DNA of 64,000 nt from positions 165,850,001-165,914,000 of the forward strand of contig OZ024741.1 of assembly GCA_964016885.1 (NCBI GenBank). The letters run 5' to 3'. Shown here piece after piece: positions 1 through 64,000 of the stretch. The stretch comes from Eledone cirrhosa. Taxonomy: Eukaryota. The notes beneath the pieces were generated by a model. The model worked only from the letters and a program-made list of their open reading frames with translations, did not search any database and was not told where the DNA came from. Made by a program: the position numbers and the translations under genes. Numbering within the stretch: position 1 is the first letter of the stretch; each line of letters begins with the position of its first letter.

Positions 1-275
1 ATGTGAGAGTGTGTGTGTGTGTCTATGTGAGAGAGAGAGAGTGAGCGTCTATGTGAGAGTGTGTGTGTGTGTCTATGTGAGAGTGAGTGTGTCTATGTGA
101 GAGAGAGTGTGTGTGTCTATGTGAGTGAGAGAGAGTGTGTGTCTATGTGAGAGAGAGAGTGTGTGTCTATGTGAGAGAGAGAGAAACTGTGTGTATATGA
201 GAGAGAGAGAGAGTGTGTGTGTGTGTGTGTGTGTGTGAGGGAGAGAGTGAGAAAGCGAGAGAGAAAGAGAAGAGA
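1..275. repeat. Compound (GT)n/(GA)n microsatellite with GTCTATGTGA spacers
   Basis: Directly visible repeats; explains ORF 73..312. Confidence 0.95.
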
Positions 276-397
276 GCAGCAACAGTAGTAATGGTGGCCA
301 AAGCAACACCAAATTTTTTATCTATATTATGAGAAGGGGGGGGGGTGAAAAGGAATTACTTGTTAAAACTTCTGTCATGCTGTGGAAAGCAGATGGT

Positions 398-442
<45 letters not shown>

Positions 443-594
443 AGAGGGCAAAGGTGGAGGTAGTGCTGCCAAAATGTTATTTTTTTAAACCAATACTGTA
501 CAAAAAAAAATGTTTATTCTCAAATCATGAGTAAAATATTCTATTTTGGTAGTTTCAGTCATTTGTTAAATTTATTCAATATAGTTTGTAGTGT

Positions 595-1010
595 TCATCA
601 TCATCCTCATCACCGTTTAACGTCCATCTTCCACACTAGCATGGGTTTGGACGGGAATTGTCCCACTTGAGGCAAGATTGGTTGTCTTGCTCGTATGGGG
701 CTGTGTCTGGCAGGTTTTCTATGGCTGGATGCCCTTCCTAACACCAACCACGTTTACAATATGGACTGGGAGGTTTTTACCGTGTTACCTACACGGCCAC
801 ATTACAACGTGGACTGTCTGTTTTTTGTCGTGACACCTACACGACCTCATTTATTTAGGACTGGATGTTGTAGTACCAACATAACTTTACAGAGAAAGGG
901 GTGGTGTAGATGGGGGTGGGGGTAGGGGTAGTGGGACGGGGTGTATTTTGGTTAAGAGGTGCCTACTGACTGTAGGTTTCGCTTTGTACTTAGGCAATGC
1001 GCCAAAGATC
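595..1010 (-). mobile_element. Non-autonomous RTE-derived (bipartite, SINE-like) element with (GAT)n tail
   Basis: CATCAT tail, TTTAACGTCC...CATGGG terminus and GGATGCCCTTCCTAACACC core; similar to 5633-6020 and 36860-37282. Confidence 0.8.
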
Positions 1011-1036
1011 TCGTATATATTATTTGTGTGTATGTA

Positions 1037-1195
1037 TATATATTTATTTAATGGCTAAATGGTGAGCTTTGTTACTCTGGAGTTTCACCCGGACACTTCC
1101 AGGAATATTGGACAAGTCATCTCATGATCCAGCGAGTACACAGGTGAAACTCCAGAGTAACAAGGCTCACCACTTAGCCATTAAATAAATATATA
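1037..1195. repeat. Palindrome (53-bp arms) mirroring a hammerhead 3' half
   Basis: Arms 1037-1089 and 1143-1195; right arm reads GAAA-CTC-CA-GAG-TA; related copy at 59781-59863. Confidence 0.8.
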
Positions 1196-1419
1196 AACTC
1201 TACTTCGGCATTGAGTACTTTTTCTCACGCCTGTCAAGAATATACACGGGCACGTTAAAATTTAATCATACACTCACACATCTCATGAACACACACACAA
1301 AATATACTTCAACAGACATACAGTACACACAATCAAAATTACATTCACTCACACTTGCATGCCCACTACCACATGGATATACCCATACACACACACTATC
1401 TTTGATACTTTACAAAATT

Positions 1420-1764
1420 CTCTACAATTTTCTTTATGGCCCCATTCCGTCACGAATGACCATGGTTTTGCACCTAGAAAGTTCCCCTCCGAGGCACAAG
1501 TCCAGGCAAGGTTGTTTGTGGGAGACCAGCAGTTACCGATGCATACCAGTCTCCCCTCTCCATGCCAACAATGTTGTCCAAGGGAAAGGCAATGACCGAT
1601 ACAGCTTGGCACCAGTGACGTCGCAACTCATTTCTACAGCTGAGTAAACTGGAGCAACGAAAAATAAAGTGTCTTGCTCAAGGACATAACGCATCACCTG
1701 GTCCGAGAATTGAACTCACAACCTCTCAATTGCAAGCCCAATGCTCTAACCATTAGACATGCGC
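1420..1764 (-). mobile_element. tRNA-derived SINE
   Basis: Minus strand shows A/B-box-like head (TAATGGTTAGAGC...GAGTTCAATTC) then GTCCTTGAGCAAGACACT core; similar copies at 17645-17900 (+), 32760-32905 (-), 42095-42380 (+). Confidence 0.75.
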
Positions 1765-1801
1765 AGGACTTTACAAAATATACCTTTAAAAATCACACGT
1801 A

Positions 1802-2028
1802 TAATCCTTTAATGTTCAAACCGGCCAAAACCAGCCAGAATTCTCTACCTCTTTCTGTTGAAACTGGCTGTAACTGGTCGCTCATACTGATGTTAAGGTA
1901 TTGTTCTCAAAATAAATATTTTCAAAATCTCATAGATTCGATATTATGTGAGATAATTATGTGAGGTAAAGCCTTTACCATGAAAATACGTTAGTATATA
2001 TAGAGTTATGTGAATGCTAAAGGGTTAA
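1802..2028 (+). mobile_element. TTAA-flanked (piggyBac-like) MITE
   Basis: Ends AATGCTAAAGGG-TTAA; same family as 2746-4465, 10700-10926, 25030-25231. Confidence 0.75.
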
Positions 2029-2050
2029 ACATACACTTACACTCATACAT

Positions 2051-2436
2051 ATAATTGTTTCTACTTTTGGCACAAGGCCAGCAATTATACAGTACATTAC
2101 TGGTACTTTATTTTATCAACCTCATAAGGATGAAAGGCAAAGTTAACCTCGACGGGATTTGAACTCAGACCGTAAAGAGACGTAACTATGCTAGAAAGCA
2201 TGGCGTCCAACCCTCTACCGATACTGCCAATTCACCGCCCTACATATAATTGTTTCTACTTTTGACACAAGGCCAGCAATTACATAGTGTATTACTGGTA
2301 CTTTATTTTATCGACCCCATAAGGATGAAAGGCAAAGTTAACCTCGGTGGAATTTGAACTCAGAATGGCAAGGGCTGTAACTCTATGCGTCAAAGCATGG
2401 CGTCCGACCCTCTACCGATACTGCCAATCCACCGCC
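2051..2436 (-). mobile_element. Two tandem tRNA-derived SINEs with Meta-domain-like core
   Basis: tRNA-like head, TTTGCCTTTCATCCTTAYGGGGTCGATAAAATAAAGTACCAGT core and TGGCCTTGTGCCAAAAGTAGAAAC tail; many copies across the window. Confidence 0.8.
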
Positions 2437-3059
2437 GCCCTACATATAATGACATATAATTCACACTCATACATATAATGACACTAATACACACTCTACT
2501 TTTCGTTCCAACTTGGGAGAGGGTGTAATAACAGAAACTGACCAGAGTACTTGATTGGTACTTTATTTTATCACATCTAGAACAAATGGAAAATCGACCA
2601 CGATGAGATTTGAACTCATATATACTTGTTTTAAACCAGGTACAATGAGATGAGTAAGGCTAATTGGACTGACTTTGCCCGCCCATATTACTAGTAACAA
2701 ATTTATTGATCAAGAAAGGTGAAAGACAATCAACTACAACAAATTTTAACCCTTTAGCATTTAAACCGGCAGTATCCGACCAGAATTCTCTCACTTCTTT
2801 CTATTCAAACCAGCCGTAACTAGCCACTCATACTTATGTTAAGGTGTTGTTCTCAAAATAAATAATATTAAAATCTTGTAGATATCATGCGAGATAAGGC
2901 CTTTACTGTGAAAATACAATAGTATACAGGGTGTGGACGATATTTGTTCGCAATTTTCAACTGCTAATTTTATGCAAATTTTTTTTACTTCCGTTGTCAC
3001 TCTTGTCTTCATAAAAACAGTGACTATATTTCCATTATTTATTTTCAGAATAATTGATT

Positions 3060-4309
3060 ATGAATAATTTTGAACCTCCAGATTTGTGGAAGAGACATGG
3101 AGTTCTTTTTGGAATCCGCGTCAGGAGAACAAATAAGGAAATTTCAGACTTTCTCAGCATCAGCAGGAGAATGGTGGAAAAGGTCACCAAGTTGGAACGA
3201 AAAGTAGAGTGTGTATTAGTGTCATTATATGTATGAGTGTGAATTATATGTCATTATATGTAGGGCGGCGGTGGATTGGCAGTATCGGTAGAGGGTCGGA
3301 CGCCATGCTTTGACGCATAGAGTTACAGCCCTTGCCATTCTGAGTTCAAATTCCACCGAGGTTAACTTTGCCTTTCATCCTTATGGGGTCGATAAAATAA
3401 AGTACCAGTAATACACTATGTAATTGCTGGCCTTGTGTCAAATGAATTGGAAGATTCAGGATTCGACTAAGAAGATAGAGAGGAAAACACATGATCAACG
3501 ATCTGATGCCTTCAGAACACCCTAGTTTGTGGCTGAAGTTCAGGATATCATCAACAATGAACCTAGCAAGTCGATGCATGCCATTGCAAGGGAGGAAGGC
3601 GTGGATGAAAAGCTCATTAGGCTGGTGGTACATTCGCTACGTTTCATACAAGATGAGGAAAGGACAATTTCTGTCAAAGGCGATGCAAGAAAAGCGACTG
3701 AAGCATGCAAAGAAGCTGATCAACAAGTGGTGTTTCAAAAACTTCTGCCAAGACCAGAAGATCAACTCCCAGAACAACAGGTGGCTCGCTGTCTCATCCA
3801 AAGACGTGCCCAGAGTCATGCAGACAAAGTTTCCAGCGACAACATTGGTCTTAGGTGTCGTCAGCAGTCAAGGTGACGTCATGCCACCTCACTTCTTCCC
3901 TGAGGGCCTCAAGCTGAACACCGATGGCTACATCCGCGTTCTGAGTGAGGTAGTAAAGACCTAGATTGACCAGGTAGCTGCAGGTAGGCCGTACGTGTGG
4001 CAACAAAACTCAGCGCCCTGCCATACCAGCCGAAAGATCCAAGCCTGGCTGTCAGAGTACTTCGTCGACCACACTTCACCTGACATCTGGCCTCCCAGCT
4101 CGCCTGACTGCAACCCCCTCGACTTCTTTGTGTGGGGCGCAGTGGAACGAGACACCAACAGATCTAGCTGCAATACAAAAGACGATCTGAAGGCCAGGAT
4201 CACTAGTGCCTTTAGGGGCCTAAGTCGGGAGACAGTGACGAAGGCCTGTAGCAGGTTCCGAGGCCACCTTGAGGCCGTCATCAAAGCCAATGGCGGGTTT
4301 ATCGAGTGA
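3060..4309 (+). pseudogene. maT DD37D transposase pseudogene
   Basis: ORF fragments 3054-3236, 3529-3876, 3491-3964 and 3995-4309 (KFPATTLVLGVVS, MPPHFF, SPDCNPLDFFVWG). Confidence 0.88.
3187..3442 (+). repeat. 256-bp inverted copy of 2261-2516 inserted in the transposase
   Basis: Reverse complement matches the SINE and its unique flank at 2261-2516. Confidence 0.9.
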
Positions 4310-4580
4310 GATCAAAAGAACAAGTCATGAAGACAAACTGACCCAAGTTTGATAAATATATCTTATAAAATAAAACTACTGAGTTATTTTTTCCTAGACA
4401 GTAATCTTGCGTACAAATATCATCCGCACCCTGTATATAGAGTAATGTAAATGCTCAAAGGTTAAACTGACCGTATCCGGCCAGAATTCTCTCACCTCCA
4501 TCTGTTCAAACTGGCAGTAACCAGCCACTCATACTTATATTAGGGTGTTGTTCTCAAAATAAATATCAAAATCTCGTAGA

Positions 4581-5632
4581 AATTGTGAGATAAAGCCTTT
4601 ACTGTGAAAATACAATAGTATATATAGAGTAATGTAAATGTCATGTGAGATATTATGTGAGGTAAAGCCTTTACTGTGAAAATACAAAGGTATATATAGA
4701 GTAATGTAAATGTCATGTGAGATATTATGTGAGGTAAAGCCTTTACTGTGAAAATACAATGGTATATATAGAGTAATGTAAATGTCATGTGAGATATTAT
4801 GTGAGGTAAAGCCTTTACTGTGAAAATACAATGGTATATATAGAGTAATGTAAATGTCATGTGAGATATTATGTGAGGTAAAGCCTTTACTGTGAAAATA
4901 CAATGGTATTTATAGAGTAATGTAAATGTCATGTGAGATATTATGTGAGGTAAAGCCTTTACTGTGAAAATACAAAGGTATATATAGAGTAATGTAAATG
5001 TCATGTGACATATTATGTGAGGTAAAGCCTTTACTGTGAAAATACAATGGTATATATAGAGTAATGTAAATGTCATGTGACATATGTGAGGTAAAGCCTT
5101 TACTGTGGAAATACAATGGTATATATAGAGTAATGTAAATGTCATGTGAGATATTATGTGAGGTAAAGCCTTTACTGTGAAAATACAATGGTATATATAG
5201 AGTAATGTAAATGTCATGTGAGATATTATGTGAGGTAAAGCCTTTACTGTGAAAATACAAAGGTATATATAGAGTAATGTAAATGTCATGTGAGATATTA
5301 TGTGAGGTAAAGCCTTTACTGTGAAAATACAATGGTATATATAGAGTAATGTAAATGTAAATGTCATGTGAGATATTATGTGAGGTAAAGCCTTTACTGT
5401 GAAAATACAATGGTATATATAGAGTAATGTAAATGTCATGTGACATATTATGTGAGGTAAAGCCTTTACTGTGGAAATACAATGGTATTTATAGAGTAAT
5501 GTAAATGTCATGTGAGATATTATGTGAGGTAAAGCCTTTACTGTGAAAATACAATGGTATATATAGAGTAATGTAAATGTCATGTGACATATTATGTGAG
5601 ATAAAGCCTTTACTGTGAAAATACAATGGTAT
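4581..5632. repeat. 72-bp satellite, array 1 (about 14 units)
   Basis: Unit GTAATGTAAATGTCATGTGAGATATTATGTGAGGTAAAGCCTTTACTGTGAAAATACAATGGTATATATAGA. Confidence 0.97.
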
Positions 5633-7405
5633 CATCATCATCATCATCATCAACGTTTAACGTCCGTGTTCCACGCTTGCATGGGTTTGGACGGGGGTAG
5701 TCCCACTTGAGGCAAGAGTGATTGTCTTGCTCGCATAGGACTGTCTGGCAGGTTTTCTACAGTTGGATGCCCTTCCTAACACCAACCACATTTACAGTGT
5801 GGGTCTGGGAGGTTTTTACCGTGTTGCCTACACGGCCACATTACAGCGTGGACTGTGTGTTTTTTTGTCGTGACACCTACACGATCTCATTTGTTTCGGC
5901 CTCGATGGCGCGGCACCAACATAACTTTACATAGAACGGGGTGGTGTGGATCGGGTGGGGGTGGTGGTGGTGGGACGGGGTGTATTTTGTTAGAGATGCC
6001 TACTGGCTGGAGTAGGTTTTACTATATATTTAGGTAAGGCGGGTCTTCACTGTTACTGAGTACCGCCAAAGGTCTCGGTCCAGTGACATTGTCTTGGAGA
6101 GGTGTAAGTGTGTGATGTCGGAGTTTATCAGCTCGTCCCAGGTTTTTCTAGGTCTGCCTATTCCGTGACTACCGTCTATCTTTATTGCCCTGCACTTTGT
6201 TATACAGCTATCGACTTTCATGCGCATCACGTGTCCATACCAACGTAGCCTTCTCTCGAGTAAACAACATCTAATCCCTCTTATTTCTAATTTTTTCCTT
6301 AGTTCGTTTATGCTTTGCCGTTCACGTATATTACTGTTACACATCCAGCGGAGCATGCAAGCTTCGTTCCTCTCTAGTCTGCGTATATCCTCTGCACACA
6401 ATGCCCAGGTCTCACTGCCATGCAGCATTGCTGTTCGTATGCAGGCATCGTACAACCTGCCTTTCATTTTTAGTGAGAACCCTTTAGCAGCTAATAGTGG
6501 TATAAGCTCTCTGAACTTTTTCCAACCAGTTCTGACTCTAGCTACAGTACTTTCAGAGCACCCTCCCCCACTGCTGATTTTATCGCCTAGGTAACGGAAG
6601 CTGTCCACTATTTCTATAGAACCCTCTGCGCAATTGAAAGAGCTAGTAGTTTGTGGGCACTTGCTGCTACTTATTGCACCAGAGCACCGGCCACATGTAA
6701 AATCTATGTTCTTAGTTAGCTTACCTGTGATCCCACTACATCTTTTATGCACCCATACTTTGCATTTAGGACATAAAATGGAGTTTCTACCTACGCCTTT
6801 CCTACACACCGAGCACGACCATTTCCCAGAAGGGACCGCCGCCTTGTTTTCTTTCCTACAAACTAGTACTTGGTCTTAGCCAGGTTATTTTAAGTCCTTT
6901 GGACTCTAGCCGGTGCGCATTTGGAGAGGCGCGTTAGCTGGGGTGGCCGTGGATTCCCATGTTTTGGAATTTCTTCTCTAGCTCGGCCATTGATTCCGCT
7001 ATGAGTGTCAGGTCGTCTGCGTATAGGAGTTCCCATGGGCAGCCTGTCTTGAACTCCTCTGTTATAGCCTGAAGGGCAATAATAAATAGTAGTGGGCTGA
7101 GAACAGAGCCCTGATGGACGCCAACTTTTACGCTAAACTCTTCACTATATTCGTTGTTAATTCTAACCTTGCTGACTGTTTCTTTATACATGGCTTGTAT
7201 AGCCCTCACAAGCCATTCGTCAACACCTAGTTTTCTAAGAGCCCACCAGATAATGGAGCGGGGGACTCTGTCGAAGGCTTTCTCCAAGTCGACAAAAGCT
7301 AAGTAGAGGGGTTTACCTTTAGCTAGGTGCTTCTCCTGTAGTTGTCGTACTATGAAAAGAGCGTCTGTGGTACTTTTGCCTGACACAAACCCGAACTGCA
7401 TTTCA
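5633..7405 (-). mobile_element. 5'-truncated RTE LINE inserted in the satellite
   Basis: RT motifs MQFGF, FVDLEKAFDRVP, GVHQGSVLSPLLF, LLYADDL, RRLRWYGHVMRM, GRPRKTW; (GAT)n tail at 5633. Confidence 0.95.
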
Positions 7406-9084
7406 ATAGAGTAATGTAAACGTCATGTGACATATTATGTGAGGTAAAGCCTTTACTGTGAAAATACAATGGTATATATAGAGTAATGTAAATGTCATGT
7501 GAGATATTATGTGAGGTAAAGCCTTTACTGTGAAAATACAATGGTATATATAGAGTAATGTAAATGTCATGTGAGATATTGTGAGGTAAAGCCTTTACTG
7601 TGAAAATACAATGGTATATATAGAGTAATGTAAATGTCATGTGAGATATTATGTGAGGTAAAGCCTTTACTGTGAAAATACAATGGTATATATAGAGTAA
7701 TGTAAATGTCATGTGAGATATTATGTGAGGTAAAGCCTTTACTGTGAAAATACAATGGTATATATAGAGTAATGTAAATGTCATGTGAGATATTATGTGA
7801 GGTAAATCCTTTACTGTGAAAATACAATGGTATATATAGAGTAATGTAAATGTCATGTGAGATATTATGTGAGGTAAAGCCTTTACTGTGAAAATACAAT
7901 GGTATATATAGAGTAATGTAAATGTCATGTGAGATATTATGTGAGGTAAAGCCTTTACTGTGAAAATACAAAGGTATATATAGAGTAATGTAAATGTCAT
8001 GTGAGATATTATGTGAGGTAAAGCCTTTACTGTGAAAATACAATGGTATATATAGAGTAATGTAAATGTCATGTGAGATATTATGTGAGGTAAAGCCTTT
8101 ACTGTGAAAATACAATGGTATATATAGAGTAATGTAAATGTCATGTGACATATTATGTGAGGTAAAGCCTTTACTGTGAAAATACAATAGTATTTATAGA
8201 GTAATGTAAATGTCATGTGAGATATTATGTGAGGTAAAGCCTTTACTGTGAAAATACAATGGTATATATAGAGTAATGTAAATGTCATGTGACATATTAT
8301 GTGAGGTAAAGCCTTTACTGTGAAAATACAATGGTATATATAGAGTAATGTAAATGTCATGTGACATATTATGTGAGGTAAAGCCTTTACTGTGAAAATA
8401 CAATGGTATATATAGAGTAATGTAAATGTCATGTAAGATATTATGTGAGGTAAAGCCTTTACTGTGAAAATACAATGGTATATATAGAGTAATGTAAATG
8501 TCATGTGAGATATTATGTGAGGTAAAGCCTTTACTGTGAAAATACAATGGTATATATAGAGTAATGTAAATGTCATGTGAGATATTATGTGAGGTAAAGC
8601 CTTTACTGTGAAAATACAATGGTATATATAGAGTAATGTAAATGTCATGTGAGATATTATGTGAGGTAAAGCCTTTACTGTGAAAATACAATGGTATATA
8701 TAGAGTAATGTAAATGTCATGTGAGATATTATGTGAGGTAAAGCCTTTACTGTGAAAATACAATGGTATATATAGAGTAATGTAAATGTCATGTGAGATA
8801 TTATGTGAGGTAAAGCCTTTACTGTGAAAATACAATGGTATATATAGAGTAATGTAAATGTCATGTGAGATATTATGTGAGGTAAAGCCTTTACTGTGAA
8901 AATACAATGGTATATATAGAGTAATGTAAATGTCATGTGAGATATTATGTGAGGTAAAGCCTTTACTGTGAAAATACAATGGTATATATAGAGTAATGTA
9001 AATGTCATGTGAGATATTATGTGAGGTAAAGCCTTTACTGTGAAAATACAATGGTATATATAGAGTAATGTAAATGCTAAAGGG
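7406..9084. repeat. 72-bp satellite, array 2 (about 23 units), ending in the MITE terminus
   Basis: Same unit; finishes GTAATGTAAATGCTAAAGGG. Confidence 0.97.
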
Positions 9085-9121
9085 TAAATCTTGAAAAAGA
9101 AATAAAATGCACTTTATATAA

Positions 9122-9405
9122 TGCCCATTCCAAACATGCGGCCCACAGGCCATATGCAGCCATTTACAAGCACACCTGCGGGCATTTACAAGCACACCTG
9201 CGGGCATTTACAAGCACTCCTGCGGCCCTTTACAAGCACACCTGCGATCCACATAAAGGTTTTTAAAGCGTGAGCATGTTTTATTTTCGTAATATAAAAT
9301 TTTTAAATGTGTTGTAATGAGCGCAATTAGTTGTTGTGTGTGGCCCTCAGACAACACATATGTGACCCATGTGGCCCTCCTGGGACCCTCAGTTTCACAT
9401 GCCTG
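9122..9405 (+). mobile_element. hAT-like MITE with internal 22-bp tandem repeats
   Basis: Ends CAGTTTCACATGCCTG; homologous to 29797-29971, which has CAGGCATGTCAAAC TIRs. Confidence 0.65.
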
Positions 9406-10059
9406 CCATAAATAATCACTACATTGCCTAAATTAGGATTTTGATGGCATTTCTTTAAAAAATATTTTCACAGATATTCAATATTAATGTACCATAACAA
9501 GAACAGCATTAACTATTTGTCCTCTACATTCAATATATAACTACACCAAATTTGTTTTCACTTATTAACTGTTGTTGCTTTAACCAGTGATGAATAATCA
9601 TGTTGCATGAATCTTCATTATTTAATTATTGTTATTTGCATAACTTCTATGTTTACAAATATGTAACCATGTCTATTTAAAGATAATATATCAGCATAAT
9701 CCCCATCGCTGTTTAACATCTATTTGCCATGCTGGCATGGGTTAAACTGGTTATCTACTGTGGCCAGATTGATCAGGTGACCACATCTGGCCCGAACATT
9801 CTGTTTTGGGCATGGTTTCTATGGTTGGATGCCCTTCCTAATTCCAACTTTATATAGATTGGTAAATTATGGCAGCTTTAGTATTATAACTGGTTCTTAT
9901 TTTATTAATCTCAGAGATGACAAAGTGAAAACCAGCCAAATCTGAACTCTAAACACAAAGACTTTATATAAAAAAAAAAAAAGAAAACACAAGACTAATT
10001 GGCATAAAATCACTCAGACATGCTCCAACCACTGGCCCATAAACAAACTGTCCCCTTTG

Positions 10060-10390
10060 TTTTGTTTTTTCTACTGCCACTATGATGGCACCTGTTCTTC
10101 ATAGGTAGCTGATTTAAGCTATTTCCACTCAGGAATTCAAGACTTACTCATCCTTCCTCTTTTTACTATCCATCCCACCCCCCTCCAATTCCCACAACAG
10201 CCACTGTACACAGCCCTTCCTGCCCAGAATGTCATCCCTCTGAAATTCCCTCCCTGTTCAAGTTTTTACTTCAGACATCGACTTGCAATAGTTTAGACAG
10301 AACATCAATGACATCATTCTCACCAGTTTTGGAGGACATATGAAAGCTATGGGCACTGCACCTTCCTCCAGACCTAACAAGTAAGAAAAA
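10060..10390 (+). mobile_element. Decayed CR1/Jockey-group LINE 3' fragment
   Basis: Translates loosely to PFLPRMSSL*NSLPVQVF...LQ*FRQNIN, like the RT C-terminal SFFPRTxxLWNSLP motif. Confidence 0.45.
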
Positions 10391-10699
10391 CATTTAAACT
10401 CAATATTTGAAAGTTTCTGCCAACCCCACTACCAGACCTTTATACACAAAATATATAATTCTTCGTTCAATACTTTTTTGTTTTTAATTCTATCTACTTA
10501 AAAATTATATATAATTAACTAATGACACAAAAGCTGGACAGCAATCCAATTACCATATAAAAGTATAATTTAATTGACCCATGCCAAAAATAGTATGTTA
10601 GACAATTGAAGAAATTAATGTTCTATTACAGCAATAAATGAAACCTCCTATGTCGCACTGACATATTACACAGCACACTAACGGAGGAGACATAAAAAC

Positions 10700-10926
10700 T
10701 TATCCCTTTAGCATATCCATTACTCTATATTTCCTATTGTATTTTCACTATAAAAGCTTTATCTTACTTAATTATCTCACATAATATCGAATCTACGAGA
10801 TCTTGATGGTATTTATTTTGAGAATACCTTAACGTTTGGTATGAGCAGCTGTTTACGGCCAGTCTGAACAGAAAGAGGTGAGAGAATTCTGGCCAGATAT
10901 GACTGGTTTAAATGCTAATGGGTTAA
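10700..10926 (-). mobile_element. TTAA MITE
   Basis: CCCTTTAGCAT ... AATGCTAATGGG-TTAA. Confidence 0.75.
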
Positions 10927-10934
10927 ACATTAAT

Positions 10935-11029
10935 TGTTTCTACTTTTGGCACAAGGCCGGCAATTAGCCAGTGCATTACTGGTACTTTATTTTATCGACC
11001 CCGTAAGGATGAAAGGCAAAGTTAACTTC
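10935..11029 (-). mobile_element. 5'-truncated Meta-like SINE with 15-bp TSD
   Basis: GGGTTAAACATTAAT repeated at 10920 and 11030. Confidence 0.8.
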
Positions 11030-11306
11030 GGGTTAAACATTAATGAAACACATAAGTAGCTGTAGTTGCTCTATTGAACGATAAAGAACGGGGGTAAATT
11101 ACTAAGGGACGTCTGCTGCATGAAAACATACAGCTAAGTGAAATCTAATATTCTTATTGTAGAGAGTATTTCTTTTAACATCTAGACTGAGGAGAATATA
11201 TCATCAGGTTCAATAATTAATTCTGGTCAAGAAAAGCAATCTAAATTGATTAAAAATCGAATAAGAGAAGGCAGGCAATGAGGAATGGAGTTTGATATGG
11301 TGACAA

Positions 11307-11347
11307 CTCTGGACATGTTTCAGCCTTATTATATCTCTTCAGCAAAG
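11307..11347 (-). ncRNA. Minimal type I hammerhead ribozyme motif (stem II decayed)
   Basis: CTTTG-CTGAAGA-...-GAAA-CATG-TC-CAGAG; stem I CTTTG/CAGAG; palindromic stem III. Confidence 0.55.
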
Positions 11348-11507
11348 CATAGTTTGAACAGGACATGCCAAATCCTTGATGACAAGGATTTGAAATAGAT
11401 CAGCAGAAGTAATTAATACTGACAAGCTGACTTTGATTAGGGAAACTAGTCAAGTTTATTCTTAATTATGGTCTGCAAAGAAACTCTTGTGGCTTAACTA
11501 ATGGGTT

Positions 11508-14500
11508 TCATCATCATCATCATTTTACGTCCACTTTTCCCTGCTTGCAAGGGTGGGACGGGTCTTATTCAGCACAGCATCTCTCCACTCATCACGGTCC
11601 GTCGTGATCTCCACCGTGAGCTTCAACGTCCTGAGGTCTGCTCTCACCACCTCCGCCCATGTTTTTCGTGGTCTACCTCTACCACGTCTTCCTTCAACTG
11701 GCATTTCCTGGCACTTCTTCACCCATCGGTCATCCTCCATACGCATCACATGTCCATACCACCTCAGTCTCCTCTCCCGTACACTACATTCTATCCCTCT
11801 CAGACACAGTTTCTCTCTCAACACATCCATGCTGGGTCGTTCACGTACATTTACATTGCACATCCAACAGAGCATGCTTGCCTCATTTCTCTCCAGCCGT
11901 CGCATATCGTCTGCTGTTGCTGCCCATGTCTCACTACCATGTAGCATCGCGCTCCTCACACAGGCATCATACGACCGGCCTTTCGTACACAGGGAGAAAC
12001 CCTTCTTCGTCAGCAGAGGAAGCAGCTCCCTAAACTTCTTCCAACCCGTCCTTATTCTAGATACTATGGCCTCGGAACACCCTCCTCCCATGCTAATCGG
12101 ATCTCCTAGGTACCGGAAGCTATCCACCAGTTCTATAGCACCCTCCTGCATTTGAAAAGTGTGTCTATCAATGCGACTTCTACTGTCTAATTTCCCTGTA
12201 CATCTACTGCATACATATTTCTCCCTACCTGTTAGTTTACGTGCTATCCCACTACATCTCTTGTGTACCCAGGATCTGCATTGTGTGCATTTTATAGAAT
12301 TTATGCCAGTTCCTTTTCTGCATATTGAACATGGCCATTTCCCTGACGGAATCAGAGTTTTGTCTTCTTTTATACTCATCAACACTTTTGTCTCAGCTAG
12401 GTTCACTCCCAGTCCTCTTGATTCCAACTGCTGTTTCTTGATTCCAACTGCTATAAGAACCAGATCGTCAGCATAGAGAAGTTCCCATGGACAGCCAATC
12501 TTAAACTCCTCTGTTATGGCTTGGAGGACTATAATGAACAAGAGCGGGCTGAGGACCGAACCTTGATGTACTCACTAAACTCCATTCCTACCCTGACTTT
12601 ACTGAGAGTACCTTGGTACAAAGTTTGCACTGTCCTCACAAGCCATTCCTCAACACCTAGTTGCCTTAGGGACCACCAGATGACAGATCGGGGTACCCTA
12701 TCAAAGGCCTTCTCTAGGTCAACAAAGGCTAAGTATAGTGGTTTATTTTTCTCTAAGAACCTCTCTTGCAATTGTCTCACCAAGAAGTGGGCATCTGTTG
12801 TACTCTTCCCAGGTACAAAACCAAACTGCATCTCATCTAGTTTGACCCTTTCTCTAATTAGTTGTGCTAATATCCTTTCTGCCACTTTCATAACCTGATC
12901 CATCAGTTTTATACCCCTATAATTGCTCCTCTCCAGAGCATCCCCTTTACCTTTGTAGTAATTTATGAGAATACTGCTGCACCAGTCTTTGAGTATGACA
13001 CCACCATATATAGCCTGATTGATGATGCGTGCAACCAGTTTAGTGCCTACATCCCCTGATGCCTTCAGCATCTCAGCAACTATTCCCGATGGTCCAGCAG
13101 CCTTACCATTTTTCATTTCCTTAATCGCCTCTTAGACCCTATATTCGTCAATCTCAATAGCTGGTCCCTCTGTCGGATCTACAAAGGGTAATTTCTCTCT
13201 CCCATTCGTTCTCCACATTCATCAGTCTCTCATAATGACATTTCCAGGCCTCCTTTTTCTGATCATTCGTGACACTAAGTACACCGGCCTCACTCGGGAT
13301 ACATTTATCTCCAACAACATCCTGATTTGCAACACACTGCCTTGCAATGTGGAACACTGCACGCCTCTGATCTTCCCGTCGCAGAACATTGGAAAACCTC
13401 CTACTCTCAGCCTCCCTGCGTGCTAAGTACACCTGACGTCCAGCTTCTCTCTCAACGGCTGTATATTCTTCCCTACTCCCACCCTTTTTCCAAGCCTTCC
13501 ATGCTAGTCTTTTGTCTCTAATGGCCTTATCTACTGTGCTGTTCCACAACCAGGTCACTCTCTGTCTGGTTGGAGCTCTGCTCCAGCCACAAGTTTCATC
13601 AGTAGCCTGCAGCAAGTTGTCACGTAAGAAATTCCAGTTATTATCTATGTCATACGTCTCTAAATCGTTTTCTTTTTCGTCATATACATCTTGAAGGGCT
13701 TTCCTAAATTTGTATTTTAGTGAAAGGTCTTTTAGCTTCCAGACCTTTCTTCTCCACACCTTCCTATATGTCTCATTCCATCTCTTGCTTACTGAGATAT
13801 CACTAACGACTAACCTATGCTGTGGATTACATTCTTCCCCAGGGTATGCCTTGGTATTAGAAACTATCTGCCTGTCCCGCTGCCTAACTAGTAAGAAGTC
13901 AATCTGGCTTATGTGCTCGCCAGATTTGTAGGTTATTAGGTGATTGGCAGGTTTCTGGAAGTTTGTGTTGCAAATAGTCAGTGTACTTGCATCACAAAAT
14001 TCAAGAAGTCTCCCTCCTTCTTCATTTCTTGAGCCTTAACTATGCCCACCATGTACCCCAGTGTAACCATCCTGGAGCTGTCCAACATGACCATTGAAGT
14101 CCCCTGCTAGCATAACGATGTCTCCGTCCTCTGTTGTTGCGGTTGTTTGTAAAAGTTGCTCGTAAAAGCAGTCTTTCTCATCTTTGCCTAGGCCTGCTTG
14201 GGGAGCATAGGCAGAGATGATTGTAAGTAGTCTCCTGCCTACAACTAATCTAAGCTTAATTATTCGATTACTAACTTGAACTACCTCTATTGTCTTATTG
14301 ATCCATCTCTCAGCCAGGAAAATGCCTACTCCCCCCTAACCCATCATCCTTACCTACCCAGAAAAGCTTATAGCTAAGATGTTTGCCTACGACTAGTCTC
14401 GCAGAGGCACCTCTCCATCTCACCTCTTGCACGCAACACACATCCACATGCCTTCTCTCCAGCATCTCTGCTATTTCAGCAGATCTACCTCTGAGAGTGC

Positions 14501-14730
14501 CAACATTAAGTGTTGCAACTCTGAGATGCGACGTCTTCATATTTTGTTGTTCCTATTTGTTGCTGTGCTGATAAGCGTTTTGGCATTGATACACTGGTTG
14601 GATGCCCTTCCTAACACCAGTGCCACTTTGCAGCATGGACTGGGTGCTTTTATTTGTGCCACCAGCACTAGAGAGGATGTCTTACTAGACTCAAGAGCCC
14701 TCTCTACCCCTCCATTTTACAGCATGGTCA
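11508..14730 (-). mobile_element. Near full-length RTE LINE (APE endonuclease + RT), frameshifted
   Basis: LRVATLNVGTL/CVQEVRW (APE), GKAAGPSG, YKGKGDA, FVDLEKAFDRVP, LLYADDL; short 3' end plus (GAT)n; TTAGGAAGGGCATCC motif upstream of the ORF. Confidence 0.96.
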
Positions 14731-14994
14731 TAAAAACAAAAAAAAAACAAAAAAAAACACTTATTGACACAACACGCACACACACACCAACACTCATACA
14801 TACAAACTACAGACACACACGCCACTCAGACACCAACACTCATGCATACAAACACACACACCACTCACATACACACATATATATATATATATTACCGGCA
14901 GTATTGATACAAAATCAAAATCATGTCAATTGTTGACTTTTCCCAGTCCAGTTCAGTTTTTATATAATAATAATAATAATTGTTTGCTTTACGC

Positions 14995-15255
14995 TAGTAA
15001 TGGTGGTGGTGGTGGTGATGGTGGTGGATGGTGCCAGTGATGGTGGTGGTGGTGGATGGTGTCAGTGATGGTGGTGGTGGATGGTGTCAGTCATGGTGAT
15101 GGTGGTGGATAGTGTCAGTGATGGTGGTGGTGGTAGATGGTGTCAGTGATGGTGATGGTGGTGGTGGTGGATGGTGACTGGTGGTGGTGGATGGTGCTAG
15201 TGATGGTGGCGGTGGTAGTAGTGGTGGTGGTGAAGGTGGTGGATGGTGGTGATGG
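14995..15255. repeat. (GGT)n-rich low-complexity minisatellite
   Basis: GGTGGTGGATGGTGTCAGTGAT units. Confidence 0.9.
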
Positions 15256-15339
15256 CTTTATATATATAATTAGGCTGTCACTTTCTTAAGTGCACACATG
15301 TAAATTTACGTGCAACATATCCACAAGCATGCATCCTCA

Positions 15340-15371
<32 letters not shown>

Positions 15372-15375
<4 letters not shown>

Positions 15376-15698
15376 CACCCCGTTCTATGTAAAGTTATGT
15401 TGGTGCCGCGCCATCCAGGCCGAAACAAATGAGATCGTGTAGGTGTCACGACAAAAAAAAAAAACACACAGTCCACACTGTAATGTGGCCGTGTAGGCAA
15501 CACGGTAAAAACCTCCCAGACCCACACTGTAAATGTGGTTGGTGTTAGGAAGGGCATCCAACTGTAGAAAACCTGGCAGACAGTCCTATGCGAGCAAGAC
15601 AATCACTCTTGCCTCAAGTGGGACTACCCCCGTCCAAACCCATGCAAGCGTGGAACACGGACGTTAAACGTTGATGATGATGATGATGATGATGATGA
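15372..15698 (+). mobile_element. Bipartite RTE-derived element / RTE 3' module
   Basis: Near-identical reverse complement of 5633-5948. Confidence 0.88.
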
Positions 15699-15775
15699 TA
15701 TACTGAATATATTCGTATAAAAGCCAACCCCCTATTTTATGTCTGAGAAATAGGCAAAAGTCCAAACACCATACA

Positions 15776-16320
15776 CAAGGGGGCTTCAAAAAGTTTGTGG
15801 AAAAAGTACATAGTTAAAAATCATATGAAGGGATTTTGATCTCAATGCACCCGTACGTCCTCGTACTAACATGTCATAACATGTTCTAGCATGAACTCTT
15901 AAGTGCATGTTGCAACGTGGCTGCGCCAGTCGGAAGTCAGCACCTGATCAAGCAGCATGGCCTCTATCAAAACATCAGGTTCATGGTGAAGCTAGGTTGA
16001 AAGAGCAGCCAAATCATTGATGCACTGGAGCAAGTTTATGGGGGCAATGCCCCAAAGAAATCAACAACCTACAAATGGATAAGTCATTTTAGAAGTGGAA
16101 GAGATGAGGTTGAAGATGATCCTCAGTTGAAGATGTAAAAAAAGCTGCTTGGACATGGATTAAATAGCACGGCCCTCAGTTTTACACAGATAGACTTAAA
16201 GGCTGGTATCAAGGTTTGCAGAAGTGTATTGACCTAGATGGAGCATATGTGGAAAAATAAACATAACTTAAACTGCTTTTTCCAACTATCTTTTTTCCAC
16301 AAACTCTTTGAAGCCCCCAA
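15776..16320 (+). mobile_element. Internally deleted Hsmar2-like (irritans subfamily) mariner
   Basis: TIR GGGGCTTCAAAAAGTTTGTGGAAAA; N-terminal NIRFMVKLG*K...NAPKKSTTYKWI and C-terminal GWYQGLQKCIDLDGAYVEK* fragments. Confidence 0.85.
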
Positions 16321-16520
16321 GGCAGGTAATCTTTTGAAATTCTCATTAGTGGAGAATATATTTATGAAGTTTTAATATTTTGCTATTCAAAATGTTTTAA
16401 GTGTCATTCAGAGTTAGTTTTTATTTCACAACTCCATTACAATATAATTTTTTAATCAATTTCCAACCGTTTTGAAGGTCATATTCAATCAAAACATATC
16501 AAAAACAATACGAATTCCAT

Positions 16521-16617
16521 GAAAGTGAAGCTGATGTAATATTCACCTCCAAAGTGAAACTGGTGTAATATTCACCTCCAAAGTGAAACTGGTGTAATAT
16601 TCACCTCCAAAATGAAA
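16521..16617. repeat. 29-bp tandem repeat, about 3 copies
   Basis: AAAGTGAAACTGGTGTAATATTCACCTCC. Confidence 0.9.
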
Positions 16618-16736
16618 ATATTTTAACACATTTTTTATGTAGAATTTTGATGTTGGGGAAAATCGGCAAAATATTGACCTTGAATATAAGCAGATTTTTT
16701 TGTCACATATTTCTCAGCTTATATACAAGTGTGTAT

Positions 16737-17040
16737 ATCATCATCATCATTTAACGTCCATCTTCCACGCTAGCATGGGTTAGACGGTTTTGTTCCATCT
16801 GATGCGGGAGTGGTCGGGAGACCATGTCTCTGGCAGGTTTTTTACATCTAGATGCCCTTCCTAACACCAGCCACATTTACGGTGTGGACTGAGAGCCTTT
16901 TTACCATGTCTCTTACACAACCACCTTACAGTGTGGACTGTTGTGTCATCGACACAGTGGATGGAACAGGAAAGGGAGGATGGGGCAGGGTGTGGGGGGT
17001 GGGGTGTACATTGGGCTAATATATATATGTGTGTGTTGAC
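16737..17040 (-). mobile_element. Bipartite RTE-derived element with long flanking duplication
   Basis: CATCAT tail; TTTTTGTCACATATTTCTCRGCTTATATACAAGTG on both sides. Confidence 0.8.
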
Positions 17041-17076
17041 TTTTTGTCACATATTTCTCGGCTTATATACAAGTGA

Positions 17077-17181
<105 letters not shown>

Positions 17182-18175
17182 AATTGGCAGAATTGTTAGT
17201 GCATCAAATGAAATGCTGTTAAGGTCAACTTTGTCTTTCATCCTTACGTGGTTGATAAAATAAAGAAACAATCAAGTACTGAGGTCAATATAATTGATTT
17301 TCCTCTTCTCCCAAAAGTTTCTGGTTGTGTGCTTATGACAGAAACCACATATACATTTATATGTGTTGGTCACCATTGATTCCAACAATAACTGTTTCAG
17401 TTGTTTGATCAATGGGATAGCATTGGATTGATGTACATTGTTTTATGTTCAGGTTAAGGCAATTGGCAGTCTTATTTCCTCATATATTGTCAAAACTGCA
17501 TCCTAGAAAATACTTCAGTCATGATCAACTACTGTCCTGAGACAAAGCTGAAGTAATCTTCAGATTACTGCTTATATATATGGGACGGTGGTGGTAGTGC
17601 TGCTACTGCAGCTCACATAAATATCATAGCCTGCCCCCAAAAGAGTGAAGGCACGTGTCCTAGTGGTAAGAGTATTGGACTTACGATTGTAATGTTAAAG
17701 GTTCAGTTCCTGGGCTGGTTGCACGATGTGTTCTTGAGCAAAACACTTCATTTCACATTGCTCCACTATACCCAGCTGAAAATGAGTACCAGCAATAGCT
17801 GGGGATTTAACCCTGCGATGGACTGGCGTCAGTCACGTCACATGATGAAACTGGAATAAGCACCGGCTCAAGACGCTGGCTTGCATCACACGAGGGCATG
17901 CATGCACCCAAAAGAGGGCATTTTTACATGCAAACTAAATCACCAAAACATTGTATAATGGACCTCCATTAGTTTCATTACATTAGTTTCATTAGTGTAT
18001 TCCAGTTGTTTGATGAAAAGAATGGCCAACTCATGAAAAGAATGGCCAACTCATGAAATTAACATGTAACTGACTGAACATTCCAGTCATGTCTATCCTT
18101 AACATAATTCTCAGGGAGAAACAGCAAGCAAACAGCCACAGGAAACAAGTACCACCAATCTCTGGGAGGGCCCTG

Positions 18176-19058
18176 CTACCTAGGTGACCGAATTAGCAAC
18201 GGAGGTGGGTGCTCAGAAAGTACAATAACTAGGGTAAGAACGGGATGGAAGAAGTTTAGGGAACTACTACCACTGCTAGCTGCAAAAGGCTTCTCCCTCA
18301 GAATGAAAGGCAGACTGTATGATGCGTGTATCCGAACAGCGATGTTGCATGGTAGTGAGACCTGGGCGCTGAAGGTGGAAGACTTACGTAGATTAGAGAG
18401 AAACGAAGCCTGCATGCTCCGATGGATGTGTAACAGTAATATACGTGAACGACAAAGCATAAATGAATTGAGAGAGAGACTGAGCATAAGAGGAATCAAA
18501 TGCTGCGTGCAGGAGAGGCGGTTACGCTGGTATGGACATGTGATGCGTATGAAGGATGACAGCTGCATAAAAAGGTGCAGAGCACTAGAAGTTGATGGAA
18601 ACCGCGGAGTGGGGAGACCCAAGATGACTTGGGATGAGGTGATAAAAGCCGACCTTACCCAACTACACCTCTCAAAGTCAATGACACACGACCGTGACTT
18701 CTGGCGTCACGCAGTAATACAGGGTACCCGACCTCCCATGGGTACATGCTGAAGCATATAAACAATATGCCCCCCCCCCCCCCCCACCGCAAGGTGGTCG
18801 TGGAGGTGCCACGGCAAAAAAGCACCCAGCCCACACTGTAAAGTGGACGTGTAGGCGCCACGAAAAAGCACCCAGCACTCACTGTAAATGAGGTTGGTGT
18901 TAGGAAGGGCATCCAGCTGTAGAAATCAAGCCAGATCAGTTCCTGTATGAGCAAGGCATGGTCAGCCGACCAGACACTGCCCACAACAGGACAACCCGTC
19001 TAACCCATGCTAGCGTGGAAGAACGGACGTAAAACGGTGATGATGATGATGATGATGA
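18176..19058 (+). mobile_element. 5'-truncated RTE LINE with long 3' module
   Basis: ORF 18303-18752 (RT C-terminus: LHGSETW, RRLRWYGHVMRM), then GGAAGGGCATCC module and (GAT)n. Confidence 0.93.
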
Positions 19059-19260
19059 CTCAGCATGATACAAGTGTGGTAAGGTTAGCCTTCTGAATCA
19101 AAAGTACAACTATTTTATTTCTAGTCATGTGGACTGGAGCAATGTAAAATAAAGTGTCTTGCCTAAGGACACAACATGCTGCTGAGAATTAAATGCTCAA
19201 CTTTACGATGGAGCCAGACATCCATATAAATATATGTATGCAAACATATTTACATACATA

Positions 19261-19800
19261 CATCATCATCGTCGTTTAACATATATCTTCCACGCTAGCA
19301 TGGGTTAGACGGGAATTGTCCCACTTGAGGCAAGATTGATCGGGTGACCGTGTCTCACTCATATAAGACTGTATCTGGTAGGTTTTCTAAGGCTGGATGC
19401 CCTTCCTAACATCAACCACATTTACAGTGTGGACTGGGAGCCTATTTACCGTGTCTCCTACATGACCATTTTACAGTATAGACCACTATATATTTATCAT
19501 CCTCATCACCCTTCAACATCTATTTTCATTTTTTTTTATATGGGTTAGACAGGCTGTCACGTTATGAGGCCAATCAGGTGAGGTGATCATGTCTTGCTCA
19601 TTTGTTGTTTTTGACTTCTTTGGTTGGATGCCCTTCCTTAATGCCTACCATTTCACAGCATGTGTTGGGAGCTTTTTGATAAGGCACCAGTCTGACTCCC
19701 TTTGAGAGTAGACTGGGTGCTTTTTGTTTGGAAACCAGTATAACCACTTTACAGGGTTGACTGGGTGTTTGTTTCCATGGCACCATTCAAAGCATGCAAG
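19261..19800 (-). mobile_element. Two adjacent bipartite RTE-derived elements
   Basis: CATCAT tails at 19261 and about 19497; GGATGCCCTTCC cores. Confidence 0.7.
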
Positions 19801-20188
19801 CATAGAAAAGAGGATGTAAAAACAATGATGATAATTTATATATATATATAAATTATATGTATATATATACATTCACTTATATATATATACATACTTTCAC
19901 TTAATTGTTGCTAAACAAATTTAAAATTTGTCCGGTTATCACGGCTATTACCAATATAGGTTTGTTTTTATTGATTTATTATTTTAAATCAAGACAGGCA
20001 AACCGTATTATTTTAATTAGTATTTTTCAACCTAGCTAACTTGGTAATTTGCAATGCGAACACATGTATACTTGTATCAGTGTTTATCCCTATCATATAT
20101 TCATTTGTATTACATGGCTCAGAAATATTCCTTTCTTTGTGCTATTTAATTGTAAAAGACTATTTTGAGTTTATAACTCTATATATAA

Positions 20189-20235
<47 letters not shown>

Positions 20236-20269
20236 ATATGTATGTATCAACCCGTCAAAGGGCAAAGGA

Positions 20270-20600
20270 GCTCTTAAGAGTCAATGGCCATCCAAAATCA
20301 CTGGGAGAGATGACCCCTTAGCCTTTGTCAAGACAGAATTCTAGGAGAAGGAAAACTCTGATATAACACCTGCAACCCTGATGGTATCCAATGATGTTGA
20401 CTGGTTCTTCTTTTTGGTAAATATCATCTTGGTTAAGAGTGGGACTGGCTTTGTGCAGTGCCTTTGCTCACTATAAAAGCTTCACGGCACAGGCATTGCT
20501 TTATATCTGGAGATCTCTCTGCACTTGTCGTCACATGGTACCATGGGCCCAGCACTATGTGTCAATAATTGTCACAAGTGTAGTGTTTGTACCAGAGTTT
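20270..20600 (+). mobile_element. Retroelement 5'-region-like fragment (family of 55476-56000 and 62205-62393)
   Basis: Shares AAGAGTCAAYGGCCATCC and TCTAGGAGAAGG. Confidence 0.55.
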
Positions 20601-20881
20601 TCAAGTTGCTGGCTGGACTCAGAAGTCACACTCATTCAGCGCATCGGTAGGAGTTCTCCTACATGGATATAAAGTAGTGGCCGTACTCGAAAACGAGTTG
20701 GCAGCCACCATGTATCAACCTAATATATTCCTTCCATATACTGTACCAATTGTGTTGTTATTTTTGTTTACCTTTTACATACATACATATACATACATAT
20801 ATATATCCAGGAGACTCCAACCGTGAAGGTTGCATTTTTTCAGGGTATGTCAATATTTATTTATAAAACTAATCTATATTA

Positions 20882-20947
20882 TATTTTATTTGATGAAAGT
20901 GCACCATAATCTGCCTTGGTGGCCCTTGAAATATGTATAATGAAATA
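20882..20947 (+). ncRNA. Hammerhead motif, family A, with C3-to-T core change
   Basis: TATTTTAT-TTGATGA-stem II-GAAA-TATGTA-TA-ATGAAATA. Confidence 0.7.
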
Positions 20948-20985
20948 AATATGGTTTTATAAATATAGTTTCCATTTGTTAATAT

Positions 20986-21018
<33 letters not shown>

Positions 21019-21020
<2 letters not shown>

Positions 21021-21180
21021 GTGGTTGGTGTTAGGAAGAGCCTCCAGCAGTAAAAGCCATGACCAAATTTACAGTCCCATCGGAGCAAGGCGTGGTGTGG
21101 CCAATTCTGGCCAGACTTGTCTCTCGACGTGGATGACCCGTGCAAGCATGGAAAACGGACATTAAACGGTGATGATGATA
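21019..21180 (+). mobile_element. Bipartite RTE-derived element
   Basis: GGTGTTAGGAAG core and GGACATTAAACGGTGATGATGAT tail. Confidence 0.7.
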
Positions 21181-21513
21181 TATATATACTAGCAGATTCT
21201 GATTTTGAACAGCACTACTACAAGTTTGACAGATGTAAAGTGAAATTTTTAATAATGCATAAGTCACAAATTCTTTATACAAATATTCAACCTCTTCACC
21301 GGAGTGTTCCTTCTTTTTTTTATTCGTACACCTATATAAATGGTACACTAGGGTGTTCCATTTTTGCAAACTATTCGCCAATCATCTCATGCCGGTTACG
21401 CCTGTGTTTGTATTGATGAATTAACGATATATGCTAAATTATAGGTCAATCGAATAATATTTGGGTTCACATCTTTTTATTTACACTGATTTTTTTTTAT
21501 CTACCCTGTGGTA

Positions 21514-21672
21514 TACAGGTAAAATTCCATTATAACGAATTTTCCAGTGTAACAACATTTTTTTCAATCCCCGAGGTAATAAACATTTGGTTAATCTCAT
21601 TATAAAGAATTTTTCGTTACAACAAATTTTTTTTTATACTCGTGAATTTCATTATAACGGAATTTCACTGTA
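21514..21672. mobile_element. Tigger/pogo-like MITE
   Basis: TA-CAGGTAAAATTCCATTATAACGAA ... TTCATTATAACGGAATTTCACTG-TA. Confidence 0.7.
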
Positions 21673-21833
21673 TTGTCCTTTCTGTCCATTTTACTAAATC
21701 CAATAGGGAAACCACATGATATAACTAAATGAAACGAATACATTCTAAATATACAATAATATTGGGGTTGAATAGAGAAACACTTATGAATGAAATTTAT
21801 AACCAGAAATAACATTTTGCAAATATCTTGACT

Positions 21834-22196
21834 TACTCTCAGGTCTTGAATAATCCTTCCCCCACCGCACTTATCAATTTTTCAATTTTTTTCCAATGAA
21901 ATTTTGCTAATCTATCTCCAGCGAAATTTTATTATAAGGGATTCATATCGATACAGCAGCTGGAGAATCTAATAATAATTTTGTTTTACATTAATATATT
22001 ATATTAACTGGGTAATTGCTGGCCTTGTGCCAAAAGAAGAAACAATTAATATATTATATATGACAAAAAAAGAACATTACAAGAAATCCCATATTTACAA
22101 ACGTACACTATACAATTACCGATTCCCCACCACCACTTATAAGAATTTAAGCAAATATCCAACCCCCCTCCCTATATTATTTGGGACCAGAGAGTA
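21834..22196. mobile_element. TA-flanked MITE (family also at 40823-41154)
   Basis: TACTCTC...GAATAAT / ATTATTTGGGACC...GAGAGTA termini. Confidence 0.7.
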
Positions 22197-24439
22197 CATG
22201 GTATAAGCTTAAGTTTTTCTTTCAACAGAACTATCTTATGGACTTAGCCATCCGAGCTTGGTGGTAAACTCCTGGGACCAAGATAGAGAACTGGGGAGAT
22301 GGCCAGCCACCAAGATAGAGAAGGGAGAGCTTTATGAACCTAGCATAATCTTCTCAGGGATGATCTCCAGAAAGCAGTACAGTCAGTACGTATTCAACCA
22401 TCTCCTCCCTCTTTTACTTGTAAAAATCTTCCATCCAGGATAGTTTGATAATAAGACATTGATGGGGTCCCAATGTTTCTGGAACTTGTTGAATATTGGG
22501 ATAGTGGGAGCAGATGATGGCAAAAAGATCTCAAAGACTTTCTTCAAAACCAGTTCAAGAATGCGATGTTGGCAAGCCAGCCGCAAGAGAGATTTTTTTT
22601 AGAGCTGCTCCTTGGTGCATACCGGTGTTACTGGCAGTGGTGTCGAAGGAGATACCAATCATTCTATCCTTAATTTTGAGTCCTTGAACAACTTCAATGG
22701 CTTGTTGTCCGGTTCCATCTCTCACAATAGAAACACCTAAAAGTTCCCCCTTTCCTTTTCTTGAAACTAAAACTGCAATCTGATCTTCGAGTGTGCTAGA
22801 TCAGGAAGCCAATAGTAACAACAGAATTTATTTTCAGATGGGAAAACACATAACTCGATTTCCTGCACCATCATTTTACAGTGACTGGTTTTTGCTTGAT
22901 AATTAGTTGAGGAGGAAATCGAAAGTTCAGACACATCATGACCTCTGCTATTGTGATGAAAGAAGTAATTGCTTGTTATACCAATAGCTTCTCTGGTTCT
23001 TACGTGGCAACAAGAGTGACATCGACAGTTGGCTTTAATTGTGGTGATATTCGGGACAGTACTGACTTGAAGATTTCATCATCATCATTATCATCATCAT
23101 CATCATCACTAACAGCTGAGCTGGATGACAAACTTTCAAGAACTACTTTCTCGGACATCTTCTTGACTTCTTCATCCTGCTTTCTCTTACTTACTTTCCT
23201 ATCATGAATCTTCTTTTCCTTCTGAATGGCTCTCACATGTTCTGTATCAACACCAGCCATGAATGAAAACATCTGATCTTTTTGCTGTGTCTCAAGGAAA
23301 ACTTTGTCTTCAGATAGGACAACCTTTCATTGGAGAATGTCCTGGTTTGCAATGTCCTTGAGATCACCTTTCCAAATTTCACAATTGCTTTGTCAGTCAT
23401 CCTTGATTTTTTCTTTTTTCAGTCCTTGATATTCTTTATACAACTTCTCAATTGAAGTGCAGATGTTTTTTTTCCATTTTGGAAGGGATATTTGCTTTTC
23501 CCCACACTTCCTGGATCTTCTGGTTAGTGTTCTTTATGGCAACTGAAATTGTCTCCCTATGTATGATGTGATGGTAGAAAAAACACAAGAGCACTTGTTG
23601 TTTAGAGGGGAGTCAAGTTTGAGGTAACTAACCCTTAGAGGGAAGTTGAGTTTGAGATAACTGTCCCTCAGGCTTTTTCTCAAGCCACTAAATGGCCTTT
23701 CTGGTTTCCATTTTCTTATTTAATGTAAAGCAAAATCAATCAACCAATTTTATTTTAATCAGCCTGAGTTCTTACATTTCTGAAACCCATTCAGGTAATG
23801 AAAAGCAAATAAGAAAATGATTTCATAACTTTATAACAGCAGATGGAACTTGACAAAAACCAGCAAACAAAACCAGTACTGAACCAACAATGCAATGAAC
23901 CTAAGAAACAACAATGTAATGAATCTTTCATTAGAAACTTATTGTTAACTCATTATCTTGTTGTATTATCAAAACAAATATCGAAAAGCTCACATCATCA
24001 ACATGATACCAAATACTTCTTTGTACAATGAAAACAAGTCACCGATGTAAAATGATTTATACATACTTAGTTTAAATTTATAGTTCATTTCTTTTTCATT
24101 TAGGATCTCATGAATGGTAGAAACGTCTCATGAGATACATGAAAATGGACAAAAAATGCGACCTGGTTACAATCAACAAATATTGAAGTAAAACTTTCAT
24201 TTTTTTGGCATAGTATTCAAAAAGCATGAAACTGTGCAACCTCTAAATATATCTGTATCTTCTCATATTTTTGCCTGTGAAGCCTTTTTGTGAGATAGAT
24301 TTATGGCAGCCAACACAAGATGTTTTCAATTAAAAAAAAAGGTTTTCTTATAATATGAAACACCCTAATGTACACACATACACACACAAACTATTTACTT
24401 ACTGAAAGAATTATAGCAAAACTAATTAGTTGCTGAAAT

Positions 24440-24880
24440 TGATTAGGGGATAGAATTATCCTAGATGAGGTGCAGTTCGGCTTCATGCCAAGAAAAAGTA
24501 ATACCAATGTCTTCTTCTAAGTGAAACAAATACAAAAGTACTTAGCTAACAGTAAGCCACTCTACCTAATAGGTAATGTTGATCTGAGGAAGGCATTTAA
24601 GAATGTTCCATGCTCCGTAGTCTCATGATTGCAATGAAGATTGGTTGAGAGTTAGCAATGAGTTTAGTGAGAAATTTAACCTATACATTAAGATTTAGTT
24701 CTCAGCCCTCTTCTTTTTATTACAGTTTTCCACGCCATAATAGGAGTTTAAGACTCACTGCTTGTGGGAACTCCTGTATACTGATGACCTAGTTCTCAGA
24801 TGAACTTGCAGAACATTTAAAGAAGCAATTTGACCTACAGTTGGAAGATCTCAAAACAAACTTAGCAAAAACTATGAGCA
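24440..24880 (+). mobile_element. Highly decayed RTE RT fragment
   Basis: LDEVQFGFMP, VDLRKAF and WELLYTDDL remnants. Confidence 0.75.
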
Positions 24881-25029
24881 AGACTACAATTCATTGAGGT
24901 CTAATATGATTGAAATATGTTCAGAATTGTCACCATACTCAGGGAAAAGTCAGACTCGTTCCCTACCACCACCACCACCACTCCAATTTTTAACCAGTTT
25001 GAATTTCTAAGATGTTTCCTTTGCCTTCC

Positions 25030-25231
25030 TTAACCCTTTAGCATTTAAATTATTCTATATTTACTATTATATTTTCATGGTAAAGGCTTTATCTCACATA
25101 ATATCGAATCTATGAGATTTTGATATTTATTTTGAGAACAATACCTTAACATCAGCATGAATGACCAGTTTGAACAGAAAGAATGAGAGAATTCTGGCCG
25201 GATATGGCCAGTTTAAATGCTAAAAGGTTAA
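25030..25231 (-). mobile_element. TTAA MITE
   Basis: TTAACCCTTTAGCATTT ... AAATGCTAAAAGGTTAA. Confidence 0.8.
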
Positions 25232-27137
25232 CAAGAATTATCGTGAACACTGATTTTTCTTTTCATTACATATTCCATTAATAATTTCTGTCATTAGACT
25301 GTGGCTATGCTGAAGCACTATCTAATTGATGGTGACCTCACTACATTAAGTACATTAACTTGTACTTAACATACTGGTCTAGATACACTAGATAAGGTGT
25401 TCAGTGTTTATCTCATTGCCCACATCAAATGTAATAGTTGTTTTTGGTATGCGCCATATCAAGTGGATGTCATCTTTTATTCTAATACTGGCAGAGTTGC
25501 TAGAATCTAAGATAAAATACCTTGCACTGTACACTGAGTTCAAATCCCACCAAAATACTAGTTGAGGATAATGGATTGATAGAAGTGTTCGAGCATTGGA
25601 CAATATACCTTATGGTATTTATTTCATATCTTTATATTCTGAGTTCAAATTATGCTGTGGTTTACTTGGGTGTCAGACCTAATCTGTGGCACAGATTAAT
25701 ACCACTACCTGACCCTTGGTTGTTTTCAGCAGTCTATTCTGTTACAAGCATTCTAACTAAGTCTCTAGTTTGAGGATATCTTCCTCCTTACTTCCCACCC
25801 AACTACCAGACTTGCAGGCCCTAAAAATGGTCATGGACACTGCCATTTTCTCCCTCAGTAAATAGTTCATTCATTTGACCTGTAACTGCTGGTCGAGTTA
25901 TAGGGGTGCCATAGAATTCTAAAACTGATGGAGCTCATCCCTTTTCAGGCCTGAACATAGCTGGTTTCTTCCAAAGAGAGGAAGTGAGAAAGAGATCTAG
26001 AAGAAGAACCTACCCCAGTATTGGACAGTGGTTTTTTTTTATTGACCTCAAAAGATGAAATGCAAGTTGACCTCAGTGAGATTTGAACTCAGAGCACAGA
26101 GAACCAAAACAAATATTGCAAAGCAGTTTATCTGATGTTCTATTGGTGCCTTTGATTAAGTAGTAAAAAAAAACAACAACATTTTATTGATCTTTGACAC
26201 CTGAAACATACCTAAGATATATATTTTTACACAGAATTATATAAGGTACCAGTTATATCTGGTCACAAATGTATTCTAATGATCTATCAGAGAAGTTCAC
26301 CTTTTTAATACCAAACTGCCTGAAACAGCCCTTATCTTTATGATACAAAAATAATTGTTTTAAAGTAATTGTATTGCTATAAAAATGTTTAAGTTATGTT
26401 CAAAATTCTTAATTTTTTTCTAGCAATGGTACAAAGCCAGCAATTTGGAGGAAGAGAAATGTTGATTTTATCGACCCCAGTACTTTACTGACGCTTTATT
26501 TTATAGACCCTGAAGGCTGAAAGGCAAAATTGACCTAGGTGACATTTGAACTCAGAATGTAGAAAGTTGTAGGTAAAAACTGCAAAACATTTTATCTGAT
26601 CCTCTAGCAATAATGCCAATCTATTTTCTTCAAAATGTCAACTTAATAATGAGAAAGTTATATTACTAATTCCTTCCAAATTCTTAATTATTTCCCTAAA
26701 CTAAATCATAGGTAGTTTCTTTTATTAAAAATACTAGCAGAAAAATCACCCTACGGGTGGTTTTCTGCTAACGTGTGTAGTGTGTATATTGATATTATAC
26801 ACAAATATATATGCATGTAAATATGATACATCAAATAAAATCGTAATTGACAATATACTAAGAAATTGAACAAAGCCTATGTTACACTGTCTTCTGTAAT
26901 CAGTAATCCATGATATATTTAAAAAAAAGACGACGTTATATATAAACTGCATTAGGAGAAAATTAGCGATGGAAATATATGCGATTATAAGTGTTATAAT
27001 ATAACTGCCGCTATCCGGAAGTGTTGACATTTGATAACTTTAAAGATTAAGCTATAAAATATATTTAATCAACAGCCACAAAATTTAGCACATAAATTAT
27101 GTAATATTCATTCATTATTTACTCAAAGTAATCCAAC

Positions 27138-27238
27138 GAGGTTCACTTTGCCTTTCATCCTTACGGGGTCGATAAAAAAAAGTACCAGTAATGCACTGGG
27201 TATTTGCTGGCCTTGTGCCTAAAGTAGAAACAATTATA
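27138..27238 (+). mobile_element. 5'-truncated Meta-like SINE with 18-bp TSD
   Basis: TACTCAAAGTAATCCAAC on both sides. Confidence 0.85.
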
Positions 27239-28409
27239 TACTCAAAGTAATCCAACTTATTTTACAAACGGGGTAAGAAAATATATTCTGGACGCAATCC
27301 TGCAGATCTTCCTTTATTATAGTTAAGATAGTAATGAACAGCTTAATATTTCTAAGTCAAGCTGTGTGACTTCGATTTATCAAAAGTCAAGCAGGTGTTG
27401 TGTGTTGGACATGAATTTTGTATATTAAAACAGTGATTCTCAACATTTTCACTACCACGGATCCTCTTTTAATAGAAATGAATCCCCCCCCCCGTTATCC
27501 TTCACTCCACCCTACCCCACTACAATCACTCCCCTCTCAGATTGTGATGAGTTAGTTATTTAGTGTGTGTGTGACGGGGAGAGGGGTGAAAGCATAAATG
27601 TCAGCAACCTATACTAGCTTTACCATAATGATATACACCTGGACAATGTGGGAGAACTCCAGGTGCCAGCCTGTCTTATAGTCCCTGTAGATAATATACA
27701 GAAAGTGTTACCCAGGAAGATAGCAAGAGAGACTTGTTGAAATAGCCATCCTAACTCACGGGGCTCATTTCACCACAATAGCAAATTGTAATAGAGTCGA
27801 CCAAAAGTGAGAAATATTTATAATTAGAGAAGAATGGATGCTCAATACTGTGTGTATATTATGTATTTGAAATTTGAATTTAGCTCACAGACCACTATGT
27901 TGATAACTGCTGTGTTAAAATATATATTACCAAAGCATAGAATGCAATGAGATTTGGCTGTTAAACTGTCTCATAACATAGCCAAGGTTTATTCAATATC
28001 ATGAATAATTTCCCACAAGAGATAGAATGGATAGTTTAGTATAATAAAATCATTAATCATTTAGCTCAGATAAGAAAATACCTGATTGTTATTGCTGCTT
28101 TTATTCTTCTTATGAAATAGCTTCAGCCAACCATTTCAGCAGACTTATGGAGGCCTACAGGTAAAATAATCCATCTACCACAAAACATTAAATAATCAAA
28201 CATTACTTGAGCGGTATAAGAAATACCCTCCATCACTTTTAGATGATGAGTGTTCTAGTTTTTAAAATATCTTGCACGTGGCTGAGTATTCCATGGTCAT
28301 ATATACCCTTAACATAAGATTCAGCATGACACAGAGTGCAAAAAAGGTTACCCTTTGAAATACAGGTACAATCTGACAGGCTTCCACAGTTCCCACCTAC
28401 CTAATGTTA

Positions 28410-28915
28410 TTTATACAGTCCACACTGTTAAGTGGTCGTGTAAGGAAAAAGTGCTGAACCAACACTGTAAAGTGGTCGTATAGGTGTCACAACAAATAAC
28501 ACCAAGGTCCACACTGTAAAGTGGTCATGTAGGTGTCACGACAAATATCACCCAGTCCACACAGTAAAGTGGTCATGTAGGTGTCATGACAAAAAGCACC
28601 CAGTACTCAGTGTAAAGTGGTCGTGTAGGTGTCATTACAAAAGCACCCAGTACTCAGTGTAAAGTGGTCGTGTAGGTGTCATTACAAAAGCACCCAGTCC
28701 ACTGTGAAGTGGGTGTGTAGGAGTCATGACAAAAAACACCCAGTACTCACTGTAAATGAGGTTGGTGCTAGGAAGGGTATCCAGCTGTAGAAACCAAGCC
28801 AAAATCGATTCTGTATGAGCTTGACATGGTCACCTGACCATGGCATTGCTCACAATAGGATAACTTGTCTAACCCATGCCAGCGTGGAAGAGTAGATGTT
28901 AAACGGTGACGATGA
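28410..28915 (+). mobile_element. Bipartite RTE-derived element with about 7 internal ~46-bp repeats
   Basis: CACTGTAAAGTGGTCRTGTAGGTGTCAYGACAAAA units; GGAAGGGTATCC core; GAT tail. Confidence 0.8.
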
Positions 28916-30737
28916 AGGCTTGGATTAATCCAACACTATAGTAAAAAAAAAAATGAACATCCAAAATGTCATGCCACGTGATAGAACCCACAACCTCATT
29001 GTTGTAAAACAAATTCCTTAATGATTCAGCCATGAGAAGTGTAATTGTACCCAAACAAACAAATGTCATCTGTCATGCAGGGTTATAATGTCACCTTCAA
29101 ATATGAAAGAGTTAAACAAAACGTTTGAAAGTAGTTCAAAAATTATGTTGCTAAGTAGATGAGAAATAAATGTCCCCTCGCTTACATATTTTTCTGTACT
29201 CAAAAAATATACTGACTGCATTTTATCAGGGCACCCGCACTAAGCAGGTTGTCATGTCTTTGACAAAACAGAAGAGTCCTCTAGATCCATTCTTTGACAA
29301 ATTTTCTATAGCTGAATTCCCTTCTTATCATCAAACACTTTTACAGAATATACTGGGTGCATTTTATCATGTCCCTAACACTAGTCATGTTGTTATGCCC
29401 CTGACCACAGGTGTAACTAGGGTAATGTAAGCAGGATATGTGCCATGGACGTCACTTGGACTAGGAGCATGTTCTATTAAAGTCAAATAAGCCTCGTTGG
29501 AGAGTGAAAAAAGAAACTCCTTCTGATGTATTATCATGGGTGAGAACACTATGGTGGCTGGATCATTAAACCATTCATATACATTATTAGGCCCATAGGT
29601 AAAAATAAAGTGATGGGAACTACATGATCACAGGCATATCTCATGGTATGACTTGTCAAATATTCTAATAGGGTTTTAATATTTGTCAAAGATCAGTATT
29701 ACACAGATCACTCCCTTTAAATGCACTAACACTAACCAATAGTTTACGTAAAGGATACCTGTAGGACAAATGAAAATTCAGTTTAATATCCTAAACCAGG
29801 CATGTCAAACATGCAGCCCTTTACAAGCACACCAGCGACACGCACAAAGGTTTTTACAGCGAAAGCGTAATATTTAAAAAATATTATGTGCGGAATTAGT
29901 TATGTGTGGCCCTCAGACAACATATATGTGACCCATGTAGCCCTCGGGGGACCCTCAGTTTGACATGACTGCCATAAACCCTCATTTATTTAAACTGCGC
30001 TGTCAATCCCATTGTCTAATAACTACTATATAGCTTGCTGCATGGGCAGGGGCGCAATTTCAATGCTTGCCAAAGGCGCTATCTTCCGTTGTTACACCCC
30101 TGCTAAAATGTCATGGGTGTATGACAAACAAGATAGAATTTGAACAGGTGAAGGGATAGGTGGAGTGGTTTCAGATAGAGTAAGGGGTACTGTGATGATG
30201 CAAACCATAATAAAGAATTATTACTGGTGTGCGTTAAAATTTAAGCGAAGTGGGGGTATTCCTGGATAAGAGAGGACTTATAGTGGGATGTAGAGATGGT
30301 GAACGTAGTTATTATGGCACGGTGGTGGAGGGGCGAGACAGAACAAGTGAATGTGTCGGGTCACATTTGTATGCCGGTAAGTTATATATATATATATATA
30401 TACTTCTACATTGTCATTGGATTAAATCGAACCAAACAGTTTATGTTGTGTATTTAAAGCAATAGAACGATAACTGTTTCATTTTTATGGCGGAGTAACA
30501 TTTAGAATATTAATTTAATATGAAAAGTTTTCAACCAATACAAAAAATAACTTAAAAAACAAAAACATTTCGAATTTCACTAAAAGGAAAAAAAACATAC
30601 GAAATGAAACAAACATGGAGATTCAGACTAGAAAGTTAGAATTAATGTTTATGGTTAGGAAATATGAAACATGTTTGAAAAAAAAATTTGTTTGAATGAC
30701 ATAAAAAATGATTCGAACTAAAATATTCAAGGAAATT

Positions 30738-30930
30738 CTTACAGGTTGTCGAGCAAGATTAAATAGTATATGGAAAACAGCCGACACACATACGAAGCCA
30801 TGCCAGGTTCACTGACAGTTTCAATCAATATACGAGACAAACACGTGTAGAAATAGCTGTAATAGTAGTATTAGTAGTAGCGAATATTTACGACTGCTGG
30901 TCTAAACAAGTATTGGCGGGAGAGTTTTGT
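30738..30930 (-). promoter_or_regulatory. Possible promoter and first exon of a minus-strand host gene
   Basis: TTGGCGGGA (E2F-like) at 30913; ATG ORF MASYVCRLFSIYYLILLDNL ends at a GTAAG donor; apparent CpG-retention boundary. Confidence 0.25.
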
Positions 30931-31040
30931 TCAAGCAACTCGGATATTTCAACATGTTCTATAGGTAAATCAGTTATATATATTATACCTATAGGATGTT
31001 GATTAAATATAACTTTACCACAGGCATATATATATATATA

Positions 31041-31118
31041 AGTATTAATAAAATAGATGTTATTTTGATCAATTACAGATCATCTATTGATCAAAAGAAC
31101 ATCTATTTTATTAATACT
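31041..31118. repeat. Palindrome (33-bp arms) next to (TA)n
   Basis: AGTATTAATAAAATAGATGTT...AACATCTATTTTATTAATACT; TTGAGTGC motif downstream. Confidence 0.8.
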
Positions 31119-31412
31119 CATATTAATAACTCCTGAAAATTATTTTTTCGGTTGAGTGCTTCCAATCTACTGTAAAAATCATTCTTTGACATAATTCATT
31201 GAATATTGTTTAACAATTTAATACTTATATATATATATATATATATTTATATCATATATATTGTATTTAAAAATTTTATTTGAATGAAAATATAAACACA
31301 AATAATAAATACAATTAATTATAGCTAGGAACTTTATAAATATAATACACAAAAATATATAATCAAAGCGACAGGACAAAAACCATTGGTGTGCTTTTTT
31401 TCTCTAGCTTTG

Positions 31413-31456
<44 letters not shown>

Positions 31457-31589
31457 AATAATTGTTTCTATTTTAGGCACAAGGCCAGCAATATATATAT
31501 ATAAGAATAATTGTTTCTACCTTTGGCACAAGGCCAGCAATTCACCAGTACATTACTGGTACTTTATTTTATCGACCCCGCAATATAAG

Positions 31590-31852
31590 AATAATAAGTA
31601 TGGACGAGGTGTCAAATTTTCATTCCGTTTAATCAAGTGTGATGCGCGTTTCGCGACTGATCAGCTCAAGGTTCGATCTCTATCGATCGGGCCCGACTCT
31701 GGAATGAAAAGCTCACCAAACTTCATTAAGCTGATGAGCTTTTGATTCCAGAGTTGGGCCCGATCGATAGAGATCGAACCTTGACCTGATCAATTGCGCG
31801 TCTCACCTGAATAAGTGTAATGAATATTTGACACTTCATCCATATTATTATT
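31590..31852. repeat. Palindrome (about 120-bp arms) of a PLE-like repeat with CTGATGA at the apex
   Basis: Arms pair (GGGCCCGACTCTGGAAT/ATTCCAGAGTTGGGCCC); single copy at 34715-34850. Confidence 0.85.
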
Positions 31853-31937
31853 ATCATTACACCCCCAAAGTACATACTGGGGACTATGCATCGAGTGCTC
31901 GCTTTGGTGAACCAACAGAAACTTGACTTTACAATCG

Positions 31938-31991
<54 letters not shown>

Positions 31992-32435
31992 TGATACCCG
32001 TGAAAATTATGGAATTTATAGTAGAAAAAATATTTTATCTAATAATCACTTAATTACAACATTCCATGTAAAGATGGTTGAATCCTCAAGTTTTCTTTGA
32101 TCTTCTCCCGATAGTCACTCCGCTTTTATTTTACATTCATTTAAATCAGTTGGAATAACTATCATAATTATTTTCTTTAATCATTATCAAACATATGCTG
32201 CATGATAGTGAAACATGGGCTGTGATGGCAGAAGACATGCATAGAGTGGAGCAACCACGCTTCGTTGGATGTGAAATGTAAGTGAGAGAAAGGCAGAGCG
32301 TGGACAACCTGAGAGAGCATGCTGCTACGATCGTCTCTGGGTCAAAAACACTTTTCTTCTCTGTTTTTTATTTGCTTTTTTCCTTAAAGCCTCTTGGAAT
32401 GTGTTCACCATCATTCTGTTGGTATACATCTATTA

Positions 32436-32506
32436 TGCAATTTACACCTGAAGATGTCACCGGGTTCTTACGTAACCTGGCCACTGAAATGTGCATAGTG
32501 TTTGCA
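32436..32506 (+). ncRNA. Type I hammerhead ribozyme motif
   Basis: ACAC-CTGAAGA-stem II (CCGGGTT/AACCTGG)-GAAA-TGTGCA-TA-GTGT; extra pairing TGCAA/TTGCA. Confidence 0.7.
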
Positions 32507-32905
32507 GAAATAAACAATTAAGGAAATTCAACCTGTCAGGCCTCCTGTCATTTTACTTTATATTATCATCATCATCATCATCATTTCATTTTACTTTTCC
32601 CTGCTTGCAAGGATGGGACGGGAACTGATTCTGGCTTCATTTCTACAGCTGGATGCCCTTCCTAACACCAACCTCATTTACAGTGAGTGCTGGGTGCTTT
32701 TATGCCGTGGACCCTCCACAACCACTTTGCAGTGGAATGATAGGGACCCTAGTCCCTATCATCTCATTTCTACAGCTGAGTAAACTGGAGCAATGTGAAA
32801 TAAAGTGTCTTGCTCAAGGAAACAACACATCACCCAGTCTGGGAATTGAACTCACAACCTTTCGATTGCAAGGCCAATGCTCTAACCACTAAGCCATGTG
32901 CCTCA

Positions 32906-32936
<31 letters not shown>

Positions 32937-33284
32937 AAATTTAATATGGAAATGGCTTCTGCAGGACTAGAACTGTTTCATTCGAAGGGAATCATCAGGA
33001 AAGCCCTTTGTATGTATAAATTATATGAATAAGATCTCAACACAAATGCATGCTACCTAAGGTTTTAAACTACAACCAGCATAGGACATAGATATTCTAT
33101 GTCTGCTAGTTTAGTTATCATTGGGCTTTGGCTCTGGACATTGCATAGAGCACATTTTTTTTCTTAATCTATTTCTTTGGAAACTTTTGACTATATATAT
33201 ATGTGTGTGTGTGTATATATATACATGTATGTATGTATGTATATATATATAGGTATATGTATGTGTATATATATAGGCATATGT

Positions 33285-33317
<33 letters not shown>

Positions 33318-33336
33318 AATATATGTATATATGTAT

Positions 33337-33734
33337 CAGTGGCGAAGGGTAACCTGGAAAGCAGGACATGCAGTCCAATCGCCATGATGGCGGAAAGTGG
33401 GGCTATGCAGCCTTACCCCCCCCCCCCCCCAATTCCCTCTAAATAACCATCCCGGTGTCTACGATTTAGCAAGCAGCCAAAATTCTGCTTGCTTCAACCG
33501 ATGCTGTCGTGTGTTTGTGTGTGTGTGTGTTATCTTTTTATGTGTCTACGATTTAGTAAGCAGCCAAAATTCTGCTTGCTTCAACCGACGCTGTTGTGTG
33601 TATGTGTGTGTGTGTGTGTGTGTTATCTTTTTATGTGTCTACGATTTAGTAAGCAGCCAAAATTCTGCTTGCTTCAACCGACGCAATTGATCAACTCAAG
33701 ATTCTATAACACATGCACGCACCCTTCGCCCCTG
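33337..33734. mobile_element. hAT MITE with three internal tandem units
   Basis: TIR CAGKGGCGAAGGGT; perfect 8-bp TSD ATATGTAT. Confidence 0.85.
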
Positions 33735-33974
33735 ATATGTATATAACGAAGGAGTTGTGGTAAGGAACCAGATGGACCATAATGCACCAGAGTACTCAAT
33801 ACTTAGGGTAGTAGAGTGAGTATATATATATATATATAATCATCATCATTTAATGCCTGCTTTCCCTGCTTGCAACTGTTGAAAAAAAAATATATATATA
33901 TAATTTCAACCCTTGCTATCAGGGAAAGCGGACATTAAATGATGATGATAGTATAGGAGGTGACATAAAACCTC

Positions 33975-34270
33975 ATGAACTTAAAGATATACTCCTCAAC
34001 AAATCTCATTCACCATCTTTGATAGATAATGGAATACAACAAACCAAGGCAATTGATGTTTGGATATTAAGACAAACAAAAGATAATAAATGTCTACCAG
34101 AATTGAAAGTGTTAGCATATGCCTCTACTCAGAATACTAGAAACAATGACGCTTACAATATTAATTTTCAAAATATACTGATACTGAAGAAGGTTGAATC
34201 AATTTTTATACATGCATACTATTATAAAAAATAAAAGACAGCCAAAATCACTGAAAAGAATATTAACCAA
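33975..34270 (+). pseudogene. Penelope-like element RT thumb/linker remnant
   Basis: ELKDILLNKSHSPSLIDNGI...AYASTQNTRNNDAYNI...KRQPKSLKRILT. Confidence 0.65.
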
Positions 34271-34965
34271 TACCAATATCAATATCAAATTATGTTAACC
34301 GTTTTAATACCAACCTAGCCAAAACCAGCTCTGATTTTATGAACCAAAACTATCCATTACCAAATACAGGAGGCACTTGAAGATGGCCAGTGAGCATCAC
34401 AGCTAAAAATGTTATGATTATAACCAACATGAGGACACTAGTCTGACTATATTAGTATATAATAAACATTTTCATCTCATACATATAAATTAATAATTGT
34501 TTCTACCTTCACCTTTGGCACAAGGCCAGTAATTTGGGGGAGAGGGAAAAGTTGATTAAATCGACCCCAGTACGTTACTGGTGCCTTATTTTATCGACCC
34601 CCGTAAGGATGAAAGGCAAAGGTAACTTCGGCAGGATTTGAACTCAGACCGTAAAGGGCCGTAACTCTAAGCTGCAAGGCATGGTGTCTGACTCTCTACT
34701 AATACTACCAATAATTAATAGTATGTATGGATGAGGTGTCAAATTTTCATTGATTTTATTCAGGTGTGACGCGTGTTTCACAATGGATGAGCTCATGGTT
34801 CGATCCTATTGATTGGGCCCAACTCTGGAATCAAAAGCTCATCAGACTTCTGTTTGCTTAAATTATATGTATGTATATATATATATATATAACAAAGAGG
34901 GTGTGGTAAGATACCAGGTGGACCATAACGCACCAGAGTACTTGATACTGGGGATAGGGTGGCTA

Positions 34966-35090
34966 ATATGAAAAGATTCAGGACTCTGACAGCTGAGCTC
35001 CGGCCATTTCGAGAGCTAGATCCAAACTGTTAAGATCTAGCTGTCGAAACGGCCGGAGCTCAGCCGTTGGGGTCCTAAATCTTTTCATAT
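34966..35090. repeat. Palindrome mirroring a hammerhead 3' half (family B)
   Basis: Right arm AGCTGTC-GAAACGGC...GCCGTT-GGGGTC; centre at putative stem II. Confidence 0.8.
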
Positions 35091-35470
35091 ATATATATAT
35101 CATCATCATCACCATCACCATTTAATGTCCATTTTTCCATGCTACCATGGGTTAGATGAGTTGCCCCATTATGAAGCAAGCCAGATTAGATGTGCCTTAG
35201 TGTGTTGCTCATACAGAGCTTGGTTTCTACGTCTTGATGCACTTCCTAATACCAACCACATTTACAATGTGGACTGGGTGCTTTTTATCATGACACCTGC
35301 ACCACCACTTTATACTGTGGACTAGGCGCTTTTTGTTGACACCAACACGACCACTTTATAGTGTGGACTGGGCATCTTTTGTTGACAACTATATGACCAC
35401 TTTAAAGTGTGTACTGGGGGCTGGGTGGAGGTATAGGGACGTGGATGAAGGGTGGGGGTGTGTGTGTATA

Positions 35471-36129
35471 CAGTGTTGTGCATAATTTAGAGACCATCTG
35501 CAATTTAGATGTCATATTATTAGTAACCTTAGTATACATATACACAATCATTGATGGTCTGGGGGTCAATAAGCATAAAGGGACAAGCTGCACTGACCAT
35601 AATTCCAGCAGGATGACTGGAAATACAAACATGTATTTGGAAATTATACAAGAAAAGATCCCATTCTGGATGGAGAAGCATGGTTGCAAGATATATCAAC
35701 AAGATAGTTCCCCTTGCCATAGGGCAAAAACCATTAACCAATTTTTTTTGAGAATCTGATATTGAAATGCTGACACCTTGGTCAAGTCCTGACTTAAGCC
35801 CAATTGAAAACTGTTGGAAATTGATGAAAGACAAAGTTGCCAAGCTAAATCCCAGCTCAATTACATATTTACAACAAAAAATTATTACTGTATGAACACA
35901 ACACACTCCTAAATATTGTGCTTCCTTGGTGAACTCAATGACTTGCAGAATTGCTGCATTAATTGCTGCTAAAGGTCATCAAACAAAGTTCTAATTTGGA
36001 AGAGTCAATTTGTAGCATAATGCTTTGTGTTGTATGTTTGTAATTCTATACTATTTTTATCTAATAATTGTACCTTGTTCAATACTAACCTAATGAAATT
36101 ATTGGGATGGTCTCTGAATTATGCACAAC

Positions 36130-36133
<4 letters not shown>
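35471..36133 (+). mobile_element. Internally deleted Tc1 (DD34E-type) transposon
   Basis: TIR CAGTGTTGTGCATAATT; QQDSSPCH and SPDLSPIENCW motifs. Confidence 0.85.
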
Positions 36134-36169
<36 letters not shown>

Positions 36170-36194
36170 TGTAATAAACATCATAAGATAATTA

Positions 36195-36253
36195 TTCGAT
36201 TTACCAGTAGTTTCTTGAAAGCAAACAAATCTGCTTTCAGTCATCAGAATGAA
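36195..36253 (-). ncRNA. Type I hammerhead ribozyme motif (family C)
   Basis: TTCATT-CTGATGA-C-TGAAAGCA...TGCTTTCA-A-GAAA-CTACTGG-TA-AATCGAA; lies between (TA)n tracts. Confidence 0.7.
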
Positions 36254-36306
36254 AAAATCCTGGTGTTTTTATTGAATGTGGATTTGAAAAACATATATAT
36301 ATTTTA

Positions 36307-36373
<67 letters not shown>

Positions 36374-36546
36374 TGGCAGACATTAGTCTTAAGCCAACCT
36401 TTCTCTTTCTCATCATGAAGCAACATGTAGCCCCTTACTCATGCCCTACCCCCCCCCCCCCCCCACCATGTCACTGCCTCCCACAGCCTCCAAATGTCAA
36501 AAATGGAATTGCTAGTGCCACAATAAAATTTGTTCATGTAAATAAT

Positions 36547-36662
36547 TGTTTCTACTTTTGGCACAAGGCCAGCAATTATCCAGTACTTGACTGGTACTTT
36601 ATTTTATCGACCCCGTAAGGATGAAAGGCAAAGTTAACCTCGGCGGGATTTGAACTCAGAGT
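36547..36662 (-). mobile_element. Meta-like SINE with 16-bp TSD beside a decayed RT fragment
   Basis: TGTTCATGTAAATAAT on both sides; GVELRQGCIL RT motif at 36680-36740 (-). Confidence 0.75.
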
Positions 36663-36859
36663 GTTCATGTAAATAATGAACAGGAGAACAGTATGCACCC
36701 TTGGCGGAGTTCAACTCCGACATTGAATGGTTTCGATATAGCACTATGTATGTGAAAGCAAATACTCGGAAATTTGTATAGAGACATCAGGGCAACAAAG
36801 GGACTGTCCCTTTGTCCTCTGCACCCCCCCCCCCCCCGTTTTGGATATATGCTATGCAG

Positions 36860-37282
36860 TAATACAGAAGACCCACCTTCCTTACGTACAAACTTAAACC
36901 TAGTCAGTAGGCACCTCTTAATCAAATATACACCCCACCTCACAACCCCTTACTCCATCCCCCCACCACTCTTTCTCTGTAAAGTTATGTTGATACCACA
37001 GAACATCCAGTCCACACTTTAAAGTGGTCATGTAGGTGACATGACAAAAAGCACCCAGTCCACACTGTAAAGTGGTCATGTTGGAGACATGGTAAAAAGG
37101 CTCCCAGTCCATACTGTAAATGTGGTTGGCGTTAGGAAGGACATCCAGCCGAAGAAAACCTGCCAGATACAGTTCTATACGAGCGAGACACGGTCACCTG
37201 ATCAACCTTGCCTCAAGTGGGACAATCCCGTCTAACCCATGCTAAGCATGGAAGATAGATGTTAAATGATGATGATGATGAT
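36860..37282 (+). mobile_element. Bipartite RTE-derived element
   Basis: Similar to the reverse complement of 595-1010; (GAT)n tail. Confidence 0.8.
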
Positions 37283-38501
37283 ATATATATATACACACAC
37301 ACACATAAACATGTATATATTTATATATAAATCACCATCATTATCATCATTTAATGTTCATTTTCCTGCTAGAAAGAGTTGGACAGGTTGTCAGTGCAAG
37401 TGAGTACTGAGAAGGAGCTTCTGACCTCTCAGATAAGCTGGTGGCCTGCACCTCACTCACTTATGTTCCCACACTCTACTGAATGCTCTGGTGAGTTGGG
37501 GTACCATATCTCATTCACAAAATGTTCCTATGTTTTACCAAGTGCATTTTATTATGACAACACCACAAAGGGTGTTAAGACTTTAACACAGCTGAAGAAT
37601 CCTTCCAGCTCTTGGTTTGGCAATTTTTCTATAGCTGCATGCCCTTCATATCACCAACTATTTGTGTTTATGTAGATTACCAACACTAGAGAAGTTGTCA
37701 TGTACTTAACACAAATAAAGAATATTCCTGACCCTTTGTTCAGCAAGTTATTTACAACTGGATGCCCTTCCTATCATCAACCACTTTATAGTGTACTGGG
37801 GGCATTTATCATGTAAATCACCAACACTAGGGAGGTTATCATGCCCTTAACACCACTGGGGAGTCCTCGTGTCTCTTTTAGCATAGTTTCTATAGCAAGA
37901 TACCCTTCTTATCGCCAACCACCTTACAGGGTACATTTCTTGTGACACCAGCACTAGGAAGGTTTCAACTGAAGAGCACCATTCCTACTCAACTGACGAT
38001 ATGAAGATATTCTTATATATGTATATACATATATAGGATAAGGATAAAGATCCTTATATCTCTGCCAGTCACTCTCTCTCAGCTGGCCTCTTCCCCACAC
38101 TTTCTCTCACTCACTCTCTGCTACTCCCCCTCTCTCACTTCCTCCCGTCTGACCAGTGTGAAATCCTTTTCTCGCTCACATTTCACAGGGTCTGGACGCG
38201 TCTTTTTCTCGTCCACGATTTGCTCGAACTTAAGTTCACAGATATCACGGACTTGTCTCCCATCTTCCTCTCTTTCCGTTGCCTTACCATCTCTATTTGT
38301 TTACATGTCTCACTTTCTCACCCAATTCTACTTGTCCCAATAACTTTTTTTTAGTTATTGCTCGCCCCAGCCGGAGGTATATGGTCTTTAATGCGAAGAA
38401 ATACCGATGATGGCTGGAAGATCACTGATGACGGACAGTCCTGTCTTCTTGCTCTAATTTTATTCATATGTATCCCATTTGCAACAACGCAGCACGCCAT
38501 T

Positions 38502-38550
<49 letters not shown>

Positions 38551-39151
38551 CACATATACATACAGAGGAAGTGGGAGATATTATGCGGTTAAGAAGTTCG
38601 CTTTGCAACCATGTGATTCTAGTTTCAATCCCACTGCACCACAATTTGGTGAAGCGCCTCAGAGTTGACCAACGCTGTATGAGTGGAAATTTATGGGACG
38701 GAGAACGCAAGAAGCCCATTCCGTGTGTACGTGTGTGTGTATATATATATACATTTATATATATATATAGAGAGAGAGAGAGATGGGGAGTGGTCTATGT
38801 TTGCGTCTGTTTGTGTTTATGTCGATAAAATAAGTACTAGACTTGAAAATTATAAGTACAGGAGTCAATATGATGGACTATATCAATGCGGTGCTCCAGC
38901 ATGACCACAGTCTAATGACTAAAAGACGTAAAAGATAAAATAATATATACATAATATATATATATTATATAAATACGTTCTCAACATAAACACATAGCTA
39001 CCATGGTTTGGCACAATACATAATATATATACTGATAGATATCTTTCTTTATACATAATATATATACTGATAGATAGATAAGCAGATAGATGTTATATAT
39101 ATATATAAATGGAAAGTATAGAAATTGTTGTAGCGAGAAGCTAACAGTATT

Positions 39152-39207
<56 letters not shown>

Positions 39208-40001
39208 ACATATATATTTTCCTGTTGCTATACAGTTTCGCGGATTCCCATTATTTACGCAACTAGAAATTATATTTAATTATATACATTATATATATCA
39301 TCATGATTTCATGCCCGTTGGTAACACCACACACATATATTATTTCAAGTTTTACATCGAAGCTACAACACAAGTTGAATTATCTGAGCCAGACCCTATT
39401 ACACTCAATGATAATTCCCTCTATCAGAGTGAACCCATTTAGATATTCGAGGGAAACACTATAAATATGACCGGGTGTATGTCAACAACGAGTATCAAAA
39501 GGGAAAGCTAGAGCAGTGACTATGACTATCTACACCGAATCCTCGTAGTAAAGAAATATTAAATGATGAAATAAAATACACAGACCTAATTCACAAAATG
39601 AAAGTAAATACTGCCCCATTAAAAATTAGGGCACTCAGGCAGCGCATATATAGATATGTGTGTGTGTGCGCGTACGCGCGTGGATGTGTGCATGTTCGTG
39701 TAAACAAGTGCATTACTATGCACACAGCATGGTTAAATGTTAAATATTAAACCATTTTTTTCCGAGCAGACGGACATGTTCCGTCTGACACCGGTGCTGA
39801 CTAAAAGTCAATAATCTGTGACTGACAGATGTCAATTGTAGTGTGGTTCATATATATATATATATATATATATCATATATAAAAATGTTTTATTCAGGAC
39901 TAAAACTATTTGAAGTCACAGGAAAGTACCTTTTCTATTAATGTATTGGGCACTTTATTTAACTGCGGTTCTCTTCCGTTCATGTTCGGAAAACCATTAT
40001 T

Positions 40002-40050
<49 letters not shown>

Positions 40051-40175
40051 CGAAGGAGATGTGGTAAGGAACCAGATGGACCATAACGCACGAGAGTATT
40101 CAAGTTAAGAAAAAACCGTCGAAACGGCTTGAGCTCTGCCGTCGGGGTCAGACTTTTTTCAATATATATATATAT

Positions 40176-40528
40176 ATATTGTTATACTTTGGGAGGGTCA
40201 TGTTGCCAATAAGAAACACACGCACCAGTCGTTTTCACTCCAATTTATTATAAATTAAATTATAAATTTAAAAATTTATAAATTTCCGGTTGGTTGGTTG
40301 GTTCCACAACCGGACGGTTGTTCATATATTGTCACTGAAGAAGTCACAGCATGTGTGACGAAAGAACTTTGACCATATATGAACAACCGTCCGGTTGTGG
40401 AACCAACCAACCAACCGGAAATTTATAAATTTTTAAATTTATATTTTAATTTATAATAAATTGGAGTGAAAGTAACTGACGCATGTGTTTCTTATTGGCA
40501 ACATGACCCTCCCAAAGTATAACAATAT
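40176..40528. repeat. Long palindrome (about 158-bp arms) capped by a hammerhead
   Basis: Arms nearly perfectly complementary; left end abuts (TA)n. Confidence 0.92.
40331..40373 (+). ncRNA. Type I hammerhead motif at the palindrome apex
   Basis: GTCA-CTGAAGA-A-GTCACA(GCATG)TGTGAC-GAAA-GAAC-TT-TGAC. Confidence 0.75.
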
Positions 40529-40580
40529 CGGTTTCAACACACGTTTTCAGATAAAGAATCTTGCTAAACAAATTCAGAAA

Positions 40581-40630
<50 letters not shown>

Positions 40631-40722
40631 ACAACTCCAACTTCAAACACAACACATATACCTAAACACAACCAGACTCGTCAGATCGTCCGGTTTTAAG
40701 CCTCGCGGGTCATTCTTTCAAA

Positions 40723-40808
<86 letters not shown>

Positions 40809-41283
40809 TGCCTCTACATCAAGTACTCTCGGGTATCGAATAATCGTACCTACCCTTATTAATTTTTCAGATTTTAACCCCCCCCCCCCTCCCGTTTATT
40901 AAATTTTGCTATGAAATTTAATAAACGGTGAAATTTTATTTTAAGCGGCATTACGGCGACAATTTTTATACATTAAAAAACATACATGACAAAAAAGTAC
41001 ATTACAAGAAATCCCTTACGTTATAAAATAAACAGGATGGGCTGGGAGTCTCAATATATAAACTAAAGCAGCCCCCACTTATTCCACCCCATCCGGCTTA
41101 TCCCCCCCCCCCCCCGCTTTTTCCACCCCCGCCTATTATTTGGGACCCGAGAGTAATGTTAGTCAACAAACTCAACCTCTATATTGGCTTGTATAAAAAA
41201 AAGTAAAAGTGGAAAAGCTCAGAAGTGCTATTTTTCTTTAATCTTTGGTAGAATCAAGTTTTATAAAATATTTTACCGGTTCG

Positions 41284-41318
<35 letters not shown>

Positions 41319-41538
41319 CTTTTCCTGGGTCCTGTATTTTCGTTGCTCTAGTGATGCGGCTAGACTGCCGACCGGTATATCTGATTTGCTAAGCTGTCTG
41401 AACGTAATGTTACTACTCTGGGGTCTTTCCTCATCCGAGTGCTCAAGCTACAGACCGATTATGCATATACGTTAGCTTGGCCGTATTCTAAAGCTTCGTC
41501 AATGCTGTACTAAAATTTATATATATATATATATATAC

Positions 41539-41639
41539 ACAGGGTGTACTCCTAAAATGTATACACACTTCAACAGTATTCTAATAAATATTGCCTGGAC
41601 AGTTAATCAAAGTGTGTATACAATTTTTGGGACACCCTG
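41539..41639. mobile_element. Tiny Tc1/mariner MITE (similar copy 46731-46808)
   Basis: CAGGGTGT...ACACCCTG termini in (TA)n. Confidence 0.7.
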
Positions 41640-43148
41640 TATGTCTATATATATATGTATTATACACAGGGTATATATGTATACACACACACACACATAC
41701 ATATATATATGTATATATCTGTATATACATAATTGTGTGTATGATGAGTGATTACAATTTAGGGGTGAGATGACATTACTACGATGTAAGATTGGAGTTA
41801 AATGCATGTTTATCATACCTAAGTAAGGCATTAAAGAGACAGGGTTAGTTAAGCGGAACGGTTTCCAGTAGAGATCGAAACCGTGTGTTAAGGACTCATT
41901 AACAATAAGCACAAATTGGTGCAATTACAAATATTTAGTACTTATACTTTGTTTTGTATTCACATTTCTGGTGTGTTTGCAACATTAGGTACATATGCAT
42001 ACATGTAGTTATCATACATGTTATTTATTTGTACGTGTATGTCAGTACACGCTTGCTATATATATATATATGTTTATTAGTACACGTTGTGTTCCACTCA
42101 CGATGGCGTGAGTTCGATTCCCCGCGGAGCGTAGTGTCCTTGGGCAAAACACTTTATTTGGCGTTGTCTCAGGTCTACTCAGCTGGCAAAAATCATTAAT
42201 ACCTATAATTCAAAGAGCTGGCTTTGTCACAAACTGCGCCACGCCAAATATGTCCCCACCCGAGAACGTGGTTAAGTGTGCATGTGTGTGTGGAATGCTC
42301 AGCCACTTGAATGTTAATTTCATGAACAGACTGTTCCTTTGATCTATTCTACCAGAAACATCGTCGGAACCGACGGAGGCCCTACTATTAGTACACGCTT
42401 TGTATCTGTATGTGTCTGTTAGTACACGGTATTTGTATGTGTGTGTCGCTATACTATAAGAATGCGTATGTGTTTGTACATTATATTATGCATTCGTGCA
42501 CACTACCTATGTGTATATATCGATATACCATAAGAATACGTGTGTTCAAACATGCCATATATATTGTTAGACGTTATATATGTTTATCGGTAAACAATAT
42601 ATATATATATAAGGGTTAAAATACTGGAGCGTGTTGGAGTTAAAAATATATATATATATATATATATTTATGTGTGTGTGTCTCGAATCATTATTATGTA
42701 CGAGCGAGTATATTAGAACACTGTTGTTTAGACTCAAGTCTACCTCCTTGTTTGTCAGCCAGGTATAGTGTGTCTAAAACTACACTATCCAATGTGTTCT
42801 TTTTTTAAGACATTAGGATGTGATTAAGGGAAATCTAGTTGCTATTTCTACGCCTATTTCGATGACTTAGGTGAATGTTCTGAGTGAGATTCACGGCGTG
42901 TACATGTATATATTGGTACACACACACACTCTCTCTATATATATATACTTAATACATTAACAGAGAAAGCTTTTAGCGATACTCCGACCAACTCCCATCT
43001 CGCTCAACAAACATTAGGATATACCTGAGTATAATCCCAATTATACGTTTGGGGTGCTAACTATATTGTATTTCGTGGATAGTCGGCTGCATTATTTTAT
43101 ATGAGACATAATTAAATAAATCTCTCTTTATACATACACGTGTGTGTG

Positions 43149-43196
<48 letters not shown>

Positions 43197-43369
43197 CATA
43201 TACGTGTGTGTGAACGTGTTTATGTAGTGAAGCTGACGCTATGTTGCTATTTACTCTGCATCTCTGCATACACGTGCACTACTGCAGTAGACAAGTTATC
43301 GTTACATCACATAACATTATATGGAAACATTGTTGTCAGAATTACACATGACCAGTGCAGTCTTAGTAC

Positions 43370-44170
43370 TCGTTTCTTACTAACTGTTTTTTTTTTCCCC
43401 AAGTATTCATTGTTTCTTCTGAGATCGATAAAATAAAGTACCAGTCAAGTACTAGGGTCGATTTAATCGACTTTCCTTATAAAATTGTTGGCCTTGAAAT
43501 TTAGAAAATTTAGAAACGGTTATTACTGGCCTTGTGCTTAAAATAGAAACAATTATTATTATTATCATTTTCATCCTTACGGGGTCGATAAAGTACCAGT
43601 AATGCAACTGGATAATTGCTGGCCTTGTGCCATAAGTAGAAACAATTATTATATTATCATTATACCATCATCATCGTCATTACAACTTCCTTTAATTTGA
43701 ATTCAAATTTCCGAGGTGTACTTTCATGTTTCGGGGGGGGGGGGGGTGTAAAATAAAGTACTCGACTTATCCTTCCCCAACAAAATTGTTGATCATGTGT
43801 CGAAATTATAAACCATTACGGCCCTTGCCATTCTGAGTTCAAATCCCGCCGAGGTTAACTTTGCCTTTCATCCTTACGGGGTCGATAAAATAAAGTACCA
43901 GTAATGCACTGGGTATTTGCTGGCCTTGTGCCAAAAGTAGAAACAATTATTTTATTAAGGGGCAGTGATTTGACAGACTAGTTTGAGCATCAGAGAAAAT
44001 GCCTTACGGTATTTAGTTATAGTCCTGTGTTCAAATCCAACCGAGGCCAACTGTTATTCATTCTTCAGGGGGTTCATAAAATAAAGTATAAGTCAAGTAT
44101 TGAACTCGGTATAACCGACTGTTCTCCTTCCCCCAAATTGCTGGCCTTGTGCCTAGATTAGAAACCATTA
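43370..44170 (+). mobile_element. Cluster of Meta-like SINE copies and fragments
   Basis: Repeated GATAAAATAAAGTACCAGT and GGCCTTGTGCC...GAAAC tails. Confidence 0.75.
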
Positions 44171-45129
44171 TTATAATTATTATATAATATGAATTTGAGT
44201 GAATGATGTCTATGATGATGATGGTCATCATTGTCCTGGTGTTGATATAATAACTGCCTTAGAGCTTTGTTATATTTTGGTTGGTATTTGTTAGTAACTA
44301 GTGAACTAGTAGTAGTAGTGTTTTGCTATGCTAGATTGTTAGCTGCCGCCGCCTTCGAACACACACATAGACGTATTTACCGGCCTGGCTAGGAATAACA
44401 AACAAAACATTGCAGTTGTTTAGCCACAGGTCAGCTTTGATCGAGCAGACCTATGCTATGATCAAAGGCCATGACCATCCTGTCTATTTCAGTCAATATA
44501 TCTAGGACTTTATTATCCAACATGTCCTTTCTGTTTCTTTAAGACAGTGGTGTGTAATTTGAGGAAGATAGTGTTTACTAAGAAGCTTCAGCTTTCAGGT
44601 GAATCTCCCTGGTAAACTAGAAAGTTGCAGTATATAACAGAGAGCAAACAATCAGTTGATTTATCATTCTTACTTTATATATATATTGACAGATTAAAAC
44701 AGTATTAAGCTGATATAGTGAGAAGACTTTAGAAAGAAAACTGCAAGAAAAGACGGACGAATGAAGGAAATTACTCGAGCTGCCACCGAAGACACAAGAT
44801 AAGGGAGTTGTCGTTTAACCCTGATTGAGCAGACCTAAGGTGAAAGGCATTTCACCTGTGATAATCACCTCTGGTGATACATTGTCCAAGGTGTCCTTAA
44901 AAAAAATATGGTAGGGTGTGATTTGAGGGAGATTCGGTGGCTGCTTCTAGCATGTCAAGTAAGAGGCGCGCTCCCTTTTCGGTTCGTTAGATCTGGGTGG
45001 TTAAGGAAGAATGGGCGAGGGTTGCTCAATGTACTATTAAATAGAAATAGAATATTTCAACAAACTAAGACATAAACAATAAAAAATATTCACTTTAACA
45101 TACTCTCGCTCTCTCAATATATATATGTA

Positions 45130-45216
<87 letters not shown>

Positions 45217-45428
45217 AGAAAGGGGGTAGAAAAACGAAATGTGTGTATGTGTGTAGCCTGTTTCGGACAGGTTGCTGCAATATTTTAGTAGAGATAATTA
45301 TCACCTTCGTTCCGAAAACATGAGACACGAAGTAACAAAATCCACACTGGTCATAATTTTTCATTTCAGAAAATAATTAAAAACGCGTATTTAATTCCTA
45401 AATACATGCGATACTACATACGAATACA

Positions 45429-45461
<33 letters not shown>

Positions 45462-45478
45462 TACAAAGATAAACAGAC

Positions 45479-45513
<35 letters not shown>

Positions 45514-46553
45514 AAGATAAATAAATAGATAGATATACATGTGTATATAGGCAAAAGATTATTAGAATTGCTTTGCCAGCAGATCTTTTCATCTGCTAGC
45601 TTATATCAAGTGTGGGTGTAGTAAAATCGTAAAGTCATATATATATATATATATATGTGTATATATACGTACTAGAACTAGATAATCCTCATAGCTTTTC
45701 ACACCAATATCCAGTTAGTTGTAATGTAGTCCTATATAGCTTAGCTTGAAGAGTTTTTAGCTATAGTAGTTAAGAGTAAAATAGCAGACTATGTATGAGG
45801 AAGGCGGATCGTTCGCTCTCTTAACTGGTTTTCTTCCCTTCCCACCACCAATATCACCTCGCCAACGACTTGAAAATCCATATAGAGACAACTTTAACGC
45901 GAATACATATACACACATATATATACAACTAACACTAAAACCCCTACACTCACACGTGTATATATATATATATATATACATGCGTACATACATACATACA
46001 TACACACATACATATTCATACACACACATACATGCACACACACATACATACACTCACACATTCATACACACATACATATACAAACAAACACGCGCATACA
46101 TACATACACGCACATACATACACTCACATACATACATATATGTTTACGTATACATCTATAAATATATATAAATATATATTAACATGCAATATATATATAT
46201 ATATATATACATACATATTATTATATACATATATAGATGTGTGTGTGTGTGTGTTTGTTTGTGTGTGTATGTGTGTGTGTGCAGTTAAACATTAAGTGTG
46301 GTTACTTTTACAAATACATATGTATTTACTCTAACAAACAAATACGACTCTTGCGCTCACACATGGACACAGACATATACATATACACGCACGTTATTTA
46401 CTTCAAAAGGCCCGATAACAACTGTCCTTAATAACTTCTTCACTATCAGTTTATAACACACAACGTCGGCGTGTTGATATTAATTATAAATTATCTATAA
46501 TCAGTGTTAGACTCGTGTTTACATACATATACCAATTAGAAAGATAGATAGCT

Positions 46554-46598
<45 letters not shown>

Positions 46599-46658
46599 TA
46601 TATATACATATATATATATTATTTTTGTGTGTGTGTGTTTTAGCAATATATAGGAATG

Positions 46659-46713
<55 letters not shown>

Positions 46714-46807
46714 AGAGAGATAGATATACACAGGGTGTCCAAAATATTGTATACACACTTTATATTAGAATACTGTTGAAGTGTGCATACATTTTTCGGA
46801 CACCCTG

Positions 46808-46842
<35 letters not shown>

Positions 46843-47239
46843 TGTGTGTGTTTGTATATGAGTGTGTGTTTGTGTGTGTGTGTGTGTTTGTTTGTATGTG
46901 TGTGTGTGTGTGTCTGTTTGTGTGTGTGTTTGTATGTGTGTGTGTGTGTTTGTATGTGAGTGTGTATTAGCAATATATAACAAATAATAATTGTTTCTAC
47001 TTTAGGCACAAGGCCAGCAAATTACCCAGTGCATTACTGGTACTTTATTTTATCGACCCCGTAAGGATGAAAGGCAAAGTCAACCTCGGCGGGATTTGAA
47101 CTCAGATCGTAAAGGGACGTAACTATATAACAAATAATAATACATTTAGGTAACATTCTACTAAAGCAGGATATTCCTTCTTTGCAAAACTACACTGTCG
47201 TTAAATTCGGTCAGTAACCGAAACGAGTAGTGACAGTAT

Positions 47240-47434
47240 ACCACCACCACCACCACCACAGCCACCACCACAGCCACCACCAACATTGCCACCACCACTA
47301 CCACCAACACAGCCACCAGCACCACAACCAGTACCACTACCAACACCAACACCACCACCACCACCACCACCAACACTACCAACACCACCACCACTACCAC
47401 CAACACAGCCACCACTATCACCACCACCATCACC

Positions 47435-47482
<48 letters not shown>

Positions 47483-48580
47483 TTACCACCAGCACTATCA
47501 CCACCATAATCATCAACACCACTACCACCACCACAGCCACCAACACAACCACCAGCACCACCACCAGTACCACTACCAACACCACCACCACCAACACTGC
47601 CACCACTATCACCCTCACCATCACCACCACCACCACCACAACAACAACAACAATGTTACCACCAGCACTATCACCACCATAATCATCAACACCACTACCA
47701 TCACCACCACCACCACCACCACAACAACAACAACAATGTTACCACCAGCACTATCACCACCATAATCATCAACACCACTACCATCACCACCACCACCACC
47801 ACCACCACAACAACAATGTTACCACCAGCACTATCACCACCATAATCATCAACACCACTACCACCATCACCACCACCACCACAACAACAACAACAACGTT
47901 ACCACCAGCACTATCACCACCATAATCATCAACACCACTACCATCACCACCACCACCACCACCACAACAACAACAACAATGTTACCACCAGCACTATCAC
48001 CACCATAATCATCAACACCACTACCATCACCACCACCACCACCACAACAACAACAACAACGTTACCACCAGCACTATCACCACCATAATCATCAACACCA
48101 CTACCACCATCACCACCACCACCACCACAACAACAACAACAACGTTACCACCAGCACTATCACCACCATAATCATCAACACCACTACCATCATCACCACC
48201 ACCACCACCACAACAACAACAACAATGTTACCACCAGCATTATCACCACCATAATCATCAACACCACCACCACCATCACCACCACCACCACCACAACAAC
48301 AACAATGTTACCACCAGCACTATCACCACCATTACCACCACCACCACCACCACAACAACAACAACAACGTTACCACCAGCACTATCACCACCATAATCAT
48401 CAACACCACTACCATCACCACCACCACCACCACCACCACAACAACAACAACAACAACGTTACCACCAGCACTATCACCACCATAATCATCAACACCACTA
48501 CCATCACCACCACCACCACCACAACAACAACAACAACGTTACCATCAACACCACCACCATCACCACCGCCACCGCCATCA
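47240..48580. repeat. (ACC)n/(AAC)n compound minisatellite with ~80-bp higher-order unit
   Basis: Recurring GTTACCACCAGCACTATCACCACCATAATCATCAACACCACTACC. Confidence 0.95.
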
Positions 48581-48724
48581 CATTGCTCTGGACCGAGACA
48601 TCTTGTTCCTTCTGACATTCTTACGTTCTTTCGCTCCATTGACACTGTTCTATACTATCTCACTTTCTCTCCCACGCTCTACCTTACCAAGTAATTCATC
48701 TCCCTGTCTCTTATATATATATAC

Positions 48725-48818
<94 letters not shown>

Positions 48819-48936
48819 GTATATATATATATTATATATATGTATATACGTATATATATATATTATATATATGTGTGTGTGTGTGTGTGTGTCAACAAAG
48901 GGGAATGAGAAAATAGCTGAGGGTAGCGCTCACAAA

Positions 48937-48986
<50 letters not shown>

Positions 48987-49023
48987 CGTGCGTGTGTGTG
49001 TGTGCGTGTGTGTGTGTGTGTGT

Positions 49024-49148
<125 letters not shown>

Positions 49149-49340
49149 TTATAGCAGTTAAATTACATCAGTGATTGCAGGACCTGGAGTTTCATGCTTT
49201 AAGGGTTGTGATTAAATTATGCACACATCTCCAGGCTTTTGAGTCATTGATTCAGCTTTACGGCTGTAATATCCAGCGAATGTTCGGACCGTTAAGGTGT
49301 CATTTCCATGGGTATGTCATTATTTATAAAACAAATTTTG

Positions 49341-49405
49341 TATTTTATCTGATGAAAGCACACCAAGGTTGGCTTAGTCGCCCTTGAAATATATATAATA
49401 AAATA
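49341..49405 (+). ncRNA. Type I hammerhead motif, family A (stem II partly decayed)
   Basis: TATTTTAT-CTGATGA-...-GAAA-TATATA-TA-ATAAAATA. Confidence 0.72.
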
Positions 49406-49445
49406 TATATTGTTTTATAAATATAGTTTCAATTTATTATTATCT

Positions 49446-49516
<71 letters not shown>

Positions 49517-49519
<3 letters not shown>

Positions 49520-49622
49520 ATGTAATAAACAACATAAGATAATTATTTCATTTACCGGTGGTTTCTTGAAGACGAAACCACCGGTAAATGAAATATTTAT
49601 CTTATGTTGTTTATTACATAAC
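49517..49622. repeat. Palindrome mirroring the family C hammerhead 3' half
   Basis: TTTACCGGTGGTTTC-TTGAAGAC-GAAACCACCGGTAAA; left arm homologous to 36166-36219. Confidence 0.85.
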
Positions 49623-49690
49623 TAAAAAGCTCTGTAGCCTACATAGAGCACTCTCTTTTCCTTTACCTTTCCTGCGGAAATACTTCACAC

Positions 49691-49744
<54 letters not shown>

Positions 49745-49843
49745 CATATGGACATACGGGGAACTACCTCCCCCCAGAAACGATAGTAAAATAATGAGTT
49801 TTACTATGAATTAACCGTTTTGTGTTTAATTTCATTGTTTTAA

Positions 49844-49884
<41 letters not shown>

Positions 49885-49930
49885 CATGTATGTATGTGCG
49901 TGTGTGTGCGCGTGTGTGTCAAAAAAAGAG

Positions 49931-49966
49931 TTTTGAAGTTTCAAATGCTAGTCCTTCATCAGAAAG
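49931..49966 (-). ncRNA. Decayed minimal hammerhead motif (family D)
   Basis: CTTT-CTGATGA-AGGACTAGCATTT-GAAA-CT-TC-AAAA; resembles 54876-54911. Confidence 0.45.
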
Positions 49967-50595
49967 GTAAACACAGAAAGAAAAGAATGTGTTGATGAGA
50001 CACAGAAAAAAAAAGGAGAAGACAACGGGGCGAGTATAAGAAAACGAAGAAGAAGGGAAAAGAGAAAAATGTGTGCTCACTTGTCAGCCAACCCAGTACC
50101 TTGTTTTTCATTGATTCACTAGAGCACTCTTTTTTTCTCTGAGACAAAGTGGGATTGTATGATAATACGTAAGAAACTATGATTTACATCTATGCCTACT
50201 TCCGCAAACACCTGGGTTGATCACTCAATTGTTTTAACACCATCAGTGAAAAATAGCCTATAACTCTAAATAGTGGAAGTTCATGCAAAGTACCGAGCCG
50301 AAAAAAAAAACAAACATCCACACTGAATGTAAAACTGCAAGTGTTGAAGCCACTGGAAACTGTCAAACCTGAAGCATTTCAGTGTAAATTGTTAAATTTG
50401 GTCACATCAAACACAGGGGTGTGGGGCAAATTTGGTCAATTTAGTTGTAGTGATTAGTTTAGCAGTTATTATCAAATATCAATCAAGATATATAAAAAAA
50501 AATTCGATATGCGATAAACATAACATTGTAGCGCATATACAAATATATGTGTTTTGATAGTTTGGGGAGGAGAAAAAAAAAATATATATATATAT

Positions 50596-50717
50596 AATAG
50601 GAAAATGTTCAAGACCCCGACGGCAGAGCTCAAGCAGTTTCGACGGCTATTCCTGTCCAGAAATAGCCGTCGAAACGGTTTGAGTTCTGCCGTCGGGATC
50701 TTGAACATTTACCTATT
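50596..50717. repeat. Palindrome mirroring a family B hammerhead 3' half
   Basis: GACGGCTATT...AATAGCCGTC-GAAACGGT...GCCGTC-GGGATC; family also at 33745, 34891, 40047, 57317. Confidence 0.85.
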
Positions 50718-50819
50718 ACCCACTCTACTACCCAAAGTATTGAGTACTCTGGTGCGTTATGGTCAGCCTGGTTCCTTACCACACTTCCTTCGTTTTATAT
50801 ATATATATATATATATATA

Positions 50820-51446
50820 TACAAAATATTAATAAATGAAAACTATATTTATAAAACCATATTTATTTCATTATACATATTTCAAGGACACCAAAGCAAA
50901 TTATGGTGCGCTTTCATCAGATAAAATATAATATAGATCAGTTTTATAAACAAATATTGACATACCCTTAAAATAATGCGACCATGTCTGTTGGAAGATC
51001 CCGGATAGTGGGGTTACTAATTTTATTATTGGTCTATTATGCAAATTAGTGTCGGAGAGGTTTAAATCCCATACATTGAAATTAAGCCGTTGGAATAGGA
51101 AAAAAAGAGAAGGAAAGAGCAAACCCAAAGAAGGAAAAGAAAAAGAAAAGGAATGGGAATTTTTTTCCTATTCCAACGGCTTAATTTCAATGTATGGGAT
51201 TTAAACCTCTCCGACACTAATTTGCATAATAGACCAATAATAAAATTAGTAACCCCACTATCCGGGAGCTTCCAACAGACATGGTCGCATTCTTTTAAGG
51301 GTATGTCAATATTTGTTTATAAAACTGATCTATATTATATTTTATCTGATGAAAGCGCACCATAATTTGCTTTGGTGTCCTTGAAATATGTATAATGAAA
51401 TAAATATGGTTTTATAAATATAGTTTCCATTTATGAATATATTGTA
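50820..51446. repeat. Palindrome (about 287-bp arms, purine spacer) with two divergent family A hammerheads
   Basis: 50820-51106 is the reverse complement of 51160-51446; explains twin ORFs 50901..51128(-) and 51153..51365(+). Confidence 0.95.
51338..51402 (+). ncRNA. Type I hammerhead ribozyme, family A (mirror copy about 50864-50928, minus)
   Basis: TATTTTAT-CTGATGA-AAG-C-GCACCA...TGGTGT-C-CTT-GAAA-TATGTA-TA-ATGAAATA. Confidence 0.82.
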
Positions 51447-52780
51447 TTTTTACTCCAAAAATTTGTTGAGTGCTTTATATCAGTTATAAAAATATTTGCT
51501 TGTTGTATCCCAACAAATTAAATATAACTTCTACACACACACATATATATATATATAAACAAGCTATCAAAATAAAAATTTCTGCGATGGCGACCCCATT
51601 GTTATTAGCAAAGGCGACAGGTTCAAGTGTTAAATTTTAGGAGGGAAGTATGTCGGCTATATACATGGACGATGAAATGCAACGCAACATGTCACTAAAC
51701 CAACTGATTATGCCAAAACCAAGAAGTTTCTTCAGGTATTCACAAGAAGAAATGAATAATTCAGAAGCAATCCCAGCAAGCAGAGGTTAGTTTTAAAACT
51801 TCAAACAATTGCATAACATACACAACATTATGTCTAGTGAAGTTGCTGGTGCAGACATCCATGCAGCAAGGATATTTCCCTGAATTTTGTGGAGTACCAT
51901 CAAGCGTGGTAACTAACCTACCAAAAATTAGCTTAGAGTTATGGTCCTTTACGTTCTGAGTTCAAATCCTGCCATGGTTAGCTTTGCCTTTCATTCTTAC
52001 GGGGTCGATAAAATAAAGCATCAATAATGCGCTGGGGTAATTGCTGGCCTTGTACCAAAAGTAGAAAGAATTAAATGTAGATGCAGCAGGTCTTTTCTGG
52101 AAAAGTATGTCATCCCACACTTTCATCATTAGAGAAGAAGAAGAAAAAAAAACACTTCTTGTTTCAAGGTCAAAACACACTGTTTACACTATTACTACAC
52201 GATATTTCAGGAGCCTTTAAGCTGACGCCAGAGTTCGTATTTCATTCAATAACACCACGACCAATGAAAGAAATATAAATACATCTGCCTGTCATTTAGA
52301 AATCAAACAAGATTACCTGGGTGACTGTAGAATTTTTCACACAGTATTTTTTATTTTTATACTCTTGTCAAACATTGAAAAAATTACAACAAAAAATATA
52401 AATGTTGGTGGCTGATAATACTTCAGACCAGAGGCATAAACTAGGGAAAACAGCGCCTATGGCAAGCAGTGAAATTGCATCTCTGTCCAGCACTGTATTT
52501 TCACCTATTGGCCTAACGATTTATATAAATAGTTTAATGATCCAGCCACCATAGTGTTCTCACTCATGATAATACTTCCATGTAGCATTGCTGTTTGCAT
52601 GTAAACATCATGCAATCTGCTTTTCCCTCTGAGGGAGAGACCCTTTGTAGCTAGCAGTGAAAGTAGCTCCAACCAATTCTTACTCTGACCTCTGAACTTT
52701 TAGAACACCCACCCCCACTGCTAATTTGGTCCCTTAGATAGCAGAAGCTGTCAATTATTACCTCTGAGCATTTGATACAC

Positions 52781-52812
<32 letters not shown>

Positions 52813-52897
52813 GCAAAAGTTTTATTTAAAATTGTTGGGTTACAACAAGTAAATATTTTATAACTGATATAAAGCACTCGACAAGTTTTTGGAGTAG

Positions 52898-53250
52898 ATA
52901 TACGATATTAAACAAATGGAAACTATATTTATAAAACCATATTTATTTCATTATACATATTTCAGGGATGCCATATTAAAAATATGGCATGCCTTCGTCA
53001 GATAAAATACAATATATAAACAGTTTTATAAATAATTTTGACGTACCATAAATATAAGCGACCAAGCCAGCTTCCTACCTTAATGGTCGCTTATATTTAT
53101 GGTACGTCAAAATTATTTATAAAACTGTTTATATATTGTATTTTATCTGACGAAGGCATGCCATATTTTTAATATGGTATCCCTGAAATATGTATAATGA
53201 AATAAATATGGTTTTATAAATATAGTTTCCATTTGTTTAATATCGTATAT
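52898..53250. repeat. Palindrome (about 166-bp arms) with two divergent family A hammerheads
   Basis: 52898-53063 pairs with 53083-53250. Confidence 0.95.
53139..53204 (+). ncRNA. Type I hammerhead ribozyme, family A (mirror copy about 52944-53009, minus)
   Basis: TATTTTAT-CTGACGA-AGG-C-ATGCCATATT(TTT)AATATGGTAT-C-CCT-GAAA-TATGTA-TA-ATGAAATA. Confidence 0.82.
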
Positions 53251-53636
53251 ATATAAATATATATATGTGTGTGTGTGTGTGTGAGTGTGTAAAATTGGTG
53301 TTTAAAACAAGACAAATGTTACTAACAAATGCTAAAATAAATAATTGTAATACTGCTGATAGAAATTGAAACCTGCCACACCTAACTTGATTATTCCCAA
53401 ATATTTTTCGAATATAGCTTTGTTTGTGTTAAGTACTAATTTTTGTCACTCTCCAACAAGGCTTATTTGACTTTAATAGAACTTGCTCCTAACCCAAGTG
53501 GGGCCCATGGCACGTGCCATGCTTCCAATACCCTAGTTACGCCTCTGCTTCAGACTACACCAAGATTATCGATACACTCAGACATGCGTTTCTGTCGAAG
53601 CTGTGTACCACCAAATACCATTTCCTTACTTTAACA

Positions 53637-53781
53637 CAGGAATTGGCAATTTTTTCAAACTGTGGGCCACATACGATATGGTTCATCATAAAGTGGGTCG
53701 CATTAATAAAACTTTCAAGACAATTTCGAAATTAGGTGTACCGTTCAGAAAGCTAAACAAGTCGCAGTTTTACTATGACTG
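53637..53781. mobile_element. hAT-like MITE inserted in the Tigger remnant
   Basis: 8-bp TSD CTTTAACA/CTCTAACA; removing it restores PPNTISLL*HMDQ. Confidence 0.7.
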
Positions 53782-54094
53782 CTCTAACACATGGATCAAC
53801 ATGCTATAGCCAACTATCTTCGTCGCCTTGTCAAACAATTTTATGAATGAACAAATCACCGAGTTAAACAATCTACCAGGAACCTTTGATAAATCTACCA
53901 TATCGTGAAAGTCATAGATATATATCGAAAGAACTTGGAATAAAGTAACTGAGAACTGCATGAGAAGCATTAGGACAAAGTTATGTATCGACTTCCTGGA
54001 ATTTGTCTGAGGAATCGTAGTAACAATCATCAATAACATTGTTGTGCTAGGCAATGAAGAGAGAATTTAAAATGTAAATGTGGAAGATTTACAT

Positions 54095-54410
54095 CAGAGG
54101 TTCTCAAACTTTTGGGGCCGCCGCCATCCTCACAGCCACATAATACCCCCAGCGCCCCCAATCAGAGAGATCTACCTACATGCAAATTGTAAATAATATA
54201 TAATAAATAAAATCGTCAATTTATATATAATAAATAATATAATATATACTATGTATAAATAAATATATATTTTTATTTTATTATATTCATATATAATACG
54301 TATCAGTTGATATCTAATATACATTATATCATCTCTATCACTCCCCCACCACCGCCTGGACCTTCTCAATGCCTCCCAGGGTGCGATAGCGCCAACTTTG
54401 AGAACCTCTA
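54095..54410. mobile_element. hAT-like MITE
   Basis: TIR AGAGGTTCTCAAA / TTTGAGAACCTCT. Confidence 0.75.
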
Positions 54411-54644
54411 ATTTAGATGAATTAATAGTCTCAGTAAAATATCTATTAAAATGCTTCAGAAGTTAACACAGTCAAAATACACCTGAAGACTCTCCTGTAA
54501 ATAAACAGTGATAGAAAAAAGATCTCTTTCAATTGAATTCCTCAGTAAGTACATCATCAAAATTTAAGAAAATTATGAATCAGTTTACTGAGAATTAGCT
54601 TGGCTGGGTTAAAAGCAAAAAGGGTAAAGAAATTCTGTTGTTTT

Positions 54645-54780
<136 letters not shown>

Positions 54781-54875
54781 TCAACACGCCCGATCTCAAA
54801 TCTTTCCTCCCTATAAAGACATTTTGTCCAATTCCAACTCACCCGTCCCTTCAATATATCTTATTTCTCATTCTT

Positions 54876-54911
54876 TCTTCTGATGAAAGATTAGCGTCCG
54901 AAACATTAAGA
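54876..54911 (+). ncRNA. Minimal hammerhead motif (family D), slightly decayed
   Basis: TCTT-CTGATGA-AAGATTAGCGTCC-GAAA-CA-TT-AAGA; lies between (TA)n and (CA)n. Confidence 0.55.
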
Positions 54912-54997
54912 CCCTCTTCCTGCTATTTCAAGCGTTAACCTAATATATTCATTCCATATACTGCACCGATTGTGTTATTATTCCTGTTTACCTTTTA

Positions 54998-55077
<80 letters not shown>

Positions 55078-55222
55078 GTCTCTAGCGGAATGTACAGAAG
55101 CTAAAAACTCCCTCAGCCGCTTTTGGTTACTGCTGGACCAAGGATACTGATTAGCATTGAGGTTTATATAATCTTTCCCAGGATATATATTGATAAACTA
55201 CAATATCACCCACCATATACTA

Positions 55223-55267
<45 letters not shown>

Positions 55268-55334
55268 GTTATTCCGGGTTGAATCGGAGGTAACCACAGT
55301 AAGTAAGGTACTCAATACATAGCAGAGTATAAAA

Positions 55335-55448
55335 GTTTTAATATAGATGAGATTCTACAGGACTAGAACTGTTTCATTCATTAGATTCCTGATGATTTCT
55401 AATGAATGAAACAGTTCTAGTCCTGTAGAATCTCATCTATATTAAAAC
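55335..55448. repeat. Perfect palindrome with CTGATGA in the apical loop
   Basis: GTTTCATTCATTAGA-TTCCTGATGATT-TCTAATGAATGAAAC; unmirrored relative at 32941-33005 (-). Confidence 0.9.
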
Positions 55449-55475
55449 TATATATATATATATATATATATGTTA

Positions 55476-56000
55476 TGTCGAGTCACTCTTGAGTGCTACT
55501 GGTAACCCAGTACAACCTGTCACATGGTCGGGTAGTCGGCGACTAAACCGGCAACCCCACCAAGTTTACTTGGTGAGGAGGGTGATTTTGGATACCATGC
55601 AGGATAAAAAACAAAACCTGACAAAGGGCGGAAGAACTCATAAGAGTCAACGGCCATCCAAAAGTGTGTAAATATGTACAGATACACATGTATATGTGTA
55701 TATACATGGGTGCATGTGTATGTATACGCGCGGGGACATAGAAATAGTCGGGCTGGACACCCGATCGCGCGGTTAAACCACTGGGAGTGAAGGATCTAGC
55801 CTTTGTCAGATCATTCTTCTAGGAGAAGGCAACTCAAGAAACTGGGATAACTCCGATATAAAACCTGCGGCTCCGTAGTTACTGATGATGTTGATCTTTT
55901 CTTCTTTTCGGGTTATAGCTACTGTCGCTCAGACAGTGGGATTGGCTCAGTGCACAGTCTTTCCTCACTTTAAAATAGATCTTCACACACAGGCATTGCA
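55476..56000 (+). mobile_element. Structured retroelement 5'-region-like repeat
   Basis: Homologous to 62205-62393 (-) and 20270-20600; hairpins CACTC-TT-GAGTG and CACCAAGT-TT-ACTTGGTG. Confidence 0.65.
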
Positions 56001-56662
56001 CGATAGAATTCATTAATTGTTTCTACTTTTGGCACAAGGCCACCAATAACCCAGTGCATTAATTAATAATTATTAATAATGTTATATCGTGCAATGACCA
56101 TACTTGATGACGAGGGGGCAGCCATCATCATCATATATATGTATATGCATATACTATGTGTGTGTGTATATATATATATATTGATACCTCACAATGCGAG
56201 TTTAATATTTTCCATGACCGAGCTCGTTTTACGGTTTACTCGTTTTACAAATCAATTTTCTCCATTGAAATCAATCAAAATATAAATAATCTGTTCCAGC
56301 GAACTAAAAAAAAACACACCCTAAATACATTTTTAGGGGTTTTAAAACAGAAAAGGTCCAGTTACAAAGAAAATGAGAATTATAAGAACATAATAAAAGA
56401 GAATACAAAAGAAATATGTATACTGGTTTTATAAATTGTATGAAACTCACTCGTACTGTGGATTTCCACTCGTACTACAAGAGAAAAATTCGCACAAGCC
56501 TCGGCTCGTACAGCAAATTACTCGTAAATGGGGCACTCGTACTGCGAGGTTCTATGGTATATATACAATCCTGCTATCTTGAATTGCTTCGTGATAGAAG
56601 ACATAAGAATACACATACGACATTAGGTGCATACTTCGAACTTCGAAAAGCAACAAATGCGC

Positions 56663-56693
<31 letters not shown>

Positions 56694-56785
56694 CACACAC
56701 ACACAGCCTGGTGCCTCTCTTCAGATAAAACTTCTTTTGACTTATTGCTAACTACTGCTTTTTAACTGAATTGATAGTAAGTAGG

Positions 56786-56961
56786 CAGTGCTGAATTTAC
56801 CATTGTACTTAGGTCTGCTTAAGCACAGGGTCCCGTTGGCCAGGGAGGGCATCTTCCTGCCCCAAAAATATGTTACGATGAATTTTTCTCCTTCATGGCC
56901 CAAGTAAGGGGCCTCAAAACTTAACTAACACAGGGTCTCATTTCTCCTAAATCCGGCACTG
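56786..56961. mobile_element. hAT MITE
   Basis: TIR CAGTGCYGRATTTA; perfect TSD TAAGTAGG. Confidence 0.85.
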
Positions 56962-57457
56962 TAAGTAGGCCTGAGAATAAGTGATCAATGTTGATTTATT
57001 TAACGCCGTTTATAAATTTATTAAAACAGTGTATCTTAATTAAAGAAACTTGTTTTCTAATTTTATGAGAACTGTAGAGCATAATATGTGACATCATATT
57101 ATGAGGTTATCTACAATAATTAATTGTATGGATGGTGCAATAACAAATTTTTAGATCGTCTGGCGATGTCTATCATCTTCATTTGCATCCGTATCACTTT
57201 CAAAAATAACCTATTAACCTGTTATTTATTTTTAAGCTATGTTATAATGACCCTGTATAGCGCTGTTACGTACATAAGTAGATTTTACGTATTACTCTGT
57301 ATATATATATATATATATAACAAAGGAATTGTGGTAAGGAACCAGATGGACCATAACGCACCAGAGTACTCAATACTTAGGGTAGTAGAGTGGGAAATAG
57401 GAAAAAGTATGACCCCGACGGCAGAGCTCAAGCCGTTTCGACGGCTATTTCTGGACT

Positions 57458-57495
<38 letters not shown>

Positions 57496-57515
57496 CTGTG
57501 TGTCTGTGTGTGTGT

Positions 57516-57572
<57 letters not shown>

Positions 57573-57763
57573 TGCGTGTGTGTGTGTGCGTGCGTGCGTG
57601 GCATTGGTTTGGCAGAGTCGTTAAAGCACTGGATAGAATGCTTTGCGGTATTCATTTCAGTTTGAATTCCGCCGCCGTCAACTTTGCCTTTCATCATTTC
57701 GTGATCAATAAAGTACCAGTCTAGTACTGGGATCGATTTTTCTTCATCACAATTATTCCACCC

Positions 57764-57795
<32 letters not shown>

Positions 57796-59447
57796 GGAAT
57801 TATTCGACTGTCATGCCTGGAAGGATATGTACTCTGTCAGTTTTCGAATCACCATGTGTCGCGACAGAATCTCCAATGAATCTAACATATATTGAAGTCC
57901 CAATGAAGGAATGAAACCAAGAAAGACTTAGGGACTAGATTCCTTTTACCCTTATCTCTCACCCTCACCTCTGCGACTCGACTGCTTCAACACACATCAC
58001 ACCCATGCAACTTCTACTTTCTGGAATCGGATCTATCTTTCCTGAGCCTCCATTCCTCGACTTCAAAAAAAATATAAAAAAATGACGAGACCTAGTCAGG
58101 AGATACCTTATTCTTTATCAGACTTCTCCTCAAATCTCAACTTACTTTCTCCCATGATACCGCACATATCACATCATCTCCAAAATCATGTTTCTAAGTG
58201 TACCTCCTCCAACTTTACTCGACAGATTCTGCAGTATACTGTACACAGATGCGTCCTGTTTGGGCGATGGGTTCCGTTAATATTTACTCGATATCCGTAA
58301 TGACATCTAAGTTCAGTGCTGGTGTGTCAAACGTCTGGCCATTTTCACATTCAGGCTTTTATAGACACGTAGCCCAGTTAAAAACACATTGCCTGCGAGC
58401 CAACGAAGGAGTCACTACGCAGTCGTTCGGCTTGCTATAAATAGCTGTCAAACCTCTTGCAAATTACACTTTACCGTCTTAAAAAGCAAGGACACATTGG
58501 ATAATGTAGTCCCTATATACAAATTACACTTACCGTCTAAAAAAGGAAGGACGCATCGAATAATGTAATCCTATATATACAAAATAACGGATTAATAACG
58601 CTTTTGGTCGTAGGTCTGCTCAATAAAAACCAGCATGGCGTTAAGCAACAGCAAAAGCCTGTCATCAGCTTACATACAGTTTTCATGGTATCATCAAGTT
58701 TAGCGTTTCATGAAATGAAGAGAAAAGAGAGAGACATGTAGACAAAACTTCTATAAACATTTCTGATGTACATTCGAGTTCCTTGCTAACAGGAAGCCCG
58801 AACAGCTCTCAAGCTATTCAGCTTGGACTTTTATGGCATACCTTATGGACACAGACTGAGGCTCACGTGGGTGAGGGTGCATGTTGAAAGACCCGAAACA
58901 CCCAGTAACTCCAGGATACAATACTGATGATGTGCCTATGGTTTTACACCAGTGGGTGTGTGAAGGACTTGTCGGTCGACAAATGTTTAAAGAGTTTAAA
59001 ACCCAGTAGATATGATATTGGAGGCTTTGATGTTGAAATTTCTAACAAGATACGGAGTAAATAATATAGATGAAATTATATATTAAAAGAATATAGAATA
59101 AGGTGCCTGTAAATGATTCAGAATGGTAATGATCTGTCGAAATATGGAATGTAAGTGAGAGTTGGAAGTTATTTGGTTAGAATATATCGTTTGAAGTGAT
59201 GTTTAATTTCAACATGATAGTGTTGGCGAAGAACCGGTTAAATTGAACGTTAGCTAGCTTACTGCCAGTTAGCAATGATTGGTGGTTTGGGGTAGAGACG
59301 CTTATTTTGTTGTTTTTTTGTTGTTTTTTTTGCGTTCTTTTTTTCATAACTGGAAATTCTTTTTTTGTATATGTCTATATATTGGAGAAAAAAAACAAAC
59401 ACTGAATACATATTCTACATGTGTGTTTGTATATCTACACACAAGTG

Positions 59448-59550
<103 letters not shown>

Positions 59551-59551
59551 T

Positions 59552-59621
<70 letters not shown>

Positions 59622-59728
59622 TTTATCATTGCTGATTCTGCAGAACGATAAGAATCTGAAAAGTGTATGTTGATTCATATTGACATATCGAACTGTGTAC
59701 TTAATGGCAAAACAACACACACACACAC

Positions 59729-59778
<50 letters not shown>

Positions 59779-59893
59779 CTTTTATTAAGGCTAAATAGTG
59801 AGTCCTGTTACTCTGGAGTTTCACCTGCTTCTCACAGTGTGAAGCAGGTGAAACCCCAGAGTATTAAAACCTTACATCGGCCGTCAACTACAT

Positions 59894-59947
<54 letters not shown>

Positions 59948-59950
<3 letters not shown>

Positions 59951-60325
59951 CCAAGGTCCATAATAAACTCCATCATTAAAGGTCTATCTCTTAGGATTTC
60001 CAGACTTTCAACCTCCATAAGTACATTTAATGCACATGCGGATTAGCACAATGCGGCATTACGGAAAGCTGGTTATGGGGATAGAATAGAGTATATTCCT
60101 AAAACAACAGTTGATCGAGGATATCATCACCAACCGCGGAAACCCTCCATAACTAGGATGACAACATCATGCATCCACCGTCGTAAATTGATATAAATAT
60201 TAACACCACGAACATGAATTCGAGAGCTATTCCGGTTGAAACAATTGATAACTCAAATAAACTCTCTAGCTGGAAAAACGCCCGGAAGATCCCGAAATAG
60301 ATTATACCTATGGTATAATCCTTTT
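59948..60325 (+). pseudogene. Penelope-like element RT C-terminal remnant
   Basis: PRSIINSIIKGLSLRISRLSTS...AALRKAGY...IEY and RSRNRLYLWYNP (cf. RNIIWFNPP motif); starts in (TA)n. Confidence 0.75.
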
Positions 60326-60339
60326 TATTTTATTATTAT

Positions 60340-60450
60340 TCTCTGAAGATTCGTCGACGATAAACATATTGTGAGTGAGTGAATAGAAAAACATATACCT
60401 TTCCAGCTCTGGTAGATGATTAAACAATCGGTGATGAAACACGTGTTAGA
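60340..60450 (+). ncRNA. Type I hammerhead motif with a large stem II insert, directly 3' of the PLE remnant
   Basis: TCT-CTGAAGA-T-TCGTCGA...TCGGTGA-T-GAAA-CACGTG-TT-AGA. Confidence 0.65.
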
Positions 60451-61436
60451 TTATTTAATCAAATAAATGTCTCTTCAAATTCCTCCACACTCCTTGCCTG
60501 TCTTTCCTAATATAATAATCTATGCTAATTTGCTCCGTGAATTCTTGGAACCTGTACCATACGCGAGGATTTAACACCTGGAAAGGTATATCACAGAACT
60601 CCATTAACCACGATGAGAAAAATATTTGGTAAGCTGTTCTTTCACTAATATTTAATCAATGAGTAGCGTTCCAGTTGTTGGATCAACTGAACAGCTTACT
60701 GATGAAATTAACGTGTAAGTGGTTGAGCATTCCACAGACATGTCCACCGTTCACGCAATTCTTAGGTAGATTCAGTATGACACTGTGTATGATAAGGCTG
60801 GCTCCATTGAATTACTGGTACACTCTTTCCGAGACACTTCCAAACAGTTTCCGTCTATTCAATTTCACTCGCAAAGCATGAATCGAGTCAAGGAAATCGT
60901 AAATGTCACTTGCCCAAAACACCACGCAATAGGATTGAACCCGGGAGCTAATGATTTCGAAGCGAACTTCTTAACCATTCGGTCATGCTGCGTCTACAGT
61001 GGCCAGGCCACCTATATCAAGAATGACACCTTAGACGGAGAAATATGTTATGGATACTGATAGTGAGGATGATATATCAGACGGAGACATTTATTCATCG
61101 ATACCAATAACGAGAATGATACATTAGAAAGAGACATTTTTTTCTCTGCACTACGGACCCTACTTTCTGCTCTGGGTCAGTCGCATTAGTGAGACAACGT
61201 ATGTAGTGGTTGTTGGTTGCTGGTTGGTGCCCCGTGAACGTTTTACTTATACATAAGACATTGTTCTTCTCCAATAACGCTATGTTTTCCGAGCAACAAA
61301 CTTTAGCTTCTCTCTTGTGTCAACTAACTGAGGAATGTAACGTACAAGAGATTTATAACAGTAAATGTAACACAAGCTGCGTTTCGTCAGCTTCTGGTTC
61401 AAATTTTAAAATTCAATCCAAATAGAGTTCTTAAAA

Positions 61437-61620
61437 TAATTGTTTCTACTTTTGGCACAAGGACAGCAATTATCCCAGTGTATTACTGGTGCTTTATTTT
61501 ATCGACCCCGTAAGCATGAAAGGCAAGGTTAACCTCGGCGGGATTTGAACTCAGAACGTAAAGGGCCATAACTATGCTGTAAAGCATGGTGTCTGATGCT
61601 CTACCGATAGCGCCAATCCC
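61437..61620 (-). mobile_element. Meta-like tRNA SINE (another copy at 63128-63317)
   Basis: Full head, core and tail. Confidence 0.8.
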
Positions 61621-63399
61621 CCCCCCCCCCCCTCCCGGCCTAAAGAGTTCATAGATTAATGGTGAGTCAAAGTTAGGCTTGTATCCAGGTCCAGGTGTGT
61701 GGGCTGAAGAAAGGGAAAATAACCTCTCCCTGGCTTGTATCCATATTCAGGTGTTTGGATTGAAGAAAAGGGAGGAAACTTATTCCTGGCCAAACTTCAA
61801 ATATGATAAACTTGTGCCTAAAGTATATACAAACACAGTCTGAGAGACAGGCTGTGAAGTGAATGGAGGATGTACCAAGTGTCATATTACGGAGCTATTC
61901 GAATCTAATCTAATGTGGCCAAGTTACACTCGCAAATAAGAAGAACCAGGGCCGCCCCAAGGAGCATTGGATTTTGTGCACTTCATATCTGTTTCGGTTG
62001 CTGATTACAATCAGGGGTCGCTGCTTCTCCTGAAGGTCAATAGTTCTCTTCTAACTAGAGAGGGAGCGCCTTTCCATTATCAATTTGCATTGATCATCTG
62101 CAAAGACGCAATGTTCCCAGAACCACTACACCAGTCTTTCGAAGTGTGCAGCTGAAACTACTGCCACCCATTAATTTGGCAGCATTTTTTTCCCCCTTTT
62201 TTTTTTAGATGGCCGTTGACTCTTGTGAGTTCTTCCGCCCTTTGTCAGGTTTTGTTTTTTTTCACGCAGGGTATCCAAAATCACCCTCCTCACCAAATAA
62301 ACTTGGTGGGGTTGCCGGTTTAGTCGCCGACGACCCGACCATGCGACAGGTTGTACCCGGTTACATGCTACCAGTAGCACTCAAGAGTGACCTGAGCTAT
62401 TCGAAATCGCCCTAATTGGGGGAAGAGCAACCCCAGTACTTGACTGGTACTTTATCTAGCCGGGGCGAATGAAAGGTCAAGTTGACCTCGGCGGGATGGA
62501 AAGAAATATTGATTACAAACTATTAAAAGCTCACATTGCTGCTGTAAATGCTGGAAATAGAGATAGTGAAGATACTCATGGGAAAGTATGTAACACAATG
62601 AATGCTCAGAATTTGAACAATCTGCTCTAAAGACAAGTTGATCAGTTTTTTTTTTCTTTTGTTCTGCATTATTATTGAGCTTAGAATCACAGCCCATACT
62701 CTGATCATTTTAGAATACTATAGCTTCAAAAGAAAAATATTATTAACATTGAAATTGGACTACATTCATGCGCTACTGCTACAGAGATAATTAACTACAT
62801 AGTCATGAATATGTAAATGAACATTTGCCAATATATCAAGCAGATAAATGGCAACATTTATGTTTTCATTCATTAACCTAGTATGTTCAAAATATGAAAA
62901 TCAGGAGAAATGTGGTCCCCATTTTATATTTTTAGGCCTAATTGTATGATGAGAAAACCGCAAGCTTGCGAAGTAACTAATGAACGGTTTTATCAACAAT
63001 AGTTTTGATGAGATTTACTTCAAACCTAACTTTGGGGCAGTTGCTAGTGATAAAGGCTGAATGTAATGCTCTATTCCTGCTGAAAAGTCTACTTTGCTTT
63101 TCATCATTTGTTTTGATAAAAATAATTATAATTGTTTCTACTTTTGGCACAAGGCCAGCAATTATCCCAGTGCATTACTGGTACTTTATTTTATCGACCC
63201 CGTAAGGATGAAAGGCAAAGTTAACCTCGGCGGGATTTCAACTCAAACCGTAAAGAGACATAACTATGCTGCGAAGCATGGCGTCCGACCCTCTACCGAT
63301 AATGCCAATCCACCGCCCAATGCCAGCAGTATGCTAGTTGATAAGGAAGAATCCATCACATACACGAGTGTGAGTCCGTGAAACATATACATATACACC

Positions 63400-63607
63400 A
63401 GGTCCGAACACAAAAGAACCAAAGTCCTATTGTCACTGCCTCCGTCTCTCCCGCTCTCCCCATCTATCACTATTATGAGCAAATGGCAGCTCACGCGCTG
63501 GCCGCCCTTCGGCCCTGTGTGCAACAAATGATTTCTCAAAACTGCCCGCTTATGGGCTCCATCAGTTCGACCGCCATCTGTTAGATTGGTAGTTTCTTAT
63601 CAGATAC

Positions 63608-63650
<43 letters not shown>

Positions 63651-63694
63651 CTCTCTATCTCCCCCCTCTCTCTCTCTCTCCCTCTCTCTCTCTA

Positions 63695-63738
<44 letters not shown>

Positions 63739-64000
63739 TCTCTCCTACACACTATCAATTCTGGTGTGCCCAGAGTTCGTTTTTGTCCCCCACGCCCTTA
63801 CTTCTCTTCCTGCCATCATGTACAACAAAGCCCACTCTTACGTAGATGATATCACCCTTTATCATCCATAATCTCCTCAACCATGTAACATCCACGCGTA
63901 ATCTTAAACTTCACACCAAGCCTGCACTGATTCCATGATTAGACCTGGAAAACATCCTCTAAATGGCCATGCCAACCTCCATTCTTTCTACACAAAAAAA
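63400..64000 (+). mobile_element. Decayed CR1/Jockey-group LINE RT fragment interrupted by (CT)n
   Basis: SKLPAYGL, SFLSD, INSGVP and HSYVDDITL motifs. Confidence 0.7.

Follow-up and report, generated by a model that had tools for sequence, protein, structure and literature searches.

A hammerhead motif in the loop of a 159-bp hairpin in Eledone cirrhosa, most likely left by a head-to-head Penelope-type insertion

Introduction

Minimal hammerhead ribozymes occur in the Penelope-type elements (PLEs) of animals; their helix II is long, their helix I is short, and a base is conserved between positions 9 and 10.1 (PMC4209133). The consensus in supplement file 2 of that paper reads CUGANGAH, GNNNNN...NNNNNC, GAAAN, a palindrome, NU and H. 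A single minimal motif assayed there gave no detectable self-cleavage and dimers gave only low activity, and an anole PLE hammerhead required protein for cleavage (PMC11167929). The role of the hammerhead in endonuclease-bearing (EN+) PLEs is described as still unclear in PMC8557442.

The insertions of EN+ PLEs have a characteristic layout. An inverted 5'-truncated copy, a tail on one side only and a bias for (TA)n targets are described in PMC8557442. Head-to-head copies are the most frequent PLE form in PMC3846280, where palindromes at the junction are read as self-priming. According to PMC11167929, both target strands are extended and the tail equals the distance between two reverse-transcription start sites. 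A further group, the animal non-LTR retrozymes, forms head-to-tail tandems with canonical, often efficient hammerheads and circular RNA (PMC7229834).

Here we describe a hammerhead-bearing hairpin in a 64,000-nt stretch of the E. cirrhosa contig OZ024741.1 (hereafter the window). A sequence-only reading had proposed that its plus-strand transcript is a long dsRNA that nicks itself open. Our analysis suggests, at a probability of about 85%, that the locus is a product of PLE machinery: a 407-bp unit of a hammerhead family set in (TA)n, in which an inverted tailless copy and a direct tailed copy stand head to head.

Results and Discussion

The loop carries a motif of the minimal PLE hammerhead type

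The loop of the hairpin contains what appears, from its sequence, to be a minimal type I hammerhead of the kind known from PLEs. Stem I consists of 4 bp, GTCA (40331-40334) with TGAC (40370-40373), and is followed by the core CTGAAGA (40335-40341) and an extra A at 40342. Stem II (40343-40348 with 40354-40359) has 6 bp, a 5-nt loop and the closing pair G40343-C40359. GAAA follows at 40360-40363 and the CUU triplet at 40367-40369, with cleavage predicted after 40369. Stem III comprises only an A-U and a G-C pair around a 2-nt AA loop. The motif thus has the CUGANGA and GAAA core, the NUH cleavage triplet, the extra base between positions 9 and 10.1, the G10.1-C11.1 pair and the long stem II of the PLE type. 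The extra A after CUGAAGA had been pointed out before; it is present, but it belongs to the PLE consensus CUGANGAH and is not unusual.

A hammerhead descriptor matched six times in the window; in 30 simulated sequences of 64 kb it matched 0.13 times on average, and a stricter form that the loop motif satisfies matched in none of the 30. By contrast, no part of the window reached the gathering score of an Rfam family, and the 47 weak matches in 39900-40900 include no hammerhead family. Weak Rfam miRNA matches at the hairpin were set aside as an effect of generic hairpin shape.

Compared with the PLE minimal hammerheads of PMC4209133, the motif shares CUGANGAH with the extra base, the G-C closing pair, the 6-bp stem II, the short stem I and the tiny stem III, and its family shares their mostly dispersed, single-copy occurrence. 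The oyster PLE motif in supplement file 2 and the loop motif both read CUGAAGAA, with U at the cleavage base. The 13-nt core string was absent from the supplement files of PMC4209133 and PMC8557442 that were searched. The published consensus fits at every position except loop 3, which is AA here and leaves no clean palindrome. Over positions 15.2-16.2 and loop 3, G and C pair around the AA loop, so that four of six positions are paired; the self-duplex is predicted at +1.4 kcal/mol, and a dimer helix would hold two A.A mismatches. The second difference is that stem I is here prolonged by a 159-bp mirror.

The hairpin is part of a 407-bp two-copy unit

The hammerhead had been described as capping a near-perfect hairpin of about 160 bp, and this description is borne out: the arms are 159 nt each, separated by a 35-nt spacer and complementary at 151 of 159 positions. 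The unit does not end with the arms at 40176 and 40528, as had been assumed, but continues through a 54-nt tail to 40582 (Table 1). Its order from left to right is (AT)n, inverted tailless copy, direct tailed copy, (AT)n, and the whole is set within a (TA)n run. The two copies measure 159 and 252 nt, and neither holds an ORF. A target-site duplication is not readable within (TA)n and no empty site was seen. The 64-kb window holds no second copy of the hairpin arms.

Table 1. Features of the hairpin unit, in window positions
Feature	Positions	Strand	Basis or remark
(AT)n microsatellite, likely left part of target site	40161..40180		overlaps first bases of the arm; (TA)5 flush with left end
Inverted, 5'-truncated, tailless copy of family 3' end	40176..40334	-	reverse complement of 40370-40528
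Stem I 5' strand, 4-nt microhomology at inversion junction	40331..40334	+	family contigs diverge before 40331
Putative minimal type I hammerhead core	40335..40369	+	descriptor match and published PLE consensus; predicted cut after 40369
Direct copy, 3' part (right arm), to tailless 3' end	40370..40528	+	inverted-repeat match; family contig ends
Optional 54-nt 3' extension (PLE 'tail'), this end only	40529..40582	+	family depth; contig ends behind 40583
(AT)n microsatellite, likely right part of target site	40583..40627		sequence

Stem I was thought to run straight into the arms. GTCA/TGAC does adjoin them, but one T.C mismatch (40330/40374) intervenes. In the family at large, a pairing A occupies this site in 91% (X1) and 99% (X6) of the depth in two public sequencing runs.

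The mismatches between the arms are not evenly spread. Six of the eight, all of them transitions, lie within 12 nt (40472-40483 against 40221-40232), a cluster with p of about 8e-5 under uniform placement, and the X1 majority letter is on the left arm at six of the seven mismatch sites listed. Simple decay of an initially perfect snap-back does not explain the cluster, whereas two templates with slight differences, or a conversion patch formed later, would account for it; the cluster favours these readings without proving either. Separately, A-to-I editing was considered as the source of the arm mismatches and ruled out, the right-arm changes being mixed (G>A twice, T>C, C>T, A>T and A>C).

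Unmirrored copies of the family are common and end at two alternative points

Public sequencing runs were used to examine the family to which the hairpin belongs. Among 23 runs listed, 18 held part of the stretch, seven of them at a share of at least 0.2 and from four organism labels; the 11 runs with a share below 0.2 were left out. None of the listed runs holding the stretch was an RNA run, which carries no information on expression. Four runs (X1, X6, X7 and X19) were compared over 40290-40584, counting contigs at least 80% alike. Family contigs numbered 9,315 in X1 (of 16.3 million records), 8,320 in X6 (of 17.6 million) and three in X7. X19 gave 61 partial reads covering an AT-rich patch only and was set aside. 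These counts indicate that the hairpin sequence belongs to a high-copy repeat family. Exact-pattern scans of metagenome contigs and viral contigs found nothing.

Contigs that leave the window sequence just before 40331 numbered 119 in X1, 199 in X6 and one in X7, with a consensus ending in CCCA. Unmirrored copies are therefore common, and the mirror starts exactly at stem I. This comparison with unmirrored copies had been suggested together with the sequence-only reading. Upstream of CCCA, consensus agreement within the family is only 0.57-0.58. Contigs that fit both arms numbered 531 (X1) and 179 (X6), so the mirrored share of the family is uncountable.

At the other end, 157 contigs in X1 and 197 in X6 run into (AT)n behind 40528, and 75 in X1, 76 in X6 and one in X7 run into (AT)n behind 40583. 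The family thus has two alternative 3' ends, 54 nt apart. In X6, depth peaks at 915k over 40360-69, in the hammerhead, and at 1,144k over 40510-19, at the 3' end, with 52k and 2.7k between them; depth in Logan contigs does not measure copy number, and indels, as opposed to relaxed selection, may account for the loss of the AT-rich middle. Positions 40490-40528 are part of the deepest-covered stretch of the family. The core is conserved, as had been expected if the motif is real: among the 40 of 61 variant rows listed for contigs at least 80% alike, none lies in 40335-40368. The cleavage base 40369 shows T>A in 15% of X1 depth, a change that remains allowed under the NUH rule (PMC2238771).

The layout points to a 5'-truncated PLE insertion

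The unit shares with EN+ PLE insertions (PMC3846280, PMC8557442, PMC11167929) an inverted truncated copy beside a direct copy, a palindrome at the junction, a tail that is optional and on one side only, a (TA)n target, and a hammerhead upstream of two 3' ends. Because unmirrored copies exist, the family has two 3' ends, the tail is one-sided and the unit lies in (TA)n, the hairpin is most likely a by-product of a 5'-truncated PLE insertion. It differs from the described insertions in three respects. Truncation has left copies of 159 and 252 nt that lack an ORF, the tail is 54 nt and thus longer than the 30-40 bp cited for PLEs, and the junction lies exactly on stem I and the cleavage site. No description of a junction placed in this way was found in the literature searched, which took in few subscription papers. 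As a single locus, the unit is ordinary transposon debris in a textbook PLE layout.

A plausible course of events is as follows. A PLE reverse transcriptase with a GIY-YIG domain would nick both strands of a (TA)n target. One cDNA would be primed at the tailless start, 40528, and stop at 40370; another would be primed at the tailed start, 40582, and stop at 40331. The 3' ends of the two cDNAs would then join through the 4-nt GTCA/TGAC match supplied by stem I. The same junction would also result from one cDNA that folded back on itself at stem I. The hammerhead would have been inherited from the pseudo-LTR of the element, in which its activity probably depends on dimerisation or on help from protein.

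The same layout recurs in the window. Of nine long palindromes that are not microsatellites, seven have (TA)5 no more than 5 nt away at one end and at a distance of 54-99 nt at the other; given the direction, 3% of random positions lie that close to (TA)5 by chance. The two palindromes with a different layout lie at 1037-1195 and 31658-31792. Several of the window palindromes carry whole or partial hammerheads of unrelated sequence, and the genome carries several families of short head-to-head inserts with junctions in or near a ribozyme.

A coding source for the family was sought among PLE proteins. Compared with 31 PLE-type proteins, the hairpin element gave no match below E 0.45, and no ORF was linked to the family. 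A decayed PLE ORF fragment from the reverse transcriptase thumb region lies at 33932-34280 (+), with 52% identity to P0001 (E 6e-23). A direct homolog search with the frame 33911-34231 returned none and an exhaustive search returned four. The fragment has 25 longer relatives, including proteins of about 750 aa with RT and GIY-YIG domains, and these relatives carry the CX4CxxC linker of the Neptune/Nematis kind, a motif given in PMC8557442. The remnant lies 6 kb from the hairpin, and no link to the hairpin's family was established. The frame 39526-39651, which looked PLE-like by eye, was rejected after domain and homolog searches came back empty (best E 0.45).

In a variant of this insertion model, the junction would record cleavage in vivo. 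The inverted arm would then be the run-off cDNA of a hammerhead-cut RNA, annealed through stem I to cDNA from an uncut RNA, with its end at 40370 marking the cut. We regard this as improbable, although several features agree with it. As the reverse complement of 40370-40528, the left arm corresponds exactly to the predicted 3' cleavage product and ends at the first base past the predicted cut. The clustered arm differences are as two templates might give. Stem I is one of 44 nearby matches of at least 4 bp, 15 of which have two or more G-C pairs, and it is not the strongest of them. Against this, the 3' strand of stem I always starts at the cut, so any junction formed at stem I would look alike without cleavage. 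Five other window palindromes with a recognisable hammerhead, or with the 3' half of one, have arms that both continue across the cut site. Position 40370 is not among the loose-end positions listed for the family contigs, and no position was recorded as a common start or end. PMC11167929 reports that reverse transcription in vitro used mainly uncut RNA and that RNA-seq reads ending at the cut were absent. If cleavage were nonetheless responsible, such palindromes, at about one per 10 kb in the window, would document in the genome that minimal PLE hammerheads cut in vivo and would supply natural data on the two-primer insertion model. Junction positions across the genome would bear on whether cleaved RNA ever serves as a template.

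A different source element is also conceivable, though we consider it doubtful: the family could be a tandem non-LTR retrozyme, a short circular-RNA element, and not the pseudo-LTR of a coding PLE. Like animal retrozymes (PMC7229834), the family is a short, non-coding, AT-rich repeat with a putative type I hammerhead. No ORF was found, and in one X6 contig tail-like sequence leads back into 40335, a head-to-tail joint of the tandem type. Animal retrozymes have themselves been proposed to be non-autonomous PLE derivatives (bioRxiv 10.64898/2026.07.22.740005). However, no tandem copy is present at the locus or in the window, where the copies stand head to head. Retrozymes are defined on canonical type I hammerheads (PMC7229834), whereas the loop motif is of the minimal PLE type, with the extra base and a 6-bp stem II, and the tail and head-to-head inversion are PLE marks. 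A retrozyme source would alter the identity of the source element, not the insertion mechanism.

Folding predictions suggest that this copy of the hammerhead is locked

That a transcript would form a long dsRNA agrees with the predicted folds, which give a duplex of about 159 bp from either strand. The plus strand of the hairpin folds at -248.5 kcal/mol (z = -34), with none of 100 shuffled sequences equally stable, and the opposite-strand transcript at -253.4 kcal/mol. Within the plus-strand fold, stems I and II are preformed at probabilities of 0.94-1.0 (stem II 0.96-1.0). In the unmirrored form, 40331-40582, stem I has a probability of 0.01, suggesting that the mirrored arms hold stems I and II in place. 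The catalytic core and the 6-bp stem II do lie in the loop, as had been claimed together with stem III; the folding model, unable to close loops of 2 nt, assigns stem III a pair probability of 0.0.

Self-nicking of the monomer is unlikely because stem III consists of 2 bp with a 2-nt loop. A double-hammerhead dimer is predicted at -492.6 kcal/mol compared to -497.0 kcal/mol for two monomers, 3-4 kcal/mol less stable with kinetics outside the model, and the stem III pairs cost 4.4 kcal/mol in the modelled dimer. Judging from the topology, dimerisation would require a swap of stem I between two molecules. Since stem I is continuous with the arms, such a swap would mean opening or branch-migrating them. 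A nick would release nothing because both products stay co-folded, at -249.7 kcal/mol. Collectively, these predictions suggest that the hammerhead of this copy cuts poorly or not at all on its own. With the hammerhead predicted to be locked as an inactive monomer, the hairpin would be a by-product and not a device.

These results bear directly on the proposal that the locus is transcribed as a self-nicking long dsRNA serving as a regulated Dicer or ADAR substrate. The stability of the hairpin, its preformed stems I and II and the support of stem I by the arms speak for it, and rotifer PLE copies yield small RNAs (PMC3846280). The view of a hairpin built to nick itself open is nevertheless hard to maintain with so minimal a stem III, an unfavourable dimer and products that stay paired. 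Moreover, the same layout occurs in seven of the nine window palindromes, in several unrelated families and with the hammerhead placed differently. A Pfam search found no host gene near 40 kb; it covered 111 frames, of which five were longer ones and 106 came from the 120 low-repeat frames that lie beyond 19.5 kb and measure 55 aa or more, and matched LINE-type RT, PHD finger, weak DDE and weak C2H2 domains. We therefore consider the proposal very unlikely. Whether cleaved or not, such inserts would readily supply long dsRNA if they were transcribed within host RNAs.

Least probable of all is a DNA element of the MITE or foldback kind, mobile as one hairpin, with terminal inverted repeats of 159 bp, a TA duplication and the hammerhead in its spacer. 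It would account for the long near-perfect arms, the TA-rich flank and the lack of coding capacity. However, contigs without the mirror at stem I number in the hundreds, the family has two alternative end points, the 54-nt family tail is present on the right end and absent from the left, and symmetric terminal inverted repeats are not shared by all copies.

Other hammerheads and repeats in the window

Three further hammerhead-related families were observed in the window. The second family, with complete minimal hammerheads, occupies 50819-51447, 52898-53250, 49288-49447 and 20804-20989. Its hammerheads at 49349, 51346, 50920(-), 53147 and 53001(-) have a stem I of 8-10 bp and an 8-nt palindromic stem III, and are better candidates for a dimer assay than the motif at 40335-40369. 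Two of its members are head-to-head palindromes in which each arm carries a hammerhead and only one side has a tail.

The third family (CGAAACGG, likely a hammerhead 3' half) has a tail of about 75 nt and lies at 34966-35090, 50595-50718, 40022-40160, 57300-57456 and 33735-33818. In two of its copies the fold-back lies within the presumed stem II. Immediately before the hairpin unit is the copy at 40022-40160, whose (AT)n end contains the unit. The fourth family, at 55334-55449, forms a 52-bp perfect palindrome with CTGATGA in the loop, (TA)n flush on the right and a tail of about 67 nt on the left; an unmirrored copy lies at 32940-33001 (-). Isolated hammerhead-like cores at 54880, 49962(-), 32448 and 31731 fail the stem I criterion.

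The remaining repeats are of other kinds, and the overall repeat content appears typical of an octopod. LINE remnants with RT and a PHD-finger-like cysteine cluster were found at 6030-7422, 11525-14335 and 18108-18752 (Pfam, frames at 11.5-13.1 kb). A 256-bp perfect inverted repeat, with its arms 670 nt apart, adjoins a DDE transposase remnant (weak DDE_3; 2261-3442 and 3479-4309). A 72-bp tandem unit forms two arrays, at 4578-5630 and 7406-9076, which are about 97% alike, and has dispersed relatives at about 1946, 10712 and 25042.

Follow-up and report, generated by a model that had tools for sequence, protein, structure and literature searches.

What are the two long palindromes, each with a pair of outward-facing hammerhead ribozymes, that lie close together in this DNA of Eledone cirrhosa, and how did they arise? 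The window (the whole stretch of 64,000 nucleotides that was analysed) is animal DNA rich in microsatellites and in remnants that we take to be RTE-like and Tc1-like. Two long arrays of a 72-bp unit (4584-5632 and 7406-9076; 97-98% identical) flank an RTE-like LINE remnant, and a 256-bp perfect inverted repeat (2261-2516/3187-3442) of presumably SINE-like sequence lies beside what we take to be a Tc1-like transposase remnant (3479-4309). The initial annotation placed the palindromes at 50820-51446 and 52898-53250. Both are present with one hammerhead in each arm, the coordinates having left out the tails at 51448-51532 and 52813-52899. In the window sequence, palindrome 1 consists of arms 50814-51106/51160-51452 (293 nt each, 7 mismatches, 53-nt spacer) and palindrome 2 of arms 52895-53064/53084-53253 (170 nt each, 2 mismatches, 19-nt spacer). 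The features of this sequence family, referred to as family A, are as follows.

50814..51106, minus strand: tail-less arm of palindrome 1, stopping at (TA)n (about 50797-50822)
50864-50928, minus strand: hammerhead of the palindrome 1 tail-less arm, by descriptor
51107..51159, minus strand: spacer of palindrome 1, pyrimidine-rich on the minus strand
51160..51447, plus strand: tailed arm of palindrome 1, non-coding 3′ portion of the element
51316-25/51409-18 (within 51316..51418), plus strand: outer helix lengthening stem I, invariant
51338-51402, plus strand: hammerhead of the palindrome 1 tailed arm, minimal type I, by descriptor
51448..51532, plus strand: tail of palindrome 1, terminating at an (AC)n/(TA)n run
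51452..51473, plus strand: tail hairpin of palindrome 1, UU bulge, 4 nt past the tail-less end
52813..52899, minus strand: tail of palindrome 2, terminating at (TA)n
52874..52895, minus strand: tail hairpin of palindrome 2, UC bulge
52900..53064, minus strand: tailed arm of palindrome 2, with its hammerhead at 52944-53009 (minus strand, by descriptor)
53065..53083, plus strand: spacer of palindrome 2, aligning with the upstream sequence of other copies
53084..53253, plus strand: tail-less arm of palindrome 2, with its hammerhead at 53139-53204 (plus strand, by descriptor), stopping at (TA)n
49310..49447, plus strand: single tail-less family A copy, hammerhead 49339-49407 (plus strand, by descriptor) with stem II partly broken
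20804..20992, plus strand: single tail-less family A copy flanked by (TA)n runs, hammerhead 20882-20947 (plus strand, by descriptor) with a C3U core change

In both palindromes, one arm halts at (TA)n and the other extends through a common tail of ~85 nt. A check for target-site duplications located both insertion ends in microsatellites. Palindrome 1 adjoins a copy of another family (family B), lying in the (TA)n where the tail of that copy ends, which indicates that insertions chain in microsatellites. The spacer of palindrome 2 aligns on the plus strand with the upstream sequence of other copies and hence is part of the tail-less arm; that of palindrome 1, judged by composition only, would be upstream 3′UTR of its tail-less arm. 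The two palindromes differ from each other at 22 of 142 sites, in agreement with the independent origin proposed for them.

A type I hammerhead descriptor identified six copies at four loci in the window, and hammerheads with a stem I of at least 6 bp numbered six, against one in total over 20 shuffles. The hammerhead at 51338-51402 comprises stem I (51338-45/51395-402), the core CUGAUGA (51346-52), stem II (51353-82) with a C·C mismatch, GAAA (51383-86) and a palindromic stem III, with cleavage predicted after 51394. The CUGANGA core, GAAA and UH, together with stems I and II, are intact in five of the six copies; the 20.9 kb copy carries the C3-to-U change along with an insertion in stem II. 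The hammerhead identity, the stem II sequences, their C·C mismatch and the 10-bp outer helix were all found as first described. The short palindromic helix III (AUAUGUAU or AUAUAUAU) can pair with itself, which is predicted to permit dimer folding, and G51390A in the stem III region of the tailed-arm hammerhead is common in reads. All six arms folded better than shuffles (z −2.5 to −4.7). The G10.1-C11.1 pair and the extra base after position 9 that are typical of PLE (Penelope-like element) hammerheads are absent from both palindromes, which have A-U and no extra base, and a third hammerhead subfamily seen in reads has G-C at 10.1-11.1. Rfam gave no hammerhead match in the window at the gathering threshold and no hammerhead family among 35 matches in E≤10 mode, mostly miRNA-type hairpin noise, and the family A sequence pattern gave 0 matches in viral and metagenome contigs.

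Upstream of the hammerhead lie what we take to be octamer-like and CCAAT-like boxes (51220-51238) and a splice-donor-like site (51300-51306, at four of four loci), and the 5′ strand of the outer helix (51316-51325) is also presumably TATA-box-like. These could possibly represent a pLTR promoter and an intron. The idea of an intron, raised by the GT donor-like site near 51301 at all four loci, found no support in other families.

The changes in the paired regions had been regarded as direct evidence of selection on RNA structure. In the alignment of the six copies, pairing holds in 97.6% of cells, and both sides are changed in 4 of 9 stem II pairs, a number also reached by 85 of 500 shuffles; the six rows represent only four independent sequences, the two arms of one palindrome not being independent. 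From these loci alone the claim was therefore overstated, and genome-wide reads add support to it. The differences between the two palindromes fall on 6 of 70 paired sites, 0 of 12 core sites and 16 of 61 other sites, and the stem II changes between them are compensatory. Stem II keeps its pairing in the palindromes, as claimed, whereas the 49.3 kb copy breaks three of nine pairs. The G/A variation of stem I is present, with 49400 as the variant base in place of 49398, which is the motif start. The outer helix is kept at all four loci but, being invariant at 10 of 10 pairs, is uninformative on covariation.

For the genome-wide comparison, reads were mapped to 51107-51900 at 80% likeness, with the spacer (51107-51163) skipped as repeat. 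None of the 40 variants listed (35 further ones exist) falls within the 12 core positions, and those listed in paired hammerhead positions either keep the pair or are matching partner changes of the palindrome 2 type, the table being unphased. The stem II type of palindrome 2 constitutes a large subfamily as judged from loose read ends, and read sets X1, X12 and X6 contain a further, third type of stem II, whose outer stem is GGG/CCC and which retains the C·C. In X12 (RAD), where thousands of reads start at 51366-51378, inside the stem II belonging to the second subfamily and apparently at a restriction site, depth is biased toward that subfamily. The hammerhead structure is conserved in active lineages, and the copies at 49.3 kb and 20.9 kb are decaying. 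Selection acted on active master elements and not on these insertions, two of which already bear pair-breaking or core changes.

The intact cores in both arms of both palindromes, along with the covarying stem II, could suggest that the palindromes are selected double-ribozyme units releasing the RNA between two outward-facing hammerheads. This is highly improbable: the cores lie on opposite strands, spacer and arm lengths vary between loci, and single and decayed copies are equally common. Read-through RNA of the palindromes is predicted to fold with −256 and −456 kcal/mol (−28 for a single arm), with 90-95% of it paired as a single hairpin. Owing to the opposite orientation of the cores and this predicted fold, the ribozymes in the palindromes are likely inert, and the palindromes may be regarded as insertion by-products and not functional double ribozymes.

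The abundance of family A was evaluated with read set X1, of which 6426 contigs mapped to 51107-51900. The summed depth, which is not a copy number and was taken only as a sign of very high copy and steep 5′ truncation, is ~7 on the unique flank and 2-3 million over the hammerhead (51377-51430), and upstream it falls to 138 thousand (51269-95) and then 1.7 thousand (51161-87). The (TA)n sequence into which the loose ends at 51432-51447 lead confirms the second, tail-less 3′ end genome-wide. The 5′ truncation with an inverted truncated copy and the tail (~85 nt) at one end only agree with the PLE architecture in print, i.e., an inverted 5′-truncated copy and a tail at one end (PMC8557442, PMC3846280), and the link to PLEs suggested in the initial annotation is upheld. 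For PLEs, the sections of PMC8557442 covered give 30-40 nt, less than the tail length found here. Opposite-strand pairs of minimal hammerheads 100-700 bp apart have been attributed to truncated PLEs (PMC4209133). Like the metazoan PLE hammerheads in the portion of that paper covered, those of family A are minimal type I with a long helix II, a short palindromic helix III and covarying families; they differ in having A10.1-U11.1 in place of G-C in both palindromes, no extra base after A9, and a stem I extended by a long AU-rich helix (PMC4209133). Truncated PLE ends with hammerheads in opposite-strand pairs are a known kind, and the hairpin and the junction geometry are what the present analysis adds.

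Published Hydra PLEs, among which one family is listed from Octopus bimaculoides, share with family A the (TA)n targets, a hammerhead in the 3′ region, 5′ truncation and the inverted 5′-truncated copy (PMC8557442, sections covered). Family A has another hammerhead variant than the listed Hydra hammerheads (A10.1-U11.1, U-A stem III), and no ORF was seen. By its hairpin motif and (TA)n target, the only two characters used, family A can be assigned to the Hydra clade with good confidence. A PLE RT/GIY-YIG ORF, which the initial annotation proposed to look for upstream, was absent: neither RT nor endonuclease homology was seen in the 240 nt upstream of the core in the family A copies, all of which are short. 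Reading the antisense arm as GIY-YIG-like gained neither Pfam nor tblastn support and was rejected. Two decayed ORF remnants, neither attached to family A, are present elsewhere in the window. One of them (59951-60375, plus strand) is Hydra-like with an internal deletion and is followed by a degenerate hammerhead; its part 59951-60118 was matched by 11 of 27 queries (best E 1.6e-4). The other (33932-34480, plus strand) is an RT thumb/linker remnant, which we take from its motifs to be Neptune-like, followed by a degenerate hammerhead-like stretch (E 6e-23 for 33932-34295). Homolog searches with the two remnants found nothing.

The 240 nt that are free of ORF homology, along with the more than 1000-fold drop in depth towards 51161, could also mean that family A derives from a PLE but is non-autonomous (retrozyme- or SINE-like), with no ORF of its own, and that it borrows a Hydra RT and inserts by the same mechanism; animal retrozymes are known to derive from pLTRs (bioRxiv 10.64898/2026.07.22.740005). 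We regard this as possible, though rather doubtful. Hydra 3′UTRs can be long and pyrimidine-rich, as in Hydra-1_Crog (PMC8557442, supplement), so that 240 nt without an ORF are expected for truncated copies, and some copies still extend to the 5′ limit of the tested stretch. Tandem retrozyme-like monomers, also proposed earlier as a check and a feature of non-LTR retrozymes, were found head-to-tail at none of the four window loci.

The tail common to both palindromes opens with a bulged hairpin of the form RCUC-[variable stem]-2-nt bulge-GAGY-RC. This hairpin was found in six sequence-unrelated families of the window (A-F) and in a probable seventh at 33131. Families B-F are hammerhead-bearing PLE ends with the same two 3′ ends as family A, and, as in both palindromes, the tail is on one arm only. 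Their positions in the window, by group, are:

50595-50797, 57313-57456, 34885-35090, 40043-40160 and 33740-33822: PLE ends of the first group
49517-49690 and 36164-36290: PLE ends of the next group
55270-55449 and 32935-33040: PLE ends of a further group
1034-1290 and 59770-59900: PLE ends of the group after it
31036-31225: PLE end of the last group

A descriptor of the hairpin, drawn from the window's own copies, gave 10 matches in the window as against 0.9 by chance (maximum 4 in 40 shuffles), and each of the 10 is followed by a microsatellite at 34-66 nt (a range set afterwards; background 0.13 per match). Tail-less arms end 0-6 nt before the hairpin in seven of seven window palindromes. 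Among 14 distinct types, pairing at the three inner-stem pairs adjoining the bulge is kept in 36 of 42 cells; the shuffle mean is 23.3, and none of 20,000 shuffles, in which relatedness is ignored, reaches this value. The first inner pair is U-A in eight types and C-G in six, with either G-C or A-U as the outer pair. Single tails as a whole fold no better than shuffles (z −2.0 to +0.4). Rfam at the gathering threshold gave neither a hammerhead nor a tail-hairpin family in the window or in six loci of the record G001 described below.

At 80 Neptune-like PLE loci, hammerheads are common, including GAAAUAU types like those of family A, and the hairpin follows none of them; it is hence not general to PLEs. 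By eye, three of the six Hydra consensi of the PMC8557442 supplement contain it: in Hydra-2_Amil and Hydra-2_Ajap it comes behind the hammerhead, and Hydra-1_Ajap begins with it. Imperfect versions are seen in Hydra-1_Crog, and Hydra-1_Amil and Hydra-1_Obim gave no match (PMC8557442, supplement, by eye). A hairpin compatible with the descriptor also occurs in the 3′ region of the Naiad consensus preceding Naiad_Obim in the same supplement; as a single case, this could be chance. The Hydra section of PMC8557442 does not mention a tail hairpin, and no description was found in the literature within the scope of the search, which excluded Repbase and most subscription papers. The hairpin therefore appears to be an undescribed cis-motif, which likely tells the element's enzyme where copying starts.

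A combined pattern of the hammerhead 3′ half and the hairpin matched 57 loci in genome contigs and 3 in viral contigs. The CUGANGA core, which was not part of the search pattern, is present at 6 of these 60 matches, all in record G001, and the 54 matches lacking an upstream core were treated as chance. G001 (loci L084, L093, L100, L120, L130, L132 and L141-L180) is a 12-Mb record of a prokaryote collection that is full of animal retrotransposons; one of its families is near-identical by eye to Hydra-2_Amil, and hence the bin appears to be contaminated with coral-like host DNA. At L084 and L130, a Hydra-type ORF end, hammerhead, hairpin and (TA)n follow in sequence. The Hydra clade is marked by RWK, DKT and CxCX5C motifs and by the lack of CCHH; the 27 ORF pieces of G001, mostly 3′ fragments, contain CxCX5C in 17 cases, DKT in 3 and RWK in none. 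Two patterns using the hammerhead only gave 16 and 24 places in G001. Among these 40 places, the hairpin comes next in 15, and 22 end in a microsatellite ahead of the hairpin position (16 by script, 6 by eye); two of the others form a tail-to-tail joint and one fits neither class. In eight families with both forms, the tail-less end lies 3-6 nt before the hairpin (by eye). The tail-to-tail inverted joint of L157/L158 (G001 C3:1882-2049) breaks exactly at the bulge of the tail hairpin, and the window piece 40043-40103 likewise starts at the hairpin bulge.

The long near-perfect inverted repeats at TA-rich sites might be taken for MITE/foldback DNA transposons or assembly artefacts, and no centre-spanning read was obtained (51107-51163 was skipped as repeat, and palindrome 2 lies outside the mapped stretch). 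We give this scarcely any weight, considering the asymmetric arms with their 7 and 2 mismatches, the variable inner truncation, the existence of single-arm copies and the G001 loci at which Hydra ORFs adjoin this same geometry.

The ownership of the spacer was compared among 16 head-to-head pairs from the window and G001: it belongs to the tail-less arm in 12, to the tailed arm in 2, and is undecided in 2. Of the window pairs, five have the spacer on the tail-less arm as judged against other copies, and palindrome 1 has it there on composition only; in one pair it belongs to the tailed arm (about 3 nt), and two pairs are undecided. Seven tailed/tail-less pairs of G001, two further rows having been dropped (one of another family, one beyond a microsatellite), assign it to the tail-less arm in six and to the tailed arm in one (about 6 nt). 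The longer arm is thus commonly the one without a tail, and since a single cDNA folding back cannot copy an absent tail, two target-primed cDNAs, one from each side of a putatively protein-bound hairpin, are suggested. At 40043-40160, the tailed piece begins within the hairpin and does not overlap the other arm, and the overlap at the L180 joint is only about 12 nt. The piece at 32935-33185 was dropped as a non-overlapping joint on account of a degenerate palindrome at 33066-33115. Four G001 junctions compared by eye with single copies show 4-9 nt of microhomology, one of them with a 17-nt fold-back (L145). Opposite-strand joints in reads (9 among 15 listed) were not used as proof, as internal helices or library chimeras are possible.

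Inversions of PLEs could also arise from a single cDNA by self-priming or fold-back, e.g., on an antisense template (PMC3846280, as far as covered), with the tail removed or added during endonuclease resolution. Several centres within hammerhead stems, the fold-back at L145 and the palindrome at 40176-40528, in which a hammerhead core serves as the spacer and stem I continues into arms of ~160 bp, accord with such an origin; this palindrome and that at 31590-31852, both of other families, have no tail hairpin and fit plain fold-back. For the tailed pairs it is unlikely, given the spacer-owning, tail-less longer arm in 12 of 16 pairs, the absent or ~12-nt overlap at 40043-40160 and L180, and the two start sites on both strands observed in vitro (PMC11167929). 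Hence, the palindromes are probably dead 5′-truncated insertions of a high-copy PLE, itself probably of the Hydra clade, that were twin-primed in (TA)n at the hairpin.

A sequence of events can be proposed on this basis. An RT-GIY-YIG protein would bind the hairpin in the element RNA and nick both strands of a (TA)n target. The first cDNA would begin at the 5′ foot of the hairpin, giving the tail-less arm, and would usually extend further upstream; the second would begin 34-66 nt past the hairpin, giving the tailed arm. Microhomology of 4-9 nt would join the truncated cDNAs, in some cases following a short fold-back, and where the cDNAs overlap a palindrome with two outward-facing hammerheads would result. 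The hammerhead itself may be active only in the tandem precursor RNA of active copies, as a dimer formed via the palindromic stem III.

Twin priming is known from L1, where a second target-primed cDNA, joined by microhomology, produces a 5′ inversion; in the present case the start sites are both fixed, and the cDNAs frequently overlap, giving palindromes. For PAc, a Poseidon element of Anolis, in vitro work showed cutting and extension of both target strands and two internal RT start sites that bound the tail; insertion in vitro did not need the hammerhead (PMC11167929). PAc thus shares with the present elements the two start sites delimiting the tail, the cutting of both strands and AT-rich targets. 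It differs in belonging to another clade and in initiating in a stem-loop that is AC-rich and part of the ORF, and the portion covered reports neither a cross-family motif nor inverted insertions (PMC11167929). The Penelope elements of Adineta vaga share the inverted pLTR, a tail (31 bp) at one end and palindromes at head-to-head junctions; their inversions were explained by self-priming on an antisense template (PMC3846280, sections covered), whereas the arm asymmetry seen here favors two primed cDNAs.

In O. vulgaris, 190 PLE families account for 6.83% of the genome (PMC13282606, supplement), and PMC8557442 calls the origin of PLE tails and inverted repeats an open question. With a slight leaning in its favor, we propose that Hydra-clade PLEs of molluscs, cnidarians and echinoderms share a hairpin that docks the RT and fixes both start sites, twin priming then yielding tails, inversions and palindromes. 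The asymmetry of the arms distinguishes between twin priming and the self-priming model in print, and an RNA element of ~25 nt that covaries and lies at a fixed distance from both 3′ ends offers a concrete target for mutation in vitro. The hairpin also marks ORF-less Hydra remnants (six to seven families in 64 kb) that would otherwise be unclassified or called MITEs. PLE RTs are the closest kin of telomerase RT, and a hairpin that positions the template would bear on RNA recognition by the PLE/telomerase RT family of enzymes.
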